From positions 1-61,288 of the forward strand of contig CAZWDQ010000003.1 of NCBI GenBank assembly GCA_964632475.1: 61,288 nucleotides of DNA, written 5' to 3'. Position 1 is the first letter of the stretch, and each line of letters opens with the position of its first letter. A program made the position numbers and the translations under genes. The DNA is from an uncultured Acidimicrobiaceae bacterium. Its GTDB lineage: Bacteria; Actinomycetota; Acidimicrobiia; Spongiisociales; UBA5794. Below the pieces are notes generated by a model. It saw only the letters and a program-made list of their open reading frames with translations. It was not told where the DNA came from and did not search any database. This document shows, one piece after another, positions 1 through 61,288 of the stretch.

Positions 1-122
1 CATGGGCCCCTCCTTGGTCGTGCTGTTCTCGGTCCTACGTGAGTCAATGTGCTGCTTCCTGCACGCAGGCGGCAGGGCACGACCCTCAACGGGCCGCGCC
101 TCTGTCCGCCTCCGATTCGTGG

Positions 123-635
123 CTAGCCGGGAAGGCCGAGGAACCCGATCTGGGCACCGGGGCCGGCGCTCTTGATTGCTTCCGGCATGTTCTCCGGATC
201 GAGGGCGCCATGCTCGGCGACCACGATGTGGTACTCCGCACCTTGGGCGTTCTCAACAGAGATGCTGCCTGCCAAGTTCACGTTGCCGCTTTGGCCGGTC
301 ACATGTCCAGCGATCTGCTGCACCTTGAACCCGACTGCGTCGGGCCGCTCTTCGGCATCGTCGGACCCGCAACCATCGAGACAATTGCCTGGTTTCGAGA
401 ACGAGAATCCCCAGAGGGTGTACACGTTCCCCGGAACAAGGCCGCTCGTCTTCACCCTGATGGTGGCCCTGTGGGTCGTTGCGGTCAGATCGATCGAGGA
501 TCCTTCCACTTCAATCATGGGGGGGGGAAGCGTCAGCATCGTCGATCTCTCATGACTGGCCGGAGCCGCTGCCGCCGGCGCCAACGCCGCCAGCATCCAA
601 ACGACTGTTGCTGCCACGATTACTTTCTTGCGCAT
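123..635 (-). CDS. exported protein of unknown function (paralog of the 4412..5095 product)
   Basis: ORF 123..713(-) trimmed to the ATG at 635. The N-terminus MRKKVIVAATVVWMLAALAPAAAAP looks like a Sec signal peptide. No family recognised. The C-terminal half aligns by eye with the 4412..5095 product (YTLWGFSFSKPGNCLDGCGSDD vs FTLWVAVFNNPDLCTDSACDADD; AEYHIVVAEHG vs AEIHAFIAPHG). Confidence 0.6.
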   Translation of the reverse strand: MRKKVIVAATVVWMLAALAPAAAAPASHERSTMLTLPPPMIEVEGSSIDLTATTHRATIRVKTSGLVPGNVYTLWGFSFSKPGNCLDGCGSDDAEERPDAVGFKVQQIAGHVTGQSGNVNLAGSISVENAQGAEYHIVVAEHGALDPENMPEAIKSAGPGAQIGFLGLPG

Positions 636-803
636 GGGATCTCCTGTCCCTAGACGTAGCGCCAGGCAACACGCGAAGCCTTGATGGCTACTTAGCAAAT
701 GCTTGCAGGGCAATGGCTTCTGGCGTTAAGCCGCCAGTAAGGTCGCCGTGGTCTCCTCACAATGTGGGGTTTCGGGTGCGTATGGTTGTCATGGGAGGGG
801 CCA

Positions 804-3800
804 ATGGAGTACCGAGTCCTCGGCTCTGTCGAGGTACTTGATGACGATGGTTCGCCGGTTGACATCGGCGCCAGGCAACAACGTGCACTCCTGGCCATCC
901 TCCTCGCCAACGTCGGCCGGGTCGTCTCGACCGAGCGGATCCTCGACGAGCTGTGGGCGAACGATCCTGAGGGCAAGGAAAAGACTCTCTGGGTGTACAT
1001 CTCCCGGCTGCGCAGTGCTCTCGAGCCGACTCGCGCCGCGCACTCCAAAGGCACTGTCCTGGTGACTCGCGATCACGGCTACGCCCTCACCATCGACCCT
1101 GACGACGTCGACGCCCACCGCTTTGGCGCGTTGGTGGAGAAAGGTCGCGCCCTGGTGCGAGACAACCCAACGGCTGCCGCCGAGCTGCTGACCGACGCAC
1201 TGGCGATGTGGCGGGGCGAGCCTTACGAGGATTTCACCTATGACGACTTCGCCCAGGGTGAGATCACCAGCTTGCGCGAGATGCAGCTGGCCGCTACGGA
1301 AGACCGTGTCGACGCTGAGATTCGCACTGGTCGCCAGCGGGAGGTCATCGGAGAGCTCGATGGCCTGATGCGGGCCAACCCGCTGCGGGAACGACCGGTC
1401 GAGCTGCTCATGATCGCCCTGTACCGCTCGGGGAGACAGGCAGATGCGCTGCGCACCTACCAAAGCCACCGACGCACGGTCGGCGAAGGGCTTGGTATCG
1501 AGCCTTCGCCTGAGCTGCGGCGCATCGAAGAGCAGGTATTGCTGCACGATCCCCGCCTCAACCCGTTCGGCGAGCCTGCTTCCCTCGAACCGGCGCAACA
1601 GACCCAGAACCCTTTCAAGGGTCTGCAGCCATTCACTGAGGGAGATGTCGCCGCGTTCTTCGGACGGGATCGCCTGACTTCTGAAATCGTGCGCCGTCTC
1701 GCCGCAGGCAATCGTCTGGTGACGTTGGTGGGTGCCAGTGGCTCGGGTAAATCGAGTGCGTTGCGCGCCGGCCTGATCCCGACGATGCGCAAGGGTGCGG
1801 TCGGCGATCCCGACGACTGGCTCGTCGCTCAGATGGTTCCCGGGTCGCACCCGTTCAGGGAGTTGGAGGTGGCGCTGCTGCGATCAACACTCGATTCCCC
1901 CGAGAGCCTTGCGGAGCTCCTCGACCATTCAGAGGACGGACTACTCCGAGCCGGACTACGGCTACTGCCGGAACACTCTGGTCGTCTTCTGCTGGTAATC
2001 GACCAGTTCGAGGAGCTGTTCACTCTCGTCGAATCCGAGCCGGAGCGGTTACGGTTCGTTCGCAACCTCGAAGTGGCACTGACCGATCCACACAACCGCA
2101 TCGTCGTCGCTCTCGCGTTGCGCGCCGACTTCTACGATCGGCCGCTCGCCTACGGCAGTTTTGCAGCGATGCTTGGCGACAGCATCATCAACGTTGTGCC
2201 GCTGACGCCAGACGAGCTGGAAGAGGCTGCTGAGGGCCCGGCCGAGCTCGCCGGTGTTGAGTTCGAACCCGAATTGCTGAACAGGCTGCTCAGCGACGTT
2301 GTAGGCCAGAGTGGCGGTCTGCCGCTGTTCCAATACGCTCTCACCGAACTATTCGACAGAAGAGCTGGCGCCCTACTCACGGCCCAGGCATATCAAGAGA
2401 TGCAGGGTGTCGGCGGCGCTATCACCCGGCGTGCCGAAGAGATCTATCTGGGGCTAACCCCTTCGGAGCAGACTGCCTGCAAGCAGCTCTTCCTGCGCCT
2501 AGTGACGATCGCCGAGGCCGGAGCGTGGAGCAGGCGGCGTGTGGCCGCCTCCGAAATCGTCACCATTGTTGAGGACGTTGTGGACTTGCAGTCGGTCCTC
2601 GACAAGTTCGCAGCGTTCCGCCTGTTGACGTTCGACCGTGACTACGCCAGCGGCTCACCGACCGTCGAAGTCGCCCACGAGGCGCTGCTCCACGAGTGGC
2701 CGCGCCTGACGGAATGGATCGAGGAAGGGCGCGACGACGTCATCCGCCACGCTCGCTTCCTGACCGCGCTCGGCGAGTGGCACGCCGCCGAGGAGAAGGC
2801 GGACTATCTGTTGTCCGGTAAGCGACTCTCCGACTACGAGAAGTGGGCCAACAGCAGCACGCTGCGTTTGACGAGCCGCGAGCAGCACTTCCTCGACGAC
2901 GCTATCGCCCAGCGGGAGGAGCAGCTCGCCGCCGAGGCCGAGCGGACCGCTCGCGAGTCCAAGCTCGACCGGCAGGCCAAGAGTCGCTTGCGCGGGTGGG
3001 CCGTCGCCGGGGCGCTGCTGAGCGTGGTCGCCGTGGCTTCATTGATTGCCGCTTTCGCCGGCAACCCACCCCGCATCGTTGCGGTCCACGGTGCGACCGG
3101 GGACTTCGGCATCAACGATCTGATGGTGGCGGGCGTGGCGTCTGCCGCTGACCAATTCGAGGTGGATATCGAGCAGCGCCAGCCGCTCATCGACCCGGTC
3201 GCCGACCTCCGTGAGCTCGCCAGCACCGGTGCGGACTTGATCGTCGTGAGCAGCGACTTCGACCAGGAGGTGCAGCTAGTGGCCGCCGAATACCCGGACG
3301 TCCGATTCGTCGGCATCGACCCTGTGCTGATCAAGGTCCCTGCCGCCAACATCACTGAGATGCACTTTGCGGTCGAGGACAGCGCATTCTTGGCAGGCGT
3401 CACCGCCGCTTTGGCATCGCAGTCCGCGGCCGTTGGATTCATCGGCGGATTTCAAACACGCGTCACCGAAAGCTCGCGGGTCGGCTTTGAGCGCGGGGCC
3501 ACCTTTGAAGACGCCGCAGTGAAGGTCGACTCTCGCTACCTCGGCCCGGTGGACGTGCCCTGGGTCAAGGGCAACGAAAGCCCCGACCTCGCCTACCAGT
3601 TGGCGGTCGAGATGTACGCCTCGGGCGTCGACGTCATCTATCACAACGCAGGCAATTCGAGTGCCGGCATCCTCCAGGCCGCCCGAGAGATGTCGACGGG
3701 CGATCGGCACCTGTGGGTTATCGGTTCCGAGGTCGACCAGGCGCTGACAACACCTTCCGCAGAAGACGGTGCATATGTGCTCGCCTCGGCAATCAAGCGC

Positions 3801-4415
3801 TACGACTCGGCAGTCGTCAATACCGTCGAAGCGTTCCTTGCGGGCGAATTGCCGGCGGGCGATGTCGAACTCGGGCTCGTTGAAGACGGCGTAGGACTGG
3901 CGGATACCGGAGGCCATCTCGATACTTTGGGCATCCTCGGCCAGGTCCTCATCATGGAGGGTGAGATGTTGATAGACCACATTCCGCTACCGCCCTATGC
4001 GGAAGCTGGTCCCGATTGGCAGTACGATGCCGATGTCACCATCCACATGGTGTTGGGTAGCGACTTCTGCCGGGTAACCAAAGTCGAAGGCGCCGAGGAG
4101 ATCGACGGCCGGATCCGGATCCCGCGCGGCGATCGCGTGATCGTTCGCATGGATAGTCAAACCGACCAAGTCGGCGGGATTGCGGTCAGCCCCATTGCAC
4201 TCGGGACCGGGCTGGATCAGCTCGCCAGAGAGGCAGCCACCGGCATTCCGCCGTCGTTGGGCAAGCCGCTTGCCCTGTCACTGACAGCGCCGCAGGCATC
4301 GACGGCGGTCTCCGCTGTTATGGACGGCACGCCGTTCGTGCCCAATTGTTTCTTCCTCGAACCGACGTACTTCCCTGCCGACTTCCTACCAGTGATTGTG
4401 AGTCCCGCATCATGA
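804..4415 (+). CDS. SARP/BTAD transcriptional regulator fused to an nSTAND-type P-loop NTPase, one TM helix and an extracytoplasmic BMP/PnrA-like binding domain
   Basis: ORF 762..4415 trimmed to MEYRVLGSVEVL, the typical SARP N-terminus. BTAD motifs WRGEPYEDF and LYRSGRQADALRTYQ. STAND signature NPFKGLQPFTEGDVAAFFGRDR, Walker A GASGSGKSS (nt 1729-1755), Walker B LLLVIDQFEELF. TM helix WAVAGALLSVVAVASLIAAFAG (nt 2997-3062). BMP-like region DLIVVSSDFDQEV..VRFVGID..EDSAFLAGVTAALASQSAAVGFIGG (about nt 3075-3960). The last ~150 aa are unassigned. Confidence 0.85.
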   Translation: MEYRVLGSVEVLDDDGSPVDIGARQQRALLAILLANVGRVVSTERILDELWANDPEGKEKTLWVYISRLRSALEPTRAAHSKGTVLVTRDHGYALTIDPDDVDAHRFGALVEKGRALVRDNPTAAAELLTDALAMWRGEPYEDFTYDDFAQGEITSLREMQLAATEDRVDAEIRTGRQREVIGELDGLMRANPLRERPVELLMIALYRSGRQADALRTYQSHRRTVGEGLGIEPSPELRRIEEQVLLHDPRLNPFGEPASLEPAQQTQNPFKGLQPFTEGDVAAFFGRDRLTSEIVRRLAAGNRLVTLVGASGSGKSSALRAGLIPTMRKGAVGDPDDWLVAQMVPGSHPFRELEVALLRSTLDSPESLAELLDHSEDGLLRAGLRLLPEHSGRLLLVIDQFEELFTLVESEPERLRFVRNLEVALTDPHNRIVVALALRADFYDRPLAYGSFAAMLGDSIINVVPLTPDELEEAAEGPAELAGVEFEPELLNRLLSDVVGQSGGLPLFQYALTELFDRRAGALLTAQAYQEMQGVGGAITRRAEEIYLGLTPSEQTACKQLFLRLVTIAEAGAWSRRRVAASEIVTIVEDVVDLQSVLDKFAAFRLLTFDRDYASGSPTVEVAHEALLHEWPRLTEWIEEGRDDVIRHARFLTALGEWHAAEEKADYLLSGKRLSDYEKWANSSTLRLTSREQHFLDDAIAQREEQLAAEAERTARESKLDRQAKSRLRGWAVAGALLSVVAVASLIAAFAGNPPRIVAVHGATGDFGINDLMVAGVASAADQFEVDIEQRQPLIDPVADLRELASTGADLIVVSSDFDQEVQLVAAEYPDVRFVGIDPVLIKVPAANITEMHFAVEDSAFLAGVTAALASQSAAVGFIGGFQTRVTESSRVGFERGATFEDAAVKVDSRYLGPVDVPWVKGNESPDLAYQLAVEMYASGVDVIYHNAGNSSAGILQAAREMSTGDRHLWVIGSEVDQALTTPSAEDGAYVLASAIKRYDSAVVNTVEAFLAGELPAGDVELGLVEDGVGLADTGGHLDTLGILGQVLIMEGEMLIDHIPLPPYAEAGPDWQYDADVTIHMVLGSDFCRVTKVEGAEEIDGRIRIPRGDRVIVRMDSQTDQVGGIAVSPIALGTGLDQLAREAATGIPPSLGKPLALSLTAPQASTAVSAVMDGTPFVPNCFFLEPTYFPADFLPVIVSPAS

Positions 4416-5095
4416 ACCAAACGATTTCGCCACCAACCTCGAGAAAAGCCGCCATCAGATCGAGCCGGAAGTCGAAAGCCGCTGGGATCGGCCTGGTGGT
4501 GGCGACATTGGCGTTGACCTCCTGCGGAGGGGATGAGGCCAAGGGAGAAGTCTCGAACGTAATGGAGCAAGGCGCTAGCGAGTCCATCCTGGCCGTCGAC
4601 GGCGCCGAGCTGGTGCGTACCGCAGACGGGATTCGTTTGCGCGAAACGGTCCCCACTCCGCCTCCGGGCAGCTATGAGTACCCGGTCGCTGAAATGGTGC
4701 CGCCGTGGAGCACCCCGCACCCTGAGGTTTCCCCAGGAAGCGAAGACGAACCGGAAGCCTTCACGCTGTGGGTGGCCGTCTTCAACAACCCGGACCTATG
4801 CACCGACAGTGCCTGCGATGCCGATGACCTGACGGCAGACGCGGCCGCTCAGGGCGGGATGTACCAGGCAGACGGGCGCGTCGCCGACGAGTCTGAAATC
4901 GAGTTCGCGGGAGCTGTGCGGCTGGGACAGGATCCGTCCACCGGGGCAGCGCTGGAAAATCCGCTTGGCGCCGAAATCCACGCGTTCATCGCACCCCACG
5001 GTAAGGCGCTCACCGGACCAGACCTGTGGCGCCAGCTCAACGGCCCGGTCGGTACCCCGGCGCTGTGGTGGGCCGCGGTGTTCTCGGCGGGCTAG
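4412..5095 (+). CDS. lipoprotein of unknown function (paralog of the 123..635 product)
   Basis: ORF 4346..5095 trimmed to the ATG at 4412, which overlaps the upstream stop as ATGA (4412-4415). Basic N-terminus followed by GIGLVVATLALTSC, a lipobox-like LTSC. The C-terminal half is similar to the 123..635 product. Confidence 0.65.
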   Translation: MNQTISPPTSRKAAIRSSRKSKAAGIGLVVATLALTSCGGDEAKGEVSNVMEQGASESILAVDGAELVRTADGIRLRETVPTPPPGSYEYPVAEMVPPWSTPHPEVSPGSEDEPEAFTLWVAVFNNPDLCTDSACDADDLTADAAAQGGMYQADGRVADESEIEFAGAVRLGQDPSTGAALENPLGAEIHAFIAPHGKALTGPDLWRQLNGPVGTPALWWAAVFSAG

Positions 5096-5722
5096 CGCCA
5101 CGATAGAACGAGGCAAGCCCGATCGTCCGGGCGTTGCGGACCTCAGGCGAAGGGCTGCTGACTCTGGCAGCCGGCGACTACGCCGCGGCGGCGGGGATCC
5201 TCCGTGGCGCTCGTGAGCGGCTCGGGGTGCTGGACTTCATGCTCGAAGAGGCGCAATGTCGGACCTGGGAGGCGCGGGCACGACGTGGCCTCGGGGAAGG
5301 CGAAGCCGCGACGATCTGCTTCCCGCGTGTATCAGCAGAAGCGCCAGCAATGACCGCTGTTAGTGGGGACCCAAATCGAGCGGCCGACCCTTATGGACGA
5401 CTTCCAGCGGGCCCAGCGCACGAAACTCCACTCGATTCCTCCTCCTCCATGGTCATCAAGCACACGCAATGGCCTTCTGGCTTAGCTCCGACGTCTAGCC
5501 AGATCGAACCCGGCCGCACCGGCCCCGCCACGACCTCGGTATTCGCACACCTCGCCTACCAGCGGCCCTGAGACCCAGCGTGCCGAAATCGGCTCACAGG
5601 TGCCCTCCAGGTGCCATTCGGCGAATTCACGGGGTTTCAGTACATCGCGCTGGGTGTCACAAATCCAACGAAATGGCACCCCGTGACCCGTACTGGGACG
5701 AAGCGCGACATCCACTATGGGT

Positions 5723-5766
5723 CTGAAAAGCCAGAGGTCGGCAGTTCGAACCTGCCCCTGACCACG
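5723..5766 (+). pseudogene. tRNA-Phe(GAA)-like 3' fragment running from the anticodon loop to the acceptor end, with no 5' half
   Basis: CTGAAAA anticodon loop (GAA). Perfect T-arm GGCAG/TTCGAAC/CTGCC (5740-5756). Acceptor 3' strand CCTGACC plus discriminator A (5757-5764). No complementary GGTCAGG 5' strand and no D-arm within about 160 nt upstream. Confidence 0.5.
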
Positions 5767-5860
5767 AATCGAACCCTCTGCACCGCAGGGGGGTCCGTCG
5801 CGTCTGAGGCCCCAGAAGCATCGGCTGTGTCTCGTGGCCTGGTCGTAGGCACAAACGACG

Positions 5861-6844
5861 TCAGCCGACCGACTTGCGGTACGTGATCATCCGTTTCTCC
5901 GGCACGAACCCAAGCCGTTCGTAGAGGCGATTCGCCCCTGTCGGGCTCTCCGAGTCGACCCCGAGCACGGCGTACTCCATGCCATCGCTCTTGAAGTCCC
6001 TCAGGGCCATCGTGATGAGAGCCGAAGCGATCCCGCGACCGCGGTGGCTCCTGATCGTACCGATACCCTCGATCCACGCTTCGGTCCGCCCCCGATCAGC
6101 CCAATCGTGGGGGTACTTCGAACACGACATGTACGCGACCGGTGCTTCCTGGTCGTAGATGACCCACGACGTGTCCGGCAAGAAGAAGTCACCAGCGTGG
6201 AACGACTCCCAGTGGTCCAACCCGAACGGCTGTGATCCCCAGTGGTCCTCGAACGCCGCATTGTGAACCTCGAGCGAGTCCGCCACTGTCTCCTTCGACC
6301 ACCGGAGCGCGGTCCAGTGATCATCGAGTGGCGCATCCTCAATGGGGAGCGACAAGTCACGCAGATTCTCGGTGAAGTAGCGGACCCGATCGTACCCGTG
6401 TCGCTCGAAGAGGTCTTGCTCGTCGGTCATCCACTCGTAGATGTCGTAGCGGTAGAGAGAGCAAGGGAGTTCGCCGTCGAACGACCGCAGACGGTTAGTC
6501 CCCACTGCCTCGATCCAGTGGACAAGTTCGTCTTCGACTCGGCCGCGCACGCCCGGATGAACGAGCAGCCAGACGAAGGCGCGATGCTCGGTTCTGCCGG
6601 TCTTCGGTACTAGCGACCATCCGAGGGCGAGCATCTCTCCGTTCCGTCCGAAGGCACCGATCGAATCGGTGTTGGCATCCTCTCCAAAGCGGTCGAATTC
6701 TTCCGCCATCTCACCGGGCGTCGTGAGGAACGTCCGATCAACCGCATTGCAGGCGTTGTGGAGATCCGCCATCGCCACGGCGTCATCGGGGACGAGTGGG
6801 CGCCACGACACGCCTGAGATCCGGGGCAGCGGGTTTCGATCCAT
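5861..6844 (-). CDS. tandem-GNAT N-acetyltransferase (MshD-like architecture)
   Basis: ORF 5861..6988 trimmed to M49 (MDRNPLPRISGV). The C-terminal GNAT core reads IRSHRGRGIASALITMAL..ANRLYERLGF. A second GNAT-like half lies N-terminal (HPGVRGRVEDEL). Confidence 0.8.
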   Translation of the reverse strand: MDRNPLPRISGVSWRPLVPDDAVAMADLHNACNAVDRTFLTTPGEMAEEFDRFGEDANTDSIGAFGRNGEMLALGWSLVPKTGRTEHRAFVWLLVHPGVRGRVEDELVHWIEAVGTNRLRSFDGELPCSLYRYDIYEWMTDEQDLFERHGYDRVRYFTENLRDLSLPIEDAPLDDHWTALRWSKETVADSLEVHNAAFEDHWGSQPFGLDHWESFHAGDFFLPDTSWVIYDQEAPVAYMSCSKYPHDWADRGRTEAWIEGIGTIRSHRGRGIASALITMALRDFKSDGMEYAVLGVDSESPTGANRLYERLGFVPEKRMITYRKSVG

Positions 6845-6999
6845 GTGGAGATGGTATGCCGCCGAGAACACGAACACGCGCCCGAAAACCATCACAGCCC
6901 CGGTGGCATCCGAGCAGCCCGAGGTCGTTTGGGGCACCTGACGGGCGTCTTCGGCCAATGGGGCAACCGTTATCGAAGGACTCACCAACGCGGTGATCG

Positions 7000-7251
7000 T
7001 CAGCCTTGGGCCTCCAAAGAAGAACGGTCCACCCGGCGCTTCACAACGAACGGAATGACCGCAAGCAGCACGAAGCAGATCGCGGCGATGATCGTTATCA
7101 AGCGCTGATGGCCCTCAGAGTTGAACTCGACTCCGAAGGTCGTCGCGACAGCCCCTACAAGCAGACCGGCAGTGAGAGCGATCGCCGCTGAAGCAAGGAG
7201 CCACACGAGGTACCCGACGACGAACTTCCAGGTTGCGGCGTCTTCGCCCAT
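7000..7251 (-). CDS. small membrane protein (2 predicted TM helices)
   Basis: 83-aa ORF with two hydrophobic helices. Its ATG shares one nt with the upstream stop (TGATG at 7249-7253), which suggests translational coupling. Confidence 0.5.
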   Translation of the reverse strand: MGEDAATWKFVVGYLVWLLASAAIALTAGLLVGAVATTFGVEFNSEGHQRLITIIAAICFVLLAVIPFVVKRRVDRSSLEAQG

Positions 7252-7610
7252 CAGCCGGTGACGAAGCGAAGGGTCAGTGGGTACCGATAGAACTCACCGT
7301 TCGCGGCCTTGATCCCGGCGATGATCATCACCACGAGGGCGAAGATCAGAACGACGAAGATCAAAACGAATCCGATCAGAACGAACATGAGGAGCACCGA
7401 GGCGATCACGTAGATGATCAGAGAGATCTGGAAGTTCAGAGCCTCTCGTGCGTGGTACTCGATGAACGAGTCTTCGTCGCGCTTGATCAACCAGATCACC
7501 AGTGGGCCGATGAAACTGAGCCCGATCAACGGAACGAGGTGCGCTGCTGTTGCCCAGCCGCGTGATTCGGAGGGAACGGGTTCCGGTACGGCCGGGTAGT
7601 CGCTGGTCAT
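7251..7610 (-). CDS. DUF4870-like integral membrane protein
   Basis: 119 aa. The pattern HLVPLIG..IGPLVIWLIKRDEDSFIEYHAREALNFQISL..G..YRYP is typical of the DUF4870 family as I recall it. Confidence 0.7.
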   Translation of the reverse strand: MTSDYPAVPEPVPSESRGWATAAHLVPLIGLSFIGPLVIWLIKRDEDSFIEYHAREALNFQISLIIYVIASVLLMFVLIGFVLIFVVLIFALVVMIIAGIKAANGEFYRYPLTLRFVTG

Positions 7611-7682
7611 GTCGGTCCTTTCGAAGGAGTGCAGAGGATACCCAAGCCGTCCATCCCGATGATCGGCACAGGCGCTCGAGCG

Positions 7683-8432
7683 TCAGTTTGCGAAGGTGAG
7701 CGCCTGACGGCTGGCCCATCGTCTGGACACCTTTCCGTATGCGGCGCGAGACTCATCCCCGTCTCCGCTCTCGAGCGCCTCGAGACTCCGGCGAACGTCC
7801 TCTGCGGACTCGTCGAAGGTGAGATCCGTATCGGCGAAGTGGCCCGCCACGGAGGCGTAGTCGAGTTCCAGCATCGATCCGGCGGGGAACTCCGCCAGCC
7901 ACTGCTCGAGATCACGCACCTGGTCGATGACCGGCTCGGGAAACCCGGCGCCGTCGAGCACGCGGACGGCCCAACCGATGCGATCGACGGCCTCACCGAG
8001 GCCCGTCCGGTATCGGATCCCGAGACCGTCGCGGCGCCCGTAGATCTCCCGTTCAGAGGGACTGAACGCACCGAACCAGCGCAACGGAACATGCCAAGGG
8101 GAGGCAAGGATGTGACTTCTCCGGCCGGCGGAGCGAAGACCAGCCAACTCTCGCTTGAACGACTTGCGCTCATCTTCGCCCACGAGCGGAATCTTCGGAT
8201 ACGTCCCCGAGAAAGCCAGCACGCCTTCAACCATCCGGAGCCGGGTGTTGCGCGGGCATATGTACGAGACACCGTTCCAGATCGTTACGAAGGCATCCTC
8301 TCGCAGCGATTCGTCCCAAACGAATCGGCCATCAGATCGGACCGGGTTGTCGTCGGCGAGCGCGTCGTCGTACGGTTCGGTGTCGGCGGCGTCGCCGGCG
8401 ACGAAAACCCTGAGGTAGGCCGTACTGATCAT
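7683..8432 (-). CDS. conserved hypothetical protein
   Basis: 249-aa ORF with coding-like composition and no competing ORF. No family recognised. Confidence 0.6.
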   Translation of the reverse strand: MISTAYLRVFVAGDAADTEPYDDALADDNPVRSDGRFVWDESLREDAFVTIWNGVSYICPRNTRLRMVEGVLAFSGTYPKIPLVGEDERKSFKRELAGLRSAGRRSHILASPWHVPLRWFGAFSPSEREIYGRRDGLGIRYRTGLGEAVDRIGWAVRVLDGAGFPEPVIDQVRDLEQWLAEFPAGSMLELDYASVAGHFADTDLTFDESAEDVRRSLEALESGDGDESRAAYGKVSRRWASRQALTFAN

Positions 8433-8538
8433 CGAGCGATGGTACCGGCGAGGGTCCCGGAACTGATGGGGAACGTCTCAGGTAGAATCTATCTACATCT
8501 CGAACCGTGTCCTTGACGGTACGTCGGAAGGAGCCGCG

Positions 8539-9615
8539 TTGGGAGTATTCGAAGCGATCGGTACCGAATCCCATGAGGAAGTGCTTTTTGGCGCAGACCG
8601 CGAGAGTGGACTGCGGACGATCATCGCGATTCACAACACATCCCTCGGTCCCGCCCTCGGCGGGACTCGCTTCTATCCATATGCCGACGAAGAAGCGGCG
8701 CTGCGAGACGTCCTTCGACTCTCCAAGGGAATGACCCTGAAGTCTGCCGCCGCCGGTCTCGACCTCGGCGGGGGCAAGGCCGTGATTATCGGTGACCCAG
8801 CCACGATCCGGAGCGAGCGTCTGATCCGTGCATACGGGCGCGTCGTCGACTCCCTCGGCGGTCGATACGTCACGGCGGCTGATGTCGGGACGACGACCGA
8901 CGATATGGTGCTGATTGCCATAGAGACCCCTTGGGTCTCAGGCCTCCCCTTCTCAGAGGGTGGATCGGGCGACCCATCCCCCGCCACCGCACGCGGGGTC
9001 ATGGCCTCGTTCCGCGCGATCGGAGAGCGCCTCTGGGGATCGGCTGACCTTGCGGGCCGCCGCATCGCAATTCAGGGTGTCGGGAAGGTCGGAATGGACC
9101 TCGCGCGACGTCTCACTGAGGTCGGCGCAGAGACGGTTGTCACCGATGCCAACGCTGACTCGATGACGCATGCCGTTGAAACCTACGGATCGACGGAGGT
9201 CTCGGTCGACGAAATCTACGACGTCGCGTGCGACATCTTCTCCCCGTGCGCCCTCGGCGCCACACTCAACGAAGCGACAATCCCTCGCCTGCGTTGTCTC
9301 GCAATTGCCGGCTGCGCCAACAACCAGCTTGCGTTTGACAGCGACATCAAGCGGATCGTCGAGCGAGGCATCCTCTATGCCCCGGACTTCGTCGTGAACG
9401 CGGGCGGCGTGATCAACATCGCGGCTGAGACCGGCGGTTACTCGGCAGAACGCGCCGGAGCCATGGTTGATCGGATCCACGACAACCTCATTGCCGTGTT
9501 CAAGACAGCCGAGAGCGACGGTGTCAACACGCATGACGCTGCCGTGAGGTTCGCTCAGCGAAGGATCGATCAGGTCGGAGATCTCCGTTACAGGAAGCCG
9601 CGAAGCGAGAAGTGA
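8539..9615 (+). CDS. Leu/Val (Glu/Leu/Phe/Val family) dehydrogenase
   Basis: TTG start preceded by GGAAGGAG. LGPALGGTRFYPY and KGMTLKSAAAGLDLGGGKAVI are hallmark motifs of leucine/valine dehydrogenases. Confidence 0.9.
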   Translation: MGVFEAIGTESHEEVLFGADRESGLRTIIAIHNTSLGPALGGTRFYPYADEEAALRDVLRLSKGMTLKSAAAGLDLGGGKAVIIGDPATIRSERLIRAYGRVVDSLGGRYVTAADVGTTTDDMVLIAIETPWVSGLPFSEGGSGDPSPATARGVMASFRAIGERLWGSADLAGRRIAIQGVGKVGMDLARRLTEVGAETVVTDANADSMTHAVETYGSTEVSVDEIYDVACDIFSPCALGATLNEATIPRLRCLAIAGCANNQLAFDSDIKRIVERGILYAPDFVVNAGGVINIAAETGGYSAERAGAMVDRIHDNLIAVFKTAESDGVNTHDAAVRFAQRRIDQVGDLRYRKPRSEK

Positions 9616-9625
9616 GAGGAGCGTC

Positions 9626-11656
9626 GTGACCACAGGATTCGACAGCCGGATCGACCACTTCGGCCTTGGACTGACGAAAGAGGACCTCGTCGATCTCTAC
9701 CGCAAGATGCTCATCTCGCGGCGCCTCGACGAGAAGATCTGGGCCCTGAACCGGCAAGGTCGTATCCCGTTCGTCGTTTCTGTGTCGGGTCACGAGGCCA
9801 CGCAGATCGGTATCGCCGCCGCCCTCGATCCGGAGCGCGATTGGTCATTGCCGTACTACCGCGATATCGCCTTCAACATCGGTCTGGGAGTGTCGGCCGA
9901 AGACATCTTCCTCGGCCAATTCGCCAAGGCGGCCGATCCCACATCAGGCGGCCGGCAGATGCCGAACCACTGGTCCGAGCCGGACCTGAATCTCTTCACC
10001 CATTCGTCCGTGATCGCGACGCAGTATCCCCATGCGGTCGGCATCGCGTACGAACTCAAACGACGCGGTTCTGACGGAGTCGTCTACGTCTCGGGCGGAG
10101 AAGGCTCGACGTCTGAGGGCGATTGGCACGAAGCCATGAACTTCGCCGGGATTCACAAACTTCCTGTGATCTTCGTCATCCAGAACAACCTCTACGCGAT
10201 CTCCGTGCCGGCTGCGGAAGAGGTCGCTGGCCAGGTCGCAGATCGTGCTGAGGGATACGGGATGGAGGGAGTCGTCGTCGACGGCAACAGCGTTCTCGCC
10301 ATGTACGCAGCGTCGACCGAGGCCGTGGCCCGGGCCAGAGCAGGGGAAGGTCCGACGCTGATCGAGGCGAAGACCTACCGGTACTACGCCCACACATCCG
10401 ATGATGACGACAAGCTCTATCGGACGCGAGAAGAGGTCGAACTGTGGCGGAGGAAAGACCCTATCCCACAGTTCCACCAGTACCTCGTCGAACAGCGCGC
10501 CCTCGATGCCACGGCGGAAGAGCGCCTCGAGGCTGAGGTCACGGACCTCATCAGCAGGGCGGCAGCAACAGCAGAGAGTGCCCCTGATCCGACCGACGCG
10601 ACCAGTCATGTCTACGCGAACCCGATCGTTCCCTCTATCGCCGTCGAGACGATGGCGCCTGCGACCACCGGTGAGGAGATCAATCTCATTACGTCCGTCA
10701 ACCGGACGCTGCACTATGCGATGGGGCGCGATCCGCAGACCGTCATCTTCGGTGAGGACGTGGCTGATCCGAAGGGTGGGGTCTTCAAGGCAACGGCCGG
10801 ACTCACTGATGCGTACGGGTCCGAGCGTTCGTTCAACGCTCCTTTGGCGGAGTCGGTGATCATCGGCCTCGGAGTGGGAATCGCAGCCACTGGGACGAAG
10901 ACGATCGCCGAGATCCAATTCGCCGACTTCATCCACCCTGCTTTCGATCAGATCCTCTCCGAAGTTGCCCGGATCCACTACCGGACGAACGGTCGCTGGG
11001 GCTGCCCGATGGTGATCCGCACGCCGTACGGGGGCGGAATCCACGGAGCTCTCTACCACTCGCAGTCGATCGAGGCTTTCTATGCCCACGTACCGGGCCT
11101 CAAGATCGTCACACCTTCAACCCCGGCCGATGCCAAGGGGCTGCTCCTCTCGGCGATCGACGATCCCGATCCGGTGATGTTCCTCGAGCCGAAGAAGCTC
11201 TACCGCCTCGCCGTCGGGCCGGTACCGGAAGGCGACCATCGCGTCCCGATCGGTCAAGCTGCGCTGCGACGGATGGGTGACGATCTGACGATCATCTCCT
11301 ACGGATCGATGGCCCACTTCTCGGTTGAGGCCGCCGACCGCCTCGCTGCAGAGGGCATCGACGCGACCGTCATCGATCTTCGCTCGCTGAAACCGCTCGA
11401 CTGGCCAACGATCGAAGCAGCGGTCAAGCGAACGAGCAAGGTGCTGATCGTTTACGAAGACAACGAGTTCCTCGGATACGGCGCAGAGGTGTCCGCACAG
11501 ATCTCGGAACGTGCCTTCGACTGGCTCGATGCACCGGTCCGCCGGTATGCATCGCCGGAAGTCCCGACGTTCCCATATGCCGCCACGCTCGAGGAGCAGA
11601 TCATCCCCAATGTCGACGGCATAGTGGAGAGAGCCCGGGCCTTGGCTCGCTACTGA
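9626..11656 (+). CDS. 2-oxoacid (branched-chain type) dehydrogenase E1 component, fused alpha-beta subunits
   Basis: 676 aa. The N-terminal half carries the TPP-binding E1-alpha motifs (YVSGGEGSTSEGDWHEAMNFA..VIFVIQNNLYAIS). The C-terminal half is E1-beta (VIFGEDVADPKGGVFKAT..NAPLAESVIIG..RTPYGGG). Confidence 0.9.
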   Translation: MTTGFDSRIDHFGLGLTKEDLVDLYRKMLISRRLDEKIWALNRQGRIPFVVSVSGHEATQIGIAAALDPERDWSLPYYRDIAFNIGLGVSAEDIFLGQFAKAADPTSGGRQMPNHWSEPDLNLFTHSSVIATQYPHAVGIAYELKRRGSDGVVYVSGGEGSTSEGDWHEAMNFAGIHKLPVIFVIQNNLYAISVPAAEEVAGQVADRAEGYGMEGVVVDGNSVLAMYAASTEAVARARAGEGPTLIEAKTYRYYAHTSDDDDKLYRTREEVELWRRKDPIPQFHQYLVEQRALDATAEERLEAEVTDLISRAAATAESAPDPTDATSHVYANPIVPSIAVETMAPATTGEEINLITSVNRTLHYAMGRDPQTVIFGEDVADPKGGVFKATAGLTDAYGSERSFNAPLAESVIIGLGVGIAATGTKTIAEIQFADFIHPAFDQILSEVARIHYRTNGRWGCPMVIRTPYGGGIHGALYHSQSIEAFYAHVPGLKIVTPSTPADAKGLLLSAIDDPDPVMFLEPKKLYRLAVGPVPEGDHRVPIGQAALRRMGDDLTIISYGSMAHFSVEAADRLAAEGIDATVIDLRSLKPLDWPTIEAAVKRTSKVLIVYEDNEFLGYGAEVSAQISERAFDWLDAPVRRYASPEVPTFPYAATLEEQIIPNVDGIVERARALARY

Positions 11657-11744
11657 GCAGCCCGAGGTGGGAGGCTGAGGATCACTCCAATCCTGAGTCT
11701 GGCTGTGGCTGTTCGCTGCCTGCTCTCCGTCGTAGAGTGGTGAC

Positions 11745-12623
11745 ATGGACTCCGCAGTTTCTGTCCGACCGGCGCTCCCTTCCGACCGGGAGGCGATCGT
11801 CGAGTTCACCCACGACACCTTCGAGTGGGGTGACTACATCGCCGACGAGTTCGACGGATGGCTGGATCGTTCCGACATGCTCGTTGTCGTCGCTGTCGGC
11901 GACGATGAACGTCCCATCGCACTAGCTGCAGCCAGGATGCTCTCGCCGTCGGAGGCGTGGTTCCATGCCGCCCGAGTCCACCCGAGTCATCGAGGCCGTG
12001 GAATCGCAGCCGAGGTGTCGGTTGCGCTGCGCGCCTGGGCTTGTGAGCAGGGGGCCGCCGTCGGCCGTCTCCTGGTCGAAGACTGGAACGAGGCATCGAT
12101 CCGGCACGTCGAGAAGACCGGTCGCAGACGGGTCGCCTCGATGGTGCGTTGCTCGAAGTCTGTCGGCGATGCATCTCCATCCCCGGACGGCAACGGAGGA
12201 AGCCGGCTTCCCTCGAGACTTCGTTCCCGTCCGGCACGCGCAGCCGAAGCACAGCCAGCGTTCGCCTCATGGTCGGTAGGAGAGTTGGGTCGGGCATCGC
12301 GTGGCCTCTTCGGCGTGGGATGGTCATTCCGACGCCTCACGATCGAAGACCTGATCGCCGCCGCCCGAGGGAGTGCGTTCTGGGAGATCGGAGCAGGCTG
12401 GGCCCTCGCCTCAGCGGGGCCCGATTCCCGATTCGAGGTCTCCTGGCTCGAGACCCGCAGAGAAGACGCCGATGATCTCCTCCGGTCGCTCATCGATCGA
12501 GCGATTGGGTCCGGATCCGAGTCGATCACCGTCTGGATTCCCAACGTCGACTGGTTAGTGAGAGCAGCCAGACGCCTCGGCTTCGAGACAGCCCTGATGC
12601 ACGTGTATGCGGGAGAGATTTGA
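11745..12623 (+). CDS. GNAT family N-acetyltransferase
   Basis: 292 aa. The acetyl-CoA binding core is VHPSHRGRGIAAEV. Confidence 0.7.
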   Translation: MDSAVSVRPALPSDREAIVEFTHDTFEWGDYIADEFDGWLDRSDMLVVVAVGDDERPIALAAARMLSPSEAWFHAARVHPSHRGRGIAAEVSVALRAWACEQGAAVGRLLVEDWNEASIRHVEKTGRRRVASMVRCSKSVGDASPSPDGNGGSRLPSRLRSRPARAAEAQPAFASWSVGELGRASRGLFGVGWSFRRLTIEDLIAAARGSAFWEIGAGWALASAGPDSRFEVSWLETRREDADDLLRSLIDRAIGSGSESITVWIPNVDWLVRAARRLGFETALMHVYAGEI

Positions 12624-12642
12624 GATGTGAGACAAGAGAAGA
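12615..12642. repeat. GAGA-phased heptamer run (gagattt gagatgt gagacaa gagaaga) across the GNAT stop codon
   Basis: Read directly: 4 units with a 7-nt period. A 10-bp inverted repeat AGACAAGAGA (12630-12639) / TCTCTTGTCT (12670-12679) straddles both convergent stops. Confidence 0.7.
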
Positions 12643-12657
12643 GGGCCACTTCGGGTC

Positions 12658-13884
12658 TCAAGTCTCGTGTCTCTTGTCTATCGCTTCCCAGTACACCTCA
12701 ATCGGGTGCACCACCTTGATGTCGTCATCGAGGTACGCCTTCAATTGCATCTCACAACCTGGGTTTGCAGACGCCACAAGGGACAGACCCGTTGCCTCGA
12801 CTTGATCTGCCTTCAGTCGACCTAGTTCGCCAGACATGTCGGGGTGCGAGAATTGGTAGGCCCCGGCAGCGCCACAGCACATCCCTGCAGAGTCGGTCTC
12901 GATCGGTTCGTACCCGGCGGCTCTGAGGATACTTCTTGGCTCATCGACGATCCCCTGGACGTGACGGAGATGACACGGGTCCTGGATCGCGATCGGCGTC
13001 TTGTCTCCTGAGGCCGTCGGGAGCGAGCCCTCGCCGATCAGCCCAGCTATGAACTCGTTCGCGTCAACGACCCGGTCCGCCAGATCCTCGCCACCGATCG
13101 CCCAATCTCCATAGGCCTTCATGTGGGCGCTGCAACCGGCCGAGTCGACAATGACCACGTCGTAGTCGGCGAATGCTGCGGTGTTCTGCTTCGCCATCTT
13201 GGCCGCGTCGTACGCGGCCCCCTCGTGGGCGGCGAGTGCACCGCAACACGTCTGCTTGGGCGGAGCCACGACCCGGTAGCCGGCGGTACGGAGCACCTGG
13301 ACAACAGCAACGTGAACATCCGAGTACCACTGGTCCATGACGCAACCCGACAGGAAGCCGATCGTTCCTACGGGTTCACCTTCCGGCAGCCATTCGTGAC
13401 CGGCCGTGGCGGGCACGGGCAGCGGGATGCTGCGCAACGCACCGCCCTTCTCCATCGCACCGGGAAGAGCCATCATCAGATGTGTGCGCTGCACTGCACC
13501 AACGAACCATGAGAGCAACACAACCATCGACCGGGATGCGACGGCACGGCCGAAGACCGTTCGTGTTGCGAACGTCTTCCAGTCCGGAAATTGGGCGGTG
13601 ACCTCGGCGCGTGCCCCTTCCATCAGGCGGCCAAACTGCACAAGTGATGGGCACGCCACCTCACAGGCGCGACACTGGAGACATAGATCCATGACCTCGG
13701 AGAACCGCCCGTCCACACCGAAAACGCCGCTGTTGACAGCTCTCATCGCGGCAATGCGCCCCCTCGGCGAGGCCGACTCGTCTCCCGTGACCCGAAACGT
13801 CGGACAAACGGGGAGACAGAGGCCGCAGTCGATGCATGCGCTCAGCTCAGCGGTGGTGGGTGCGAAGTCGGTGACCCAGACCAT
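12658..13884 (-). CDS. glcF: glycolate/D-lactate oxidase Fe-S subunit (two CCG domains)
   Basis: ORF trimmed to M35 (TGATG overlap with the glcE stop at 13884). Motifs CIDCGLCLPVCP and CLQCRACEVACP, plus CCG motifs (QTCCGA, GMCCGAAG). Confidence 0.85.
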   Translation of the reverse strand: MVWVTDFAPTTAELSACIDCGLCLPVCPTFRVTGDESASPRGRIAAMRAVNSGVFGVDGRFSEVMDLCLQCRACEVACPSLVQFGRLMEGARAEVTAQFPDWKTFATRTVFGRAVASRSMVVLLSWFVGAVQRTHLMMALPGAMEKGGALRSIPLPVPATAGHEWLPEGEPVGTIGFLSGCVMDQWYSDVHVAVVQVLRTAGYRVVAPPKQTCCGALAAHEGAAYDAAKMAKQNTAAFADYDVVIVDSAGCSAHMKAYGDWAIGGEDLADRVVDANEFIAGLIGEGSLPTASGDKTPIAIQDPCHLRHVQGIVDEPRSILRAAGYEPIETDSAGMCCGAAGAYQFSHPDMSGELGRLKADQVEATGLSLVASANPGCEMQLKAYLDDDIKVVHPIEVYWEAIDKRHET

Positions 13885-14996
13885 CAGAGCCGCCCCGGAA
13901 GGATGCCGGGATTGCAGATTCCGGACGGATCGAACGCCTGCTTGACGCGCCGCTGAATCTCGATCGACTCCGGCGGTGATCCCCATGGATCGAGCCTCTC
14001 GACTCCAGATGTCACGACGAGTCGTCCGCCGACAGATTCGGCCCAGGCTCGAGCAGATGCGAACGACGCCTCATCGACGTCCTGCACCCCGGTCGAGACC
14101 CGCCCGATTCCGTGTTCGGCGATCCATCGTCTTGCCCCGAGTCTCCTGGAGTGGTCGATCGCTGCTTCGACGAAGCGGGCCGGCACGCGGAACTCCATCT
14201 GGATCGAATCGGTGATCGCCTCAGGCCACGAATGGCCGGGCCGGGACTCCCCGGTAACGTCTCCGGCGACTGCCTCGATCTGCTCGTCGGTGCCCCCGAG
14301 GTAGACGTACGAGCCTTCGGAAGTCTCGAGAACGGCAAGGGGTCGATACGTTCGCATGTATGCAGCAGCAGGATCGTCGACCTCGACGGTCGCACTCGAA
14401 GGCGGGTTGGACCACAGCCTCAATGTCACGGATCCGATCATCCCGAGGCTTCCGAGCGACCCGGTCATCAAACGCGGACTGCCGTAGCCGGTCGACGACT
14501 TCACAACGGGACTGCCGCCCGTCACAACCTTGCCGTATCCAGTGGCCACCTCTACCCGGAGGACCCGGTCGCGCGTCGGCCCGTAGCGAAGCCGACGGTA
14601 CCCGGAGACGCCGACGGCGATAGCGCCGCCGACCGTGGCTCCGTTCGCCCATTCCGGTAGCACGGCCGTCTGATCTCGCGACGCAAGTTCGGCTTCGAGC
14701 AGCTCAATGGCGACACCCGCTTCGACGACCACGGTGAGATCGTCGGGCTGCCAGTCGGTGATCTTGTTGAGACGGGTCGATGTCACCACCAGATCGGCAT
14801 CCACCGGATACCCGTAACCCAGATGGATTCCAGAGCCGAGGAACCTCGTGGAGATCCCTGCCTCGGATGCGGCCGCAAGGACCGCCGCCGCTTCTTCGGT
14901 CGATGACGGTGCGACAACGTGTTCGGCATCCAGAGCAAGTGTTTCATCGCGGAGCCGATCGAAGAGACGGAGCGTCGTGGCACGCAGCGTCGTCAT
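13884..14996 (-). CDS. glcE: glycolate oxidase FAD-binding subunit
   Basis: ORF 13884..15125 trimmed to the ATG at 14996 (ATGA overlap with the glcD stop). FAD_binding_4-like N-terminus; sits between glcD and glcF. Confidence 0.8.
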   Translation of the reverse strand: MTTLRATTLRLFDRLRDETLALDAEHVVAPSSTEEAAAVLAAASEAGISTRFLGSGIHLGYGYPVDADLVVTSTRLNKITDWQPDDLTVVVEAGVAIELLEAELASRDQTAVLPEWANGATVGGAIAVGVSGYRRLRYGPTRDRVLRVEVATGYGKVVTGGSPVVKSSTGYGSPRLMTGSLGSLGMIGSVTLRLWSNPPSSATVEVDDPAAAYMRTYRPLAVLETSEGSYVYLGGTDEQIEAVAGDVTGESRPGHSWPEAITDSIQMEFRVPARFVEAAIDHSRRLGARRWIAEHGIGRVSTGVQDVDEASFASARAWAESVGGRLVVTSGVERLDPWGSPPESIEIQRRVKQAFDPSGICNPGILPGRL

Positions 14997-16390
14997 CGTG
15001 CCGGCCGATCGAAGCATCGCGAACCCTCGGGGAGGACCTTGCCAGGATTGAGGAGGCCGTTCGGATCGAATGCCTCCCGGATCCTCGCCTGGGCATCGAG
15101 GTCGTCTGCGCTGAACACTTTCCACATGAGATCCCGTTTCTCGATGCCGATCCCATGCTCACCGCTCAGCGTCCCTCCCGCTGCGATTGCGACCTGAACC
15201 ATCTCGTGGGAGGCTTCGATGACCTTGTCGGTCATGCCCGGCTCGGACGCGTCGTATGAGACCAGCGGGTGGAAATTCCCATCCCCGGCGTGGAACACAT
15301 TGAGGAACCGAAGGCCGTGCCGGTCAGCGATGGCGTAGATCTCGTCGAGGACCTCGACGAAGCGCGTCCGCGGCACGACCGTGTCGTTGAGGTAGTAATC
15401 GGGGGCTGCCTGCGCAACGGCTCCGAACGCCGACTTGCGTCCCTTCCAGAGCAACGCGCGTTCGTCTTCGTCCGAGGCAGTGCGGATATCAGTAGCTGCA
15501 TTGGCCCGGGCGATCTCACGGACAAGTGCGGCCTCGGCGGCGATGCCGTCCGGGTGCCCGGCGATCTCGGCCAGCAGCACCGCCCCTGCTCCCACCGGAA
15601 GACCTGCGTGGATGAAGTTCTCAACCGCCTCGATCATTGGACCGTCCATCATCTCGAGAGCCGCGGGAACGAGACCGCCGCTGATGATGTCCGACACCGT
15701 TTTCGCGGCGTCAACGATCTCGGCGAACGAGATGAGCATGGTCACCGTGTCGGGAGGGTTCTGTGTGAGCCGGACCAGGACCTTCGTGACGATCCCGAGG
15801 GTTCCCTCCGAACCGACGATCAGCCCGCGCAAGTCATATCCGGGAAGGTCGGGCGACTCGCCCCCGAGGATCACGATGTCGCCGTCGGCGGTGACGATCT
15901 CAACGCCGAGAATGTGGGCGATCGTGGACCCTTCAGCGAGGCAGTGAGGGCCACCGGCGTTCGTCCCGACGTTCCCGCCGATCGTCGACGATTGTTGGGA
16001 TGCCGGATCGGGGGCGAAGTGGAGGCCTCGGTCGGCGAGCGCGTCCGATAGGTCGAGGTTGATCAGGCCTGGCCCGACCCACGCCGTCCGGCCGATCTCG
16101 TCGACCTCGAGGATCTCGTTCATCCGGGTGAGCACTACCAGGACCGATCCTGGAGCCGGTACTGCCCCGCCTGCCAGGCCGGTGCCGGCACCACGTGCAA
16201 CGACCGGCATTCCTGCACCGGCAGAGATCCGCATGACCGCTGCAACTTCGACGGTGGTCTCCGGGAGCACGACGATCGCCGGGTCACCGGAGCTCACGCC
16301 GGAGTCCTTGGCGTAGATCAGTCTGTCGATCGGATGGGTGTGCACCCTGGCCGCTCCGAGAAGTTCGGTCAGTTGAGCGGCCACGTCCAT
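14993..16390 (-). CDS. glcD: FAD-linked oxidase (glycolate/D-lactate oxidase subunit D)
   Basis: Motifs VARGAGTGLAGGAVP and GTLSGEHGIG. The start is ambiguous: ATG at 16390 or TTG at 16423. Confidence 0.9.
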   Translation of the reverse strand: MDVAAQLTELLGAARVHTHPIDRLIYAKDSGVSSGDPAIVVLPETTVEVAAVMRISAGAGMPVVARGAGTGLAGGAVPAPGSVLVVLTRMNEILEVDEIGRTAWVGPGLINLDLSDALADRGLHFAPDPASQQSSTIGGNVGTNAGGPHCLAEGSTIAHILGVEIVTADGDIVILGGESPDLPGYDLRGLIVGSEGTLGIVTKVLVRLTQNPPDTVTMLISFAEIVDAAKTVSDIISGGLVPAALEMMDGPMIEAVENFIHAGLPVGAGAVLLAEIAGHPDGIAAEAALVREIARANAATDIRTASDEDERALLWKGRKSAFGAVAQAAPDYYLNDTVVPRTRFVEVLDEIYAIADRHGLRFLNVFHAGDGNFHPLVSYDASEPGMTDKVIEASHEMVQVAIAAGGTLSGEHGIGIEKRDLMWKVFSADDLDAQARIREAFDPNGLLNPGKVLPEGSRCFDRPAR

Positions 16391-16464
16391 GTGGACAGCG
16401 TAGTGAATCGTTCCTGACGACAACCCATCAGGGATGCTGGAGGCATCGCTTGTGATGCCTATCG

Positions 16465-17217
16465 TTGGTCACCGTGAGCACTCCCTCGGCGGCGACACAA
16501 CTCTTCGTCACCTGCATCGTCGACGCCTTCTATCCGCAGGTCGGGCGGGCGGCGGTCGACGTGCTTGAGCAGCAGGGAGTCACGGTCGAGTTCCCCGAGG
16601 AACAGACCTGCTGCGGCCAACCGGCGTACAACGCGGGCCACCGTGACGAAGCAAGAGCGATGGCGGCACACACCGTCGCGGTGCTCGACGCAACAGATGG
16701 AGCGATCGTCGTGCCATCCGGATCGTGTGCAGCGATGATCATCGACCACTACGAGGACGTGCTCGGAGATGATGAGGATCAGGCCGCCGCTGCACGCCGT
16801 GTGGCATCCCGGGTTCGGGAGTTCACCCAGTTCGTCGTCGATGACATAGGCCTCGATGAACTCACGTCGTCTGAGTCGGGCCCGGTCACATTCCATCCAT
16901 CCTGTCATGGTCTGCGGCATCTCGGTCTCGGTGGGTACGGCGAGCGGGTTCTCGATCAGGTCGGCGTCGAGCGCAAGCCGCTTGAGGCGGCCGAGGAGTG
17001 CTGCGGCTTCGGTGGCCTCTTCTCCGTCGAGATGCCGGAGATCTCAGGTGCGCTCATGGACACGAAGATCGACCATGTCGAAGCGACGGAAGCCGAGACG
17101 CTTGTCGGCTACGACATGTCCTGTCTCATGCATCTCGCCGGAGGGATGCGGAGGCGGGGGACGCCGGTCGAGGTGCGTCACATCGCTGAGATCCTTTCCG
17201 GCGGGGAGGACTCGTGA
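16465..17217 (+). CDS. lutA: lactate utilization protein A ((Fe-S)-binding CCG-domain oxidoreductase)
   Basis: CCG motifs QTCCGQP and ECCGFGG. First gene of a lutABC-order operon. An alternative GTG start lies at 16474. Confidence 0.85.
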   Translation: MVTVSTPSAATQLFVTCIVDAFYPQVGRAAVDVLEQQGVTVEFPEEQTCCGQPAYNAGHRDEARAMAAHTVAVLDATDGAIVVPSGSCAAMIIDHYEDVLGDDEDQAAAARRVASRVREFTQFVVDDIGLDELTSSESGPVTFHPSCHGLRHLGLGGYGERVLDQVGVERKPLEAAEECCGFGGLFSVEMPEISGALMDTKIDHVEATEAETLVGYDMSCLMHLAGGMRRRGTPVEVRHIAEILSGGEDS

Positions 17218-18614
17218 GCGCGGGACCATCCACGTTCGCCGAGCGCGGGGCGGCCGAGGTCGGTTCCGACAAGGCGAAGGCGGTCGGGGATGGGGCCCGT
17301 CACCTCATCGAGAAGCGTGCAGTGGCGGTCGAGGCCTATCCGGCGATGGATGCCATGCGGGATCGTGCCCGCGAGATCCGCCTCCACACGCTCGCCAACC
17401 TCGACATGTATCTCGCCCGGTTCGCAGACGCTGTTGAGGCGCTCGGTGGACACGTCTTCTTCGCGGCAAACGCCACAGAGGCGAACGACTACATCCGAGG
17501 TGTTGCCGAAGCCGCCGACGCTGCTCGGATCGCCAAGGTCAAGTCGATGGTGACCGAGGAGATCGAACTCAACGCTGCACTCGAGGCCGACGGGCGAGTG
17601 GTCGTCGAGAGCGACCTGGGTGAGTTCATCGTCCAACTCGCCGATGATCGCCCATCCCACATCGTCGCTCCGGTCCTGCACTGGACGAGGCAAGGAGTCG
17701 GACGTCTGTTCTCCGACGAACTCGGCGTTCCATACACCGATGAGCCGACCGAACTCAACCAGATCGCCCGCAAACACCTACGCCGGATCTTTCTCGAGGC
17801 GGACATGGGTATCTCCGGCGTCAACTTCGCAGCGGCCTCAACCGGCACGATCGCCATCGTCACAAACGAGGGCAACGGCCGACTGACCACGACTGCGCCA
17901 CGCGTCCACGTCGCGGTGATGGGAATGGAGCGGGTCGTGCCGACGCTGGAGGACGCTGGCGTCATGCTCGAGGTCCTCGGCCGATCGGCCACCGGACAGT
18001 CGCTGACCACCTACACGAATCTCATCACCGGCCCTCGCAGACTGGACGATCCCGACGGTCCGGACGAACTCCATGTTGTCATCGTCGACAACGGCCGATC
18101 GACCGTCCTCGACGACGACGTGTCAGAGGTGCTTGCCTGCATCCGGTGCGGCGCCTGTCTGAACGTCTGCCCCGTCTATCGGGCAGTCGGTGGCCATGCC
18201 TACGGCGATATCTACCCGGGTCCGATTGGTGCAGTTCTGTCACCGGTCCTCTTCGGGTTCGAGGGGAGGGAGCAACTCCCGTACGCCTGCACGTTGTGCG
18301 GCGCGTGTCTTGAGGTCTGCCCTCCTCGCATCGACCTGCCCCGGTTGCTCGTGAATCTGCGCGAGCGAGTGGCGGCCAACGGTGATGCCTTCCCGTGGCT
18401 CGGACCGGCCCTCAAGGCGTACGAGTTCTCGGCGACACGTCCGGTGATATGGCGCGGCGCGATCGGAGGAGCATCGCTGGCCGGCACGTCGAAGCGGGGC
18501 GGCTGGTTCACTCGTCTCCCGGGACCGGGAAGTGCATGGACCGCGGTTCGGGATCTGCCGGTACCTTCGCGGCAGTCGTTCCGTCGCTGGTGGAAGAAGC
18601 ACCATGGAGCGTGA
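17214..18614 (+). CDS. lutB: lactate utilization protein B (4Fe-4S, LUD domain)
   Basis: GTGA overlap with the lutA stop. Motifs CIRCGACLNVCP and CTLCGACLEVCP. Confidence 0.9.
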   Translation: MSAGPSTFAERGAAEVGSDKAKAVGDGARHLIEKRAVAVEAYPAMDAMRDRAREIRLHTLANLDMYLARFADAVEALGGHVFFAANATEANDYIRGVAEAADAARIAKVKSMVTEEIELNAALEADGRVVVESDLGEFIVQLADDRPSHIVAPVLHWTRQGVGRLFSDELGVPYTDEPTELNQIARKHLRRIFLEADMGISGVNFAAASTGTIAIVTNEGNGRLTTTAPRVHVAVMGMERVVPTLEDAGVMLEVLGRSATGQSLTTYTNLITGPRRLDDPDGPDELHVVIVDNGRSTVLDDDVSEVLACIRCGACLNVCPVYRAVGGHAYGDIYPGPIGAVLSPVLFGFEGREQLPYACTLCGACLEVCPPRIDLPRLLVNLRERVAANGDAFPWLGPALKAYEFSATRPVIWRGAIGGASLAGTSKRGGWFTRLPGPGSAWTAVRDLPVPSRQSFRRWWKKHHGA

Positions 18615-19266
18615 AGCATTCCTCTCCCGGGTGCGGTCGAGCGTCGACCGCTCGACCCTTCCGAACGGACCGGCAACCGACCCGGGCCCGCTCACTCCGG
18701 ACCTACCGACCGTTGATCTCACCGAACGATTCGCCACCGCCCTCGAGACGGTCTCTGGAACGCTGCACATTGGAGAAGGGCTCGCAGCGCTCGATCAGAT
18801 CATCGAACGATACGGCCCTGGCCCATTCCTGGCATGGGAGGAGCCGGAACTCCCGATCACCGGCGCTGCTCAGCGCTTCCTCAACACCGGATGCAGCCTG
18901 ACCGACGGCACCGTCCCCCGTTCGGCTGAGGGCAGACTCGACCATCAGCGGGAGTACTTCGATGTGAAATACGGTCTCACCGGGGCCGAAGCAGCCTTCG
19001 CCGAGACCGGCTCAATCGTGGTCCGCTCCGGAGCCGGACGCCCCCGGATGGCTTCACTCATCCCCCTGATCCACGTGGTCCTGCTCCCGGCTGATCGGAT
19101 CTTCCGCTCCCCGATGCACTGGCTCACCGAGTCGGGAAGCAACGCCGCCGGTGCGGCCAACGTCGTCTACATCACGGGACCAAGCCGAACCGCAGACATC
19201 GAACAGAAGATCACCCTCGGCGTCCACGGACCGAGAGAACTCCACGTCGTCCTTGTCCCGGCATAA
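18604..19266 (+). CDS. lutC: lactate utilization protein C (LUD domain)
   Basis: ORF 18532..19266 trimmed to the ATG at 18604 (MEREAFLSRV), an 11-nt overlap with lutB. Assigned by position and size. Confidence 0.8.
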   Translation: MEREAFLSRVRSSVDRSTLPNGPATDPGPLTPDLPTVDLTERFATALETVSGTLHIGEGLAALDQIIERYGPGPFLAWEEPELPITGAAQRFLNTGCSLTDGTVPRSAEGRLDHQREYFDVKYGLTGAEAAFAETGSIVVRSGAGRPRMASLIPLIHVVLLPADRIFRSPMHWLTESGSNAAGAANVVYITGPSRTADIEQKITLGVHGPRELHVVLVPA

Positions 19267-19352
19267 CTGCGATCGTGTTCGTGAATTGTGCTGATACCGG
19301 GAGATGACTCCGGCGAGGGTTCTGCCGCCGCCCCCGGGTAGTCTGCCCTGGC

Positions 19353-20597
19353 ATGAATCAGCCCTCACCCGCAGGACGGAAGAACTCGACCGCGGGTCGT
19401 CAGGGCCGTCGAGAGTTCCTCGTTCTGATGGCCGCGGCATCGGCAATCGCTGCTATTTCGATCGACGCGATGCTCCCCGCGTTCGGTGATGTTCGCGAGT
19501 ACCTGGGATTGCCGTCCGACTCGTCATCCGTGGCGCTGGTTGTGACGGTCTTCATCGGAGGCCTCGGAGTCGGACAGTTCGTATACGGACCTCTCGCCGA
19601 CCGCTTCGGCCGCAAACCGGTGTTCATCGCCGGGTTGGTTCTCTACTCGATAGCCGGGTTCGCCACGACGATGGCAACATCGCTTGGTGCGCTCCTCGTG
19701 GGCCGATTCTTCTGGGGACTCGGCGCGGCCGGGCCACGGGTCGTCTCGCAGGCGCTTCTCCGCGACCGATTCCGGGGAGACGTCCTGGCACGGGCAATGG
19801 CCGTCATCCTGACCATCTTCTTGATCGTGCCGACGCTTGCACCGATGCTTGGCCAAGCCCTGCTCCAGTTCGGGTCGTGGAGGTACACCTTCGCCGTCGG
19901 GCCGGTCTTCGGAGTGATCGTCGCTCTGTGGGCCACGAGACTCAGCGAGTCGCTCAAGCCGAGTGATCGACGCCCCATAGATATCCGAACCCTGTTACGA
20001 ACAGTCCTTGAGATCCTGCGAACACGACGAACACTCGGCAACTCGGTTGCCTTGATGGTCATGGGCGCAGCGTTCCTCCCCTATCTGGCATCATCCGAAA
20101 GGATGTACGGAGAGATCTACGGTCGCGCCGACACATTCTTCCTGTTCTTCGCTGCCGGCTCTGTCACGATGGCGGGATTCACGATGGCCTCCGTGTGGTT
20201 GGTCAGGCGGATCGGTACGCGTCGCACAACGGCCGGCACCATCGCCCTGTTGCTACTCGTAGCGGTGGTGAATGTGACCGTCACGCTCGTCTCTGATGGC
20301 GTTCCCACGTTCGTCTTCTTCTTCGTGACGACGACCGTGTTGATCTCTCTGAACACAGCGCTGACTCCGCTGCTGACTTCGAGTGCACTCGATGAGGTCG
20401 GGTTCGCCGCAGGAACGGCCGCATCGACGATCGGCGTCATCAGTCTTCTGGGAGGTGCTCTGCTCTCGCCGCTGGTTGATACCGCTATCAAAGAGACCGT
20501 GACTCCATTCGCCGTCGGGTTCCTCGTGTTCAGCCTGGTCGCCGCTCTCGCCGTTGCGTGGGCCAACAAGAATCAACTGCTCGCCAGAGTCGCGTGA
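19353..20597 (+). CDS. MFS transporter (Bcr/CflA-like)
   Basis: 414 aa with about 12 hydrophobic segments. The MFS loop motif reads GPLADRFGRKPV. Confidence 0.85.
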   Translation: MNQPSPAGRKNSTAGRQGRREFLVLMAAASAIAAISIDAMLPAFGDVREYLGLPSDSSSVALVVTVFIGGLGVGQFVYGPLADRFGRKPVFIAGLVLYSIAGFATTMATSLGALLVGRFFWGLGAAGPRVVSQALLRDRFRGDVLARAMAVILTIFLIVPTLAPMLGQALLQFGSWRYTFAVGPVFGVIVALWATRLSESLKPSDRRPIDIRTLLRTVLEILRTRRTLGNSVALMVMGAAFLPYLASSERMYGEIYGRADTFFLFFAAGSVTMAGFTMASVWLVRRIGTRRTTAGTIALLLLVAVVNVTVTLVSDGVPTFVFFFVTTTVLISLNTALTPLLTSSALDEVGFAAGTAASTIGVISLLGGALLSPLVDTAIKETVTPFAVGFLVFSLVAALAVAWANKNQLLARVA

Positions 20598-20640
20598 GAC
20601 AGAAGGGAGGGCATTCGTCACAGCGATCGCTTCCATGTGG

Positions 20641-22185
20641 TCAGGGAGTTCCCCAACCTCCGCCGCCCGGGGTCAGGACTCGGAGGCGATCGCCCGGTTC
20701 TACTTCGATCGTGCACTTGCCGGGGAGTCGCTCGCCGACGCCGCCACGGATCAGCCAGTCTTCACCGACGCCACCCGGTTCACCACCTTGGAGTCCCCAC
20801 GGCTGGAGACGCCTGCGTTCACCCATGAGAGACACGGTGGCGGGCGATTGGAACTCGATCTCTCGCTCGATGCCCTCACCCCCGCGATAGCGCCCACGCC
20901 CGCCGGAGCCGGACCGCAGCCGGTAGGTGACGATCTTGAACGGGTAGTGCGCTTCGAGCGATTCGACCGGGGTGTTCTTCGTATTCGTCATCCCCGTGTG
21001 GATCCCCGACTGGCCGGGGCTACCGGGTCGGCCGCCCTGGCCACCCCCGACCGTCTCGTAGTAGGCAAACTCGTCGTTGCCGATGAGCACGTTGTTCATC
21101 GTGCCCTGGCTCGCTGCGGGAACCCGATCGGGGGCCGCCTGGGCGAGGGCACCGAGCAGTGTGTCGGCGATCCGCTGGCTCGTTTCGACGTTGCCGGCTG
21201 CGACGGCGGCGGGTCGCTCTGCGTCGACGATCGTCCCGGGTTGTGTAGTGAGGGTCAGCGGTCGATAGCAACCGCCGTTCGCCGGGATCGTCGGATCAGT
21301 CGCGACCCGGACTGCGTAGTAGAGACATGAGCGCGTGACGGCCTGGACGGCGTTGATGTTTCCAGCGATCTGAGGAGTGGTCCCTGCGAAATCCGCTTCG
21401 AGTTGGTCACCGTCAATCGTGACCGTCGCGGTGATCGGAAGATCCTCGTCACCCCACTCGAGGAAGTCGGTGAACCGATATGTCCCATCCGGTAGCTCCC
21501 CGATGGCTGCTGCGGTTCTTCGCTCCCCGTATGACAGCAGAGCCGCGGTAACGGCGCGCCATCGGTCGATGCCTTCGGAAGTAACAAGGTGCTCGATCCG
21601 CAGTGCCCCCGCCTCGTTCGCTCCCATCTGAGCAGAAAGGTCGCCGAGGCGTTCGGCGGGGGTTCGGGTCGCCGCCATGAACGGGTCGATGAATGACTCG
21701 ATCCACGCACCATCGCGGACCGCCGGCATCGGTGAGACGATGTGCCCCTCCTGCTGAACTCGAGTGGCATGCGCCGGCATCGATCCGGGGGCTTCTCCAC
21801 CGACGTCTGCATGGTGGGCACGATTCGCTACCCAAGCGACAACAAGACCATCGACGAAGACGGGACGAACGAGCGTCAAGTCATTGAGATGCGTCCCTCC
21901 CTCGTATGGGTCATTGACGGCGAACTGGGTCCCCGGTTCAACGTCGGTTCCGAACCGTTCGAGCATCGCGGCAACCGAGGCAGGCATTGATCCGAGGTGA
22001 ACGGGTATGTGTTCGGCCTGGGCAAGCATCTCACCGGCCGGGTCGAACAACGCGGCGGAGCAGTCGGCTCGTTCTTTGATGTTCGGCGAATACGCGGTTC
22101 GTCGCAGCACGATCCCCATGTCGTCTGCGATGGCTTCCAGCCGGTTCCTCGCTACTTCGAGCGTGATCGGATCGACGGTCACCAT
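20641..22185 (-). CDS. hyuB: hydantoinase B / oxoprolinase family protein
   Basis: 630-aa ORF trimmed to M117 (MVTVDPITLEVARNRLEAIADDMG), preceded by GGAGG. Lies directly after the hyuA stop at 22179. Confidence 0.9.
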   Translation of the reverse strand: MVTVDPITLEVARNRLEAIADDMGIVLRRTAYSPNIKERADCSAALFDPAGEMLAQAEHIPVHLGSMPASVAAMLERFGTDVEPGTQFAVNDPYEGGTHLNDLTLVRPVFVDGLVVAWVANRAHHADVGGEAPGSMPAHATRVQQEGHIVSPMPAVRDGAWIESFIDPFMAATRTPAERLGDLSAQMGANEAGALRIEHLVTSEGIDRWRAVTAALLSYGERRTAAAIGELPDGTYRFTDFLEWGDEDLPITATVTIDGDQLEADFAGTTPQIAGNINAVQAVTRSCLYYAVRVATDPTIPANGGCYRPLTLTTQPGTIVDAERPAAVAAGNVETSQRIADTLLGALAQAAPDRVPAASQGTMNNVLIGNDEFAYYETVGGGQGGRPGSPGQSGIHTGMTNTKNTPVESLEAHYPFKIVTYRLRSGSGGRGRYRGGEGIEREIEFQSPATVSLMGERRRLQPWGLQGGEPGGVGEDWLIRGGVGERLPGKCTIEVEPGDRLRVLTPGGGGWGTP

Positions 22186-24071
22186 GTCACCTCCAGAGCA
22201 CCGAAGGGGGAGACCACGGCTCGTTCGCCCGGACCGATCCACGTGGTTGCCTCGGATTCCTCGATCACGGCCGGTCCGTCGATCAGAGACCCGACGGCGA
22301 GTGCGGCCCGATTCCACACACTCACTTCGACCGGGCCCGAGTCTGAGATCGCCATCCTCGTTCCGATCCGTGCGTCGCCAACCGGTGACCAGAAGAACGC
22401 CGTCTCTGACTCGATCGCCGGCGATCCCGTCGCGGTCGCCCGGACTGTGACGACCTCGATCGGATCGCCAGGACGGGAGAAACCGTTGCGCTTTCGGTGC
22501 AGCCTGTGGAAGCGTTCGGCGAGCACCTCCCACCCGTCCCCGACGGTGTGCGGGACGGTGACCTCGTGGGATTGGCCGACGTAGCGAACGTCGACGAGAG
22601 TCTCGATGGTTCCGCCGGGGAGACGTCGGGCCGCTTCGTCGCCGATTCCGCCGATGACGGCATCCGGATCCTCTCCCTCGGCAAGCATGACGCTCCGCGC
22701 CAGGTCGACACGGGGCGGACTGAGCAGCAGGCCCGCAGCCGAGAAGACTCCGCCGTGGGGAGGGATGATGACCCCTGCCATGTCAAGCGATCTAGCGAGT
22801 GCAGTGGCGTGAAGGCCACCGGCCCCGCCGAATGCCACAAGCCAGGCGTCACGAGGATCAGTGCCCTGCTCGATGGAGACAGTTCGGATCGCCCCGGCCA
22901 TGACCTCCTCGACGACTCGAACCAGGCCCAGGGCGGTCTCATGAACCGTCAGTCCCAGAGGCTCCCCGAGATCGGAGACAACCGTTTCAGATAGGCGCCG
23001 GTCGATCGTGAGCCGGCCGCCAAGCGAGGCGTCTGGAGCGATCCTGCCAAGGACAACGCTCGCATCTGTGACGGTCGTCTCGCTGCCACCTCTCCTGTAA
23101 CAGGCGGGCCCGGGCTCGGCTCCTGCGCTCCGGGGGCCAACACGAAGCGAGCCGCCCGGATCGATCCATCCGATGCTCCCTCCCCCTGCCCCGACCGTGT
23201 GGATCGCGGTGGACGGCATCCGACAGGGGTATCCGGCGACCGCCCGTTCGTAGGAGATCTCAGGCTTGCCGTTCTGGATTCGGCAGACATCCGTTGATGT
23301 ACCGCCCATGTCGAACGCGATGATGTGGTTGCGACCAAGTGCAGCCCCGATCGCTGCAGCAGCGACAACGCCGCCGGCCGGACCGGACAGCAAGATGGAT
23401 GCCGGGAGAGACGCTGCATCGGAGCCACTGATCAGGCCCCCCGAGGAGCGCATGACGGCGACGGCATCGGCGAGTCCGCTCGAGCGCACGCCGTCTTCGA
23501 GTCTCGCGAGGTAGTCGGCGACAATCGGTATGAGATACGCGTTCAGAACGGTTGTGGAAGTCCGCTCGAACTCTCGGAACTCGGCAACAACGTTGCTCGA
23601 AAGCGACACGGCGATCCCCGGTGCGAGTCGCGCCACCTGGCTCCCTATCGCCTGTTCCTGAGATGGATCCTCATATGAGCGGAGCAGGCTGACGGCGACG
23701 GATTCGAAGACGCTGAGATCCACATCCGCGAGACTCGAGACACGGTCGCCCCGCCCGACGAGCGGCTCCGGCCGATCGACGAACGGGTCGTAGAGGCTCG
23801 GACGATCCTGGCGGCCGATCTCGATGACATCTTCGAATCCGGGGGATGTCACCAGCAAGGTGCGCGCCCCCGTTCTCTCGAGCAGTGCGTTCGTTGCGGC
23901 CGTCGTCCCATGGAGGAAGGTCTCGACGTGATCAGCGAGTTCCGCTGCTCCCTGGAGGACGGCTTCACTCTGATCGGCTGTCGTCGTCGGAAGCTTCGCC
24001 GTGCGGATCTCCGAACCGTCCCAGAGGAACAAATCCGTGAACGTGCCTCCGACGTCGACCCCGAGAATCAT
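22179..24071 (-). CDS. hyuA: hydantoinase A / oxoprolinase family protein
   Basis: N-terminus MILGVDVGGTFTDLFL and internal FDMGGTSTDV are ASKHA-fold hydantoinase_A motifs. Confidence 0.9.
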   Translation of the reverse strand: MILGVDVGGTFTDLFLWDGSEIRTAKLPTTTADQSEAVLQGAAELADHVETFLHGTTAATNALLERTGARTLLVTSPGFEDVIEIGRQDRPSLYDPFVDRPEPLVGRGDRVSSLADVDLSVFESVAVSLLRSYEDPSQEQAIGSQVARLAPGIAVSLSSNVVAEFREFERTSTTVLNAYLIPIVADYLARLEDGVRSSGLADAVAVMRSSGGLISGSDAASLPASILLSGPAGGVVAAAAIGAALGRNHIIAFDMGGTSTDVCRIQNGKPEISYERAVAGYPCRMPSTAIHTVGAGGGSIGWIDPGGSLRVGPRSAGAEPGPACYRRGGSETTVTDASVVLGRIAPDASLGGRLTIDRRLSETVVSDLGEPLGLTVHETALGLVRVVEEVMAGAIRTVSIEQGTDPRDAWLVAFGGAGGLHATALARSLDMAGVIIPPHGGVFSAAGLLLSPPRVDLARSVMLAEGEDPDAVIGGIGDEAARRLPGGTIETLVDVRYVGQSHEVTVPHTVGDGWEVLAERFHRLHRKRNGFSRPGDPIEVVTVRATATGSPAIESETAFFWSPVGDARIGTRMAISDSGPVEVSVWNRAALAVGSLIDGPAVIEESEATTWIGPGERAVVSPFGALEVTW

Positions 24072-24170
24072 CGCCTGCTCCTTTGGGAGCAGACAGACAA
24101 CAGGCCACCGCCAACAGCAAGAGAGCTATGACCGCTCTCGGTTGTGCGGGCGCTAGCCTCGGCGAACGAT

Positions 24171-24428
24171 ATGGCAGTACAGATCTCCAACACACCCAAT
24201 CCCAATGCCCTGAAGTTCTCCGTTGGCGTTGATGTCGGCGGTCCCGCAACGTTCGTCGCCGGAAGCGACATCGACGATCCCATGGCCGCTGCGCTGCTCG
24301 CGATCGACGGAGTGACGAGCATGTTCATGACGGCCGATTTCGTGACGCTGTCCAAGACGCCGGATACATCGTGGGACGCTATCGCTCCTGAGGCAACTGG
24401 CATCCTCGAACAGCGATTCGGAGCCTGA
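24171..24428 (+). CDS. NifU N-terminal (Nfu_N) domain protein
   Basis: ORF trimmed to the ATG at 24171. MAVQISNTPNPNALKF is the canonical Nfu_N start. Confidence 0.75.
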   Translation: MAVQISNTPNPNALKFSVGVDVGGPATFVAGSDIDDPMAAALLAIDGVTSMFMTADFVTLSKTPDTSWDAIAPEATGILEQRFGA

Positions 24429-24435
24429 GAGGCAG

Positions 24436-25140
24436 TCAGGGCCGCTGTCCCCTCACGATGATCCAGGGGAGCGTCAGGACGATGGGGAACCGCACGGGCG
24501 GCTGCAGCGACTCGCCGGTCCGTTCGAGCAGTCGATCGAGCGCGGTTGGATCAAGGGCACCGGTCCCGGGCCAGATTCCGGACCGGACTGCCTCGACGCC
24601 GTCTGCTGCGGACTCGATCACTGCGATCGGGAGATCGGCCTTGGTCTCGGTGACGTCTCGCAAACCCGCTCGAACGGCGTCGACGCCCAGCACGTCGGCC
24701 GCCCGAAACCGGTAACGGGCGCCCGCCGCTGCCTCTGGTTCGCTGCGGTAGAACAACCCGTAGCGCCGAGCCGCCGGCATCGAAGAGGTGAGAGCCTTCG
24801 CATCGATGTCTCCGATCCAAACGGTGCCACCTGGTCGGACCACACGCATTGCTTCTTCCATCACCGAGCCGATGCCGGCAGGGGTCTCCCATGCGGACAG
24901 AAGCACAGCGGCGTCGAACGAATCCGCTTCGAATCCGGTCGCAGTCGGACTGGCCCCGTCCGGTACCGGCCCCACACCCAAGGTCGCGACGCCCAGCGCG
25001 GTACCACCCGTGGGTTCCGGGAGCTGATCGGCGAGGATCTCGGCGTGCGGGCCAACGAGAAGTGTGTCTGCACCACCCGCGGCTCCCAGGTCGTGCATGG
25101 TCGAGATCCAGGCGTCTCGGAGCGTTCGCTGTTGCTGCAT
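24436..25140 (-). CDS. class I SAM-dependent methyltransferase
   Basis: 234 aa. Methyltransferase post-I/II-like segment FDAAVLLSAWE..VVRPGGTVWIGD. Confidence 0.7.
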   Translation of the reverse strand: MQQQRTLRDAWISTMHDLGAAGGADTLLVGPHAEILADQLPEPTGGTALGVATLGVGPVPDGASPTATGFEADSFDAAVLLSAWETPAGIGSVMEEAMRVVRPGGTVWIGDIDAKALTSSMPAARRYGLFYRSEPEAAAGARYRFRAADVLGVDAVRAGLRDVTETKADLPIAVIESAADGVEAVRSGIWPGTGALDPTALDRLLERTGESLQPPVRFPIVLTLPWIIVRGQRP

Positions 25141-25188
25141 GGCGCTCAGCGTAGTTGCCGTCCGCTGCGGTTCAGCGGGGTCCGGCGC

Positions 25189-26025
25189 CTACGCTCCAGG
25201 GATCGTGTCGGATCGCATGACCACCGGCCAGCGGTTGCCTGAACGATCACCGATCGTAAAGACCACGCGCCATTCTGGGCCTGCAGCGCCAGACTCGATC
25301 ACTTCAGGGTTCTCGTCGAACATCCCGGCGTAGTCGAGCGTGGCGGTGATCGCCTCATCGTGCGCTTGCCCGGTCGTCACCATCCAGCCGTCGATGGCGT
25401 GATACACCGGCGGAAGGATCGGAATCGGAAGCTCTTCAACAGCGGTTTCGCCATCCGCTACGGCGATCAGCACATCGACAGCGCGTACGGGACCGCGGAC
25501 AAAGGCACCGTCCGGCTCCTCGGTAAGGCTTCGAAAGACGACGGAGATGGCGTAGCCGTTCATCGTTGGCCGCACGTCGAATGCCCTCGCCCACTCAACA
25601 TACGAGACTCCCATGCCGTCACCCGTAGGTAGAGCCGGGACGGCGGCATCGTTGACGAACGCCAACGGCAGCTCCTCCGGTATCGGCCCATCGACGGTGA
25701 AGTAGTCGGTGACGAACCACTCAGCTCGGGCGATGGCAGCGAGTTCGGCGACAGCGGGGACGACCGCCATGAGGTCGGCTTCCGACTGGGCGGCGATCGT
25801 CGTCGACGATTTGCTCTCAACAATCACGGCCTCAGACGTGGTGGTCTCGACCGGGGTGGCCAGCACCGGCTGCTCCCCATGGCCCGGTGCAGTGAGCCAA
25901 CGGACGCCGACGAATCCCCCGACGACCGCGACGATGACGGCTGCTGCGATGTAGAGCGTCTTCGCACGCCCTTGACGATGCTCAGTTAGCAGTGTGCTCC
26001 AGGGGATTTCCTCATATTCATCCAT
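25189..26025 (-). CDS. membrane-anchored protein of unknown function
   Basis: 278 aa with a single N-terminal TM helix (LYIAAAVIVAVVGGFVGV). No family recognised. Confidence 0.55.
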   Translation of the reverse strand: MDEYEEIPWSTLLTEHRQGRAKTLYIAAAVIVAVVGGFVGVRWLTAPGHGEQPVLATPVETTTSEAVIVESKSSTTIAAQSEADLMAVVPAVAELAAIARAEWFVTDYFTVDGPIPEELPLAFVNDAAVPALPTGDGMGVSYVEWARAFDVRPTMNGYAISVVFRSLTEEPDGAFVRGPVRAVDVLIAVADGETAVEELPIPILPPVYHAIDGWMVTTGQAHDEAITATLDYAGMFDENPEVIESGAAGPEWRVVFTIGDRSGNRWPVVMRSDTIPGA

Positions 26026-26026
26026 G

Positions 26027-26506
26027 TCATCCCTCCGGGATCAGAAGTTGTTGGCCGGGGAAGATCAGGTTCGGGTTGTCACCGATGAGGGCCCGATTCG
26101 CCGCGTAGATCGCGGGCCAGAAGCGAGCGATTTCGGCGTTCGATGGACTCTGTCCGCTGCCCGAACGGAGAACGAAGGCGGCGATCTGCCACAAACTATC
26201 TCCGGGTTCTACAACGTATCCTGCGCCGGCCGATTGGGTTCGTTCGGTCTCGTGGACCAAAACTTGCGGATCTTCCGTGGCGGGTGGTGCCTCGTCGGCA
26301 AGGCGCACGATCGGTGGGGGAACCGTTGCAGTCGCCGTTCTCGGACGGGCAAGAACCGTCGCAAGGCTCGCAATCGTCAGGAGCACGGTGAGTGATCGGA
26401 TCGGAATCGGAATCCGAACGGCAGCAAGTCGACGTGTGAGGGCAGGTACCGAACTGAGAGCGCAGAGCGTCAGAGCGATGGCAGCGACACCGGAACAGAG
26501 GGCCAT
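26027..26506 (-). CDS. LysM domain protein
   Basis: ORF 26027..26656 trimmed to M51, so it no longer overlaps moaA. The C-terminal LysM reads YVVEPGDSLWQIAA..NLIFPGQQLLIP. Hydrophobic N-terminal segments. Confidence 0.65.
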   Translation of the reverse strand: MALCSGVAAIALTLCALSSVPALTRRLAAVRIPIPIRSLTVLLTIASLATVLARPRTATATVPPPIVRLADEAPPATEDPQVLVHETERTQSAGAGYVVEPGDSLWQIAAFVLRSGSGQSPSNAEIARFWPAIYAANRALIGDNPNLIFPGQQLLIPEG

Positions 26507-26606
26507 GGCAGGTTCCACGGCTCGAACATACAGTAAACCGTAAGTGACCTCAATAGGGGTGATCAGTACTGAGTGCCGAATACCGACTACCGACTGCGAG
26601 GCAGGC

Positions 26607-27611
26607 TCATCCGCCGATGTAGGACATCTCCACTTTGGGGAGTCCCAGCGAGACACCGGTTCGTTCTTCGCTGTAGCGATCGGAGCGCTCCTGCCACACC
26701 CCCGTGATGATCTCGACCAGTTCTTCGTCCGTCGACCCGGATCGCAGAGGTCCCCTCAGGTCGGTGCCGCGTGTTGCGAACAGGCATGTGTAGATCGAAC
26801 CGTCCGCCGAAAGTCGCAGACGCGTGCACTCTCCACAGAAGGGATTCGATACGGACGAGATCACGCCGATCTCTCCCTGTCCATCACGGTATCGCCAGCG
26901 ACTCACGACTTCGCCCGTGTAGTTCGGATCGATCGGATCCAGCGGCCACTCATCTGCGATGGCCGCAAGGATCTCCCCGGCGGTGACGACGTCCCCCATC
27001 TTCCAGTCGTTCGACGAACCCACGTCCATGTATTCGATGAACCGCACGATATGGCCGGTGCCGCGAAACGCGCCGGCGATGTCGACGAGAGAGTCGTCGT
27101 TGAGGCCCTTCTTGACGACGGTGTTGATCTTGACCGGCACAAGTCCTGCGTCCTTTGCGGCGTCGATGCCTTCGAGGACGCGCGCGACAGGGAAGTCCAC
27201 GTCCGCGGCTCCCCGGAAACTGGTGTCGTCGACAGCGTCGAGGCTTACGGTGACCCGGTTGAGTCCTGCATCGGCGAGCGCTGAGGCATGGCGGGCAAGC
27301 GTGCTTCCGTTCGTCGTCATGGCGATATCCGAGATGCCCGCTACGGAGGCGACTTTCGAGACCAGTTCGTCGAGATCGTGGCGCAGCAGTGGTTCGCCGC
27401 CAGTGAGTCGAACCTTCTCGACGCCGAGACCGGCGAAGATCCCCACGAGTCGCTCGATCTCCTCGAATGTCAGGATCTCGTCACGCGGGAGGTAGACGTG
27501 ATCCCGGTCGTACACATCGCGAGGCATGCAGTACGCGCAACGGAAGTTGCAGCGGTCCGTGACGGAAACGCGCAGATCGTGCAGCGGTCTCCCGAGAGTG
27601 TCTTGAAGCAT
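26607..27611 (-). CDS. moaA: GTP 3',8-cyclase (molybdenum cofactor biosynthesis protein A)
   Basis: LRVSVTDRCNFRCAYCMP radical-SAM motif and C-terminal NPFCGECTRLRLSADG. Confidence 0.92.
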   Translation of the reverse strand: MLQDTLGRPLHDLRVSVTDRCNFRCAYCMPRDVYDRDHVYLPRDEILTFEEIERLVGIFAGLGVEKVRLTGGEPLLRHDLDELVSKVASVAGISDIAMTTNGSTLARHASALADAGLNRVTVSLDAVDDTSFRGAADVDFPVARVLEGIDAAKDAGLVPVKINTVVKKGLNDDSLVDIAGAFRGTGHIVRFIEYMDVGSSNDWKMGDVVTAGEILAAIADEWPLDPIDPNYTGEVVSRWRYRDGQGEIGVISSVSNPFCGECTRLRLSADGSIYTCLFATRGTDLRGPLRSGSTDEELVEIITGVWQERSDRYSEERTGVSLGLPKVEMSYIGG

Positions 27612-27645
27612 CAGTCAGAGGCTACCGAACGCTCGGCGCTGCGGG

Positions 27646-28773
27646 TCAACGAGCCAGGTCGAGAAACTCGTTGCGGGTTCGTGCGTCGTCTTTGAATGTG
27701 CCGCGCATCGCGCTCGTGATCATGGCGCTCTCCTGTTTCTGAACGCCTCGCATCATCATGCACAAGTGCCGCCCCTCCATGACCACGGCGACGCCATGCG
27801 GATCGAGGATGTCGGTCAGGGCATCGGCGACCTGATTGGTCAGACGCTCCTGGACCTGAAGTCGGCGGGCAAACACGTCGACGATGCGCGCGATCTTCGA
27901 CAATCCGATGATCTTGCCCCTCGGCAGATACGCCACGGCCGCCTTTCCGAAGAACGGGAGCATGTGGTGCTCGCACATTGAGTAGAACTCGACATCCTTG
28001 ACAAGCACCATCTCCTCGGCACCCTCCGCGTCGAACACGGCGTTGTTGACAACCTCGTCGAGAGACGTCGAGTACCCGCTGGTCAGGAAATCCATTGCTT
28101 TCGCCACTCGCAGTGGCGTACGCACAAGACCTTCGCGCTCCGGATCTTCTCCGATCTCGACGAGTTGCTGACGTACCAGACTCTCGAGTTTCGGCGCATA
28201 CACGTCGACGGTGTCGTCGAGATCCTCTGGCCCCCTGGGGGAATATGGTGCGTTGAGTTGAATCGCCATGACGGGTCGAACCTCTCCGGCTCCGATTTGT
28301 TCCGCGATCTCCGAAGCGGTCCTGCCATCTGAGGGGTGGATCCAGTCGGGAGCGACCTCCGCGACGGGGATCGCAACGTGGGCCGCAGTTCCGGCCATCG
28401 GGTCGGGCAGCACCCACCCGTCGACGTCGAGTTCGAGATCTCCGTAGTAGACGATGTCGAGATCGATCCGTCTCGGCGCGTTCGCGTCGTCGCTTCGTTC
28501 CCGCCCGAGTTCGATCTCGATCGACCGCAGTGTCTCACGCAGTTCGACCGGCTCCAGCTCTGTGCAGATGGAGGCCGCAGCGTTGAAGAAGTTGGGCGCA
28601 TCTTCTGGTCCCCCGACCGATGGGCTCTCATAGAAACGGCTCACGCGCTCGACGGTGATGTGGTCGGCGCGTCGCAGCATCCGGATCGCTTCGGGGAGGT
28701 TGCGCTCCTTCTCGATGTTCGACCCGATCACCACTATCGCATGGACCGTGCCGTCACTCATCGTCGTCTCCAT
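27646..28773 (-). CDS. folKE: bifunctional HPPK (FolK) / GTP cyclohydrolase I (FolE) fusion
   Basis: N-terminal HPPK ([35 protein letters not shown]). C-terminal GCH-I ([23 protein letters not shown]). An alternative ATG lies at 28761. Confidence 0.88.
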
Positions 28774-29137
28774 TCCGTGTTCGGTAGATCGTGATCCCGA
28801 CCGATCGGGCGTGTCTCAGCGCGCCCGGTTTCTCGACCGTCGTCTCGACCGCTGCTACTCGTTCGTCCGCGTCGAGACAGATCCGGGCGAGTTCGGCAAC
28901 AAGGCGTTCGACGAGCATGGGTTCGCCCTTTTGGATGTGAGCGATGATCTGCTTCGTGATCGTCCGGTAGTTGACGGCGTCTTCGATGTCGTCGCTCGCC
29001 GCTGCGTCGCGGGTATCGGCCCACAGCGTTGCGTTGACCAGGATGTCCTGGCGGTGGATCCGTTCGTCAGGATTGATCCCGAGGATGCCCGAAACCACGA
29101 GATCCCGAATGTGAATCTGATCCAACGAACCGCTCAT
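28754..29137 (-). CDS. folB: dihydroneopterin aldolase
   Basis: ORF trimmed to the ATG at 29137 ([26 protein letters not shown]; [12 protein letters not shown]). Confidence 0.8.
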
Positions 29138-29189
29138 CTCAGTCTCCCCGCTTGGTTCTGCTGGCGGCTGGAAGCTGGCATCTGGCATC

Positions 29190-29921
29190 TCATACGAGGT
29201 GCCCCCCTCCATCCACTCGTACGATCTCTCCGGTGATGAAGTCGTTTTCTAGAAGCGAGAGGACCGCTGCGACAACCGGTTCGGTCCCGCCGACGCGCGC
29301 GAGCGGTAGGTCGTTTGCGAGTCTTTCGACGTAGTCGTCGCCCTCGCCGGGTGGTGGGAGGATCACACCCAAGGCAACAGCGTTCACCCTGATTCGGGGC
29401 GCCAGTTGCAGCGCTGCTGCCTTGGTGAACGTATCGATGCCACCCTTCGCCACGACGTAGCTGAGGTGTTCTCGATACGGAGTCTGGGTCCGGACGTCTG
29501 TGATATTGACGACGGCACCGTCGGTGTCTCCTGGGAGCATGTTCGCGAATGCTTGTGTCGCAAAGACCGGGGTCGCGAGCGTCAAATCGAGCGTTGCTCT
29601 CCACGCGTCAACCGTGACATCTGTGATCGTGTCGGTCGGGAATCCGGACGCACTATTGACGAGGATTGATGGTGTTCCAAGCGCCTCCTCTGCAAGGTCG
29701 ATGAGCGTTGCAGCGCTCGTCGGATCTGAGAGGTTGACCGACCCAGTGGCGGCGCGGACACCGAGACCCCTTGCCTCTTCGGCTGTGCGTTCGGCGGGAT
29801 CGGCAGATCGGTTGTAGTGGATGAATACGTCCACACCGGATCGGGCGAGGCCGAGCGCGATCGCACGTCCGACGCGAACGCCGCCGCCGGTCACGATTCC
29901 GATTCTTCCCCGTAGTTGCAT
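29190..29921 (-). CDS. SDR family oxidoreductase (pteridine reductase / FolM-like by context)
   Basis: Motif GIVTGGGVRVGRAIALGL and the Y..K catalytic region (YVVAKGG). The start is ATG at 29921 or TTG at 29939. Confidence 0.8.
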   Translation of the reverse strand: MQLRGRIGIVTGGGVRVGRAIALGLARSGVDVFIHYNRSADPAERTAEEARGLGVRAATGSVNLSDPTSAATLIDLAEEALGTPSILVNSASGFPTDTITDVTVDAWRATLDLTLATPVFATQAFANMLPGDTDGAVVNITDVRTQTPYREHLSYVVAKGGIDTFTKAAALQLAPRIRVNAVALGVILPPPGEGDDYVERLANDLPLARVGGTEPVVAAVLSLLENDFITGEIVRVDGGGHLV

Positions 29922-30010
29922 CGTTCTGAGCGTAACCAACCAGCGCCCGTTCTCCTTCCCGGTTCTCGGGTATCCGCTGCCATTCTCTGTGACCGCCTAT
30001 CCTGGCGACC

Positions 30011-30595
30011 GTGAGCAAAGAAGACCCGAAGCACGGACGCTGGATTCTCCCGGTCGTCATCGCAGCCCTGATCGGATTCACATATCTGTTCGTCACCGCG
30101 TTGCCACCGGCGGAGATCCCCGTAGGAACGACGACGACGGCCGTCGCATCGGAGACCACCACGACGGTTCCTACGGAGACCACCACGACGACGCTCCCGG
30201 CAGACATTGCAGCCTTCCTGAGCCTCGTGGACGGCTACGAAGCCACGGCGAACACGATCGCCAACGACATTGACGACACCAATACGGCATGGGAGAACAG
30301 GGCCGACGGCGTGCCTTCGTTGGAAGACACGCTGGCTGCTTTCGAAGCCGCGAGGGTCGAGGCGCAAACACTGAGCGACAACGTCGCCGCGACGAACCCG
30401 CCCGATGCGTACACCGCGGCCTGGCCCGATTCGATCACGGCCGCGGCGGCGCTCCCACCCGGCGTCGATGCGGTCATCGAAGGTCTTCGGGCCCCGGACG
30501 ACGGGACGGCGCGACGCGAGGCTGTGGACGCCTATGAAGTGCTCACCACCGAGTTCCTTGCATCTCTAGACCTGGTCAGGGCCGCAACCCCATAA
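30011..30595 (+). CDS. membrane-anchored protein, Thr-rich linker, unknown function
   Basis: GTG start. One TM helix (WILPVVIAALIGFTYLFVTAL) followed by a TTTA..TTTT linker. Confidence 0.5.
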   Translation: MSKEDPKHGRWILPVVIAALIGFTYLFVTALPPAEIPVGTTTTAVASETTTTVPTETTTTTLPADIAAFLSLVDGYEATANTIANDIDDTNTAWENRADGVPSLEDTLAAFEAARVEAQTLSDNVAATNPPDAYTAAWPDSITAAAALPPGVDAVIEGLRAPDDGTARREAVDAYEVLTTEFLASLDLVRAATP

Positions 30596-30659
30596 CTCGC
30601 GGCCACATTCGACTGGTGATCCCTCACTGGTGCAGACCGTCCTCGTCGTCTAGCCCAAA

Positions 30660-30704
30660 CGTTTGTGCCTACGTACACAAATAGTGTGAACGTAGGCACA
30701 AACG
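30660..30704. repeat. 45-nt near-perfect palindrome (20-nt arms, 19/20 paired, loop AATAG); probable bidirectional terminator
   Basis: CGTTTGTGCCTACGTACACA-AATAG-TGTGAACGTAGGCACAAACG, read directly. It lies between convergent stops at 30595 and 30729. On the minus strand it is followed by TTTGGG. Confidence 0.8.
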
Positions 30705-30728
30705 ACGACATTCGGATCGGGGGTCTGA

Positions 30729-31733
30729 CTACTCCTTGGCCAGCGCCGGACAGATCGTGTCCGTCATCAGCCGGGCAACTGTGTACGGGTCCGCGTTCGC
30801 ATTCGGGCGGCGGTCCTCGATATAGCCCTTCTGCTCCATGGCCGTCTGCCACGGGATCCGGACAGACGCGCCGCGGTTCGACACGCCGTACGAGTACTCA
30901 GTCCACGGTGCCGTCTCATGCAGGCCCGTGAGTCGTCGTTCGATCCCGGCCCCGTAGTTCTCGACATGCTCGTCGGCCTTCGTCCCGAGCGCCTCGCACG
31001 CGGCGATAATCGGCTCGTACGACTCGCGCATCGCCGAGGTGGAGAAGTTCGCGTGCATCCCGGCCCCGTTCCAGTCACCTTCGACGGGCTTCGGATTGAG
31101 GTGGGCGGAGATGTCGTAGTCCTCCGCGATTCGGTACAGCAGCCAGCGCGCCATCCACAGGTGATCACCAACGGCAACCGGATCGAGCGGTCCGATCTGG
31201 AATTCCCACTGTCCGATCATCACCTCGGCGTTGGTTCCGGAGATCTCGAGTCCGGCTTCCATGCAGGCCACCGTGTGGTTCTCGACGACGTCGCGTCCCC
31301 AGATCTCGTCGGCCCCGATACCGCAGTAGTACCCGCCCTGTGGTGCGGGAAAGCCACCGATCGGCCAGCCGTGCGGGCGTCCGTCCTTGAAGAACGTGTA
31401 CTCCTGCTCAAGGCCCAACCAGGGTTCCTGATCCTTGTACTTCTCGTAGGTCTCCACGCACGCTGCCCTCGTGTTCGACGGGTGGGGTTCCATGTCGGGG
31501 GTCAACACTTCGCACAACACCAGCAAGTTGTCATCGCCTCGGATGGGGTCCGGCCTCACGAAGATGGGCCTCAGAACACAATCCGAAAGGTCTCCCGGGG
31601 CTTGTTCTGTGCTCGATCCGTCGAAGCCCCACAAGGGTGGCTCCTGTCCGGACGGGACGATCTTGGTCTTTGATCGAAGGTAGGACGTCGGCTTCCGACC
31701 ATCGATCCAGATGTACTCAGCCCGATACGGCAT
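30729..31733 (-). CDS. glnII: glutamine synthetase type II
   Basis: 334 aa. The short eukaryote-like GSII signature is MPYRAEYIWIDG..GFDGSSTEQAPG..LEQEYTFF. Confidence 0.9.
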   Translation of the reverse strand: MPYRAEYIWIDGRKPTSYLRSKTKIVPSGQEPPLWGFDGSSTEQAPGDLSDCVLRPIFVRPDPIRGDDNLLVLCEVLTPDMEPHPSNTRAACVETYEKYKDQEPWLGLEQEYTFFKDGRPHGWPIGGFPAPQGGYYCGIGADEIWGRDVVENHTVACMEAGLEISGTNAEVMIGQWEFQIGPLDPVAVGDHLWMARWLLYRIAEDYDISAHLNPKPVEGDWNGAGMHANFSTSAMRESYEPIIAACEALGTKADEHVENYGAGIERRLTGLHETAPWTEYSYGVSNRGASVRIPWQTAMEQKGYIEDRRPNANADPYTVARLMTDTICPALAKE

Positions 31734-31812
31734 TGCCCCTCCAGTGATTCAACGTGATTCGAGATGAGGATGCCACATCCCCATCTCTTCCGCACGCTTC
31801 GGTTTGCAGCGT

Positions 31813-32631
31813 CTACCCGACCGATCGATCCAACAGGCGTCGGCCCAAGAGAATCGGGACCGCTTGCATGACCGCGAATGCACCCGTGACGAGTACCACG
31901 ACCAGCACCATCAGCCATCGCTGCCATCCCAGATCGTCGCGAATCGCGGTGACAACCGCGGTGGCCTCACCGGCGGTCGCGGCATATGAGTCGAGCAGAA
32001 GCTCCGCCTCCTCCATTTGGCTCTGGAGCTCCGCAAGGTCGTCCGCGATCTGGACGGTCGCAACGCCAAACTCCTCGAAGTCGGATGCCAGGGACGCCAA
32101 CGGCACGGCCTGCGCACGAAGCTCATCCGGTAGATCGTCGATCGCATCGGTGAGCTCTGCAACCGCTTCGTCGAACGGCACTTCGGGGTCGTAGTCGACT
32201 CCGACGAAGCTGAGGACCCGCAACGCGTTGTCGATGATCTCTGCCGTGGTCTCGATCGCCGGCATCGCGTCGACGACCGCATCGAGCGCGTCTGGCACGT
32301 CCACAGTCACAACCACGGTCGTGTCTGCGATGACCGTTGCCGCATCCTCGAACGTGGCCGCGGCCATCTCAGCGGAAGGGACGAGCGTATCGAACGACTC
32401 GCTCACGATCCCCAGCGTGTCCGCGGCAAGGGCGACCGTCTCGTCTGCCGTCTCGACAGCCTCGACGGTGACTGCGAGCGACTGGTCTGCCGAAGCGGTC
32501 AGAGTCACCACGACCACGATCCCCAGGATCCCGGCGATCAGAGACGCGACCAGTCCCCCGATCCCGACATTCGTAAACAGCCGTCCGAGCCGCTGATCGT
32601 CTCCGGCGAGTGCCGAGAGACTCTCACTCAT
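31813..32631 (-). CDS. acidic two-TM membrane protein of unknown function
   Basis: 272 aa with TM helices near both ends and a long Asp/Glu/Ala-rich helical middle. ATGA overlap with the upstream ALDH stop. Confidence 0.55.
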   Translation of the reverse strand: MSESLSALAGDDQRLGRLFTNVGIGGLVASLIAGILGIVVVVTLTASADQSLAVTVEAVETADETVALAADTLGIVSESFDTLVPSAEMAAATFEDAATVIADTTVVVTVDVPDALDAVVDAMPAIETTAEIIDNALRVLSFVGVDYDPEVPFDEAVAELTDAIDDLPDELRAQAVPLASLASDFEEFGVATVQIADDLAELQSQMEEAELLLDSYAATAGEATAVVTAIRDDLGWQRWLMVLVVVLVTGAFAVMQAVPILLGRRLLDRSVG

Positions 32632-34142
32632 CCGAATTCGATGCCCTGTGCCAGCGGAAGCTCGCCGGACCAGTTGATCGTGACGGTCTGGCGACGCATG
32701 TAGGCCTTCCAGGCATCAGACCCGGACTCGCGCCCTCCGCCAGTCTCCTTCTCGCCGCCGAACGCACCGCCTATCTCGGCACCGGACGTGCCGATGTTGA
32801 TGTTGGCGATACCGCAGTCCGAACCGACCGCCGAAAGGAAGGTCTCTCCCGCTTGTACCGAGTCGGTGAAGATCGCACTCGACAGCCCCTGCACCACGCT
32901 GTTGTTGATCTTGATCGCTTCCTCGACCGTGTCGAACTCGACGAGGTAGAGGATCGGAGCGAACGTCTCGATCTGAAGGATCGGTGCATCGACCGGCATC
33001 TTGATGATCGTCGGCTCGACGTAGTAGCCGGGGCCGTCGACGACCCCGCCTCCGTAGAGCAGTTCTCCACCCTGCTCCTGGGCAACTCCGACCGCGGCTG
33101 AAAAGTTCGAGACGGCGATCTCGTCGACCAGTGGGCCCATGAGATTCGCGTCGTCGAGCGGGTCGCCGATCTTCACCGTCGCATATGCGGAAACGAGGCG
33201 GCGAGCGATCTCGTCCGAGATGCCGCGCTGCACGATGAGCCGACGCAGAGACGTGCACCGTTGCCCGGCCGTGCCCACGGCGGCGAAGACGGCCGCCCTG
33301 GTTGCCAGGTCCGGGTCCGCATCGTCCATGACGACCATGGCATTGTTGCCACCAAGTTCGAGGAGCGAGCGACCGAGACGCTTCGCGACGGCGACGCCGA
33401 CCTTCTCGCCCATGCCGCACGATCCCGTTGCCGAGATGAGAGGCACACGCCTGTCATTGATCATGACATCGCCGACCTCTGCGCCGGAGCCGACGATCAG
33501 GCTGAACACACCTTCGAATCCCGATCCCTCCATCGCTTGCGCTGCGAGCTTGGACGTCGCGACCGCGGTGAGCGGTGTCTTCGAGGATGGCTTCCAGATG
33601 AGTGTGTCGCCACCGACGGCGGCGATCATCGCGTTCCACGACCAGACGGCAACCGGGAAGTTGAACGACGTGATGATCCCGACAGGGCCGAGCGGATGCC
33701 ACTGCTCATACATACGGTGACGGGGACGCTCCGAAGCGATCGTGAGACCGTAAAGCTGACGGGAGAGACCGACGGCGAAGTCGGTGATATCGATCATCTC
33801 CTGAACCTCGCCCTCGCCTTCGGCTTTAATCTTGCCCATCTCGAGGGCAACCAGCGCACCGAGCGGCTCCTGGTACTCGCGCAGCAGATCACCGATCTTG
33901 CGTACGAACTTGCCACGTTCCGGGGCTGGCAGCATGCGCCATTCCTCGAAGGTGCCCGTTGCGGTGGCGATCACCTTTTCGTAGTCGGTCGTGTCGGCTC
34001 TCTTTACGGCGCCGATGCGCTCACCAGTTGCCGGGTTCTCGACCTCGAGCACCGAGCCTCCGGTCTCAAGCCATCCGCCGGCGTAGGCACCGGAGCTGAC
34101 GTCGTCGAGATCAAGCGCTGAGAAGATGGAATCGCGGTTCAC
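32628..34142 (-). CDS. aldehyde dehydrogenase, ALDH7/piperideine-6-carboxylate dehydrogenase-like
   Basis: ORF trimmed to the GTG at 34142 (GGAGG 8 nt upstream). Motifs EMGKIKAEGEGEVQEMIDI, LELGGNNA and GTAGQRCT. Confidence 0.88.
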   Translation of the reverse strand: MNRDSIFSALDLDDVSSGAYAGGWLETGGSVLEVENPATGERIGAVKRADTTDYEKVIATATGTFEEWRMLPAPERGKFVRKIGDLLREYQEPLGALVALEMGKIKAEGEGEVQEMIDITDFAVGLSRQLYGLTIASERPRHRMYEQWHPLGPVGIITSFNFPVAVWSWNAMIAAVGGDTLIWKPSSKTPLTAVATSKLAAQAMEGSGFEGVFSLIVGSGAEVGDVMINDRRVPLISATGSCGMGEKVGVAVAKRLGRSLLELGGNNAMVVMDDADPDLATRAAVFAAVGTAGQRCTSLRRLIVQRGISDEIARRLVSAYATVKIGDPLDDANLMGPLVDEIAVSNFSAAVGVAQEQGGELLYGGGVVDGPGYYVEPTIIKMPVDAPILQIETFAPILYLVEFDTVEEAIKINNSVVQGLSSAIFTDSVQAGETFLSAVGSDCGIANINIGTSGAEIGGAFGGEKETGGGRESGSDAWKAYMRRQTVTINWSGELPLAQGIEFG

Positions 34143-34159
34143 GGTCGGACCTCCAGGAC

Positions 34160-34208
34160 TGGTACCGGTTTTTGGGCACTGAGTACCCAGTACTCGCAAT
34201 GGTACCGG
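34160..34208. promoter_or_regulatory. candidate operator: TGGTACCGG x2 (40-nt spacing) flanking the palindrome GAGTAC-CCA-GTACTC
   Basis: Read directly in the 86-nt RidA-ALDH spacer: 34160-34168, 34200-34208, and the palindrome at 34181-34195. Confidence 0.35.
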
Positions 34209-34228
34209 CTGCCTGCGATCGCTATCCG

Positions 34229-34609
34229 CTACCGGGCAGCGATCGTCTCGATCTCGACGACGAAGCCGCCGGGGAGTGCAGAGACTTCGACCGTTGAACG
34301 CGCCGGCTTGGCGTCGCCGACATACTCGCCGTACACGGTGTTAACGGCCGCAAAATCGTTCATCTCTGTGACGAAGATCGTCGTCTTGACGATGTCGTCA
34401 TAGCCGAGGCCAACGTCGCCGAGGACCGCACCGATGTTGCGCATCACCTGGACCGTCTGCTCGGTCACTCCGCCTTCGACAGGCGAACCCGTTGCAGGGT
34501 CGATGCCGATCATGCCGGACACGAACACCAGGCCGTGTGCCTCGGTGATGATGCTGTACGGCCCGAGGGGCTTCGGTCCGCTCGGTGCTTCGTGGATCTG
34601 CTTCGGCAT
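34229..34609 (-). CDS. ridA: RidA family reactive-intermediate deaminase
   Basis: Motifs PLGPYS..VFVSG and ARSTVEVSALPGGFVVEIE. Start taken at MPKQ. Confidence 0.88.
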   Translation of the reverse strand: MPKQIHEAPSGPKPLGPYSIITEAHGLVFVSGMIGIDPATGSPVEGGVTEQTVQVMRNIGAVLGDVGLGYDDIVKTTIFVTEMNDFAAVNTVYGEYVGDAKPARSTVEVSALPGGFVVEIETIAAR

Positions 34610-34651
34610 GGTGCCTCCCATCTCGCTCGAGAGACAGTCTATGAACGTCCG

Positions 34652-34993
34652 TCAGTCGCGTTTTCCACAGGTGCAGGAGTGACCGGTTGCATTCGGATTG
34701 TCGATCGCGAATCCTGAACCCTGGAGTCCTTCGTCACGGAAGTCGATGGTGGCTCCGGTCACATGACCGACGCTTGATTCGTCGATCAGGACCTTGAACG
34801 CTCCAGCATCAACGATGGAGTCCGTTGGCGTGACCTCTGCATCGAAGTACATCTCATACTTGAAACCGGAGCAACCGGCGGGCATGGCCGCGAGTCTCAG
34901 ACCCAGGGCCTCGTCGCCTTCATCATCGAGCAGTTCCCGTACCTTCTCGGCAGCAGCATCGGTGAGTGCCACCGGCGTCATTTCAAGCGTCAT
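34652..34993 (-). CDS. Fe-S cluster insertion protein (HesB/IscA/ErpA family)
   Basis: GCSGFKY motif and C-terminal CTCG motif. Trimmed to the ATG at 34993. Confidence 0.88.
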   Translation of the reverse strand: MTLEMTPVALTDAAAEKVRELLDDEGDEALGLRLAAMPAGCSGFKYEMYFDAEVTPTDSIVDAGAFKVLIDESSVGHVTGATIDFRDEGLQGSGFAIDNPNATGHSCTCGKRD

Positions 34994-35046
34994 TGAACGT
35001 TGCCTCCTCCGCACGTCGCATGCTGACTCTAACCACTATGGCTGTG

Positions 35047-35083
35047 TTGGGAATAGGTATTTCGCGGAGATAGGATCGACCGG
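35047..35083 (+). promoter_or_regulatory. candidate promoter for a leaderless mrp mRNA (-35 TTGGGA, -10 TAGGAT)
   Basis: TAGGAT at 35071-35076 ends 7 nt before the ATG at 35084. No SD is present. The segment is AT-richer than its surroundings. Confidence 0.3.
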
Positions 35084-36220
35084 ATGACGAAGAGAGATGA
35101 CATCGAAGCTGCGCTGCGCGGCGTGATTGATCCCGAACTGAACGCCGACATCGTCGAACTCGGCATGGTCGGCGACATCACCATCGAAGGTCCGGACGTG
35201 TCGATCGGCGTCGCTCTCACGATCGCAGCATGTCCCATGCGCGACCAGATCGAGAACGACGTTGTCCGCAAGGTCACCGCGATTCCGGGTATCGAGACCG
35301 TGTCGGTCAACGTGACGGCGATGAACGGCGAGCAGCGTTCAGAGCTAATGGGCAAGGTGCGCCTGCGCGCCAGAGAGAACGCCGAGCCGACGATGATCAG
35401 CCCGCAGACCCGCGTGATTGCGGTGTCGAGCGGGAAGGGTGGCGTCGGGAAATCGTCGCTCAGCGTCAACCTGGCGCTGGCAATCTCGGCTCTCGGCCAC
35501 CGAACCGGCCTCCTCGATGCAGACATCTGGGGTTTCTCGGTTCCGAGAATGCTCGACTCCATCGACGTCCGCCTCGAGGCGGGCGATGACCGCAAGATTC
35601 GTCCGCTTCAGGCTGCAGGACTCGAGGTCGTCTCCACAGGCCTGATGATCGACGACGAAGACACGGCGCTCATGTGGCGAGGTCTGATGCTGTCGAAGGC
35701 TCTCGAGCAGTTCCTCACCGACGTCTCGTGGAGCCCCGACCTCGGCTATCTCGTGATCGACATGCCTCCCGGCACGGGCGACGTGCAGATGGCGCTCTCC
35801 CGGATGCTCCCGCAGGCGGAGATGGTTGTCGTGACGACACCCCAACGGGCGGCACAGAAGGTCGCCGCACGTGTTGCAGACATGGCCCGCAGATCACACA
35901 TGCCCGTCGTCGGTGTCGTTGAGAACATGTCGGGATTCACCACCGAAGAAGGGCGCCACTACGACCTCTTCGGCTCGGGCGGAGGCTCCGAACTCGCCGA
36001 TCAGCTCGGCGTGCCACTCCTCGGACAGATCCCGCTGGATCCCGACGTGGTGAACGGCGGCGACGAAGGTCGACCTGTCGTCACCGCGGATCCCGACGGT
36101 CCCGCAGGTACGGCCATCCGATCTGTAGCCAATCGACTGCTCGAATTGGTCCCTCCGGCCGCCGCCGACACATGCACAGCCCGCATCGCCGTCCTCGAGG
36201 AGCAGTTGGCTGGGATGTAG
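35084..36220 (+). CDS. mrp: Mrp/NBP35/ApbC Fe-S carrier ATPase with N-terminal DUF59/MIP18 domain
   Basis: DUF59 (VIDPELNADIVELGMV). Deviant Walker A SGKGGVGKSS. CXXC-free actinobacterial type. Confidence 0.9.
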   Translation: MTKRDDIEAALRGVIDPELNADIVELGMVGDITIEGPDVSIGVALTIAACPMRDQIENDVVRKVTAIPGIETVSVNVTAMNGEQRSELMGKVRLRARENAEPTMISPQTRVIAVSSGKGGVGKSSLSVNLALAISALGHRTGLLDADIWGFSVPRMLDSIDVRLEAGDDRKIRPLQAAGLEVVSTGLMIDDEDTALMWRGLMLSKALEQFLTDVSWSPDLGYLVIDMPPGTGDVQMALSRMLPQAEMVVVTTPQRAAQKVAARVADMARRSHMPVVGVVENMSGFTTEEGRHYDLFGSGGGSELADQLGVPLLGQIPLDPDVVNGGDEGRPVVTADPDGPAGTAIRSVANRLLELVPPAAADTCTARIAVLEEQLAGM

Positions 36221-36253
36221 CTCAAGGCTCAGAGCTCAAAGCTCAGGACTCAA
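36217..36253. repeat. heptanucleotide tandem array, 5 units (gtagctc aaggctc agagctc aaagctc aggactc)
   Basis: Read directly. It fills the whole spacer between the mrp stop (36218-36220) and the convergent M23 peptidase stop (36250-36252). Confidence 0.85.
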
Positions 36254-37587
36254 CGACAGAGATCGTTCACGATCGGGTAGGGGTTGGCCCAGTCGCCGCC
36301 GCCGGGCTGCCAGCCGAGATGAAGATGCGGGAGCCACGAAGGCGAGTTTCCGGTCGTACCGACCGTGCCGAGCAAGTCACCCGCCGAGACCTTCTGGCCT
36401 CCCGCGAGACCATCCGCCCATGAGTCCATGTGCGCGTAGTAGTAGATATCGCCCGAGTTGCCCAGCAGATAGACGGAGAGGCCACCGAGTGCGCTGTTCG
36501 ACAGGCGGTAGATTCGCCCCATCTCCATCGCAACGAGCGGCGTCCCCCGAGAAGCCGACATGTCGACGCCCTTGTGAGTCCTCCCGCCCGACCGGGGTGC
36601 GCCCCACGTGTCGGAGAAGGACACGGCCCCATCGACCGGGCAGACCATGCCGGACGTCGTTCTCTCCGGTGGCACGGTCGTCGTAGTGGTCGTCGGGGCG
36701 ACGGTGGTTGTCGTCGTGGAAGATGTCGCAGTGGTGTCCCCATCGGTCGGGACGGTCGTGGTGGTCGTCGTCGTCGACGTTGTCGTGATCGATGTCGACG
36801 TCGTAGTCGTAGTCGTAGTCGTTGACGTTGAGGACGTGGGCGGCACAGTCGCCGTCGTAGTCGAGGTCACGGCTGCTGCGGCTCGTGCCACTGCAGCAGC
36901 TTCGGCGGCGGCAGCGGCTTCTTCAGCCTCCTTGCGCTTCCTCGCTTCCTCGAGTTCGCGGAGGCGCTTCTCCTCCGCCTCGCGCTGCTTCCGTTCCTCC
37001 TCCTGGCGCTGCCAGGTCGCTTCCAGTTCCCGGTACTCCGAGTTCGCGGCATCGAGTTCAACGAGCATCTCCTCCGCGATGCCCTCGATCTCGGTCACGA
37101 GGTCTCGTTGCAGAGCGAGAGCGTCATCGAGTTCCTTCACCTGGGCTCGGTACTCCGCTTCGACTGCCACCCATTCGTCGACGACGCTCAGATCGTGGTC
37201 GCTTGCAGCATCGAGATAGGCCCCACGAACCGGGATGTCGCGGAAGGCGGCCGAACCGAGCACGGTCGAGACTGCGCCGTCGGAACCTGCCGTCATGTAG
37301 AGCTCGCGAACGACTTCCTCCGCCGTCAGGCGGAGAATGGCGAGGCGCTGCTCGGTCTCGGTGACCTTGCTCGCAAGCCCGTGGAGGCTCTCTCGAATCC
37401 GGATCTCTTCAGCGATCGCGGCCTCGAAACGGATGTCGGTCGCCTCAAGCGATGAAGAGAGTTCGGCATTCCGTTGCCTTGCTGCCTCGAGATCGTCCGG
37501 GGTCACCTGCGCCTCTTCTGCGGCAAGCGCGGGCGCGGCTAGTCCGAGCAACAGAACAGCAATGAGGGCGAGTCTTCGTTTCTTCAT
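36250..37587 (-). CDS. secreted M23 family metallopeptidase with N-terminal coiled coil and Thr-rich linker
   Basis: Signal peptide MKKRRLALIAVLLLGLAAPALA. M23 motifs HKGVDM and YYAHM..LHLG. Confidence 0.85.
   Translation of the reverse strand: MKKRRLALIAVLLLGLAAPALAAEEAQVTPDDLEAARQRNAELSSSLEATDIRFEAAIAEEIRIRESLHGLASKVTETEQRLAILRLTAEEVVRELYMTAGSDGAVSTVLGSAAFRDIPVRGAYLDAASDHDLSVVDEWVAVEAEYRAQVKELDDALALQRDLVTEIEGIAEEMLVELDAANSEYRELEATWQRQEEERKQREAEEKRLRELEEARKRKEAEEAAAAAEAAAVARAAAAVTSTTTATVPPTSSTSTTTTTTTTSTSITTTSTTTTTTTVPTDGDTTATSSTTTTTVAPTTTTTTVPPERTTSGMVCPVDGAVSFSDTWGAPRSGGRTHKGVDMSASRGTPLVAMEMGRIYRLSNSALGGLSVYLLGNSGDIYYYAHMDSWADGLAGGQKVSAGDLLGTVGTTGNSPSWLPHLHLGWQPGGGDWANPYPIVNDLCR
36660..36870 (-). 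repeat. low-complexity Thr/Ser-rich linker coding region inside the M23 peptidase gene
   Basis: The translation contains runs such as TTTTTTTTSTSITTTSTTTTTTT. The boundaries are approximate. Confidence 0.7.
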
Positions 37588-37741
37588 CTCAGTTTCGATT
37601 CGACCAACGTGGATGGTCCTACTGCGCCCGCCGGGAGCCCTACTTCGTCATCGGCATACAGCTTGTGCAACTGAACGATCACCTGGTGCGTGGCGGCCGG
37701 TCTGAGGTCGGCTGAGACGAACCCGTAGACGGCGTCGACGA

Positions 37742-38536
37742 TCACGTTGAACGGAACTCAGGGGGAACGTCTCCCCCGGCCTCGACGATCTGCATCATCT
37801 TGGCCATCAACTCGGGATCTCGTTCACCGATGGCGGCCTCCTCAAATCCAACGGCGTCCGGCATCAGAATCTCGATTCGCTCGTTCGCAATCGAGAGGCG
37901 CGGCTGAATCGGTTCGATCGAGGGTTGGTTCTCGACGTGATCACGAAGCCCGTCGGATGAGTCGAAGGAACCGAGGAACTCGACGACTTTGCGGGTGGGG
38001 AACGCGACGAGCCATCGTCCGTCGTCGGCGCGTTCGAGCACGTCGGCCGGCCGGATCCAGACGGCGTCGACGAGTTCGGTGCCGTCGATCGAAGGGGTCA
38101 GACCTTGGGGGATCACCGCAGCGAAGAATCTGGTGTCGAACCGAATGGGCAGCGGTGCCGGTGTTATCCAGTTCGCGAAGTACCAGAGGGCGTCGCCGGC
38201 GAGACGCTCTCCTCGCTCCTCTACGTTCGAGAAGATCTCCCCACCGGTGAGGCGATCCGACGTGACGACGGCACCGCTCTCCAGCAGCCAGAATCCGGTC
38301 TCTTCGACCAGTTCGCGCAGAGCCGCAGCCCGCCAGCGAGCCAGGTCGGAGTCACCCGACACGAATCCGCTCCTCGACAATTGCGTTCCGTCGTCCTCGT
38401 CGACGGCGCCACCGGGGAACACCCAGGCTCCGCCCATGAAGCGGGCAGACGGCGTGCGCCGGACCATGAGCACTTGGAGTCCCCGCCCGGTGTCGCACAC
38501 GAGACACACCGTCGACGCCTCTCGGAGGGAGCCCAT
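37742..38536 (-). CDS. NUDIX hydrolase
   Basis: Nudix box GGAVDEDDG..ALRELVEETG. ORF trimmed to M16, giving a TGATG overlap with the fxsA stop. Confidence 0.75.
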   Translation of the reverse strand: MGSLREASTVCLVCDTGRGLQVLMVRRTPSARFMGGAWVFPGGAVDEDDGTQLSRSGFVSGDSDLARWRAAALRELVEETGFWLLESGAVVTSDRLTGGEIFSNVEERGERLAGDALWYFANWITPAPLPIRFDTRFFAAVIPQGLTPSIDGTELVDAVWIRPADVLERADDGRWLVAFPTRKVVEFLGSFDSSDGLRDHVENQPSIEPIQPRLSIANERIEILMPDAVGFEEAAIGERDPELMAKMMQIVEAGGDVPPEFRST

Positions 38537-38916
38537 CAGGGGAGGATGGTCCAACGGTTCGCTGCACGAGCGACGTACCAACGCCGAATCGCCTCACGCA
38601 CAGCAGGGATGAGGAGGATGAATCCAGCCGCGTCTGTCATCAGACCCGGTGTGAGAAGGAATGCTCCGGCGAGGAGGATCATCGCTCCGTGGGCCAGAGG
38701 CGCTACCGGGAATGCGCCACGCTCGAACTCGAGTCTGACTGCTTGAATCGTGTCCCGTCCCTGTCGACTGACGAGCCAGGACCCGACGAAAGCGGTCACC
38801 ACGACCAACCCGATCGTCCACCAGACACCTACCGCCTGACTGAACGCGATCAGGAGGGCGATCTCCACGATCGGGACCACCACAAACGCACCGAAGAGAA
38901 TCCATCGCAAACGCAT
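38536..38916 (-). CDS. fxsA: FxsA family membrane protein
   Basis: ORF 38536..39168 trimmed to M85 (MRLRWILFGAFVVVPIVEIALLI..LLTPGLMTDAAGFILLIP). Confidence 0.8.
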   Translation of the reverse strand: MRLRWILFGAFVVVPIVEIALLIAFSQAVGVWWTIGLVVVTAFVGSWLVSRQGRDTIQAVRLEFERGAFPVAPLAHGAMILLAGAFLLTPGLMTDAAGFILLIPAVREAIRRWYVARAANRWTILP

Positions 38917-38951
38917 CGAACCGAGGATACCGGCGCCGGTAGTCTGCACCC

Positions 38952-40268
38952 ATGGATTTTCGCGACCTCCCCTCGGTTGATGCCTTGGCCGGCGACCTCT
39001 CGGCTGAGTTCGATCTTCCCCATGCGATGATCGTCTCGGTCGCACGCGACGCAATCGACGACGCCCGCGAGGCGGCCCGGTCCGACTCTCCGATCGATCC
39101 GTCGGTGGTTGCGACCCGGCGCCTTCTGTCTCTCTCATCGTCCCGACTCCGCTCCGTTGTGAACGCAACCGGCGTACTCCTCCACACGAACCTGGGCCGC
39201 GCCCCCATCGTCGACACGGCCACCCCCGTCTTCAGCAATCTCGAATTCGATCTCGAGAACGGCCAGCGTGGCAAACGTGGGCACTATCTGCATGAACTGA
39301 TCGCAGCGACGACCGGCGCCGAAGCGGCACTCGTCGTGAACAACAATGCCGGTGCCCTCCTCCTCGCCCTGGCCGCCCTCGCCGGGCGAGATGGCCGTGT
39401 CGCTGTCTCGCGCGGGGAGCTGATCGAGATCGGAGGATCGTTCCGACTCCCGGAACTGATGGCCGCCTCGGGTGCTCACCTCGTGGAGATCGGGACAACG
39501 AACCGGACGAGAGAGAGCGACTTCGTCGACATTCCCGGAACGGTCGCAGCCGTACTCAAGGTTCATCCGTCGAACTACCGGATCAAGGGGTTCACGGAAG
39601 ACGTCCCGTTCTCGCGTATGCCATCCATAGCCCGCGACCTCGACGCGCCGTTCATCGCCGATATCGGAAGCGGTCTGCTCGACGAGTCAACGCCGTGGAT
39701 CAACGGCGGTCCCCCGACCTGGCTCGCTGGCGAACCAGCCGTTCGCCAGGTCCTCGAACATGGTGCTGACATTGTGCTCTTCTCAGGTGACAAGCTCCTT
39801 GGCGGACCGCAGGCGGGAATCGTGGTCGGGAAGAGGACCGCAGTGGATCGCTTGGCGAAGCACCCGATCGCTCGAGCCGTCCGGGTCAACAGCGCAACGA
39901 TCGCCTCCCTGACGATCACCTTCGAGGCATACGCCTCCGGGACGGCAGCCACCGTCCCATTCTGGGAGATGGCTACGGCACCAGCAGAGGAGATCGAACG
40001 CCGCTCCGACCGGGTTCTCCGCTCTTCCGGTGCGCTCGGCTCCATCATCGATGGCGAGTCTCTTCCGGGTGCCGGGTCGGTCCCGGGCCTCACGATCCCG
40101 ACCCCGGTACTCCGGATCGAAGGTAGTGATGAGCGGACGTGGAGGGTGCTGGCCGATCACCAGCCACCGGTCATCGCTGCTCGGAAGGGTGGAGCGACCA
40201 TTGTGAATCTCAGATCCGTCGCTCCGGATGAGGACTCGACCGTCACCGCCGCACTGGCCTCTCTCTGA
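38952..40268 (+). CDS. selA: L-seryl-tRNA(Sec) selenium transferase
   Basis: Motifs NATGVLLHTNLGRAP and FSGDKLLGGPQAGI (PLP lysine). Confidence 0.9.
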   Translation: MDFRDLPSVDALAGDLSAEFDLPHAMIVSVARDAIDDAREAARSDSPIDPSVVATRRLLSLSSSRLRSVVNATGVLLHTNLGRAPIVDTATPVFSNLEFDLENGQRGKRGHYLHELIAATTGAEAALVVNNNAGALLLALAALAGRDGRVAVSRGELIEIGGSFRLPELMAASGAHLVEIGTTNRTRESDFVDIPGTVAAVLKVHPSNYRIKGFTEDVPFSRMPSIARDLDAPFIADIGSGLLDESTPWINGGPPTWLAGEPAVRQVLEHGADIVLFSGDKLLGGPQAGIVVGKRTAVDRLAKHPIARAVRVNSATIASLTITFEAYASGTAATVPFWEMATAPAEEIERRSDRVLRSSGALGSIIDGESLPGAGSVPGLTIPTPVLRIEGSDERTWRVLADHQPPVIAARKGGATIVNLRSVAPDEDSTVTAALASL

Positions 40269-42043
40269 TGCCGATCATCGGGACGGCAGGTCACGTCGAT
40301 CACGGGAAATCGACGTTGGTACAAGCCCTCACCGGACGGGACCCCGATCGGTGGGCTGAGGAGAAGGAACGTGGGTTGACCATCGACCTCGGGTTCGCCT
40401 GGGCCCATCTCGGCGATGAGATGATCGGCTTCGTCGATGTGCCAGGACACGAGCGGTTCATCAAGAACATGCTCGCCGGAGTCGGTGGCCTTGACGTAGC
40501 CCTCTTCGTCGTTGCCGCGGATGAGGGGTGGATGCCCCAGTCCGAAGAGCATCTCGCCGTCCTCGACCTGCTCGAAGTCAGCAGCGGAGTCATCGCCCTG
40601 ACCCGGATCGACCTTGCGGACGCCGACTTGATCGAACTATCCACGATCGACATCACCGAACACGTTGCCGGTACGGTGGCCGAGTCGTGGCCCGTCATCA
40701 AGGTCTCGGTGATGGCCGAAATCGGTATCGACGAACTGACTGCTGCACTGCTCGACGCGCTTGCCTTCGTCGGCCCACCACGGGATCTGGGGCGCCCTCG
40801 AATGTGGATCGATCGCGCATTCGCGATCTCCGGGGCAGGCGTCGTCGTCACCGGAACGCTCGTGGACGGATCGCTCGCACTCGGCGATCGACTGCAATGC
40901 TTCCCGGGAGGACCGGTTCGTGTCCGGGGTCTCCAGTCACACGAGACCGATCGCGAGACCGTCGGACCCGGGACTCGAACCGCCGCCAACCTCGTCGGGA
41001 TCGATCGGAGCGACCTGGAACGAGGAACGCTCCTCGCTCGTCCCGATTCGACCGAAATGACCGATCGGTTCCTGGCCCACCTCAGGTTCCCTCCGCGTTC
41101 GGAGGATGAGATCAGCGATCGAGGGGCCTATCACGTTCACGCTGGCACGGCGACGGTCCCGGCACGGATCAGGATGCTGAAGGACCAAACGGCGGTACCG
41201 GCAGTGATCGTGACCACAACGTCACCCATCCCCCTGACCATGGGCGACCGGTTCATCTTGCGAGACACCGGGAGACGACACATCGTCGCGGGCGGAACGG
41301 TCCTCGATCCAATGCCGATCCCGCGGCCGTCGACAAGCGATGTCGCGTCTCTCTTCTCGGCGGTGTCCGAATCCCCGACCGACCGGGCCGACGCTCTGGT
41401 CGTCGTTCACGAATCCATCGGCGTCGACGAACTGCGCCGATCCTCGGGAGGAGGCACGCCATCGTCGGTCGCCGCCATCGGCTCCACGTACTTCTCACCC
41501 TCAACCTTCGATCAACGAGGCCGGGACTTGGTGACCGCCATCGATGGCTACCACAACAAGTACCCCCTCCGATCCGGTCTGCCGAAATCGGAGGCTGCCT
41601 CACGTCTTGGAAAGAACGCGGACCTCGTAGCGATGCTCGTCGATGCCGATCCCGACCTCATGGAGGAAGGCCCCATCATTCGCCGGCGATCGTTCACTCC
41701 CGAACTCACGGCAAGCGAGTTGGTGGAGTGGGATGCGGCCCGCTCACTGCTCGCCGGCGATCTTGCAGTTCCGCGTGCCTCGAACCTCGGGATCTCGGAC
41801 GAGGTGCTCCACGCCCTACTCCGCAGGGGTGATCTCGTTCGAATCGGCGACGACCTCGTGCTCCTCCCCGATCAGGTGGACACGATCACGTCTGGGCTCG
41901 CCAGACTGCCGGACGGTTTCACGGTGTCGGCGTTCAGGGACGAGTTCGGTCTCGCCCGAAGGCATGCGGTGCCACTCCTCGAGTGGTTCGACGCGACCGG
42001 CCGGACCCGTCGAAACGGAGACGAGCGTTCGATCAGGCGCTGA
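40268..42043 (+). CDS. selB: selenocysteine-specific translation elongation factor
   Basis: TGATG overlap with selA. GTPase motifs GHVDHGKSTL, DVPGHERF, and C-terminal winged-helix region. Confidence 0.9.
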   Translation: MPIIGTAGHVDHGKSTLVQALTGRDPDRWAEEKERGLTIDLGFAWAHLGDEMIGFVDVPGHERFIKNMLAGVGGLDVALFVVAADEGWMPQSEEHLAVLDLLEVSSGVIALTRIDLADADLIELSTIDITEHVAGTVAESWPVIKVSVMAEIGIDELTAALLDALAFVGPPRDLGRPRMWIDRAFAISGAGVVVTGTLVDGSLALGDRLQCFPGGPVRVRGLQSHETDRETVGPGTRTAANLVGIDRSDLERGTLLARPDSTEMTDRFLAHLRFPPRSEDEISDRGAYHVHAGTATVPARIRMLKDQTAVPAVIVTTTSPIPLTMGDRFILRDTGRRHIVAGGTVLDPMPIPRPSTSDVASLFSAVSESPTDRADALVVVHESIGVDELRRSSGGGTPSSVAAIGSTYFSPSTFDQRGRDLVTAIDGYHNKYPLRSGLPKSEAASRLGKNADLVAMLVDADPDLMEEGPIIRRRSFTPELTASELVEWDAARSLLAGDLAVPRASNLGISDEVLHALLRRGDLVRIGDDLVLLPDQVDTITSGLARLPDGFTVSAFRDEFGLARRHAVPLLEWFDATGRTRRNGDERSIRR

Positions 42044-42290
42044 AGCGAGCCTTCTGCTGGCGACGTTCCGTCTCCGTGAGACCACCCCAGATTCCGTAGG
42101 GCTCCCGGATCGTCATCGCATATTCGAGGCAGTCGCCTCCAACGGGACAGATCTTGCAGACGGACTTCGCCCTGATCTCTCTGCGCTCCCTCTCTTCTTT
42201 GCGCTCCGTCACGTTCGGAGGGAAGAACAGATGTGAGTGGCTTCCGCTGCACGAAGCAACCGGTTGCCAGGAACGATCGAGCGCCGTCAC
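42033..42290 (-). CDS. WhiB family transcriptional regulator
   Basis: 85 aa with four Cys (C..C-X22-CKIC-X5-C pattern) and the GIWGG turn. Confidence 0.85.
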   Translation of the reverse strand: MTALDRSWQPVASCSGSHSHLFFPPNVTERKEERERREIRAKSVCKICPVGGDCLEYAMTIREPYGIWGGLTETERRQQKARFSA

Positions 42291-42456
42291 GATGTATGCC
42301 CTCCAGGTGGTCGGTAGTCGAAGCCGTGGTGAATGTAGAGAAGGGAGACCGGGAGCGCCAGGAAAATTCTGGGAATTCAGTCGATTTCCTCGCGAACATT
42401 TTTCGCGTTCTCAGCGCTGGACCACGGGCTACGACCGACAGGCTACGCTTCAGCCC

Positions 42457-42813
42457 ATGTCACGCCTTCTGGTCGTTGCCGATGAACCATGGGTGCGGAA
42501 CGAGGTTCACGCCGCTCTGAGTATCGGATCGAACGAACTGATCGACCACGATGATCCTGCCACCGCTGCCACCACAGCCGGAGACGAGTCCGTCGACGCG
42601 GCGATCGTCGATCTCCAGGTCGCTTCAATGGGGGGCATGGCCGTAACCCGCGCCATTCGCGACGGCAAGCATCCAGTCCCCGTCATCATCCTCCTCGATC
42701 GAGAGGCGGACGCATTCCTCGCCGGTCGGTCGGGAGCGAACGCCTGGATCACGAAGCCGTTCACGGCGTCCGCCCTCAGAGCCACGGTTGCCGACGTCAC
42801 CGGAGCGGCGTGA
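42457..42813 (+). CDS. single-domain response regulator (receiver only)
   Basis: ORF trimmed to the ATG at 42457. MSRLLVVADE..AIVDLQ..KPF are receiver hallmarks. No output domain. Confidence 0.75.
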   Translation: MSRLLVVADEPWVRNEVHAALSIGSNELIDHDDPATAATTAGDESVDAAIVDLQVASMGGMAVTRAIRDGKHPVPVIILLDREADAFLAGRSGANAWITKPFTASALRATVADVTGAA

Positions 42814-42859
42814 CGGACCGTTCGGAGCTTCCGAGATCCAACTCAAGTGGTAGCAGAGC

Positions 42860-44107
42860 ATGACTTCTGAGCAGATAATCTATCTCGGCATCCTCGCCGT
42901 CTGCACTGTTGCATCCGGGTTCTTCTCGGGCTCCGAGACTGCCCTCATCGGGATCTCGAAGGAGCGGGTGCACCGACTCGCCGGCGAGAGCAAGGCCGGC
43001 CGGCGCGTCGAGCAACTGCTCACGAATCCGGAGCGAATGCTGTCGACGTTGCTGGTCGCCAACAACGTCGTGAACGTTCTCGCTGCAGCAGTCGCTACGA
43101 CGCTCTTCATCGGCCTCGTAGGTTTGACATGGGGGCCGTGGCTTGCAACCGCGGCTGTCACCGCTGTGATTCTCGTGTTCGGAGAGATCACGCCGAAGAC
43201 GCTCGCCACCCGGTACCCGGAGCGTTTCTCCCTGGCGGTTGCCCCGGCGATCTGGCAACTCTCACGGTTCCTCGCTCCTGTGGCCGCATTCTTCGGAGCG
43301 ATCACACGAGGCATCCTGCGGCTTCTGCGAATCCCGGTGCGCGGCGATGGAGACAGTGTCACGGATGCCGACATTCGGGCACTCGCCGAGCTCGGTCATC
43401 GCGACGGTCAGATCGAAGAGGTCGAACGGGAGATCATCGATGCCCTCTTCGATCTCGCCGATCGTCCGATTCGCGACGTGATGACACCACGGGTCGACAT
43501 CGTGACATTGACCGTGCCGGTCTCGATGGATGAGGTGAGGAAGGCGGTCGCGTCGACCGGTCACTCCCGGTACCCGGTGACCCGCGGCGACCTCGACGAC
43601 CTCCTCGGAATCCTCTTCGTCAAGGATCTCCTCCAACGCCCCGACGAGGCCTCCCCCGACCACATCGTGAGTCTCCTCCGCCACCCACACTTCATCCCTG
43701 AAACGGCGACGGTCCTCGACACGCTGACTGAGATGCGGGAACGGAAGTTCGCCCTCGCATGTGTCGTCGATGAGCACGGTGGCGTGGAAGGTGTGATTAC
43801 CGCCAAGGATCTTCTCGCCGAACTCGTTGGTGAACTCCAGGATGAATACGACCCCGGTCTGCCCTCGATCGTCCGGGTCGGTCCGACACAATGGATCGCC
43901 GACGGGCGGCTCCCGGTCGAGGATCTCGCTGATGAGATCGATCGGCCGATGCCCGAGGGCCCGTACAGCACCGTCGCCGGCTTCTTCATGACCGTTGCCG
44001 GGCATGTGCCGCACGAAGGCGACACGGTCCAAGTCGACGGCGTTCGCTTCACCGTTCTCGAAATGGACCGAAACCGGGTGGATCGAATCGATGTCTCCAT
44101 CGGCTGA
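42860..44107 (+). CDS. CNNM/DUF21-CBS-CorC_HlyC family transporter-associated protein (hemolysin family)
   Basis: N-terminal DUF21 TM region (FFSGSETAL), a CBS pair, and a C-terminal CorC_HlyC domain. Confidence 0.88.
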   Translation: MTSEQIIYLGILAVCTVASGFFSGSETALIGISKERVHRLAGESKAGRRVEQLLTNPERMLSTLLVANNVVNVLAAAVATTLFIGLVGLTWGPWLATAAVTAVILVFGEITPKTLATRYPERFSLAVAPAIWQLSRFLAPVAAFFGAITRGILRLLRIPVRGDGDSVTDADIRALAELGHRDGQIEEVEREIIDALFDLADRPIRDVMTPRVDIVTLTVPVSMDEVRKAVASTGHSRYPVTRGDLDDLLGILFVKDLLQRPDEASPDHIVSLLRHPHFIPETATVLDTLTEMRERKFALACVVDEHGGVEGVITAKDLLAELVGELQDEYDPGLPSIVRVGPTQWIADGRLPVEDLADEIDRPMPEGPYSTVAGFFMTVAGHVPHEGDTVQVDGVRFTVLEMDRNRVDRIDVSIG

Positions 44108-44143
44108 GCGGCAGGACGCGAACGGGGTTACAATCCCCGCATT

Positions 44144-44217
44144 CGGGACGTAGCGCAGCTTGGTAGCGCGCATCGTTCGGGACGATGAGGTCGCCGGTTC
44201 AAATCCGGCCGTCCCGA
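44144..44217 (+). tRNA. tRNA-Pro (anticodon CGG)
   Basis: A full 74-nt cloverleaf folds by hand: acceptor CGGGACG/CGTCCCG, D stem GCGC/GCGC, anticodon stem CATCG/CGATG with loop TTCGGGA, T arm GCCGG-TTCAAAT-CCGGC, discriminator A. No encoded CCA. Confidence 0.95.
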
Positions 44218-44227
44218 CTCATCGAGA

Positions 44228-44250
44228 CCCCGCCCTTGTGGCGGGGTTTC
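44228..44250. terminator. intrinsic (bidirectional) terminator between tRNA-Pro and asd
   Basis: Hairpin CCCCGCC-cttgt-GGCGGGG followed by TTTCGTCATTT. Confidence 0.7.
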
Positions 44251-44262
44251 GTCATTTGATCG

Positions 44263-45294
44263 CTACCTGTCGAGCAGCAACTCTGCGAGTTGAACGGCGT
44301 TCAAAGCTGCACCCTTGCGCAGGTTGTCGGCGACAACCCACAGACTGATGCCGCCGGCTTCGCCGATGGTCTCGCGAACACGGCCGATGAGAGCGTCGTC
44401 GATTCCCGCAGAATCCAATGGTGTGGGGACGTGATCGTCCGGCCAGAGCTGCGCGCCCGGAGCGCTCGCGAGCACATCCGTCGCTTCCGAGAGAGAGACG
44501 GGCCGATCGAAGAACATCGTGGCGGCGATTCCGTGGCCAACAACTGTGGGCACGCGCACGCACGTGGGTTCGACCCGAATGTCGGGAGCGTCGAGGATCT
44601 TCCTCGTCTCGTGGACGAGCTTCCACTCTTCGTCGGTATAGCCGTGTTCGGTGATCGCTCCGGCCATCGGAAGGACGTTGTATCCGATCGGCCGTTGGTA
44701 GAGATCTCCCCCGGGATCCGCCCAGCCACCATGGCGAAGAGCTTCACGGTCCTGGTCGAACCAGGCGTTTTCCCGCCCAAGTGTGACGATCCCGTTCTGG
44801 CCCGACCCTGAAGTCGCCTGGTACGACATGGCGACCATGCGGTCGATACCTGCCGCCCGGTGCAACGGACCGGCCGCCATCATCAAGGCCATGGTGGTGC
44901 AGTTGGGATTCGCAACGATTCCCGTGTTGGCCTCGATGGCCTCATCGTTGACCTGTGCTACAACGAGCGGGACATCGGGGTCCCTCCGAAACGCCGACGA
45001 GTTGTCGATCACCGTCGCACCCGCAGCGGCGAATCGAGGTGCGTACTCCTTGGACCGACTCCCTCCCGCCGAGAAGAGAGCAACATCGACCCCGGACGGG
45101 TCAGCCTCGGCCAAATCTTCCACCGTGATCGAACCCCACGGAGTCTCGACAACAGTGCCGGCGGATCGGGACGAAGCGAGCAGGCGGAGATTCCCTATCG
45201 GGTAGTCGCGTTCGGCGAGGATCGACTGCATCGTTTGACCGACGACGCCGGTTGCGCCGACAACGGCAACGGTGGGCTGAGCGAACCGCTTCAT
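44263..45294 (-). CDS. asd: aspartate-semialdehyde dehydrogenase
   Basis: Motifs VAVVGATGVVGQ and NPNCTTM (active-site Cys). Confidence 0.93.
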   Translation of the reverse strand: MKRFAQPTVAVVGATGVVGQTMQSILAERDYPIGNLRLLASSRSAGTVVETPWGSITVEDLAEADPSGVDVALFSAGGSRSKEYAPRFAAAGATVIDNSSAFRRDPDVPLVVAQVNDEAIEANTGIVANPNCTTMALMMAAGPLHRAAGIDRMVAMSYQATSGSGQNGIVTLGRENAWFDQDREALRHGGWADPGGDLYQRPIGYNVLPMAGAITEHGYTDEEWKLVHETRKILDAPDIRVEPTCVRVPTVVGHGIAATMFFDRPVSLSEATDVLASAPGAQLWPDDHVPTPLDSAGIDDALIGRVRETIGEAGGISLWVVADNLRKGAALNAVQLAELLLDR

Positions 45295-45770
45295 GATCGC
45301 TCTCCGATGAGTTCTCGGTGAAGCGCTTCTATCGCCGCTTGCGTGTCCTCACTGCGGATGACGCAGCTGATGCGAATTGTTGAAGTCGAGATCATCTCGA
45401 TATTGACGCCCGAGCGTGACAGGATTCCGAACATCTTCGCGGCGACACCCGACTCGGATTTCATCCCGGCACCGACGACGGTGATCTTCGAGATGTCCCT
45501 GTCCAGATCCACTCCAATGGCTCCGATCTCGCCAGCGACCCGTTCGGCGATCTCGACGGCCATGTCCGCAGAGCTCGCGGGAACGGTGAACGAGATATCG
45601 GTGACGCCCTGGCTCGAAACGTTCTGAACAATCATGTCGACGTTCACGCCGGCAGCTCCCATCGGTTCAAAGACGGCAGCAGCGATCCCGGGTTGATCAG
45701 GGACGCCGTATACGGTCAGCTTCACCCCAGAGTCATCGTGGGCGATACCTCGAATGATCGGTTCTTCCAT
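45291..45770 (-). CDS. ask: aspartate kinase beta subunit (in-frame internal start)
   Basis: Internal ATG at 45770 (MEEPIIRGIAHDD), preceded by AAGGAGG with a 5-nt spacer inside the ask frame. This matches the nested lysC/ask arrangement known in Corynebacterium and Mycobacterium. Confidence 0.55.
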   Translation of the reverse strand: MEEPIIRGIAHDDSGVKLTVYGVPDQPGIAAAVFEPMGAAGVNVDMIVQNVSSQGVTDISFTVPASSADMAVEIAERVAGEIGAIGVDLDRDISKITVVGAGMKSESGVAAKMFGILSRSGVNIEMISTSTIRISCVIRSEDTQAAIEALHRELIGERS

Positions 45771-46505
45771 CGTTTCCTCCTTGACCCACGTGCCTTCTCC
45801 ATTGTGAAACGAAGACCGCACGTGAATGGGAATGTTGTAGCGGATACCGACCTCGACGCTTCTCGGCATGAGAACACCAGCACCCGCATTGGCGAGTTCG
45901 AGCATCTCCTCGAACGTCACCTCGTCGAGTTTCACTGCCGTCGGCTCGACCCTGGGGTCGGCCGTGAACACACCGTCGACATCGGTGTAGATCTCGCACA
46001 GGTCGGCCCCAAGGGACGCGGCCAACGCGACAGCCGTTGCATCCGAGCCACCACGACCAAGGGTTGTCACGTCTTTGGAGTCGGGGCTGACACCCTGGAA
46101 ACCGGCGACGATCGCGACCTTGCCCTCGTCCAGGCTCTCCTGGACCCGGAACGCGCGGATGTCGACGATCTCTGCTCGTCCATGATCGGCAGTCGTCAAG
46201 ATCCCTGCCTGGGATCCCGTGAAACTGACCGCCGGAACGTCATGCGCCTCGATCGCCATCGCGACGAGCGCCATCGAGATTCGTTCGCCGGCGGTGAGGA
46301 GCATGTCCATCTCCCGCGGATGCGGAGTCTCGGAGATCTGGGTCGCGAGATCGACCAGTTCATCGGTTGACTTCCCCATCGCCGATACGACAACGACGAC
46401 GCTGTTCCCGGAACGGTACGTCTCGACCACTCGACAAGCGACCTTCCGAATCCGTTCGGCATCGGCGAGAGAAGTTCCGCCGAATTTCTGGACTACCAGT
46501 GCCAT
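45291..46505 (-). CDS. ask: aspartate kinase (alpha subunit)
   Basis: Motifs VVQKFGGTSL and LGRGGSD, with two C-terminal ACT domains. ATGA overlap with asd. Confidence 0.93.
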   Translation of the reverse strand: MALVVQKFGGTSLADAERIRKVACRVVETYRSGNSVVVVVSAMGKSTDELVDLATQISETPHPREMDMLLTAGERISMALVAMAIEAHDVPAVSFTGSQAGILTTADHGRAEIVDIRAFRVQESLDEGKVAIVAGFQGVSPDSKDVTTLGRGGSDATAVALAASLGADLCEIYTDVDGVFTADPRVEPTAVKLDEVTFEEMLELANAGAGVLMPRSVEVGIRYNIPIHVRSSFHNGEGTWVKEETMEEPIIRGIAHDDSGVKLTVYGVPDQPGIAAAVFEPMGAAGVNVDMIVQNVSSQGVTDISFTVPASSADMAVEIAERVAGEIGAIGVDLDRDISKITVVGAGMKSESGVAAKMFGILSRSGVNIEMISTSTIRISCVIRSEDTQAAIEALHRELIGERS

Positions 46506-46583
46506 AGGTCGCGAAGTGTAGGAGCCATCACCCTATCTACGGCGCTTGGGGCGTAGTCGGGGGTCGGGCGTAGCCTTCTGCCC

Positions 46584-47297
46584 ATGAAGCGTCTCCCCAT
46601 CGTCACCGCCGGCCTCGCCGCGGCTCTCGTCCTCGCCGCATGCGGTGGCTCCGAGCCGACCACCACCACCCTCCCCGAGGTGCCGCTTGAGATCGTCCCC
46701 AGCAGCTACATCCAGTTCAGGGGACAGCCGACCGCATGCGAAGCGGAAACGCCCGAACCGCTCTCTCCCATGGAGTTCGATGCTCCGGCCGACATGGGAC
46801 TCGATTCGTCCACGCCCGTTCACGTCACCATGTCGACTTCGTGCGGCGACATCGAGATCGAGCTCCAACCTGCGATCGCTCCCGAGGCGGTGAACTCCTT
46901 CGTGTTCCTCGCCACTGAGGGCTACTTCGATGGAACGGTGTTCCATCGCGTCATCCCCGGCTTCGTCGCTCAGGGTGGTGATCAGGCCGCGACCGGAACC
47001 GGCAGCCCCGGATACACCATCCCTGATGAGTTCCCGCCGCCTGGCGTGGGCTACGACCGCGGTGTCCTCGCGATGGCGAACGCCGGACCGGGGACGACGG
47101 GAAGCCAGTTCTTCATCGTGACCGAAGACACCGATCTACCCCCCCAGTTCACGATCTTCGGTCGCGTCGTGGATGGCTTCGACGTCCTCGAGCGTCTCCA
47201 GGAAGTCCCCCTCGGGGTTTCCCCGACGAGTCCCGACCCGGTCCCGAGCACACCTCTCAAGACGATCTACGTCACGAACATCACCGTCGACGGTTGA
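46584..47297 (+). CDS. cyclophilin-type peptidyl-prolyl isomerase lipoprotein
   Basis: Lipobox LVLAAC. Cyclophilin motifs FHRVIPGFVAQGGD and GTTGSQFFI. Confidence 0.88.
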   Translation: MKRLPIVTAGLAAALVLAACGGSEPTTTTLPEVPLEIVPSSYIQFRGQPTACEAETPEPLSPMEFDAPADMGLDSSTPVHVTMSTSCGDIEIELQPAIAPEAVNSFVFLATEGYFDGTVFHRVIPGFVAQGGDQAATGTGSPGYTIPDEFPPPGVGYDRGVLAMANAGPGTTGSQFFIVTEDTDLPPQFTIFGRVVDGFDVLERLQEVPLGVSPTSPDPVPSTPLKTIYVTNITVDG

Positions 47298-47341
47298 ACG
47301 AGCCACGTCAGCCAACCCACGCCCGTCGAGTCTGCGAACGG

Positions 47342-47545
47342 CTACACGATCGATGCGGTGATCCCGGCGGCCGTCTGATCCGAGGCTCCAAGAGCACCCG
47401 TGATCCCCGCGCGATCGGAGATTCCCTGGACAGAACTCCAGTTCAAGAGCTTCTCGATGAGCGTGCGAATCCACTTGAGAATCCATCGTCCGATGATGAG
47501 AACAGGCAGCGCTACGAGGATGCGCGGCAGCCATTCGGCGATCAC
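47342..47545 (-). CDS. small membrane protein with a 'conserved TM helix' (MscS N-terminal-like) motif
   Basis: 67 aa with a GTG start (first start after the in-frame TGA). WLPRILVALPVLIIGRWILKWIRTLIEKLL resembles the TM_helix repeat. It could be a gene remnant. Confidence 0.4.
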   Translation of the reverse strand: MIAEWLPRILVALPVLIIGRWILKWIRTLIEKLLNWSSVQGISDRAGITGALGASDQTAAGITASIV

Positions 47546-47717
47546 CGTCCCCAGGCTCTCGAACTCGGCAACTCATTGGCCCCAGAAGGACATTGTTCCT
47601 CACTCCCTTTCATGTGTCGAGCGAGGGTCAGCCGAATCCGAACATCCCCTGGCCCCGGTGCGCATGCTGAGTAGACACGAGTTTCGGTCTCTCTTGCAGT
47701 CATGTAGCCTTCCGTAG

Positions 47718-47882
47718 ATGGCAACGGACAAGCGAGACCGTCAGCGAGCGAACCGGGCTGAGAAACAGGCTGCCGAGGCGAAGGCCGCACGGCGCCGGCA
47801 CATCTTCGCCCTCGTCAAGAAGTATGCGGGATACGCGGCGCTCATCGTTGTCGCTCTTCTCATCATCACGTTTCTGACTTGA
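47718..47882 (+). CDS. 54-aa tail-anchored small protein (below the ORF-track cutoff)
   Basis: Hand translation: MATDKRDRQRANRAEKQAAEAKAARRRHIFALVKKYAGYAALIVVALLIITFLT*. The stop lies 4 nt before the PHP gene start. Confidence 0.35.
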   Translation: MATDKRDRQRANRAEKQAAEAKAARRRHIFALVKKYAGYAALIVVALLIITFLT

Positions 47883-47886
47883 CGCC

Positions 47887-48726
47887 TTGGCGGTCGACCT
47901 CCACCTCCACTCGAACGCATCCGATGGGACCGACGCTCCTGGAGTCGTAGTGCAAAAGGCCGCTGCCGCTCATCTCACAGCGATCGCCCTGACCGATCAC
48001 GACACACTCTCCGGGATCCCCGAGGCGCAAGCTGTGGCCGACGGACTCCCTATCGAACTGATCCCCGGCGTCGAACTCTCGGTCGATCACGACGGTGTGA
48101 AGATCCACATGCTCGCCTACTTCCTCGAACCGAAGCCCGGGCCACTCCAGGATCGTCTCGAGATGCTGCGTGCTGGACGCGTTGTCAGGAACGAGAAGAT
48201 CGTCGAGACTCTCAACCGACTCGGCTACGCGATCACGATGCAAGACGTATACCGGTGCTCCGCCGGTGACGCCGTCGGTCGACCCCACATCGCGGACGCG
48301 CTCGTGGCGGCGGGGATGGTCGTCGACCGATCGGAGGCTTTCCGTGATCTGCTCGGCGACGGCGGCCTCGCGTACGCCGAGCGTGATCGCCTGACCGCGA
48401 CCGAGGCGATCATTCTCGCGACTGAGTCCGGAGGTGTGACCTCGATCGCCCACCCGTTGATGATCGATCCCGGCGATTCGTCGTTGCGGTCCATCTTCGA
48501 GGATCTCCGCACTGTCGGACTCGCCGGCATCGAGGCGTACTACTCCGAACACCCGCCGCATGTCCGCGCCCAACTCGCGGGCGTTGCCGCCGAACTCGGT
48601 CTCGTGGCCACCGGAGGATCCGACTGCCACGGGACCGGAAAGCCGGGTCTCGAGATTGGCACGGGTCGCGGCGACCTCGTCGTCCCGGATACGGCCCTCG
48701 AGGAACTGCGGGCACGAAAGCCATAA
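47887..48726 (+). CDS. PHP domain metal-dependent phosphoesterase (TrpH/YciV-like)
   Basis: TTG start. Motifs VDLHLHSNASDG and ALTDHDT. Confidence 0.85.
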   Translation: MAVDLHLHSNASDGTDAPGVVVQKAAAAHLTAIALTDHDTLSGIPEAQAVADGLPIELIPGVELSVDHDGVKIHMLAYFLEPKPGPLQDRLEMLRAGRVVRNEKIVETLNRLGYAITMQDVYRCSAGDAVGRPHIADALVAAGMVVDRSEAFRDLLGDGGLAYAERDRLTATEAIILATESGGVTSIAHPLMIDPGDSSLRSIFEDLRTVGLAGIEAYYSEHPPHVRAQLAGVAAELGLVATGGSDCHGTGKPGLEIGTGRGDLVVPDTALEELRARKP

Positions 48727-48784
48727 CAGGTCAACAACCCGCTGTTCGCGGCCGATACACCCATCAGAGCACGAAAGGGTTCTG

Positions 48785-50077
48785 GTGATTCCACACCTAT
48801 CGGCGGGTCGTCCACCGATCGAATACGGTACGGTCCGCAGCTCATTACACGGAGCTCGCGCCGTCACTGCTGCCGTCATCGGTGTCGTTGCGGTGCTCTT
48901 CGCCTCGGTCGGGTCTGCGGTCTACACGATCCCGTATGCCATCGGTGCGTTGATCGTCTTCGCCGACGCTCTCTACCGGCGAACACGAGGAGACTCCGCT
49001 GCTCCTTCGCTCTTCATCGACATCACCGTCATCGGATCCGCGATGGTCATCGGCGGAGCGACCCCATCGGTAGAGGTCGCCGCACTCGCATACGGCATCG
49101 CTGCGATCTCCCTCCTCCTTCCTGCCCGGCAAACAGGAATCCTGATGATCTATGCGCTCGGCTGGGCCGCTGCCATCATCGCGATGGGCGGATCCGGTCT
49201 CACCTCGGCCTCGGACCGCGGCGCGTTCGATGGCTTCTTGACGGTCGTGCTACTCATCGACGTTGCAACGCTCATGTCCGGAGCCACCCGCATCTTGCTG
49301 CGGGCCCAGGACCGGCAGCAGGAGCTCCTCGAACAGGAACGCCGGACCGTCGAGGTCAAGAACGAGTTCGTCTCGATGGTGTCCCACGAGCTTCGCACGC
49401 CGATCACCGGCGTCTCGGGCTTCGCCGAGACCCTCCGAGAGCACTGGCGTGATTTGCCGCCGTCGGAGGTTGACGAATTCCTCACCATCCTCCACAGCGA
49501 GTCGGATCATCTCGCGAATCTCGTCGAAGACATCCTCGTCATCCCGCGACTCGATGCCGGACAACTCCGCTTCCACCTCGAACAGGTCGGTGTCTCCGAG
49601 ATCGCCGAGTCGGTCGCCGAGATGGTCCTCGACGACTCGACCACGGCGGAGGTCGACCTGCCCGTCTATGTGCGCGTGTGGTCGGATCCGGTCCGGCTCC
49701 GGCAGATCCTGCGGAACCTGATGGAGAACGCGCGCAAGTACGGAGGCAACGAGATCTACGTCTACGGTGAGGAACGCCGCGAAGGGACGTACACCGTGAT
49801 CGTGGCGGACAACGGTGCCGGTATCGCCGAAGCCGATCATCAGCGCATCTTCGAGCACTTCGAACAGCTCTCCAAAGGTGACGCCAGGCTCGAGCAAGGG
49901 GTTGGACTCGGCCTGCCGATCGCACGGAAGCTCGCACGAGCCATGGGAGGGGATCTCTGGTACGAGGGCCGCTTCCCCGTCGGAGCGGCGTTCTGCTTCG
50001 ATGTCGACATGGTGAAGGATGCGGAGAGGAAATCCCCCTCGGATCAGGTTGAGGTCGAGGTAGGGGCAGACCGGTAA
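48785..50077 (+). CDS. membrane sensor histidine kinase
   Basis: ORF 48560..50077 trimmed to the in-frame GTG at 48785, past the PHP gene. Multi-TM N-terminus, H-box VSHELRTPIT, N/G boxes NLMENARKYG and DNGAGI. No adjacent cognate regulator. Confidence 0.85.
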   Translation: MIPHLSAGRPPIEYGTVRSSLHGARAVTAAVIGVVAVLFASVGSAVYTIPYAIGALIVFADALYRRTRGDSAAPSLFIDITVIGSAMVIGGATPSVEVAALAYGIAAISLLLPARQTGILMIYALGWAAAIIAMGGSGLTSASDRGAFDGFLTVVLLIDVATLMSGATRILLRAQDRQQELLEQERRTVEVKNEFVSMVSHELRTPITGVSGFAETLREHWRDLPPSEVDEFLTILHSESDHLANLVEDILVIPRLDAGQLRFHLEQVGVSEIAESVAEMVLDDSTTAEVDLPVYVRVWSDPVRLRQILRNLMENARKYGGNEIYVYGEERREGTYTVIVADNGAGIAEADHQRIFEHFEQLSKGDARLEQGVGLGLPIARKLARAMGGDLWYEGRFPVGAAFCFDVDMVKDAERKSPSDQVEVEVGADR

Positions 50078-50086
50078 CCTCACCGC

Positions 50087-50494
50087 ATGCTCCCGTACAA
50101 CATCGATCACGTGGCTATCGCCGTTCATGATCTCGACGCATCGCTCGCAGACATGAAATCCCAGTACGGATCCGAACCCGTGTCCCGCGAGATCGTCGAG
50201 TCACAGGGCGTCGAAGAGGCCATGGTCCCGCTCGGTGGATCGAACGTCCAACTGCTTCAGCCGCTGACGCCCGAGTCGGCTGTCGGACGCTTCCTGGCAA
50301 AGAGGGGCGAGGGAATGCACCACATCGCGTTCGCCGTCCCGGATATCGACGCCGCTATCGAGCATCTTGCATCCACCGGCGCCCGCATGATCGACACCGA
50401 AGCTCGCATCGGTGGGGGTGGCCACCGCATCGCATTCGTTCATCCGAGCGCGTTCGCCGGTACGCTGGTGGAACTCGTTGAAGGAGCGACGTGA
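50087..50494 (+). CDS. mce: methylmalonyl-CoA epimerase (VOC family)
   Basis: Motifs IDHVAIAV and GEGMHHIAF..FVHP..G.LVELVE. Confidence 0.88.
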   Translation: MLPYNIDHVAIAVHDLDASLADMKSQYGSEPVSREIVESQGVEEAMVPLGGSNVQLLQPLTPESAVGRFLAKRGEGMHHIAFAVPDIDAAIEHLASTGARMIDTEARIGGGGHRIAFVHPSAFAGTLVELVEGAT

Positions 50495-50724
50495 CCAGAA
50501 TCACCTCCATCAGAGGAGGCGCAGCCCCATGGACGGCTGCCGCCATCGCTGCCACAATCGCTCACCTCGAGGACGCTGAGGCAGAAACCAAGGCGACCCG
50601 GCCACCGGTCCCGCGCCCCAGCCACTGGGTCCAATCGAACCGACCACGCGAAGCCCAGACCCCCCTTCCGTCGCACCTCTACGACACAACCCCGTGGTCC
50701 GATCTCGGTGACTCCGCCGAGTAG
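50491..50724 (+). CDS. small protein resembling an acyl-CoA carboxylase epsilon subunit
   Basis: GTGA overlap with the mce stop, and AAGGAG 4 nt upstream. The pattern IRGG..P.TAAAIAATIA....RPP..RPSHW resembles AccE/PccE as I recall it. Confidence 0.5.
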   Translation: MTRITSIRGGAAPWTAAAIAATIAHLEDAEAETKATRPPVPRPSHWVQSNRPREAQTPLPSHLYDTTPWSDLGDSAE

Positions 50725-50787
50725 GAAGAGCCGAACGGCCCGAATTTCGACGGGTACCATCGTGGGGAACGCCACGAAAGGGCTGCC

Positions 50788-51963
50788 ATGGCTACGGTCA
50801 TCTCCTCGATCGCCAGAACCCCCATCGGTAGATTCCGGGGCGGTTTCACATCACTCACAGCGATGGATCTCGGCGGATTCGCAATCGCCGCGGCACTCGA
50901 TCGAGCCGGTCTCACCGGCGACCAGATCGACGAGGTTCTCTTCGGCCACGTGATCCAGTCCGGCCAGGGACAGATCACCTCGAGGCAAGCAGCGTTCAAA
51001 GGCGGCATCCCGTTGACGGTTCCATCGACCACGATCGACAAGGTTTGCCTCTCGGGCATGGCCTCGATCGGAGACGCGGATCTTCGGATCAGGGCAGGAG
51101 AGTCCAGAGTCGTGATGACCGGTGGCATGGAATCGATGACCAATGCCCCACACGTTCTTCCCGGAGCGCGTTTCGGTTTCGGATACGGTGACGCCGCGTT
51201 GGTCGATACCCTCAATCAGGACGGACTGATGTGTGCATTCGACAATGTGCTGATGGGCCAGTCGACGGACGAGAGAAACGCCGAATTCGGAGTGAACCGA
51301 TCTGAACAAGATGAGTGGTCTGCCGAGAGCCATACACGCGCCATCGCAGCAACAGAATCCGGTGCGTTCAATGACGAGATCATCCCTGTTTCGGTGCCAC
51401 AGCGGCGGGGCGGCCCAATCCTGATCGAACACGACGAGGGCATGCGCCCGGGCACCACCGTCGAATCGCTTGGGAACCTCCGTCCGGCGTTCGTCAAGGA
51501 TGGATCGGTGACCGCCGGCAACGCGTCACAGATCTCCGACGGAGCTGCTGCGCTCGTCGTTGCCGACCGAGATGCGGCCGAAGAGTCGGGAATGCCGATC
51601 GTCGCCGAGATTCTCGCCTATGGGCAGGCGGCCGGGCCGGACACCAGTCTGCATTCACGACCCGCGGAGGCCATGATGGTCGCCCTTGACCGGGCCAGCC
51701 TCAAGCCATCGGATCTCGACCTCGCCGAAATCAACGAAGCCTTCGCAGCTGTGTCAATCCACTCATCGAAGAAGCTCGGCATCCCCTTCGACCGCGTGAA
51801 TGTCAATGGTGGCGCCATCGCCCTCGGACATCCTCTCGGCGCATCCGGGGCACGGATCGTCGTAACGCTGATCAGCGCTCTTCGGGCTCGCGGCGGAGGA
51901 ATCGGCGGTGCCGCCCTCTGCGGTGGCGGCGGTCAGGGCGATGCCCTGATCGTGAGGGTGTGA
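50788..51963 (+). CDS. acetyl-CoA C-acetyltransferase (thiolase II)
   Basis: Motifs IDKVCLSGM (active Cys), NVNGGAIALGHPLGASG and LCGGGG. Confidence 0.92.
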   Translation: MATVISSIARTPIGRFRGGFTSLTAMDLGGFAIAAALDRAGLTGDQIDEVLFGHVIQSGQGQITSRQAAFKGGIPLTVPSTTIDKVCLSGMASIGDADLRIRAGESRVVMTGGMESMTNAPHVLPGARFGFGYGDAALVDTLNQDGLMCAFDNVLMGQSTDERNAEFGVNRSEQDEWSAESHTRAIAATESGAFNDEIIPVSVPQRRGGPILIEHDEGMRPGTTVESLGNLRPAFVKDGSVTAGNASQISDGAAALVVADRDAAEESGMPIVAEILAYGQAAGPDTSLHSRPAEAMMVALDRASLKPSDLDLAEINEAFAAVSIHSSKKLGIPFDRVNVNGGAIALGHPLGASGARIVVTLISALRARGGGIGGAALCGGGGQGDALIVRV

Positions 51964-52955
51964 TGGCGATCTTGATGGACCAACCCGCAGACCGGAATCT
52001 GGCCCTCGAACTTACGCGGGTCACAGAGGCGGCCGCCATCGCAGCAGCGAAGTGGCAGGGCCGAGGAGACAAGAACAGCGTCGACCAGGCCGCCGTCGAC
52101 GCCATGCGGCACATGCTTTCGACCGTGGACGTCGACGGCACCGTCATCATCGGCGAAGGCGAGAAGGACGAAGCCCCGATGCTCTTCAACGGCGAGATCG
52201 TCGGAAACGGGCGAGATCCGAAGATGGATATCGCCGTCGATCCTGTCGACGGAACCCGTCTCAGCGCCCTCGGCATGCCGGGAGCACTCGCAGTCATTGC
52301 CATGGCCGACCGCGGCTCCATGTACGCACCGGGGTCGCTCGTCTACATGGACAAGATCGCCGTCGGGGAAGAGGCCGCGGGGATGGTCGACATCAACGCC
52401 CCGGTCGCACACAATCTCCGACAGGTGGCGAAGGCGAAGGGCAAGGACGTCGAGGAAGTAACGGCGGTCATCCTCGACCGACCCCGGAACGAGGAGATCA
52501 TCAGACGGGTTCGCGCCGTGGGCGGACGTATCGCTCTCATTGGAGACGGAGACATCTCCGGAGCTATCTCGACCGCCAAGAGTGACAGCGGGATCGACGT
52601 TCTGCTCGGAATTGGCGGCTCACCCGAGGCTGTCACGGCAGCGTGTGCCATGGCAGCCCTGCATGGGGAAATCCAGTGCAAGCTATGGCCTCGTGACGAG
52701 AGCGAACGGCAATACGCAATTGAGAACAACCTTGACCTCGACCAGGTCCTCACGACCCGTGATCTCGTCGATTCGGACAACACATTCTTCGCCGCGACCG
52801 GTGTGACGTCCGGTTCGATGCTCCGGGGCATCCACTTCTACGGGAACCGCGTGGAGACCCACTCGGTCGTGATGAGATCGAACTCGGGAACGGTTCGGTA
52901 CATCGAGAGCGTCCACCATCTCGACTGGCTCGACGAAGTCCGTGTGATTGACTGA
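51963..52955 (+). CDS. glpX: class II fructose-1,6-bisphosphatase
   Basis: LELTRVTEAAAIAAAKWQGRGDKN is GlpX-typical. The start is ATG at 51963 (TGATG overlap) or GTG at 51960. Confidence 0.92.
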   Translation: MAILMDQPADRNLALELTRVTEAAAIAAAKWQGRGDKNSVDQAAVDAMRHMLSTVDVDGTVIIGEGEKDEAPMLFNGEIVGNGRDPKMDIAVDPVDGTRLSALGMPGALAVIAMADRGSMYAPGSLVYMDKIAVGEEAAGMVDINAPVAHNLRQVAKAKGKDVEEVTAVILDRPRNEEIIRRVRAVGGRIALIGDGDISGAISTAKSDSGIDVLLGIGGSPEAVTAACAMAALHGEIQCKLWPRDESERQYAIENNLDLDQVLTTRDLVDSDNTFFAATGVTSGSMLRGIHFYGNRVETHSVVMRSNSGTVRYIESVHHLDWLDEVRVID

Positions 52956-52975
52956 TCGACCCGACTGCTTCGGAT

Positions 52976-53057
52976 GTAGTCCGTAGTCCGGGAAGCACCG
53001 GACCTGCCGGTAGCTGGTAGCTGGTAGCTCGTGGCTGGCAGCTGGCAGCTGGCCGCT
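52976..53057. repeat. heptanucleotide tandem arrays: GTAGTCC x2 (52976-52989) and GGYAGCT-type x7 (53009-53057)
   Basis: Read directly: ggtagct ggtagct ggtagct cgtggct ggcagct ggcagct ggccgct. They lie between the convergent glpX stop (52955) and the DUF3524 gene stop (53056-53058). Confidence 0.9.
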
Positions 53058-54153
53058 ACATCCCTGCCAAACGTTCGAGCGTCTCGTCGTACAGCGGGGC
53101 CACAACAGACCAGTCGTACTGCTGGACGGTCTTCGCTAGTTCGGTTGCGATCGCTGCTGCCTCTTTGCCGTGGTCGATTGCCCACTGGACCTTCTCGACC
53201 AGATCGTCGCGCCCTTCGTAGAGACATGTCCCATGGCGGGCTTCTGGTATTCGATCGGGATAGACGAGACGCGCGGGGAGAATCGGGAAGGCGCCAGCCG
53301 CCATCGCTTCCACGACGGCGATACCGAAGAACTCGTGGCGGGCCGTCGAGACAACGATGTCGGCACGTCGCAGCAGATCGGTGTACTCGTCGTCGGGGAG
53401 GAACCCGAACACGACAAGTCGGTCGCCGAGGATGTCGGGCAATCGGTCGAAGGAATCCGGCGCCGACACAAACCGCTCACCAACCACAGCGACCATGAAG
53501 TCGGAGTTCCGGGAGATGAGTGCCTCGATCAGCTCGACGAACTCGTCGGGTCCCTTGTCGTGCTCCCATCGCTGATTCCAGAGGATGAGGGGAGGGTCGG
53601 ATGGCTGCGGTCTCGGCGCCGCTGCGATTCGGGCGACGTCGACCCCGACCGGCAGTACGATCGATCGGTCCGCTACGTCGTGCACCAGGGTTCCGTGCCG
53701 ATGGTCGGGGAACTGTCGGAGGAACCGTTCCGCCTCCTCGAAGAAGAGCGAGCGGTGGAACTCGGAGTTGAAGATCGGGAGGTCCGCCGCAGCCGCACTC
53801 GACCAGTTCACCATCGGGTACGTCAGGTCGGGTCGGTCGAGCGGGGAGAGTGGGTAGGAGAACTGGTTCTCGTGGAAGTAGACCCCGACCGGTGCGCCGT
53901 CGATCGTGTTGCGGGCGGCACCCATGAACGACCCAACGCTCATCATCGACGAAGCGAGCACGACATCGGGCGGTGTGTCGAGCGCGTCGGCCGTGTCGAG
54001 CGCCAGCGTCAGATGGGCACCGTGCATCCGCCACTTCCAGAACCTGGCCTCATGCGTGATGAGGGTCACTTCATGTGCGCTGTTGTCCCTGTAGCCGTCT
54101 GCCCACGCCCGATGGGAACCGCCGTAGTAGGGCTCGACGAGGAGGATCTTCAC
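53056..54153 (-). CDS. DUF3524-type glycosyltransferase, homolog of eukaryotic tRNA-queuosine alpha-mannosyltransferase (GTDC1/QTMAN)
   Basis: MKILLVEPYYGGSH, YFHENQFSYP, FPDHRHG, WNQRWEHDKGPDEF, STARHEFFGIAVVEAMAAG and LVYPDRIP match the GTDC1/DUF3524 signature blocks as I recall them. Confidence 0.8.
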   Translation of the reverse strand: MKILLVEPYYGGSHRAWADGYRDNSAHEVTLITHEARFWKWRMHGAHLTLALDTADALDTPPDVVLASSMMSVGSFMGAARNTIDGAPVGVYFHENQFSYPLSPLDRPDLTYPMVNWSSAAAADLPIFNSEFHRSLFFEEAERFLRQFPDHRHGTLVHDVADRSIVLPVGVDVARIAAAPRPQPSDPPLILWNQRWEHDKGPDEFVELIEALISRNSDFMVAVVGERFVSAPDSFDRLPDILGDRLVVFGFLPDDEYTDLLRRADIVVSTARHEFFGIAVVEAMAAGAFPILPARLVYPDRIPEARHGTCLYEGRDDLVEKVQWAIDHGKEAAAIATELAKTVQQYDWSVVAPLYDETLERLAGM

Positions 54154-54176
54154 CCTCGGGACATTAGATGTCGTGC

Positions 54177-55817
54177 CTACTGCTGTTGTTCAAGCATGTC
54201 GAGTTCCCTCAGGTAGTCGACGAGGCGGGCTTGGGTATCGCCGACGGGGCCATCGGTCGGGAGCTCTTTGAACAGGTGGGCGACGTTGGCAGGCGGGGAT
54301 TCGAACTCGTTGCGTTGGCGTTCCATGAGTTCGATCCGTCCGTCGGAACGGGTGTCGTACACCTGCCGGGCTTCAAGCCGCTGGCGCTGCGCGTCGGGTT
54401 CGCACACGGTCTCGACGAAGCGCACGTCGGCACCGTGCTCGCGGGCCATGTCGACGACGACTTGACGTTGGTCGGCCGTCTTGAACGCACCGTCGATGGC
54501 GACAGGAAGACCCGCATCGAGGAGGTCACCGGCCCGACGACACGATTCGCCGTAGGTTCGTTCGTTCATCTCGGCTGAGTAGAGGCCGGTTCCGTACGGC
54601 ACCCAGACCCGGGTCGCCTCGCCGACACCGGAGATCTGCTTGCGGACCTCATCGGTCGAGATGATGTGCCACCCGTACACCTCACGCAGATACCGCGACA
54701 GGGAACTCTTCCCCGTCCCCATGAGGCCGTAGAAGACGACGACCGGCGGCCGGGAATCGCCCCCCGCATACCGGTAGGCCAAACCGAACGATCGACGGGC
54801 TGCGTTGCGGTTCCGACGCTTGGCGGCCGCGTCAAGGCCAGGATCCTCAGACGTGAAGGCTGCGACCTTCGCCCGCACGTAGGCCCGATACGTCTTGTAG
54901 AAGTCCATGAGTGAGTGAAGGTCGTCGTCGCCTGAGGCCTCGACGAAGCGGTCGACGAAGTGCCGCGACAGGTCGGGCCGTGATCGGGCGTCGAGGTCCA
55001 TGGCGAGGAAACCGATGTCCATGGCCACGTCGCCGCACGACAGCCGGTCGTTGAACTCGATGCAGTCGAACACGATCGGCGGATCGCAGAAGAAGATGTT
55101 GTCGAGGTGGAGATCCCCGTGACACTCACGGATCCGTCCTTCGCCGATGCGACGCTCGAACAGCTCCTCGTGCTCGACAAAGAACCGATTCGTCCAGTCT
55201 TGAATGTGCTCGAAACGTTCCCTCGAGATCAGCTTCCCGATGTAGCTGTCGGTCTGGGCGAAGTTCTCATCGGTGTTGAACTTGACCGCCTCGACCTCAC
55301 CGAACGCGTCGACATCGGGGCCACGACGGGCGTCGCGGTAGAACGGCACAAGGATCTCGACGAGGACATCCAACTTGTCGGTGGTCAACTCGCCGCGTTC
55401 GAGGACGCCGACACCGAGATCGTCGTCTTCGAGCTGTCGCATCGCGACCGCCCAGTCCACGATCTCGCCCTCGCCGCCGATGAACAGACGCTCGCCGTCG
55501 AATCGCACCGGCTCGACCCCGAGATAGACGTCGGGTGCGAGCCGGCTGTTGAGCTCGACCTCCCGGCGGCAGTTCCGTTCACGAAGCTCGAGGGTCGAGA
55601 AATTGAGGAACCCGAAATCGACCGGCTTCTTGATCTTGTACGCCCGCTCGCCGGTCAACAAGATCGACGAGATGTGGGTCTGGATGTGAGTGATCTCGTC
55701 GACGGAGTGCGGATAGGCCCCCGGATCGAGGAGCCCCTCGATCATCGTTGCGTGATCCAAGGGCACCGCCTCCGCCCCTTCCTCGTCTACTGGATCCGAA
55801 ACGTTGGGATCGGTCAC
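54177..55817 (-). CDS. bifunctional APH-like phosphotransferase / P-loop (AAA_33) kinase protein
   Basis: N-terminal kinase loop HGDLHLDNIFF with D..D (GDVAMDIGF). C-terminal Walker A GLMGTGKSS. Confidence 0.85.
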   Translation of the reverse strand: MTDPNVSDPVDEEGAEAVPLDHATMIEGLLDPGAYPHSVDEITHIQTHISSILLTGERAYKIKKPVDFGFLNFSTLELRERNCRREVELNSRLAPDVYLGVEPVRFDGERLFIGGEGEIVDWAVAMRQLEDDDLGVGVLERGELTTDKLDVLVEILVPFYRDARRGPDVDAFGEVEAVKFNTDENFAQTDSYIGKLISRERFEHIQDWTNRFFVEHEELFERRIGEGRIRECHGDLHLDNIFFCDPPIVFDCIEFNDRLSCGDVAMDIGFLAMDLDARSRPDLSRHFVDRFVEASGDDDLHSLMDFYKTYRAYVRAKVAAFTSEDPGLDAAAKRRNRNAARRSFGLAYRYAGGDSRPPVVVFYGLMGTGKSSLSRYLREVYGWHIISTDEVRKQISGVGEATRVWVPYGTGLYSAEMNERTYGESCRRAGDLLDAGLPVAIDGAFKTADQRQVVVDMAREHGADVRFVETVCEPDAQRQRLEARQVYDTRSDGRIELMERQRNEFESPPANVAHLFKELPTDGPVGDTQARLVDYLRELDMLEQQQ

Positions 55818-55827
55818 GGTTCGCCTC

Positions 55828-56772
55828 TCAGATGCTCAGCTTCGCGAGCACCGCGTTGACCGCCCTCGAGCTCGCCAACACGAAGAAATGCACCGACGGA
55901 GTACCGGCGTCGAGAAGGTCCCGGACCTGCTCAACCGCCCACGCGACACCGATGTCCCGAGCATGGGCGGGCGTCGACTCGATCTCATAGGCCAACGCCT
56001 CCGGGATCTCGCAATGGAATGTTCGAGGGATGCTCGTCAACTGACCGGCATTCGTGAGAACCCGCAACCCGGGGATGATGGGCACGTCGATGCCCTGATC
56101 CCGGCACTCGTCGACGAACGAGAAGTAGTACCTGTTGTCGAAGAACATCTGAGTCACGATGTACTCGGCGCCGGCGTCCACCTTCTGCTTCACACGGCTC
56201 ACGTCCGCCTTCAGGTTCGGAGCCTCGAAGTGCTTCTCCGGGTAACCGGCGGCGCCGATGCAGAACTCCGCCGGGTGGGTGTTCTCCAGATCCTCAAGGA
56301 ACCGGCCCTGGTTCATATCGGCAATCTGAGCAATGAGATCACTCGCGTGATCGTTGTGGGTTCGCCCCTCACCGACCGGCCTCTGACGCCTCGCCGGATC
56401 ACCCCGTACCGCCAGCACGTTGTCGATACCGAGGTAATGCAACTCGATCAGGAAGTCCTCGGTCTCTTCCCGTGTGAAACCGTCACACAGGACGTGGGGA
56501 ACAGCGTCGATGTTGAGCTTGTTCTGGATCAGAGCAGCGATACCGAGCGTACCCGGCCGCTTCCTCGTCACCCGGCGACGAAGCCCATCGGGCGTGTCGT
56601 CGTAGATGGTCTCGGCAGAGTGGCTCGTGATGTCGATGAACGTCGGACGATGCTCGGCGAGGTCCTCGATCAGGCCGAGCAGGCTCGCCAGATCACCGCC
56701 ACGCTTAGGCGGTATCATCTCGAAACTCACGAGCGGCCCCGTCGCACTGGCAAAATGTTCCGTGACCTTCAT
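55828..56772 (-). CDS. metF: methylenetetrahydrofolate reductase
   Basis: Motifs SFEMIPPKRG, NVLAVRGDP and GAAGYPEKH. Confidence 0.88.
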   Translation of the reverse strand: MKVTEHFASATGPLVSFEMIPPKRGGDLASLLGLIEDLAEHRPTFIDITSHSAETIYDDTPDGLRRRVTRKRPGTLGIAALIQNKLNIDAVPHVLCDGFTREETEDFLIELHYLGIDNVLAVRGDPARRQRPVGEGRTHNDHASDLIAQIADMNQGRFLEDLENTHPAEFCIGAAGYPEKHFEAPNLKADVSRVKQKVDAGAEYIVTQMFFDNRYYFSFVDECRDQGIDVPIIPGLRVLTNAGQLTSIPRTFHCEIPEALAYEIESTPAHARDIGVAWAVEQVRDLLDAGTPSVHFFVLASSRAVNAVLAKLSI

Positions 56773-56888
56773 CGACGATGACCCTTCGACTCTCTGCGCG
56801 GCGGCGGGTGTTTACCATACGCAGGTCCCGTCCATTCAGTGTGATGGATGAGGATCAACGTCGAACATCAAGCCGTACGAAGGATCCC

Positions 56889-58079
56889 ATGCCGACGCGT
56901 CGCCGCCGCTTCACCTCTGAATCCGTCTCAATGGGCCACCCCGACAAGGTCGCCGACCGGATCAGCGACTCCGTGCTCGACTACGCCCTCAGCTTCGACC
57001 CCCACGCACGCGTGGCGTGCGAGACGTTCATCACCGGTGGACTCCTCGTCATCGGCGGCGAGATCCGAGCCCACGACCTCCCCTCGGATCTCAACGAGCA
57101 GATCGAACAGAGCGCTCGCGACACCATCCGCCGTATCGGCTACACAGGTCCCGGGACCGGGTTCGACCCCGACGGCGCCGAAGTCCGGATCGTCATGCAG
57201 GAGCAGTCACTCGACATCGCCCGGGGCGTCGACAACGGTGAATCGCTCGGCGCCGGCGACCAAGGCCTCATGTTCGGATACGCCACGAACGAGACAGAAG
57301 AGCTCATGCCGCTGCCGATCGTCCTCTCCCACCGCCTTGTCGCTCGACAGGCCGCAGTGCGTGAGGCAGCCATCATCGAGGGCCTCCGCCCCGATGCGAA
57401 AGCGCAGATCACGGTCACGTGGGACGACGGGGGACCGAAGCAGGTCGAGTCGGTGCTGCTGTCGACACAGCACCATCCCATGTGGAACGATCGCCAAGGC
57501 GACCTACGCGAACTCGTCGTGGAGCACGTAATCAGACCTGCGATGGGCAATTGGTGGAATGACAACGTCACGGTGCTCTTCAACCCCACCGGCCGATTCG
57601 AGGTCGGTGGCCCCGAAGGCGACACCGGGCTCACCGGACGCAAGATCATCGTCGACACCTACGGCGGATGGGCCCGCCACGGCGGGGGTGCCTTCTCCGG
57701 CAAGGACGCCTCCAAGGTCGACCGATCTGCGTCGTACATGGCCCGGTACGCAGCGAAGAACGTCGTCGCCGCCGGTCTTGCCGAAGAGTGCGAACTCCGC
57801 CTCTCCTATGCAATCGGTGTCGCCGAACCGACCGCCGTCTCGATCGACTGCTACGGCACCGAACACGTCGACGAGGCAGAGATCGAGGACGCCATCATCG
57901 GCGTGTTCGACCTGACACCGGGCGGAATCATCGACCAGCTCGATCTCGCCCATCCGATCTACGAGCCGACCGCCTATCACGGACACTTCGGACGCCTCCC
58001 CGACGAAGCCGGACCGGGCACGTTCACCTGGGAACACACCGACCAGATCGATGCCCTGAGGTCGGCGCTGGGCGCCTAG
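56889..58079 (+). CDS. metK: S-adenosylmethionine synthetase
   Basis: ORF trimmed to the ATG at 56889. Motifs FTSESVSMGHPDKVADRISD, GAGDQGLMFGYA and GGGAFSGKD. Confidence 0.93.
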   Translation: MPTRRRRFTSESVSMGHPDKVADRISDSVLDYALSFDPHARVACETFITGGLLVIGGEIRAHDLPSDLNEQIEQSARDTIRRIGYTGPGTGFDPDGAEVRIVMQEQSLDIARGVDNGESLGAGDQGLMFGYATNETEELMPLPIVLSHRLVARQAAVREAAIIEGLRPDAKAQITVTWDDGGPKQVESVLLSTQHHPMWNDRQGDLRELVVEHVIRPAMGNWWNDNVTVLFNPTGRFEVGGPEGDTGLTGRKIIVDTYGGWARHGGGAFSGKDASKVDRSASYMARYAAKNVVAAGLAEECELRLSYAIGVAEPTAVSIDCYGTEHVDEAEIEDAIIGVFDLTPGGIIDQLDLAHPIYEPTAYHGHFGRLPDEAGPGTFTWEHTDQIDALRSALGA

Positions 58080-58092
58080 GCTTCCCTCCAAG

Positions 58093-61000
58093 ATGACCGC
58101 ATACCTCGAACGCGTCCACAGCGGTCTCGTCGTTTTCGATGGTGGAACCGGCACGGCATTCCAGGACGCAGATCTCACCGTCGACGACTTCGGTGGCCCG
58201 GCGTTCGAGGGTTGCATGGAGATTCTCAACGTCACCCGCCCCGACGTCGTCGAGTCGCTCCACCGGTCCTTCTTCGACGTCGGCGTCGACGTGGTCGAGA
58301 CGAACACGTTCGGTGGTTTCGCCGTTCCGTTGGGTGAGTACGAGATCGAGGATCGCGCCTACGAGCTGTCGGCAGCCGGGGCGGCGATCGCTCGCGGGGT
58401 CGCCGATTCGTACGCTGATCGTGACGGTCGTCGGCGGTTCGTTGCGGGTTCGGTGGGTCCGGGCACGAGGTTCGCCACGCTCGGTCAGATCACGTATCGG
58501 GAGCTGCGCGATGCGTACGAGGTCCAGACTGCGGGTCTGATCGACGGAGGGATCGATCTCGTCGTCATTGAGACACAGTTCGACCTCCTCGGGGCGAAGG
58601 CCGCGATGAACGGCGCCCGCAGAGCGATGGGACACGCGGGCGTCGACTTGCCGCTGCAGGTGCAGGTCACGATCGAGTTGACGGGCCGGATGCTGGCAGG
58701 AACCGAGATCGGCGCTGCGCTCACGACCCTCGACGCCATGCGGGCCGATGTCATCGGTCTCAATTGTGCGACCGGACCGGAGGAGATGTACGAGCCGCTG
58801 CGGTACCTGTCAGAGCGTTCCCGTGCGCCGGTCTCTGTTATCCCCAATGCTGGCTTGCCCGAAATTGTGGACGGTGAGGTGAGGTACGACCTGTCGGCGG
58901 GCGAGTTCGCCGCCCATATGAGCCGCTTCGTGTCGGAGTTCGGTGTCGGGGTGATCGGCGGGTGCTGCGGCACAACGCCGGGACACGTCGCAGCTGCTAT
59001 CGAGGCCTGCCGGCCGCTGCCTGTCCCTCCTCGCTCCCCCATCCACGAACCGTCGGTTGCCTCGATCTACGCCACGACGCCGATCGAGCAGGACACGTCG
59101 TTCCTGATCATCGGGGAGCGCACCAATGCGAACGGGTCTCGTGCGTTCCGCGACGCGATGCTCGCCGACGATCTCGATCGATGTGTCGCCATCGGCGAAG
59201 ACCAGGTTCGCGAGTCGGCGCATCTCGTCGACCTCTGTGTCGACTACGTCGGACGCGACGGCACTGCCGATATGGATGTGCTGGCCCGACGGTTCGCTAC
59301 CGAGATCACGGTTCCGATCGTGCTCGACTCGACAGAGCCGGAAGTGATGGAAGCCGGACTCGAACGGCTCGGCGGCCGGTCGGTGCTCAACTCTGCGAAT
59401 CTTGAGAGCGGCGACGCTGCCGATTCCCGGGTCGATCTCGTGTTCCGTCTCGCCCGGGAGCACGGAGCGGCGGTCATCTGTCTCCTCATCGACGAGGAGG
59501 GCCAAGCCCGCGATGCCGACTGGAAGCTGCGCGTTGCTCATCGTCTCCACGATCTCGCCGTCGATCGCTACGGCCTCGAACCGGGCGATCTGATCTTCGA
59601 TCCGCTCACGTTCCCGTTGAGCACCGGAGACGACTCGCTGCGTGGCGACGCGATGGAGACCATCGCAGCCATCAGGCGCATCAAGGCCGAGCTCCCCGGC
59701 GTGGCGACCGTGCTCGGCATTTCGAACGTGTCGTTCGGCCTCCACGCTCCTGCCCGCAGAGCGCTCAACTCGGTGTTCCTTCACGAGTGCCTCGAGGCGG
59801 GCCTCGACGCCGCCATCATGCATGCCGGCCGGATCGAGCCGCTCCACCTCATCAACGACGATCGGCGGCGGATCTGCCTGGATCTGATCTACGACCGTCG
59901 TGCCGCCGGTTACGACCCGCTCGAGGCGCTCATCGACGTGTTCGCCGACGTGGCCACGAGTGTTGCCGTCGTGGACGATCGACGGGGATGGTCGATCGAG
60001 CAGCGGCTGGAGCAGCGCATCATCGACGGCGAGAGGACCGGGCTGGTCGACGACCTCCAGGAAGCGTTGGACGCGGGGATGGCGCCGCTCGGGATCGTCA
60101 ACGATGTGCTGCTCTCCGGGATGAGGACCGTCGGGACCTTGTTCGCCTCCGGCGACATGCAGCTTCCGTTCGTCCTACGATCCGCGGAGACGATGAAGGC
60201 GGCCGTGTCGTTCCTCGAGCCGCACATGGAGCACTCGGACTCCGTCCACCGTGGCTCGATCGTCCTCGCCACCGTCGCGGGCGACGTCCACGACATCGGG
60301 AAGAACCTCGTCGACATCATCCTGTCGAACAACGGATTCGAGGTCCACAATCTCGGTATCAAGGTCGGGATCGCCGAGCTAGTCGAGGCATACGAGGCAA
60401 CCGAGGCCGACGCCATCGGCATGAGTGGGCTGTTGGTGAAGAGCACGATCATCATGCGCGACAACCTCGACGAGCTCACCCGCCGGGGCCTCGGCGACGC
60501 ACCGGTCCTCCTCGGTGGCGCTGCCCTCACTCGCTCCTACGTGGAAGGCGATCTGAGGGACCGATACCCCGGGCCGGTGTTCTACGGCAAGGATGCGTTC
60601 GCAGGTCTCGACGCGATGCAGCGGATCGTCGACGGCTCCGCGCCGCCCGAGCCGAAGCCCCGCCTCTCTCGAGCCGAGACCGGGACCGGCGAGGTTGATA
60701 GTCCCGTTCCCGCCCGGGCACCGTCCGTCACCACCGACAACCGGATCTACCAGCCACCGTTCCTCGGCAGCCGCGTCGTCAAGGGCACCCCCATTGATGA
60801 GATCGCCGCATACATCAACGAGACGGCCCTCTACCGCAACCAGTGGCAGTTCCGACCCGAGACCGGCGAGACCGACGACGCATTCAAGGTGCGTCTTGGC
60901 GCCCTGCTGCGTGAGCAGCTCGCTGCGGCCCGCTCCGCTGACCTGCTCATCCCACAGGTCGTCTACGGGTACTACCCGGCGAACGGCGACGACGACGAAC

Positions 61001-61288
61001 TCGTCATCTGGACCGACGAAACCCGCAGCCAGGAACGCACACGCTTCGCGTTCCCGCGCCAGCGTCACGAGCCGTGGCTGTGTATCGCCGACTTCTTCCG
61101 CCCCGTCGCCGGTCCGGACGTGGACTACGCCGCGTTCCACATCGTCACCATGGGGAACCGCGTGTCGCAGCATGCATCCGAGCTGTTCGCAGCCGACGCG
61201 TACCACGACTACCTGCTCTTGCACGGGCTCGGCGTCGAGATGACAGAAGCCCTCGCCGAGTACTGGCACCATCGCGTACGCGACGAGT
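58093..61288 (+). CDS. metH: cobalamin-dependent methionine synthase (3' end truncated by the window)
   Basis: Open frame from the ATG at 58093 to the window edge. It is absent from the ORF track because there is no stop. Hcy-binding N-terminus (VVFDGGTGT..VETNTFG), B12 motif GDVHDIGKN (about nt 60280), and reactivation-domain EALAEYWHHRV at the end. Confidence 0.93.
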   Translation, partial: MTAYLERVHSGLVVFDGGTGTAFQDADLTVDDFGGPAFEGCMEILNVTRPDVVESLHRSFFDVGVDVVETNTFGGFAVPLGEYEIEDRAYELSAAGAAIARGVADSYADRDGRRRFVAGSVGPGTRFATLGQITYRELRDAYEVQTAGLIDGGIDLVVIETQFDLLGAKAAMNGARRAMGHAGVDLPLQVQVTIELTGRMLAGTEIGAALTTLDAMRADVIGLNCATGPEEMYEPLRYLSERSRAPVSVIPNAGLPEIVDGEVRYDLSAGEFAAHMSRFVSEFGVGVIGGCCGTTPGHVAAAIEACRPLPVPPRSPIHEPSVASIYATTPIEQDTSFLIIGERTNANGSRAFRDAMLADDLDRCVAIGEDQVRESAHLVDLCVDYVGRDGTADMDVLARRFATEITVPIVLDSTEPEVMEAGLERLGGRSVLNSANLESGDAADSRVDLVFRLAREHGAAVICLLIDEEGQARDADWKLRVAHRLHDLAVDRYGLEPGDLIFDPLTFPLSTGDDSLRGDAMETIAAIRRIKAELPGVATVLGISNVSFGLHAPARRALNSVFLHECLEAGLDAAIMHAGRIEPLHLINDDRRRICLDLIYDRRAAGYDPLEALIDVFADVATSVAVVDDRRGWSIEQRLEQRIIDGERTGLVDDLQEALDAGMAPLGIVNDVLLSGMRTVGTLFASGDMQLPFVLRSAETMKAAVSFLEPHMEHSDSVHRGSIVLATVAGDVHDIGKNLVDIILSNNGFEVHNLGIKVGIAELVEAYEATEADAIGMSGLLVKSTIIMRDNLDELTRRGLGDAPVLLGGAALTRSYVEGDLRDRYPGPVFYGKDAFAGLDAMQRIVDGSAPPEPKPRLSRAETGTGEVDSPVPARAPSVTTDNRIYQPPFLGSRVVKGTPIDEIAAYINETALYRNQWQFRPETGETDDAFKVRLGALLREQLAAARSADLLIPQVVYGYYPANGDDDELVIWTDETRSQERTRFAFPRQRHEPWLCIADFFRPVAGPDVDYAAFHIVTMGNRVSQHASELFAADAYHDYLLLHGLGVEMTEALAEYWHHRVRDE

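What the first reader, a model, noticed from the sequence alone, without database searches (positions are those of the whole stretch)
804..4415. Transmembrane SARP-nSTAND ATPase with an extracytoplasmic BMP/PnrA-like sensor domain
**Seen in sequence.** One uninterrupted 1203-codon frame encodes the following, in order:
- an OmpR/SARP winged helix
- a BTAD domain
- a STAND P-loop module with the nSTAND-type N-terminal signature (NPFKGLQPFTEGDVAAFFGRDR ... GASGSGKSSALRAGLIP ... LLLVIDQFEELF)
- a charged coiled linker
- a single 22-residue hydrophobic helix (nt 2997-3062)
- about 300 aa resembling Bmp/Med/PnrA periplasmic nucleoside-binding lipoproteins
- about 150 aa, beta-rich, of no family I recognise

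**Established knowledge.** SARP/BTAD-STAND regulators (AfsR type) normally carry cytoplasmic TPR or WD40 sensor arms. BMP-family proteins are extracytoplasmic substrate-binding proteins.

**Inference.** The protein would be a ToxR/CadC-style membrane-tethered transcription factor. Its extracellular ligand domain (possibly nucleoside-binding) would gate a STAND ATPase switch and a SARP DNA-binding head. I do not know of any description of this combination.
Basis: partly seen in the sequence, partly recalled or inferred. Interest (0 to 1): 0.8.

Follow-up and report, generated by a model that had tools for sequence, protein, structure and literature searches.

The report
Membrane-anchored SARP–STAND regulator with outside sensor
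This is a real gene for a single-pass membrane protein that joins a DNA-binding activator and an ATP-driven switch inside the cell to a small-molecule-binding domain outside; it belongs to a widespread but unstudied family of Acidimicrobiia and sits in a conserved three-gene unit with its own likely DNA binding sites.

Summary
ORF 804-4415 (+) encodes 1203 aa, in this order:
- Trans_reg_C
- BTAD
- nSTAND1 (361 bits)
- a charged linker
- the only hydrophobic helix (aa 732-753)
- a Bmp/PBP1 domain (147 bits)
- a ~150-aa β-domain with two invariant cysteines

It is not an assembly fusion. 118 of the 120 best database hits (44-97% identity) share all four Pfam domains.

New findings:
1. The gene sits in a conserved three-gene cassette. 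Paralogous extracytoplasmic proteins of an unnamed family flank it. One is divergent upstream. The other is downstream, with ATGA stop/start overlap.
2. The 168-bp divergent spacer carries pentamers spaced exactly 11 nt apart, pointing outward to both genes. Across 13 orthologous loci there are 22 such pairs against 0.76 expected. This matches SARP-box geometry.
3. The Bmp pocket keeps the ribose-type polar triad but has lost the aromatic sandwich needed for nucleosides. A nucleoside ligand is therefore unlikely.
4. The nSTAND1-TM scaffold recurs across phyla with other heads (Ser/Thr kinase) and other tails (WD40, SBP_bac_1).

I found no published description; public names are automated only. 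The best reading is a ToxR-like, membrane-tethered, autoregulated STAND transcription activator. It is a new variant of known kinds, and its ligand and physiological role are unknown.

The parts
123..635 (-). Upstream divergent gene ('up'): ~170-aa secreted protein with a Sec-type signal (MRKKVIVAATVVWMLAALAPAAAAP). It is a paralog of the downstream gene and has no Pfam family.
   Evidence: ORF. ATG at 633-635 with GGAGA 5 nt upstream on the minus strand. BLASTP against the downstream protein gives E 7e-6. It aligns within the family, sharing the invariant W, 2 Cys, D and 2 His. Homologs are in the same position in 12 of 13 orthologous loci. No Pfam hit.
680..706 (-). Three pentamers (read on the minus strand GCAAG 706-702, CTAAG 695-691, TCAAG 684-680) spaced exactly 11 nt apart and facing the upstream gene. 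Candidate SARP box for the divergent promoter.
   Evidence: The only minus-strand matches to [TGC][TC]AAG-N6-[TGC][TC]AAG in the 61-kb window are at 706 and 695. Reverse-orientation 11-nt pairs occur in 9 of 13 orthologous spacers.
726..741 (+). Two pentamers, TTAAG (726-730) and GTAAG (737-741), 11 nt apart and facing the regulator. Candidate SARP box for the regulator-downstream operon.
   Evidence: TTAAGN6SYAAG has one match in the window against 0.02 expected. Six of the 7 matches in 88 loci lie at the same place in orthologous cassettes. A forward 11-nt pair with its proximal copy 56-68 nt before the start codon is found in 11 of 13 loci.
752..757 (+). TCTCCT, within the conserved TGGTCTCCT (749-757). 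It lies 8 nt after the proximal heptamer GTAAGGT and is a candidate weak/extended -10 element.
   Evidence: A T-N4-T hexamer sits at this fixed offset in 9 of 11 loci. The geometry matches the SARP promoter rule quoted in PMC10936776. The function is inferred.
804..4415 (+). Regulator gene, 1203 aa plus stop codon.
873..1541 (+). SARP head: OmpR-type winged helix (aa 24-95) plus BTAD (aa 102-246). Cytoplasmic.
   Evidence: Pfam 53.7 and 147.6 bits. NCBIfam AfsR and BagI/FevR models match aa 2-311 but far below their cut-offs.
1611..2798 (+). nSTAND1 NTPase module (aa 270-665). Walker A GASGSGKSS is at nt 1731-1757 and Walker B LLLVIDQFEE at nt 1986-2015.
   Evidence: Pfam nSTAND1 360.6 bits over model positions 1-377 of 379. 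Motif residues are invariant in 26 relatives.
2799..2996 (+). Charged, conserved linker (aa 666-731) ending in a K/R-rich stretch (AERTARESKLDRQAKSRLRG).
2997..3062 (+). Single transmembrane helix (aa 732-753, WAVAGALLSVVAVASLIAAFAG), oriented N-in/C-out.
   Evidence: The only strongly hydrophobic 19-mer window, Kyte-Doolittle 2.43. Mean K/R of 6.8 before versus 0.85 after, in 26 relatives. An equivalent helix occurs about 400-430 aa after Walker A in about 75 of 84 nSTAND1 relatives.
3078..3902 (+). Extracytoplasmic Bmp/PBP type-I domain (aa 759-1033) with an altered pocket.
   Evidence: Pfam Bmp, 147 bits. PDB sequence hits to BmpA, BmpD, PnrA and TmpC at E 1e-19 to 1e-27. AlphaFold pLDDT 95.3. 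Foldseek E 2e-22 to BmpD, with TM-score normalised to target of 0.70-0.84 to BmpD, PnrA and Med. Pocket residues.
3963..4412 (+). C-terminal extracytoplasmic beta-domain (aa ~1054-1203) with invariant C1089 and C1182. No named family. Possibly cupredoxin-like, without copper ligands.
   Evidence: No Pfam hit. 9-10 strands and one helix at pLDDT >87. The cysteines are invariant in 47 of 47 sequences. 25 of 30 sub-threshold PDB profile hits (E 0.3-1.6) are cupredoxin domains, which is a lead only.
4412..5095 (+). Downstream gene ('dn'): 227-aa lipoprotein-like extracytoplasmic protein (LALTSC lipobox). Its ATG overlaps the regulator's TGA (ATGA). It belongs to an unnamed beta-sandwich family.
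   Evidence: The junction reads gcatcATGAacc. 86 homologs, all unnamed. 16 of 33 homologs on contigs >3.3 kb share an exact contig length with a regulator hit. It is adjacent in 12 of 12 loci where the contig extends. Model pLDDT is 88, with the core >95. No confident PDB fold match.

Best explanation
The gene encodes a membrane-tethered one-component transcription activator built on a STAND switch.

**Shown**
- The N-terminal 730 aa (SARP winged helix, BTAD, nSTAND1 NTPase with intact Walker A and B, charged linker) are followed by one N-in/C-out helix.
- After the helix come a Bmp-type binding domain and a disulfide-type beta-domain.
- The gene sits in a conserved cassette between two paralogous extracytoplasmic proteins.
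- The divergent spacer carries 11-nt-spaced direct repeats pointing at both transcription units.

**Inferred**
1. A small polar ligand binds the cleft of the Bmp domain outside the cell. It is probably sugar- or polyol-like rather than a nucleoside.
2. Closure of the domain, and/or a change in its contact with the co-produced downstream lipoprotein, is passed through the helix and linker.
3. This relieves autoinhibition of the nSTAND1 module, which exchanges ADP for ATP and self-associates.
4. The SARP heads then line up side by side on the repeats that replace the -35 element and recruit RNA polymerase.
5. This activates the regulator-downstream operon (positive autoregulation) and the divergent upstream paralog.

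The downstream protein may be a ToxS-like partner of the outside domains as well as an output.
For: **Domains and motifs:**

**Topology**
- A single hydrophobic helix.
- The K/R bias holds in 26 relatives.
- The fold after the helix belongs to an extracytoplasmic family.
- Two cysteines are invariant in 47 of 47 sequences.

**Not an artefact:** 118 of the 120 best hits, from independent NCBI, JGI, ENA and Logan assemblies, keep all four domains at 44-97% identity.

**Cassette**
- It is found in all 13 orthologous loci examined, while the outer neighbours differ.
- The stop/start overlap with the downstream gene is present in the window. By gene coordinates it is also present in L085, L086, L088, L089 and L091.
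- In L088 the cassette is bracketed by IS21 elements.

**Cis elements**
- The strict pattern occurs once in 61 kb against 0.02 expected.
- 22 pairs have exact 11-nt spacing against 0.76 expected (0 of 2000 shuffles); spacings of 10 and 12 nt are at background.
- Density is 7.66 per kb in the spacers against 0.16 per kb in the other 183 kb of the same sources.
- The only three 11-nt pentamer pairs in the whole window lie in this spacer and point outward.
- A T-N4-T hexamer lies 8 nt after the proximal repeat in 9 of 11 loci.
- This matches the SARP promoter rule, and the ATP-relieved NOD inhibition described for AfsR, in PMC10936776.

**Pocket:** D839 and K998 are present in 47 of 47 sequences, and residue 976 is D, E or N (residue roles from PMC13325309).

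**Modularity:** relatives swap Bmp for SBP_bac_1 or WD40 behind the same helix. That is the expected pattern if the tail is the sensor.
Against: - No experiment exists for any member.
- Topology rests on hydropathy and charge bias, not on a dedicated predictor or on fusions.
- No mechanism is known by which a single helix could control a STAND NTPase. Classical STAND sensors contact the NOD directly.
- The pentamer class was defined after looking at the loci, and the loci are related. The shuffle statistics therefore overstate independence. Only 1 of 4 held-out loci matched the strict pattern, and the others matched variants in the same register.
- The reverse-side boxes are irregular in position.
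- The proposed -10 (TCTCCT) is a poor match to TANNNT.
- nSTAND1 was described in conflict systems, not in metabolic sensing.
- The ligand is unknown.
Confidence: 0.6

Rival explanations
1. It is a surface threat sensor of a conflict or defence system. The nSTAND1 module acts as an immune-type receptor that detects an invader or competitor product outside the cell. The SARP head then switches on defence genes, here the two flanking secreted paralogs.
For: - nSTAND1 was defined in predicted counter-invader systems (PMC8195603; PMC10907252).
- Relatives of the same scaffold carry kinase heads and WD40 tails, typical of such systems.
- The cassette is compact and is IS-bracketed in L088.
- The flanking paralogs belong to a fast-diverging extracellular family.
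Against: - No PADLOC model matches any of the three proteins.
- The sensor is a small-molecule binding fold with a strongly conserved pocket (D839, R892 and K998 in 47 of 47 sequences), not a diversifying surface.
- The cassette has no recognisable toxin or effector enzyme.
- The cassette is single-copy and syntenically stable across 44-68% identity.
Confidence: 0.12
2. The downstream lipoprotein, not a free small molecule, is the primary input. In this ToxR/ToxS-, TcpP/TcpH- or PsaE/PsaF-like arrangement, the outside Bmp plus beta-domain forms an obligate complex with the co-translated partner. The signal is a change in that complex (partner occupancy, folding, disulfide state or metal load).
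For: - The ATGA overlap implies coupled production, and the overlap recurs in 5 other loci.
- Regulator and partner co-occur strictly.
- The up/dn paralogs were found only next to regulators that carry this particular C-terminal beta-domain (L001, L081-L092). They were absent next to Bmp-type relatives with other tails: L002, L024, L006, L020.
- The partner family has invariant 2 Cys, 2 His and Asp, suggesting a redox or metal site.
- One locus lies next to CopC/CopD and DUF1775 genes.
Against: - The Bmp cleft residues are as conserved as in true ligand binders.
- No complex prediction could be run.
- The partner fold has no confident relative: best Foldseek E 0.012, TM <=0.38.
- The copper neighbourhood is seen in only one locus.
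- This reading is compatible with the main explanation rather than exclusive of it.
Confidence: 0.2
3. The full-length protein is an inactive membrane-parked precursor. Signal-dependent proteolysis at or near the helix releases the soluble SARP-nSTAND1 part, which then acts like a conventional cytoplasmic large SARP.
For: - Regulated intramembrane proteolysis is established for other membrane-tethered regulators (own knowledge).
- About 730 cytoplasmic residues resemble a complete SARP-NOD regulator.
Against: - No protease gene is conserved in the cassette.
- ToxR-type regulators act without release (own knowledge).
- Nothing in the sequence marks a cleavage site.
Confidence: 0.06

Closest known systems
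AfsR-type 'large' SARPs (SARP-NOD-TPR; AfsR, PolY, RslR3)
   Same: - An N-terminal OmpR-type winged helix plus BTAD, followed by a STAND-class P-loop NTPase.
- Target sites made of direct repeats at 11-nt spacing, replacing the -35 element.
- The NOD is expected to inhibit the SARP head until ATP is bound (PMC10936776).
   Different: - The NTPase is nSTAND1, not NB-ARC. The NCBIfam AfsR model scores 171 bits against a cut-off of 1430 and covers only aa 2-311.
- There is no TPR arm.
- The sensor lies on the other side of a membrane.
- The gene is not in a biosynthetic gene cluster.
- The 2024 SARP review never mentions a membrane form.
ToxR-like membrane-tethered one-component regulators (ToxR/ToxS, TcpP/TcpH, PsaE/PsaF, CadC)
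   Same: - A cytoplasmic OmpR-type winged helix at the N-terminus, one helix oriented N-in/C-out, and a periplasmic sensor.
- A co-transcribed extracytoplasmic partner gene immediately downstream.
   Different: - About 640 aa of BTAD plus an NTPase switch lie between the DNA-binding domain and the membrane. ToxR-type proteins have a short linker and no nucleotide switch (own knowledge).
- The outside domain is a PBP type-I fold plus a beta-domain.
- There is no sequence relationship beyond the winged helix.
nSTAND1 NTPases of predicted conflict systems (Kaur et al. 2021)
   Same: The same Pfam family, matched end to end, with the three-part head-NTPase-sensor layout.
   Different: - The published examples carry death-like or effector-associated heads and lectin/FGE tails.
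- Neither a SARP head nor a helix before the sensor is described there.
- No PADLOC match.
Bmp/PnrA/Med substrate-binding lipoproteins (BmpA, BmpD, PnrA/TmpC, RfuA, AtzT, Med)
   Same: - The same fold and family.
- The ribose-contacting Asp98/Asp225/Lys242 equivalents are kept.
- Med, the best structural match by TM-score normalised to target (0.84), is deposited in the PDB as a transcriptional activator of the comK gene rather than as a transporter component.
   Different: - The domain is fused behind a transmembrane helix rather than lipid-anchored.
- No ABC transporter genes are adjacent in any of the 13 loci.
- The aromatic sandwich (Phe27/Phe176), plus Phe151, is replaced by I/V/M, V/I and S.
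- New invariant H762, D767, D772, R892 and D978.
MalT (STAND transcription activator of E. coli)
   Same: A STAND NTPase that couples small-ligand sensing to oligomerisation-dependent transcription activation (own knowledge; cited as a paradigm in PMC10936776).
   Different: - MalT is soluble.
- Its DNA-binding domain is a C-terminal LuxR type.
- Its sensor contacts the NOD directly.

Membership tests
SARP family transcription activators | OmpR-type winged-helix DNA-binding domain at the N-terminus | tested here: met
   Pfam Trans_reg_C, aa 24-95, 53.7 bits against a cut-off of 26.2.
SARP family transcription activators | BTAD (bacterial transcriptional activation domain) directly after the winged helix | tested here: met
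   Pfam BTAD, aa 102-246, full-length match, 147.6 bits. NCBIfam BagI/FevR SARP model E 1e-41.
SARP family transcription activators | Targets carry direct repeats 11 or 22 bp apart, with the 3' repeat 8 bp from the -10 | tested here: met
   The sequence pattern is present and specific. The rule is taken from PMC10936776. Actual binding was not tested.
SARP family transcription activators | Binds DNA and activates transcription | not testable with these tools
   Needs EMSA, footprinting or a reporter assay.
STAND NTPases, nSTAND1 clade | Match to the nSTAND1 model over its full length | tested here: met
   360.6 bits, model positions 1-377 of 379.
STAND NTPases, nSTAND1 clade | Intact Walker A and Walker B motifs | tested here: met
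   GASGSGKSS (aa 310-318) and LLLVIDQFEE (aa 395-404). G310, S312-S318, D400, E403 and E404 are invariant in 26 relatives.
STAND NTPases, nSTAND1 clade | Nucleotide-dependent switching and oligomerisation | not testable with these tools
   Needs biochemistry.
AfsR-type large SARP | NB-ARC-type NOD plus C-terminal TPR sensor; passes the AfsR equivalog model | tested here: not met
   The NCBIfam AfsR model scores 171 bits against a cut-off of 1430 and covers aa 2-311 only. There are no NB-ARC or TPR Pfam hits, and the NTPase is nSTAND1.
Bmp/PnrA substrate-binding proteins | Bmp family match and PBP type-I two-lobe fold | tested here: met
   Pfam 147 bits. Foldseek E 2e-22 to BmpD (6shu), with TM-score normalised to target of 0.70-0.84 to BmpD, PnrA and Med.
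Bmp/PnrA substrate-binding proteins | Free lipoprotein or secreted protein serving an adjacent ABC transporter | tested here: not met
   The domain is fused after a transmembrane helix. No ABC transporter genes flank the gene in 13 loci.
Bmp/PnrA substrate-binding proteins | Nucleoside pocket: aromatic sandwich (BmpA Phe27, Phe176) essential for binding | tested here: not met
   The aligned positions are I770 (family I/V/M/A) and V916 (family V/I, with 3 Y). Phe151 is S891. The residue roles come from PMC13325309. The result rests on sequence alignment, not on a superposition.
Bmp/PnrA substrate-binding proteins | Polar residues that hold the ribose (BmpA Asp98, Asp225, Lys242) | tested here: met
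   D839 in 47 of 47 sequences; residue 976 is D (34), E (7) or N (6); K998 in 47 of 47.
ToxR-like membrane-tethered regulators | N-terminal cytoplasmic winged helix, single helix N-in/C-out, periplasmic C-terminal domain | tested here: met
   The topology comes from hydropathy and the positive-inside rule only.
ToxR-like membrane-tethered regulators | Short juxtamembrane linker with no nucleotide switch; homology of the periplasmic domain | tested here: not met
   BTAD, nSTAND1 and the linker (aa 102-731) lie between the winged helix and the helix. The outside domains are Bmp plus a beta-domain.
Known anti-phage defence systems (PADLOC-DB) | Match of any cassette protein to a defence-system model | tested here: not met
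   Only a P-loop-level hit (mad8, E 0.005, 14 bits, no stretch passing). Nothing for the flanking proteins.

The most novel reading that the evidence does not exclude
The nSTAND1-linker-helix scaffold is a general, undescribed class of transmembrane STAND receptors in Actinomycetota, Chloroflexota and Cyanobacteria. In it, an extracytoplasmic sensor (Bmp, SBP_bac_1, SBP_bac_3, WD40 propellers) controls a cytoplasmic NTP-driven oligomerisation switch across a single helix. The outputs are interchangeable (SARP transcription activator, Ser/Thr kinase, kinase plus LuxR). The window's gene would be its most tractable example, because input domain, output sites and regulon are all in one 5-kb cassette.
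Probability: 0.45. Interest if true: 0.8.

Novelty: new variant of a known kind. Interest (0 to 1): 0.62.

Why it matters
STAND switches (AfsR, MalT, Apaf-1, NLRs, Avs) are understood as soluble proteins whose sensor arm touches the NTPase directly. Here the sensor is on the other side of the membrane. If the switch responds to it, the signal must pass through one helix. That would be a mode of STAND control that I could not find described.

It would also add a third design for bacterial transmembrane signalling, alongside histidine kinases and ToxR-type regulators. The design has a built-in ATP-dependent threshold.

The cassette is self-contained: sensor, switch, DNA-binding head, predicted operator and two target genes lie within 5 kb. 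It could therefore be moved into a model actinobacterium and tested directly. Its swappable outside domains suggest a natural chassis for biosensors.

It also gives a first functional handle on two unnamed extracytoplasmic domain families. One of them has about 1200 representative sequences.

Tried and rejected
1. **Assembly or frameshift fusion: rejected.** 118 of the 120 best hits from independent assemblies keep the full architecture, and composition is even across the gene.
2. **Nucleoside ligand: disfavoured.** The Phe sandwich is lost.
3. **C-terminal beta-domain homologous to the flanking paralogs: rejected.** hhalign probability is 0.4%.
4. **Naming the C-terminal domain.**
   - Pfam scans of 21 members found nothing.
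   - The PDB profile search gave only sub-threshold hits, mostly cupredoxin domains, kept as a lead.
   - The third homolog search with its profile returned only 7 gene fragments from short contigs, so it said nothing about other architectures.
The Foldseek hits for the two-domain model covered only the Bmp part.
5. **Naming the flanking family.**
   - No Pfam hit.
   - No significant PDB sequence match; the PDZ-like hits at E about 0.6 are noise.
   - Foldseek best E is 0.012 (mycobacterial SodC, TM 0.35), with several weak Cu,Zn-SOD hits. This is not accepted as a match.
6. **Defence system:** no PADLOC match.
7. **A 7-codon minus-strand mini-ORF over the box** (ATG present in L082 and L083): rejected, because the window and L081 lack a start codon there.
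8. **Literature.** Searches for nSTAND1, SARP with transmembrane/STAND, membrane-anchored SARP, STAND with transmembrane/WD40, and BTAD with substrate-binding protein found no description. A 2026 preprint on an actinobacterial threat-sensing pathway (PMC13622651) uses a secreted WD40-Ig protein with kinase/FHA signalling and is unrelated.
9. **Other copies of the box in the window:** none.

Full report
**1.

An open frame runs from 762 to 4415 on the + strand.

Pfam gives four domains, all well above the curated cut-offs:
- Trans_reg_C, aa 24-95, 53.7 bits
- BTAD, aa 102-246, 147.6 bits
- nSTAND1, aa 270-665, 360.6 bits, model positions 1-377 of 379
- Bmp, aa 759-1033, 147 bits

NCBIfam models for AfsR and BagI/FevR match the first ~310 aa but fall far below their cut-offs. 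The head is therefore SARP-type, but the protein is not an AfsR ortholog.

GC content is even across the gene.

**2. It is not an assembly artefact, and it is not rare**

Of the 120 best database hits, 118 carry the same four Pfam domains. They are 1150-1380 aa long and 44-97% identical. They come from independent NCBI, JGI, ENA and Logan assemblies, including contigs of 0.4-4.2 Mb. Where sources name them, the organisms are Acidimicrobiia, Acidimicrobiales or Actinomycetota MAGs.

The names are automated:
- "BTAD domain-containing putative transcriptional regulator"
- "BMP family ABC transporter substrate-binding protein"
- "nSTAND1 domain-containing NTPase"
- "basic membrane lipoprotein Med / DNA-binding SARP"

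The Walker A residues (G310, S312-S318), the Walker B residues (D400, E403, E404) and the N-terminal nSTAND1 signature are invariant in 26 relatives.

**3. Topology**

In 26 family members, the 20 residues before the helix hold on average 6.8 K/R and the 20 after it hold 0.85. By the positive-inside rule, the SARP-nSTAND1 part is cytoplasmic and the Bmp part is outside.

Three further points agree with this:
- Bmp proteins are extracytoplasmic substrate-binding proteins (PMC7093131).
- The C-terminal domain has two cysteines that are invariant in 47 of 47 sequences.
- Relatives place other extracytoplasmic binding-protein families (SBP_bac_1, SBP_bac_3) behind the same helix.

No dedicated topology predictor was available, so this remains a strong inference.

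**4. The outside half**

A model of aa 755-1203, built on 47 sequences, has mean pLDDT 95.3 and pTM 0.93. The high pTM suggests that the two domains pack in a fixed way.

Foldseek matches the first ~320 residues to BmpD (E 2e-22), PnrA of S. pneumoniae and T. pallidum, RfuA, AtzT and Med. TM-scores normalised to the target are 0.61-0.84, with Med highest at 0.84.

I compared the pocket residues with those named for BmpA (PMC13325309), using the HMMER alignments and family counts.

| BmpA residue | Role | Window residue | Family (47 sequences) |
|---|---|---|---|
| Asp98 | ribose contact | D839 | D in 47 |
| Asp225 | ribose contact | E976 | D 34, E 7, N 6 |
| Lys242 | ribose contact | K998 | K in 47 |
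| Phe27 | aromatic sandwich | I770 | I, V, M, A |
| Phe176 | aromatic sandwich | V916 | V, I, a few Y |
| Phe151 | pocket | S891 | mostly S |

Mutating either Phe27 or Phe176 to alanine abolishes binding in BmpA. New near-invariant residues appear in this family: H762, D767, D772, R892 and D978.

A nucleoside is therefore unlikely. A polar ligand, perhaps carrying a diol, is plausible. The ligand is not identified.

The last ~150 aa form 9-10 strands and one helix and have no Pfam match. 25 of 30 sub-threshold PDB profile hits are cupredoxin domains aligned on one strand motif. This is a lead, not a result.

**5. A conserved three-gene cassette**

The regulator is flanked by two small extracytoplasmic proteins that are paralogs of each other (BLASTP E 7e-6; joint alignment with an invariant W, two Cys, Asp and two His).
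- One is divergent upstream (123-635, minus strand, Sec signal).
- One is downstream (4412-5095, lipobox LALTSC). Its ATG overlaps the regulator's TGA, reading gcatcATGAacc.

I examined 13 orthologous loci at 53-68% protein identity.
- The upstream paralog is present in 12.
- The downstream paralog is present in all 12 whose contig extends that far.
- The outer neighbours differ from locus to locus.
- By gene coordinates, the stop/start overlap recurs in L085, L086, L088, L089 and L091.
- In L088 the three genes are bracketed by IS21-type transposase pairs on both sides.

16 of 33 downstream-family hits on contigs longer than 3.3 kb share an exact contig length with a regulator hit.

The flanking family has no Pfam model. 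A profile search finds 1193 representatives at E <= 0.001. They share a ~110-aa core, which also occurs in tandem in proteins carrying dockerin, cohesin or Planctomycete extracellular signals. So this is an extracellular domain family.

Its model (pLDDT 88, core above 95) is a beta-sandwich with no confident structural relative. The best hit is E 0.012 with TM 0.35, to a mycobacterial lipoprotein Cu-SOD, and there are several weaker Cu,Zn-SOD hits.

**6. Candidate operator**

The 168-bp spacer (636-803) holds two sets of pentamers:
- TTAAG (726) and GTAAG (737), 11 nt apart, facing the regulator.
- On the other strand GCAAG, CTAAG and TCAAG (706-680), also 11 nt apart, facing the upstream gene.

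Evidence that this is specific:
- The strict pattern TTAAG-N6-SYAAG occurs once in the 61-kb window against 0.02 expected.
- It occurs in 7 of 88 fetched loci, and 6 of those matches lie at the equivalent place in orthologous cassettes.
- Across the 13 orthologous spacers, same-orientation pentamers of the class [TGC][TC][AC]AG are exactly 11 nt apart 22 times against 0.76 expected (0 of 2000 shuffles). They are 22 nt apart 5 times (P 0.002). Spacings of 10 and 12 nt are at background.
- In the other 183 kb of the same sources, the 11-nt spacing is not enriched: 0.16 per kb against 7.66 per kb in the spacers.
- The only three such pairs in the whole window lie in this spacer and point outward.
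- In 11 of 13 loci the forward pair has its proximal copy 56-68 nt before the start codon.
- In 9 of those 11, a T-N4-T hexamer lies 8 nt after the proximal heptamer. It is TCTCCT in the window, within the conserved TGGTCTCCT.

This is the published SARP promoter geometry: repeats 11 or 22 bp apart, with the 3' repeat 8 bp from the -10 (PMC10936776).

Caveats:
- I defined the pentamer class after seeing the loci.
- The loci are related to one another.
- Of four held-out loci, one matched the strict pattern and three carried variants in the same register.
- The reverse-side boxes vary in position.

**7. The wider scaffold**

I fetched 84 genomic loci encoding nSTAND1 relatives. About 75 have one strongly hydrophobic segment 400-430 aa after the Walker A, followed by a tail of 150-1100 aa.

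| Locus | Lineage | Architecture |
|---|---|---|
| L007 | Chloroflexia | SARP-BTAD-nSTAND1-helix-SBP_bac_1 |
| L029 | Thermoleophilia | SARP-BTAD-nSTAND1-helix-WD40 |
| L019 | Pseudonocardiales | SARP-BTAD-kinase-nSTAND1-helix-WD40 |
| L010 | Acidimicrobiia | kinase-nSTAND1-helix-WD40 |
| L008 | Aggregatilineales | kinase-nSTAND1-helix-WD40 |
| L024 | Ilumatobacter | Bmp variant with a longer tail |

(Pfam domains; the helix is from the hydropathy scan. In L008, sequence between the kinase and nSTAND1 looks LuxR-like by eye; Pfam's top-25 listing did not confirm this.)

The sample is biased towards relatives of the query. Even so, the finding is clearly one sensor variant of a modular transmembrane nSTAND1 scaffold.

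**8. Literature**

- nSTAND1 was named as an NTPase of predicted conflict systems, with other heads and tails (PMC8195603, PMC10907252).
- The 2024 SARP review lists small, medium, large (NB-ARC-TPR) and SARP-LAL classes and never uses the words membrane or transmembrane.
- Five further searches found no description of this fusion.
- The search covers open-access papers and bioRxiv only.

**9. Mechanism**

Shown: the domain order, the topology indicators, the conserved cassette and the periodic repeats.

Inferred:
1. A ligand binds in the Bmp cleft outside, possibly with the co-produced lipoprotein as a partner of the outside domains, as in ToxR/ToxS.
2. The change is passed through the helix and the conserved charged linker.
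3. Inhibition of the nSTAND1 module is released, ATP is bound and the protein self-associates, as shown for AfsR's NOD.
4. The SARP heads bind side by side on the repeats and recruit RNA polymerase.
5. This activates the regulator-downstream operon and the divergent paralog.

I put this at about 0.6.

| Rival | Confidence | Main points |
|---|---|---|
| Defence-type surface sensor | 0.12 | No PADLOC support; the pocket is conserved rather than diversifying |
| Partner-centred sensing | 0.2 | Compatible with the main reading |
| Proteolytic release | 0.06 | No conserved protease in the cassette |

**10. Verdict**

The protein is a member of the SARP, nSTAND1 and Bmp families by domain. It fails the defining tests for an AfsR-type large SARP, a transport-type Bmp protein and a ToxR-family member. 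It works most like a ToxR-type tethered activator with an AfsR-type nucleotide switch inserted.

I rate it a new variant of known kinds, with moderate-to-high interest. The main reasons are the transmembrane STAND principle and the ready testability of the cassette.

Noticed in passing
L088:1-9615 (ENA ERZ25071369 contig_22): The three-gene cassette is bracketed on both sides by IS21-type gene pairs (rve/Mu-transposase_C plus IstB) in the same orientation. It looks like a composite transposon, which would suggest the cassette moves as a unit.
   Followed up: no
L086:1-2800: In this ortholog the upstream paralog is replaced by a 177-aa gene with a weak Cupin_2 hit. The next genes are a CopC-CopD fusion and DUF1775 (YcnI-like), which are copper-handling genes. 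Together with the invariant 2 His/2 Cys of the flanking family and the weak SOD/cupredoxin-like leads, this hints at a metal link. It is seen in one locus only.
   Followed up: partly
L004-L080 (genome-contig loci), e.g. L008:6792-11549, L019:2160-7502, L029:7806-12158: About 75 of 84 nSTAND1 relatives have one hydrophobic helix between the NTPase and the tail. They come from Chloroflexota, Actinomycetota (including Streptomyces and Ornithinimicrobium), Cyanobacteria, Acidobacteriota and Planctomycetota. The tail is usually a ~700-aa WD40 region, so those propellers would be extracytoplasmic. The heads include Ser/Thr kinase and, in L008, sequence that looks LuxR-like by eye.
   Followed up: partly
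window:749-757 and 793-800: The conserved TGGTCTCCT upstream of the regulator is also complementary to the regulator's Shine-Dalgarno sequence (GGGAGG). If it were transcribed it could mask the ribosome-binding site. This competes with my reading of it as a -10 element and was not resolved.
   Followed up: no
P0367-P0374 (cluster of P0034): Several members of one 90% cluster are short pieces (247, 358 and 615 aa on one 197,778-nt contig; 339 and 439 aa on one 12,691-nt contig). The gene is therefore split in some long contigs, either by frameshift errors of long-read assemblies or as pseudogenes.
   Followed up: no
P0253, P0283, P0307, P0313: The ~110-aa core of the flanking-paralog family occurs in two to four tandem copies. 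The proteins that carry it are larger, with dockerin, cohesin and Planctomycete extracellular-signal domains. It is therefore a widespread unnamed extracellular domain (1193 representatives).
   Followed up: partly
window:5861-6988 (-), 7000-7251 (-), 7251-7610 (-): Immediately downstream of the cassette there are three genes. One is a 375-aa protein with a C-terminal GNAT acetyltransferase domain; its length would allow a second, N-terminal copy as in MshD-type enzymes, but only the C-terminal domain was detected. One is an 83-aa membrane protein. One is a DUF4870 membrane protein. They are not conserved next to the cassette in other loci.
   Followed up: no
window:44144-44217 (+): This is the only Rfam match in the window: one tRNA gene (66.6 bits). 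There are no riboswitches or other RNA families near the cassette.
   Followed up: no
P0079, P0087, P0102, P0107, P0112, P0118: Some full-length relatives extend the outside part with SnoaL-like domains (PF12680, PF14534). P0118 adds a second binding-protein domain (SBP_bac_3 plus Lig_chan-Glu_bd). So the outside region is itself modular.
   Followed up: no
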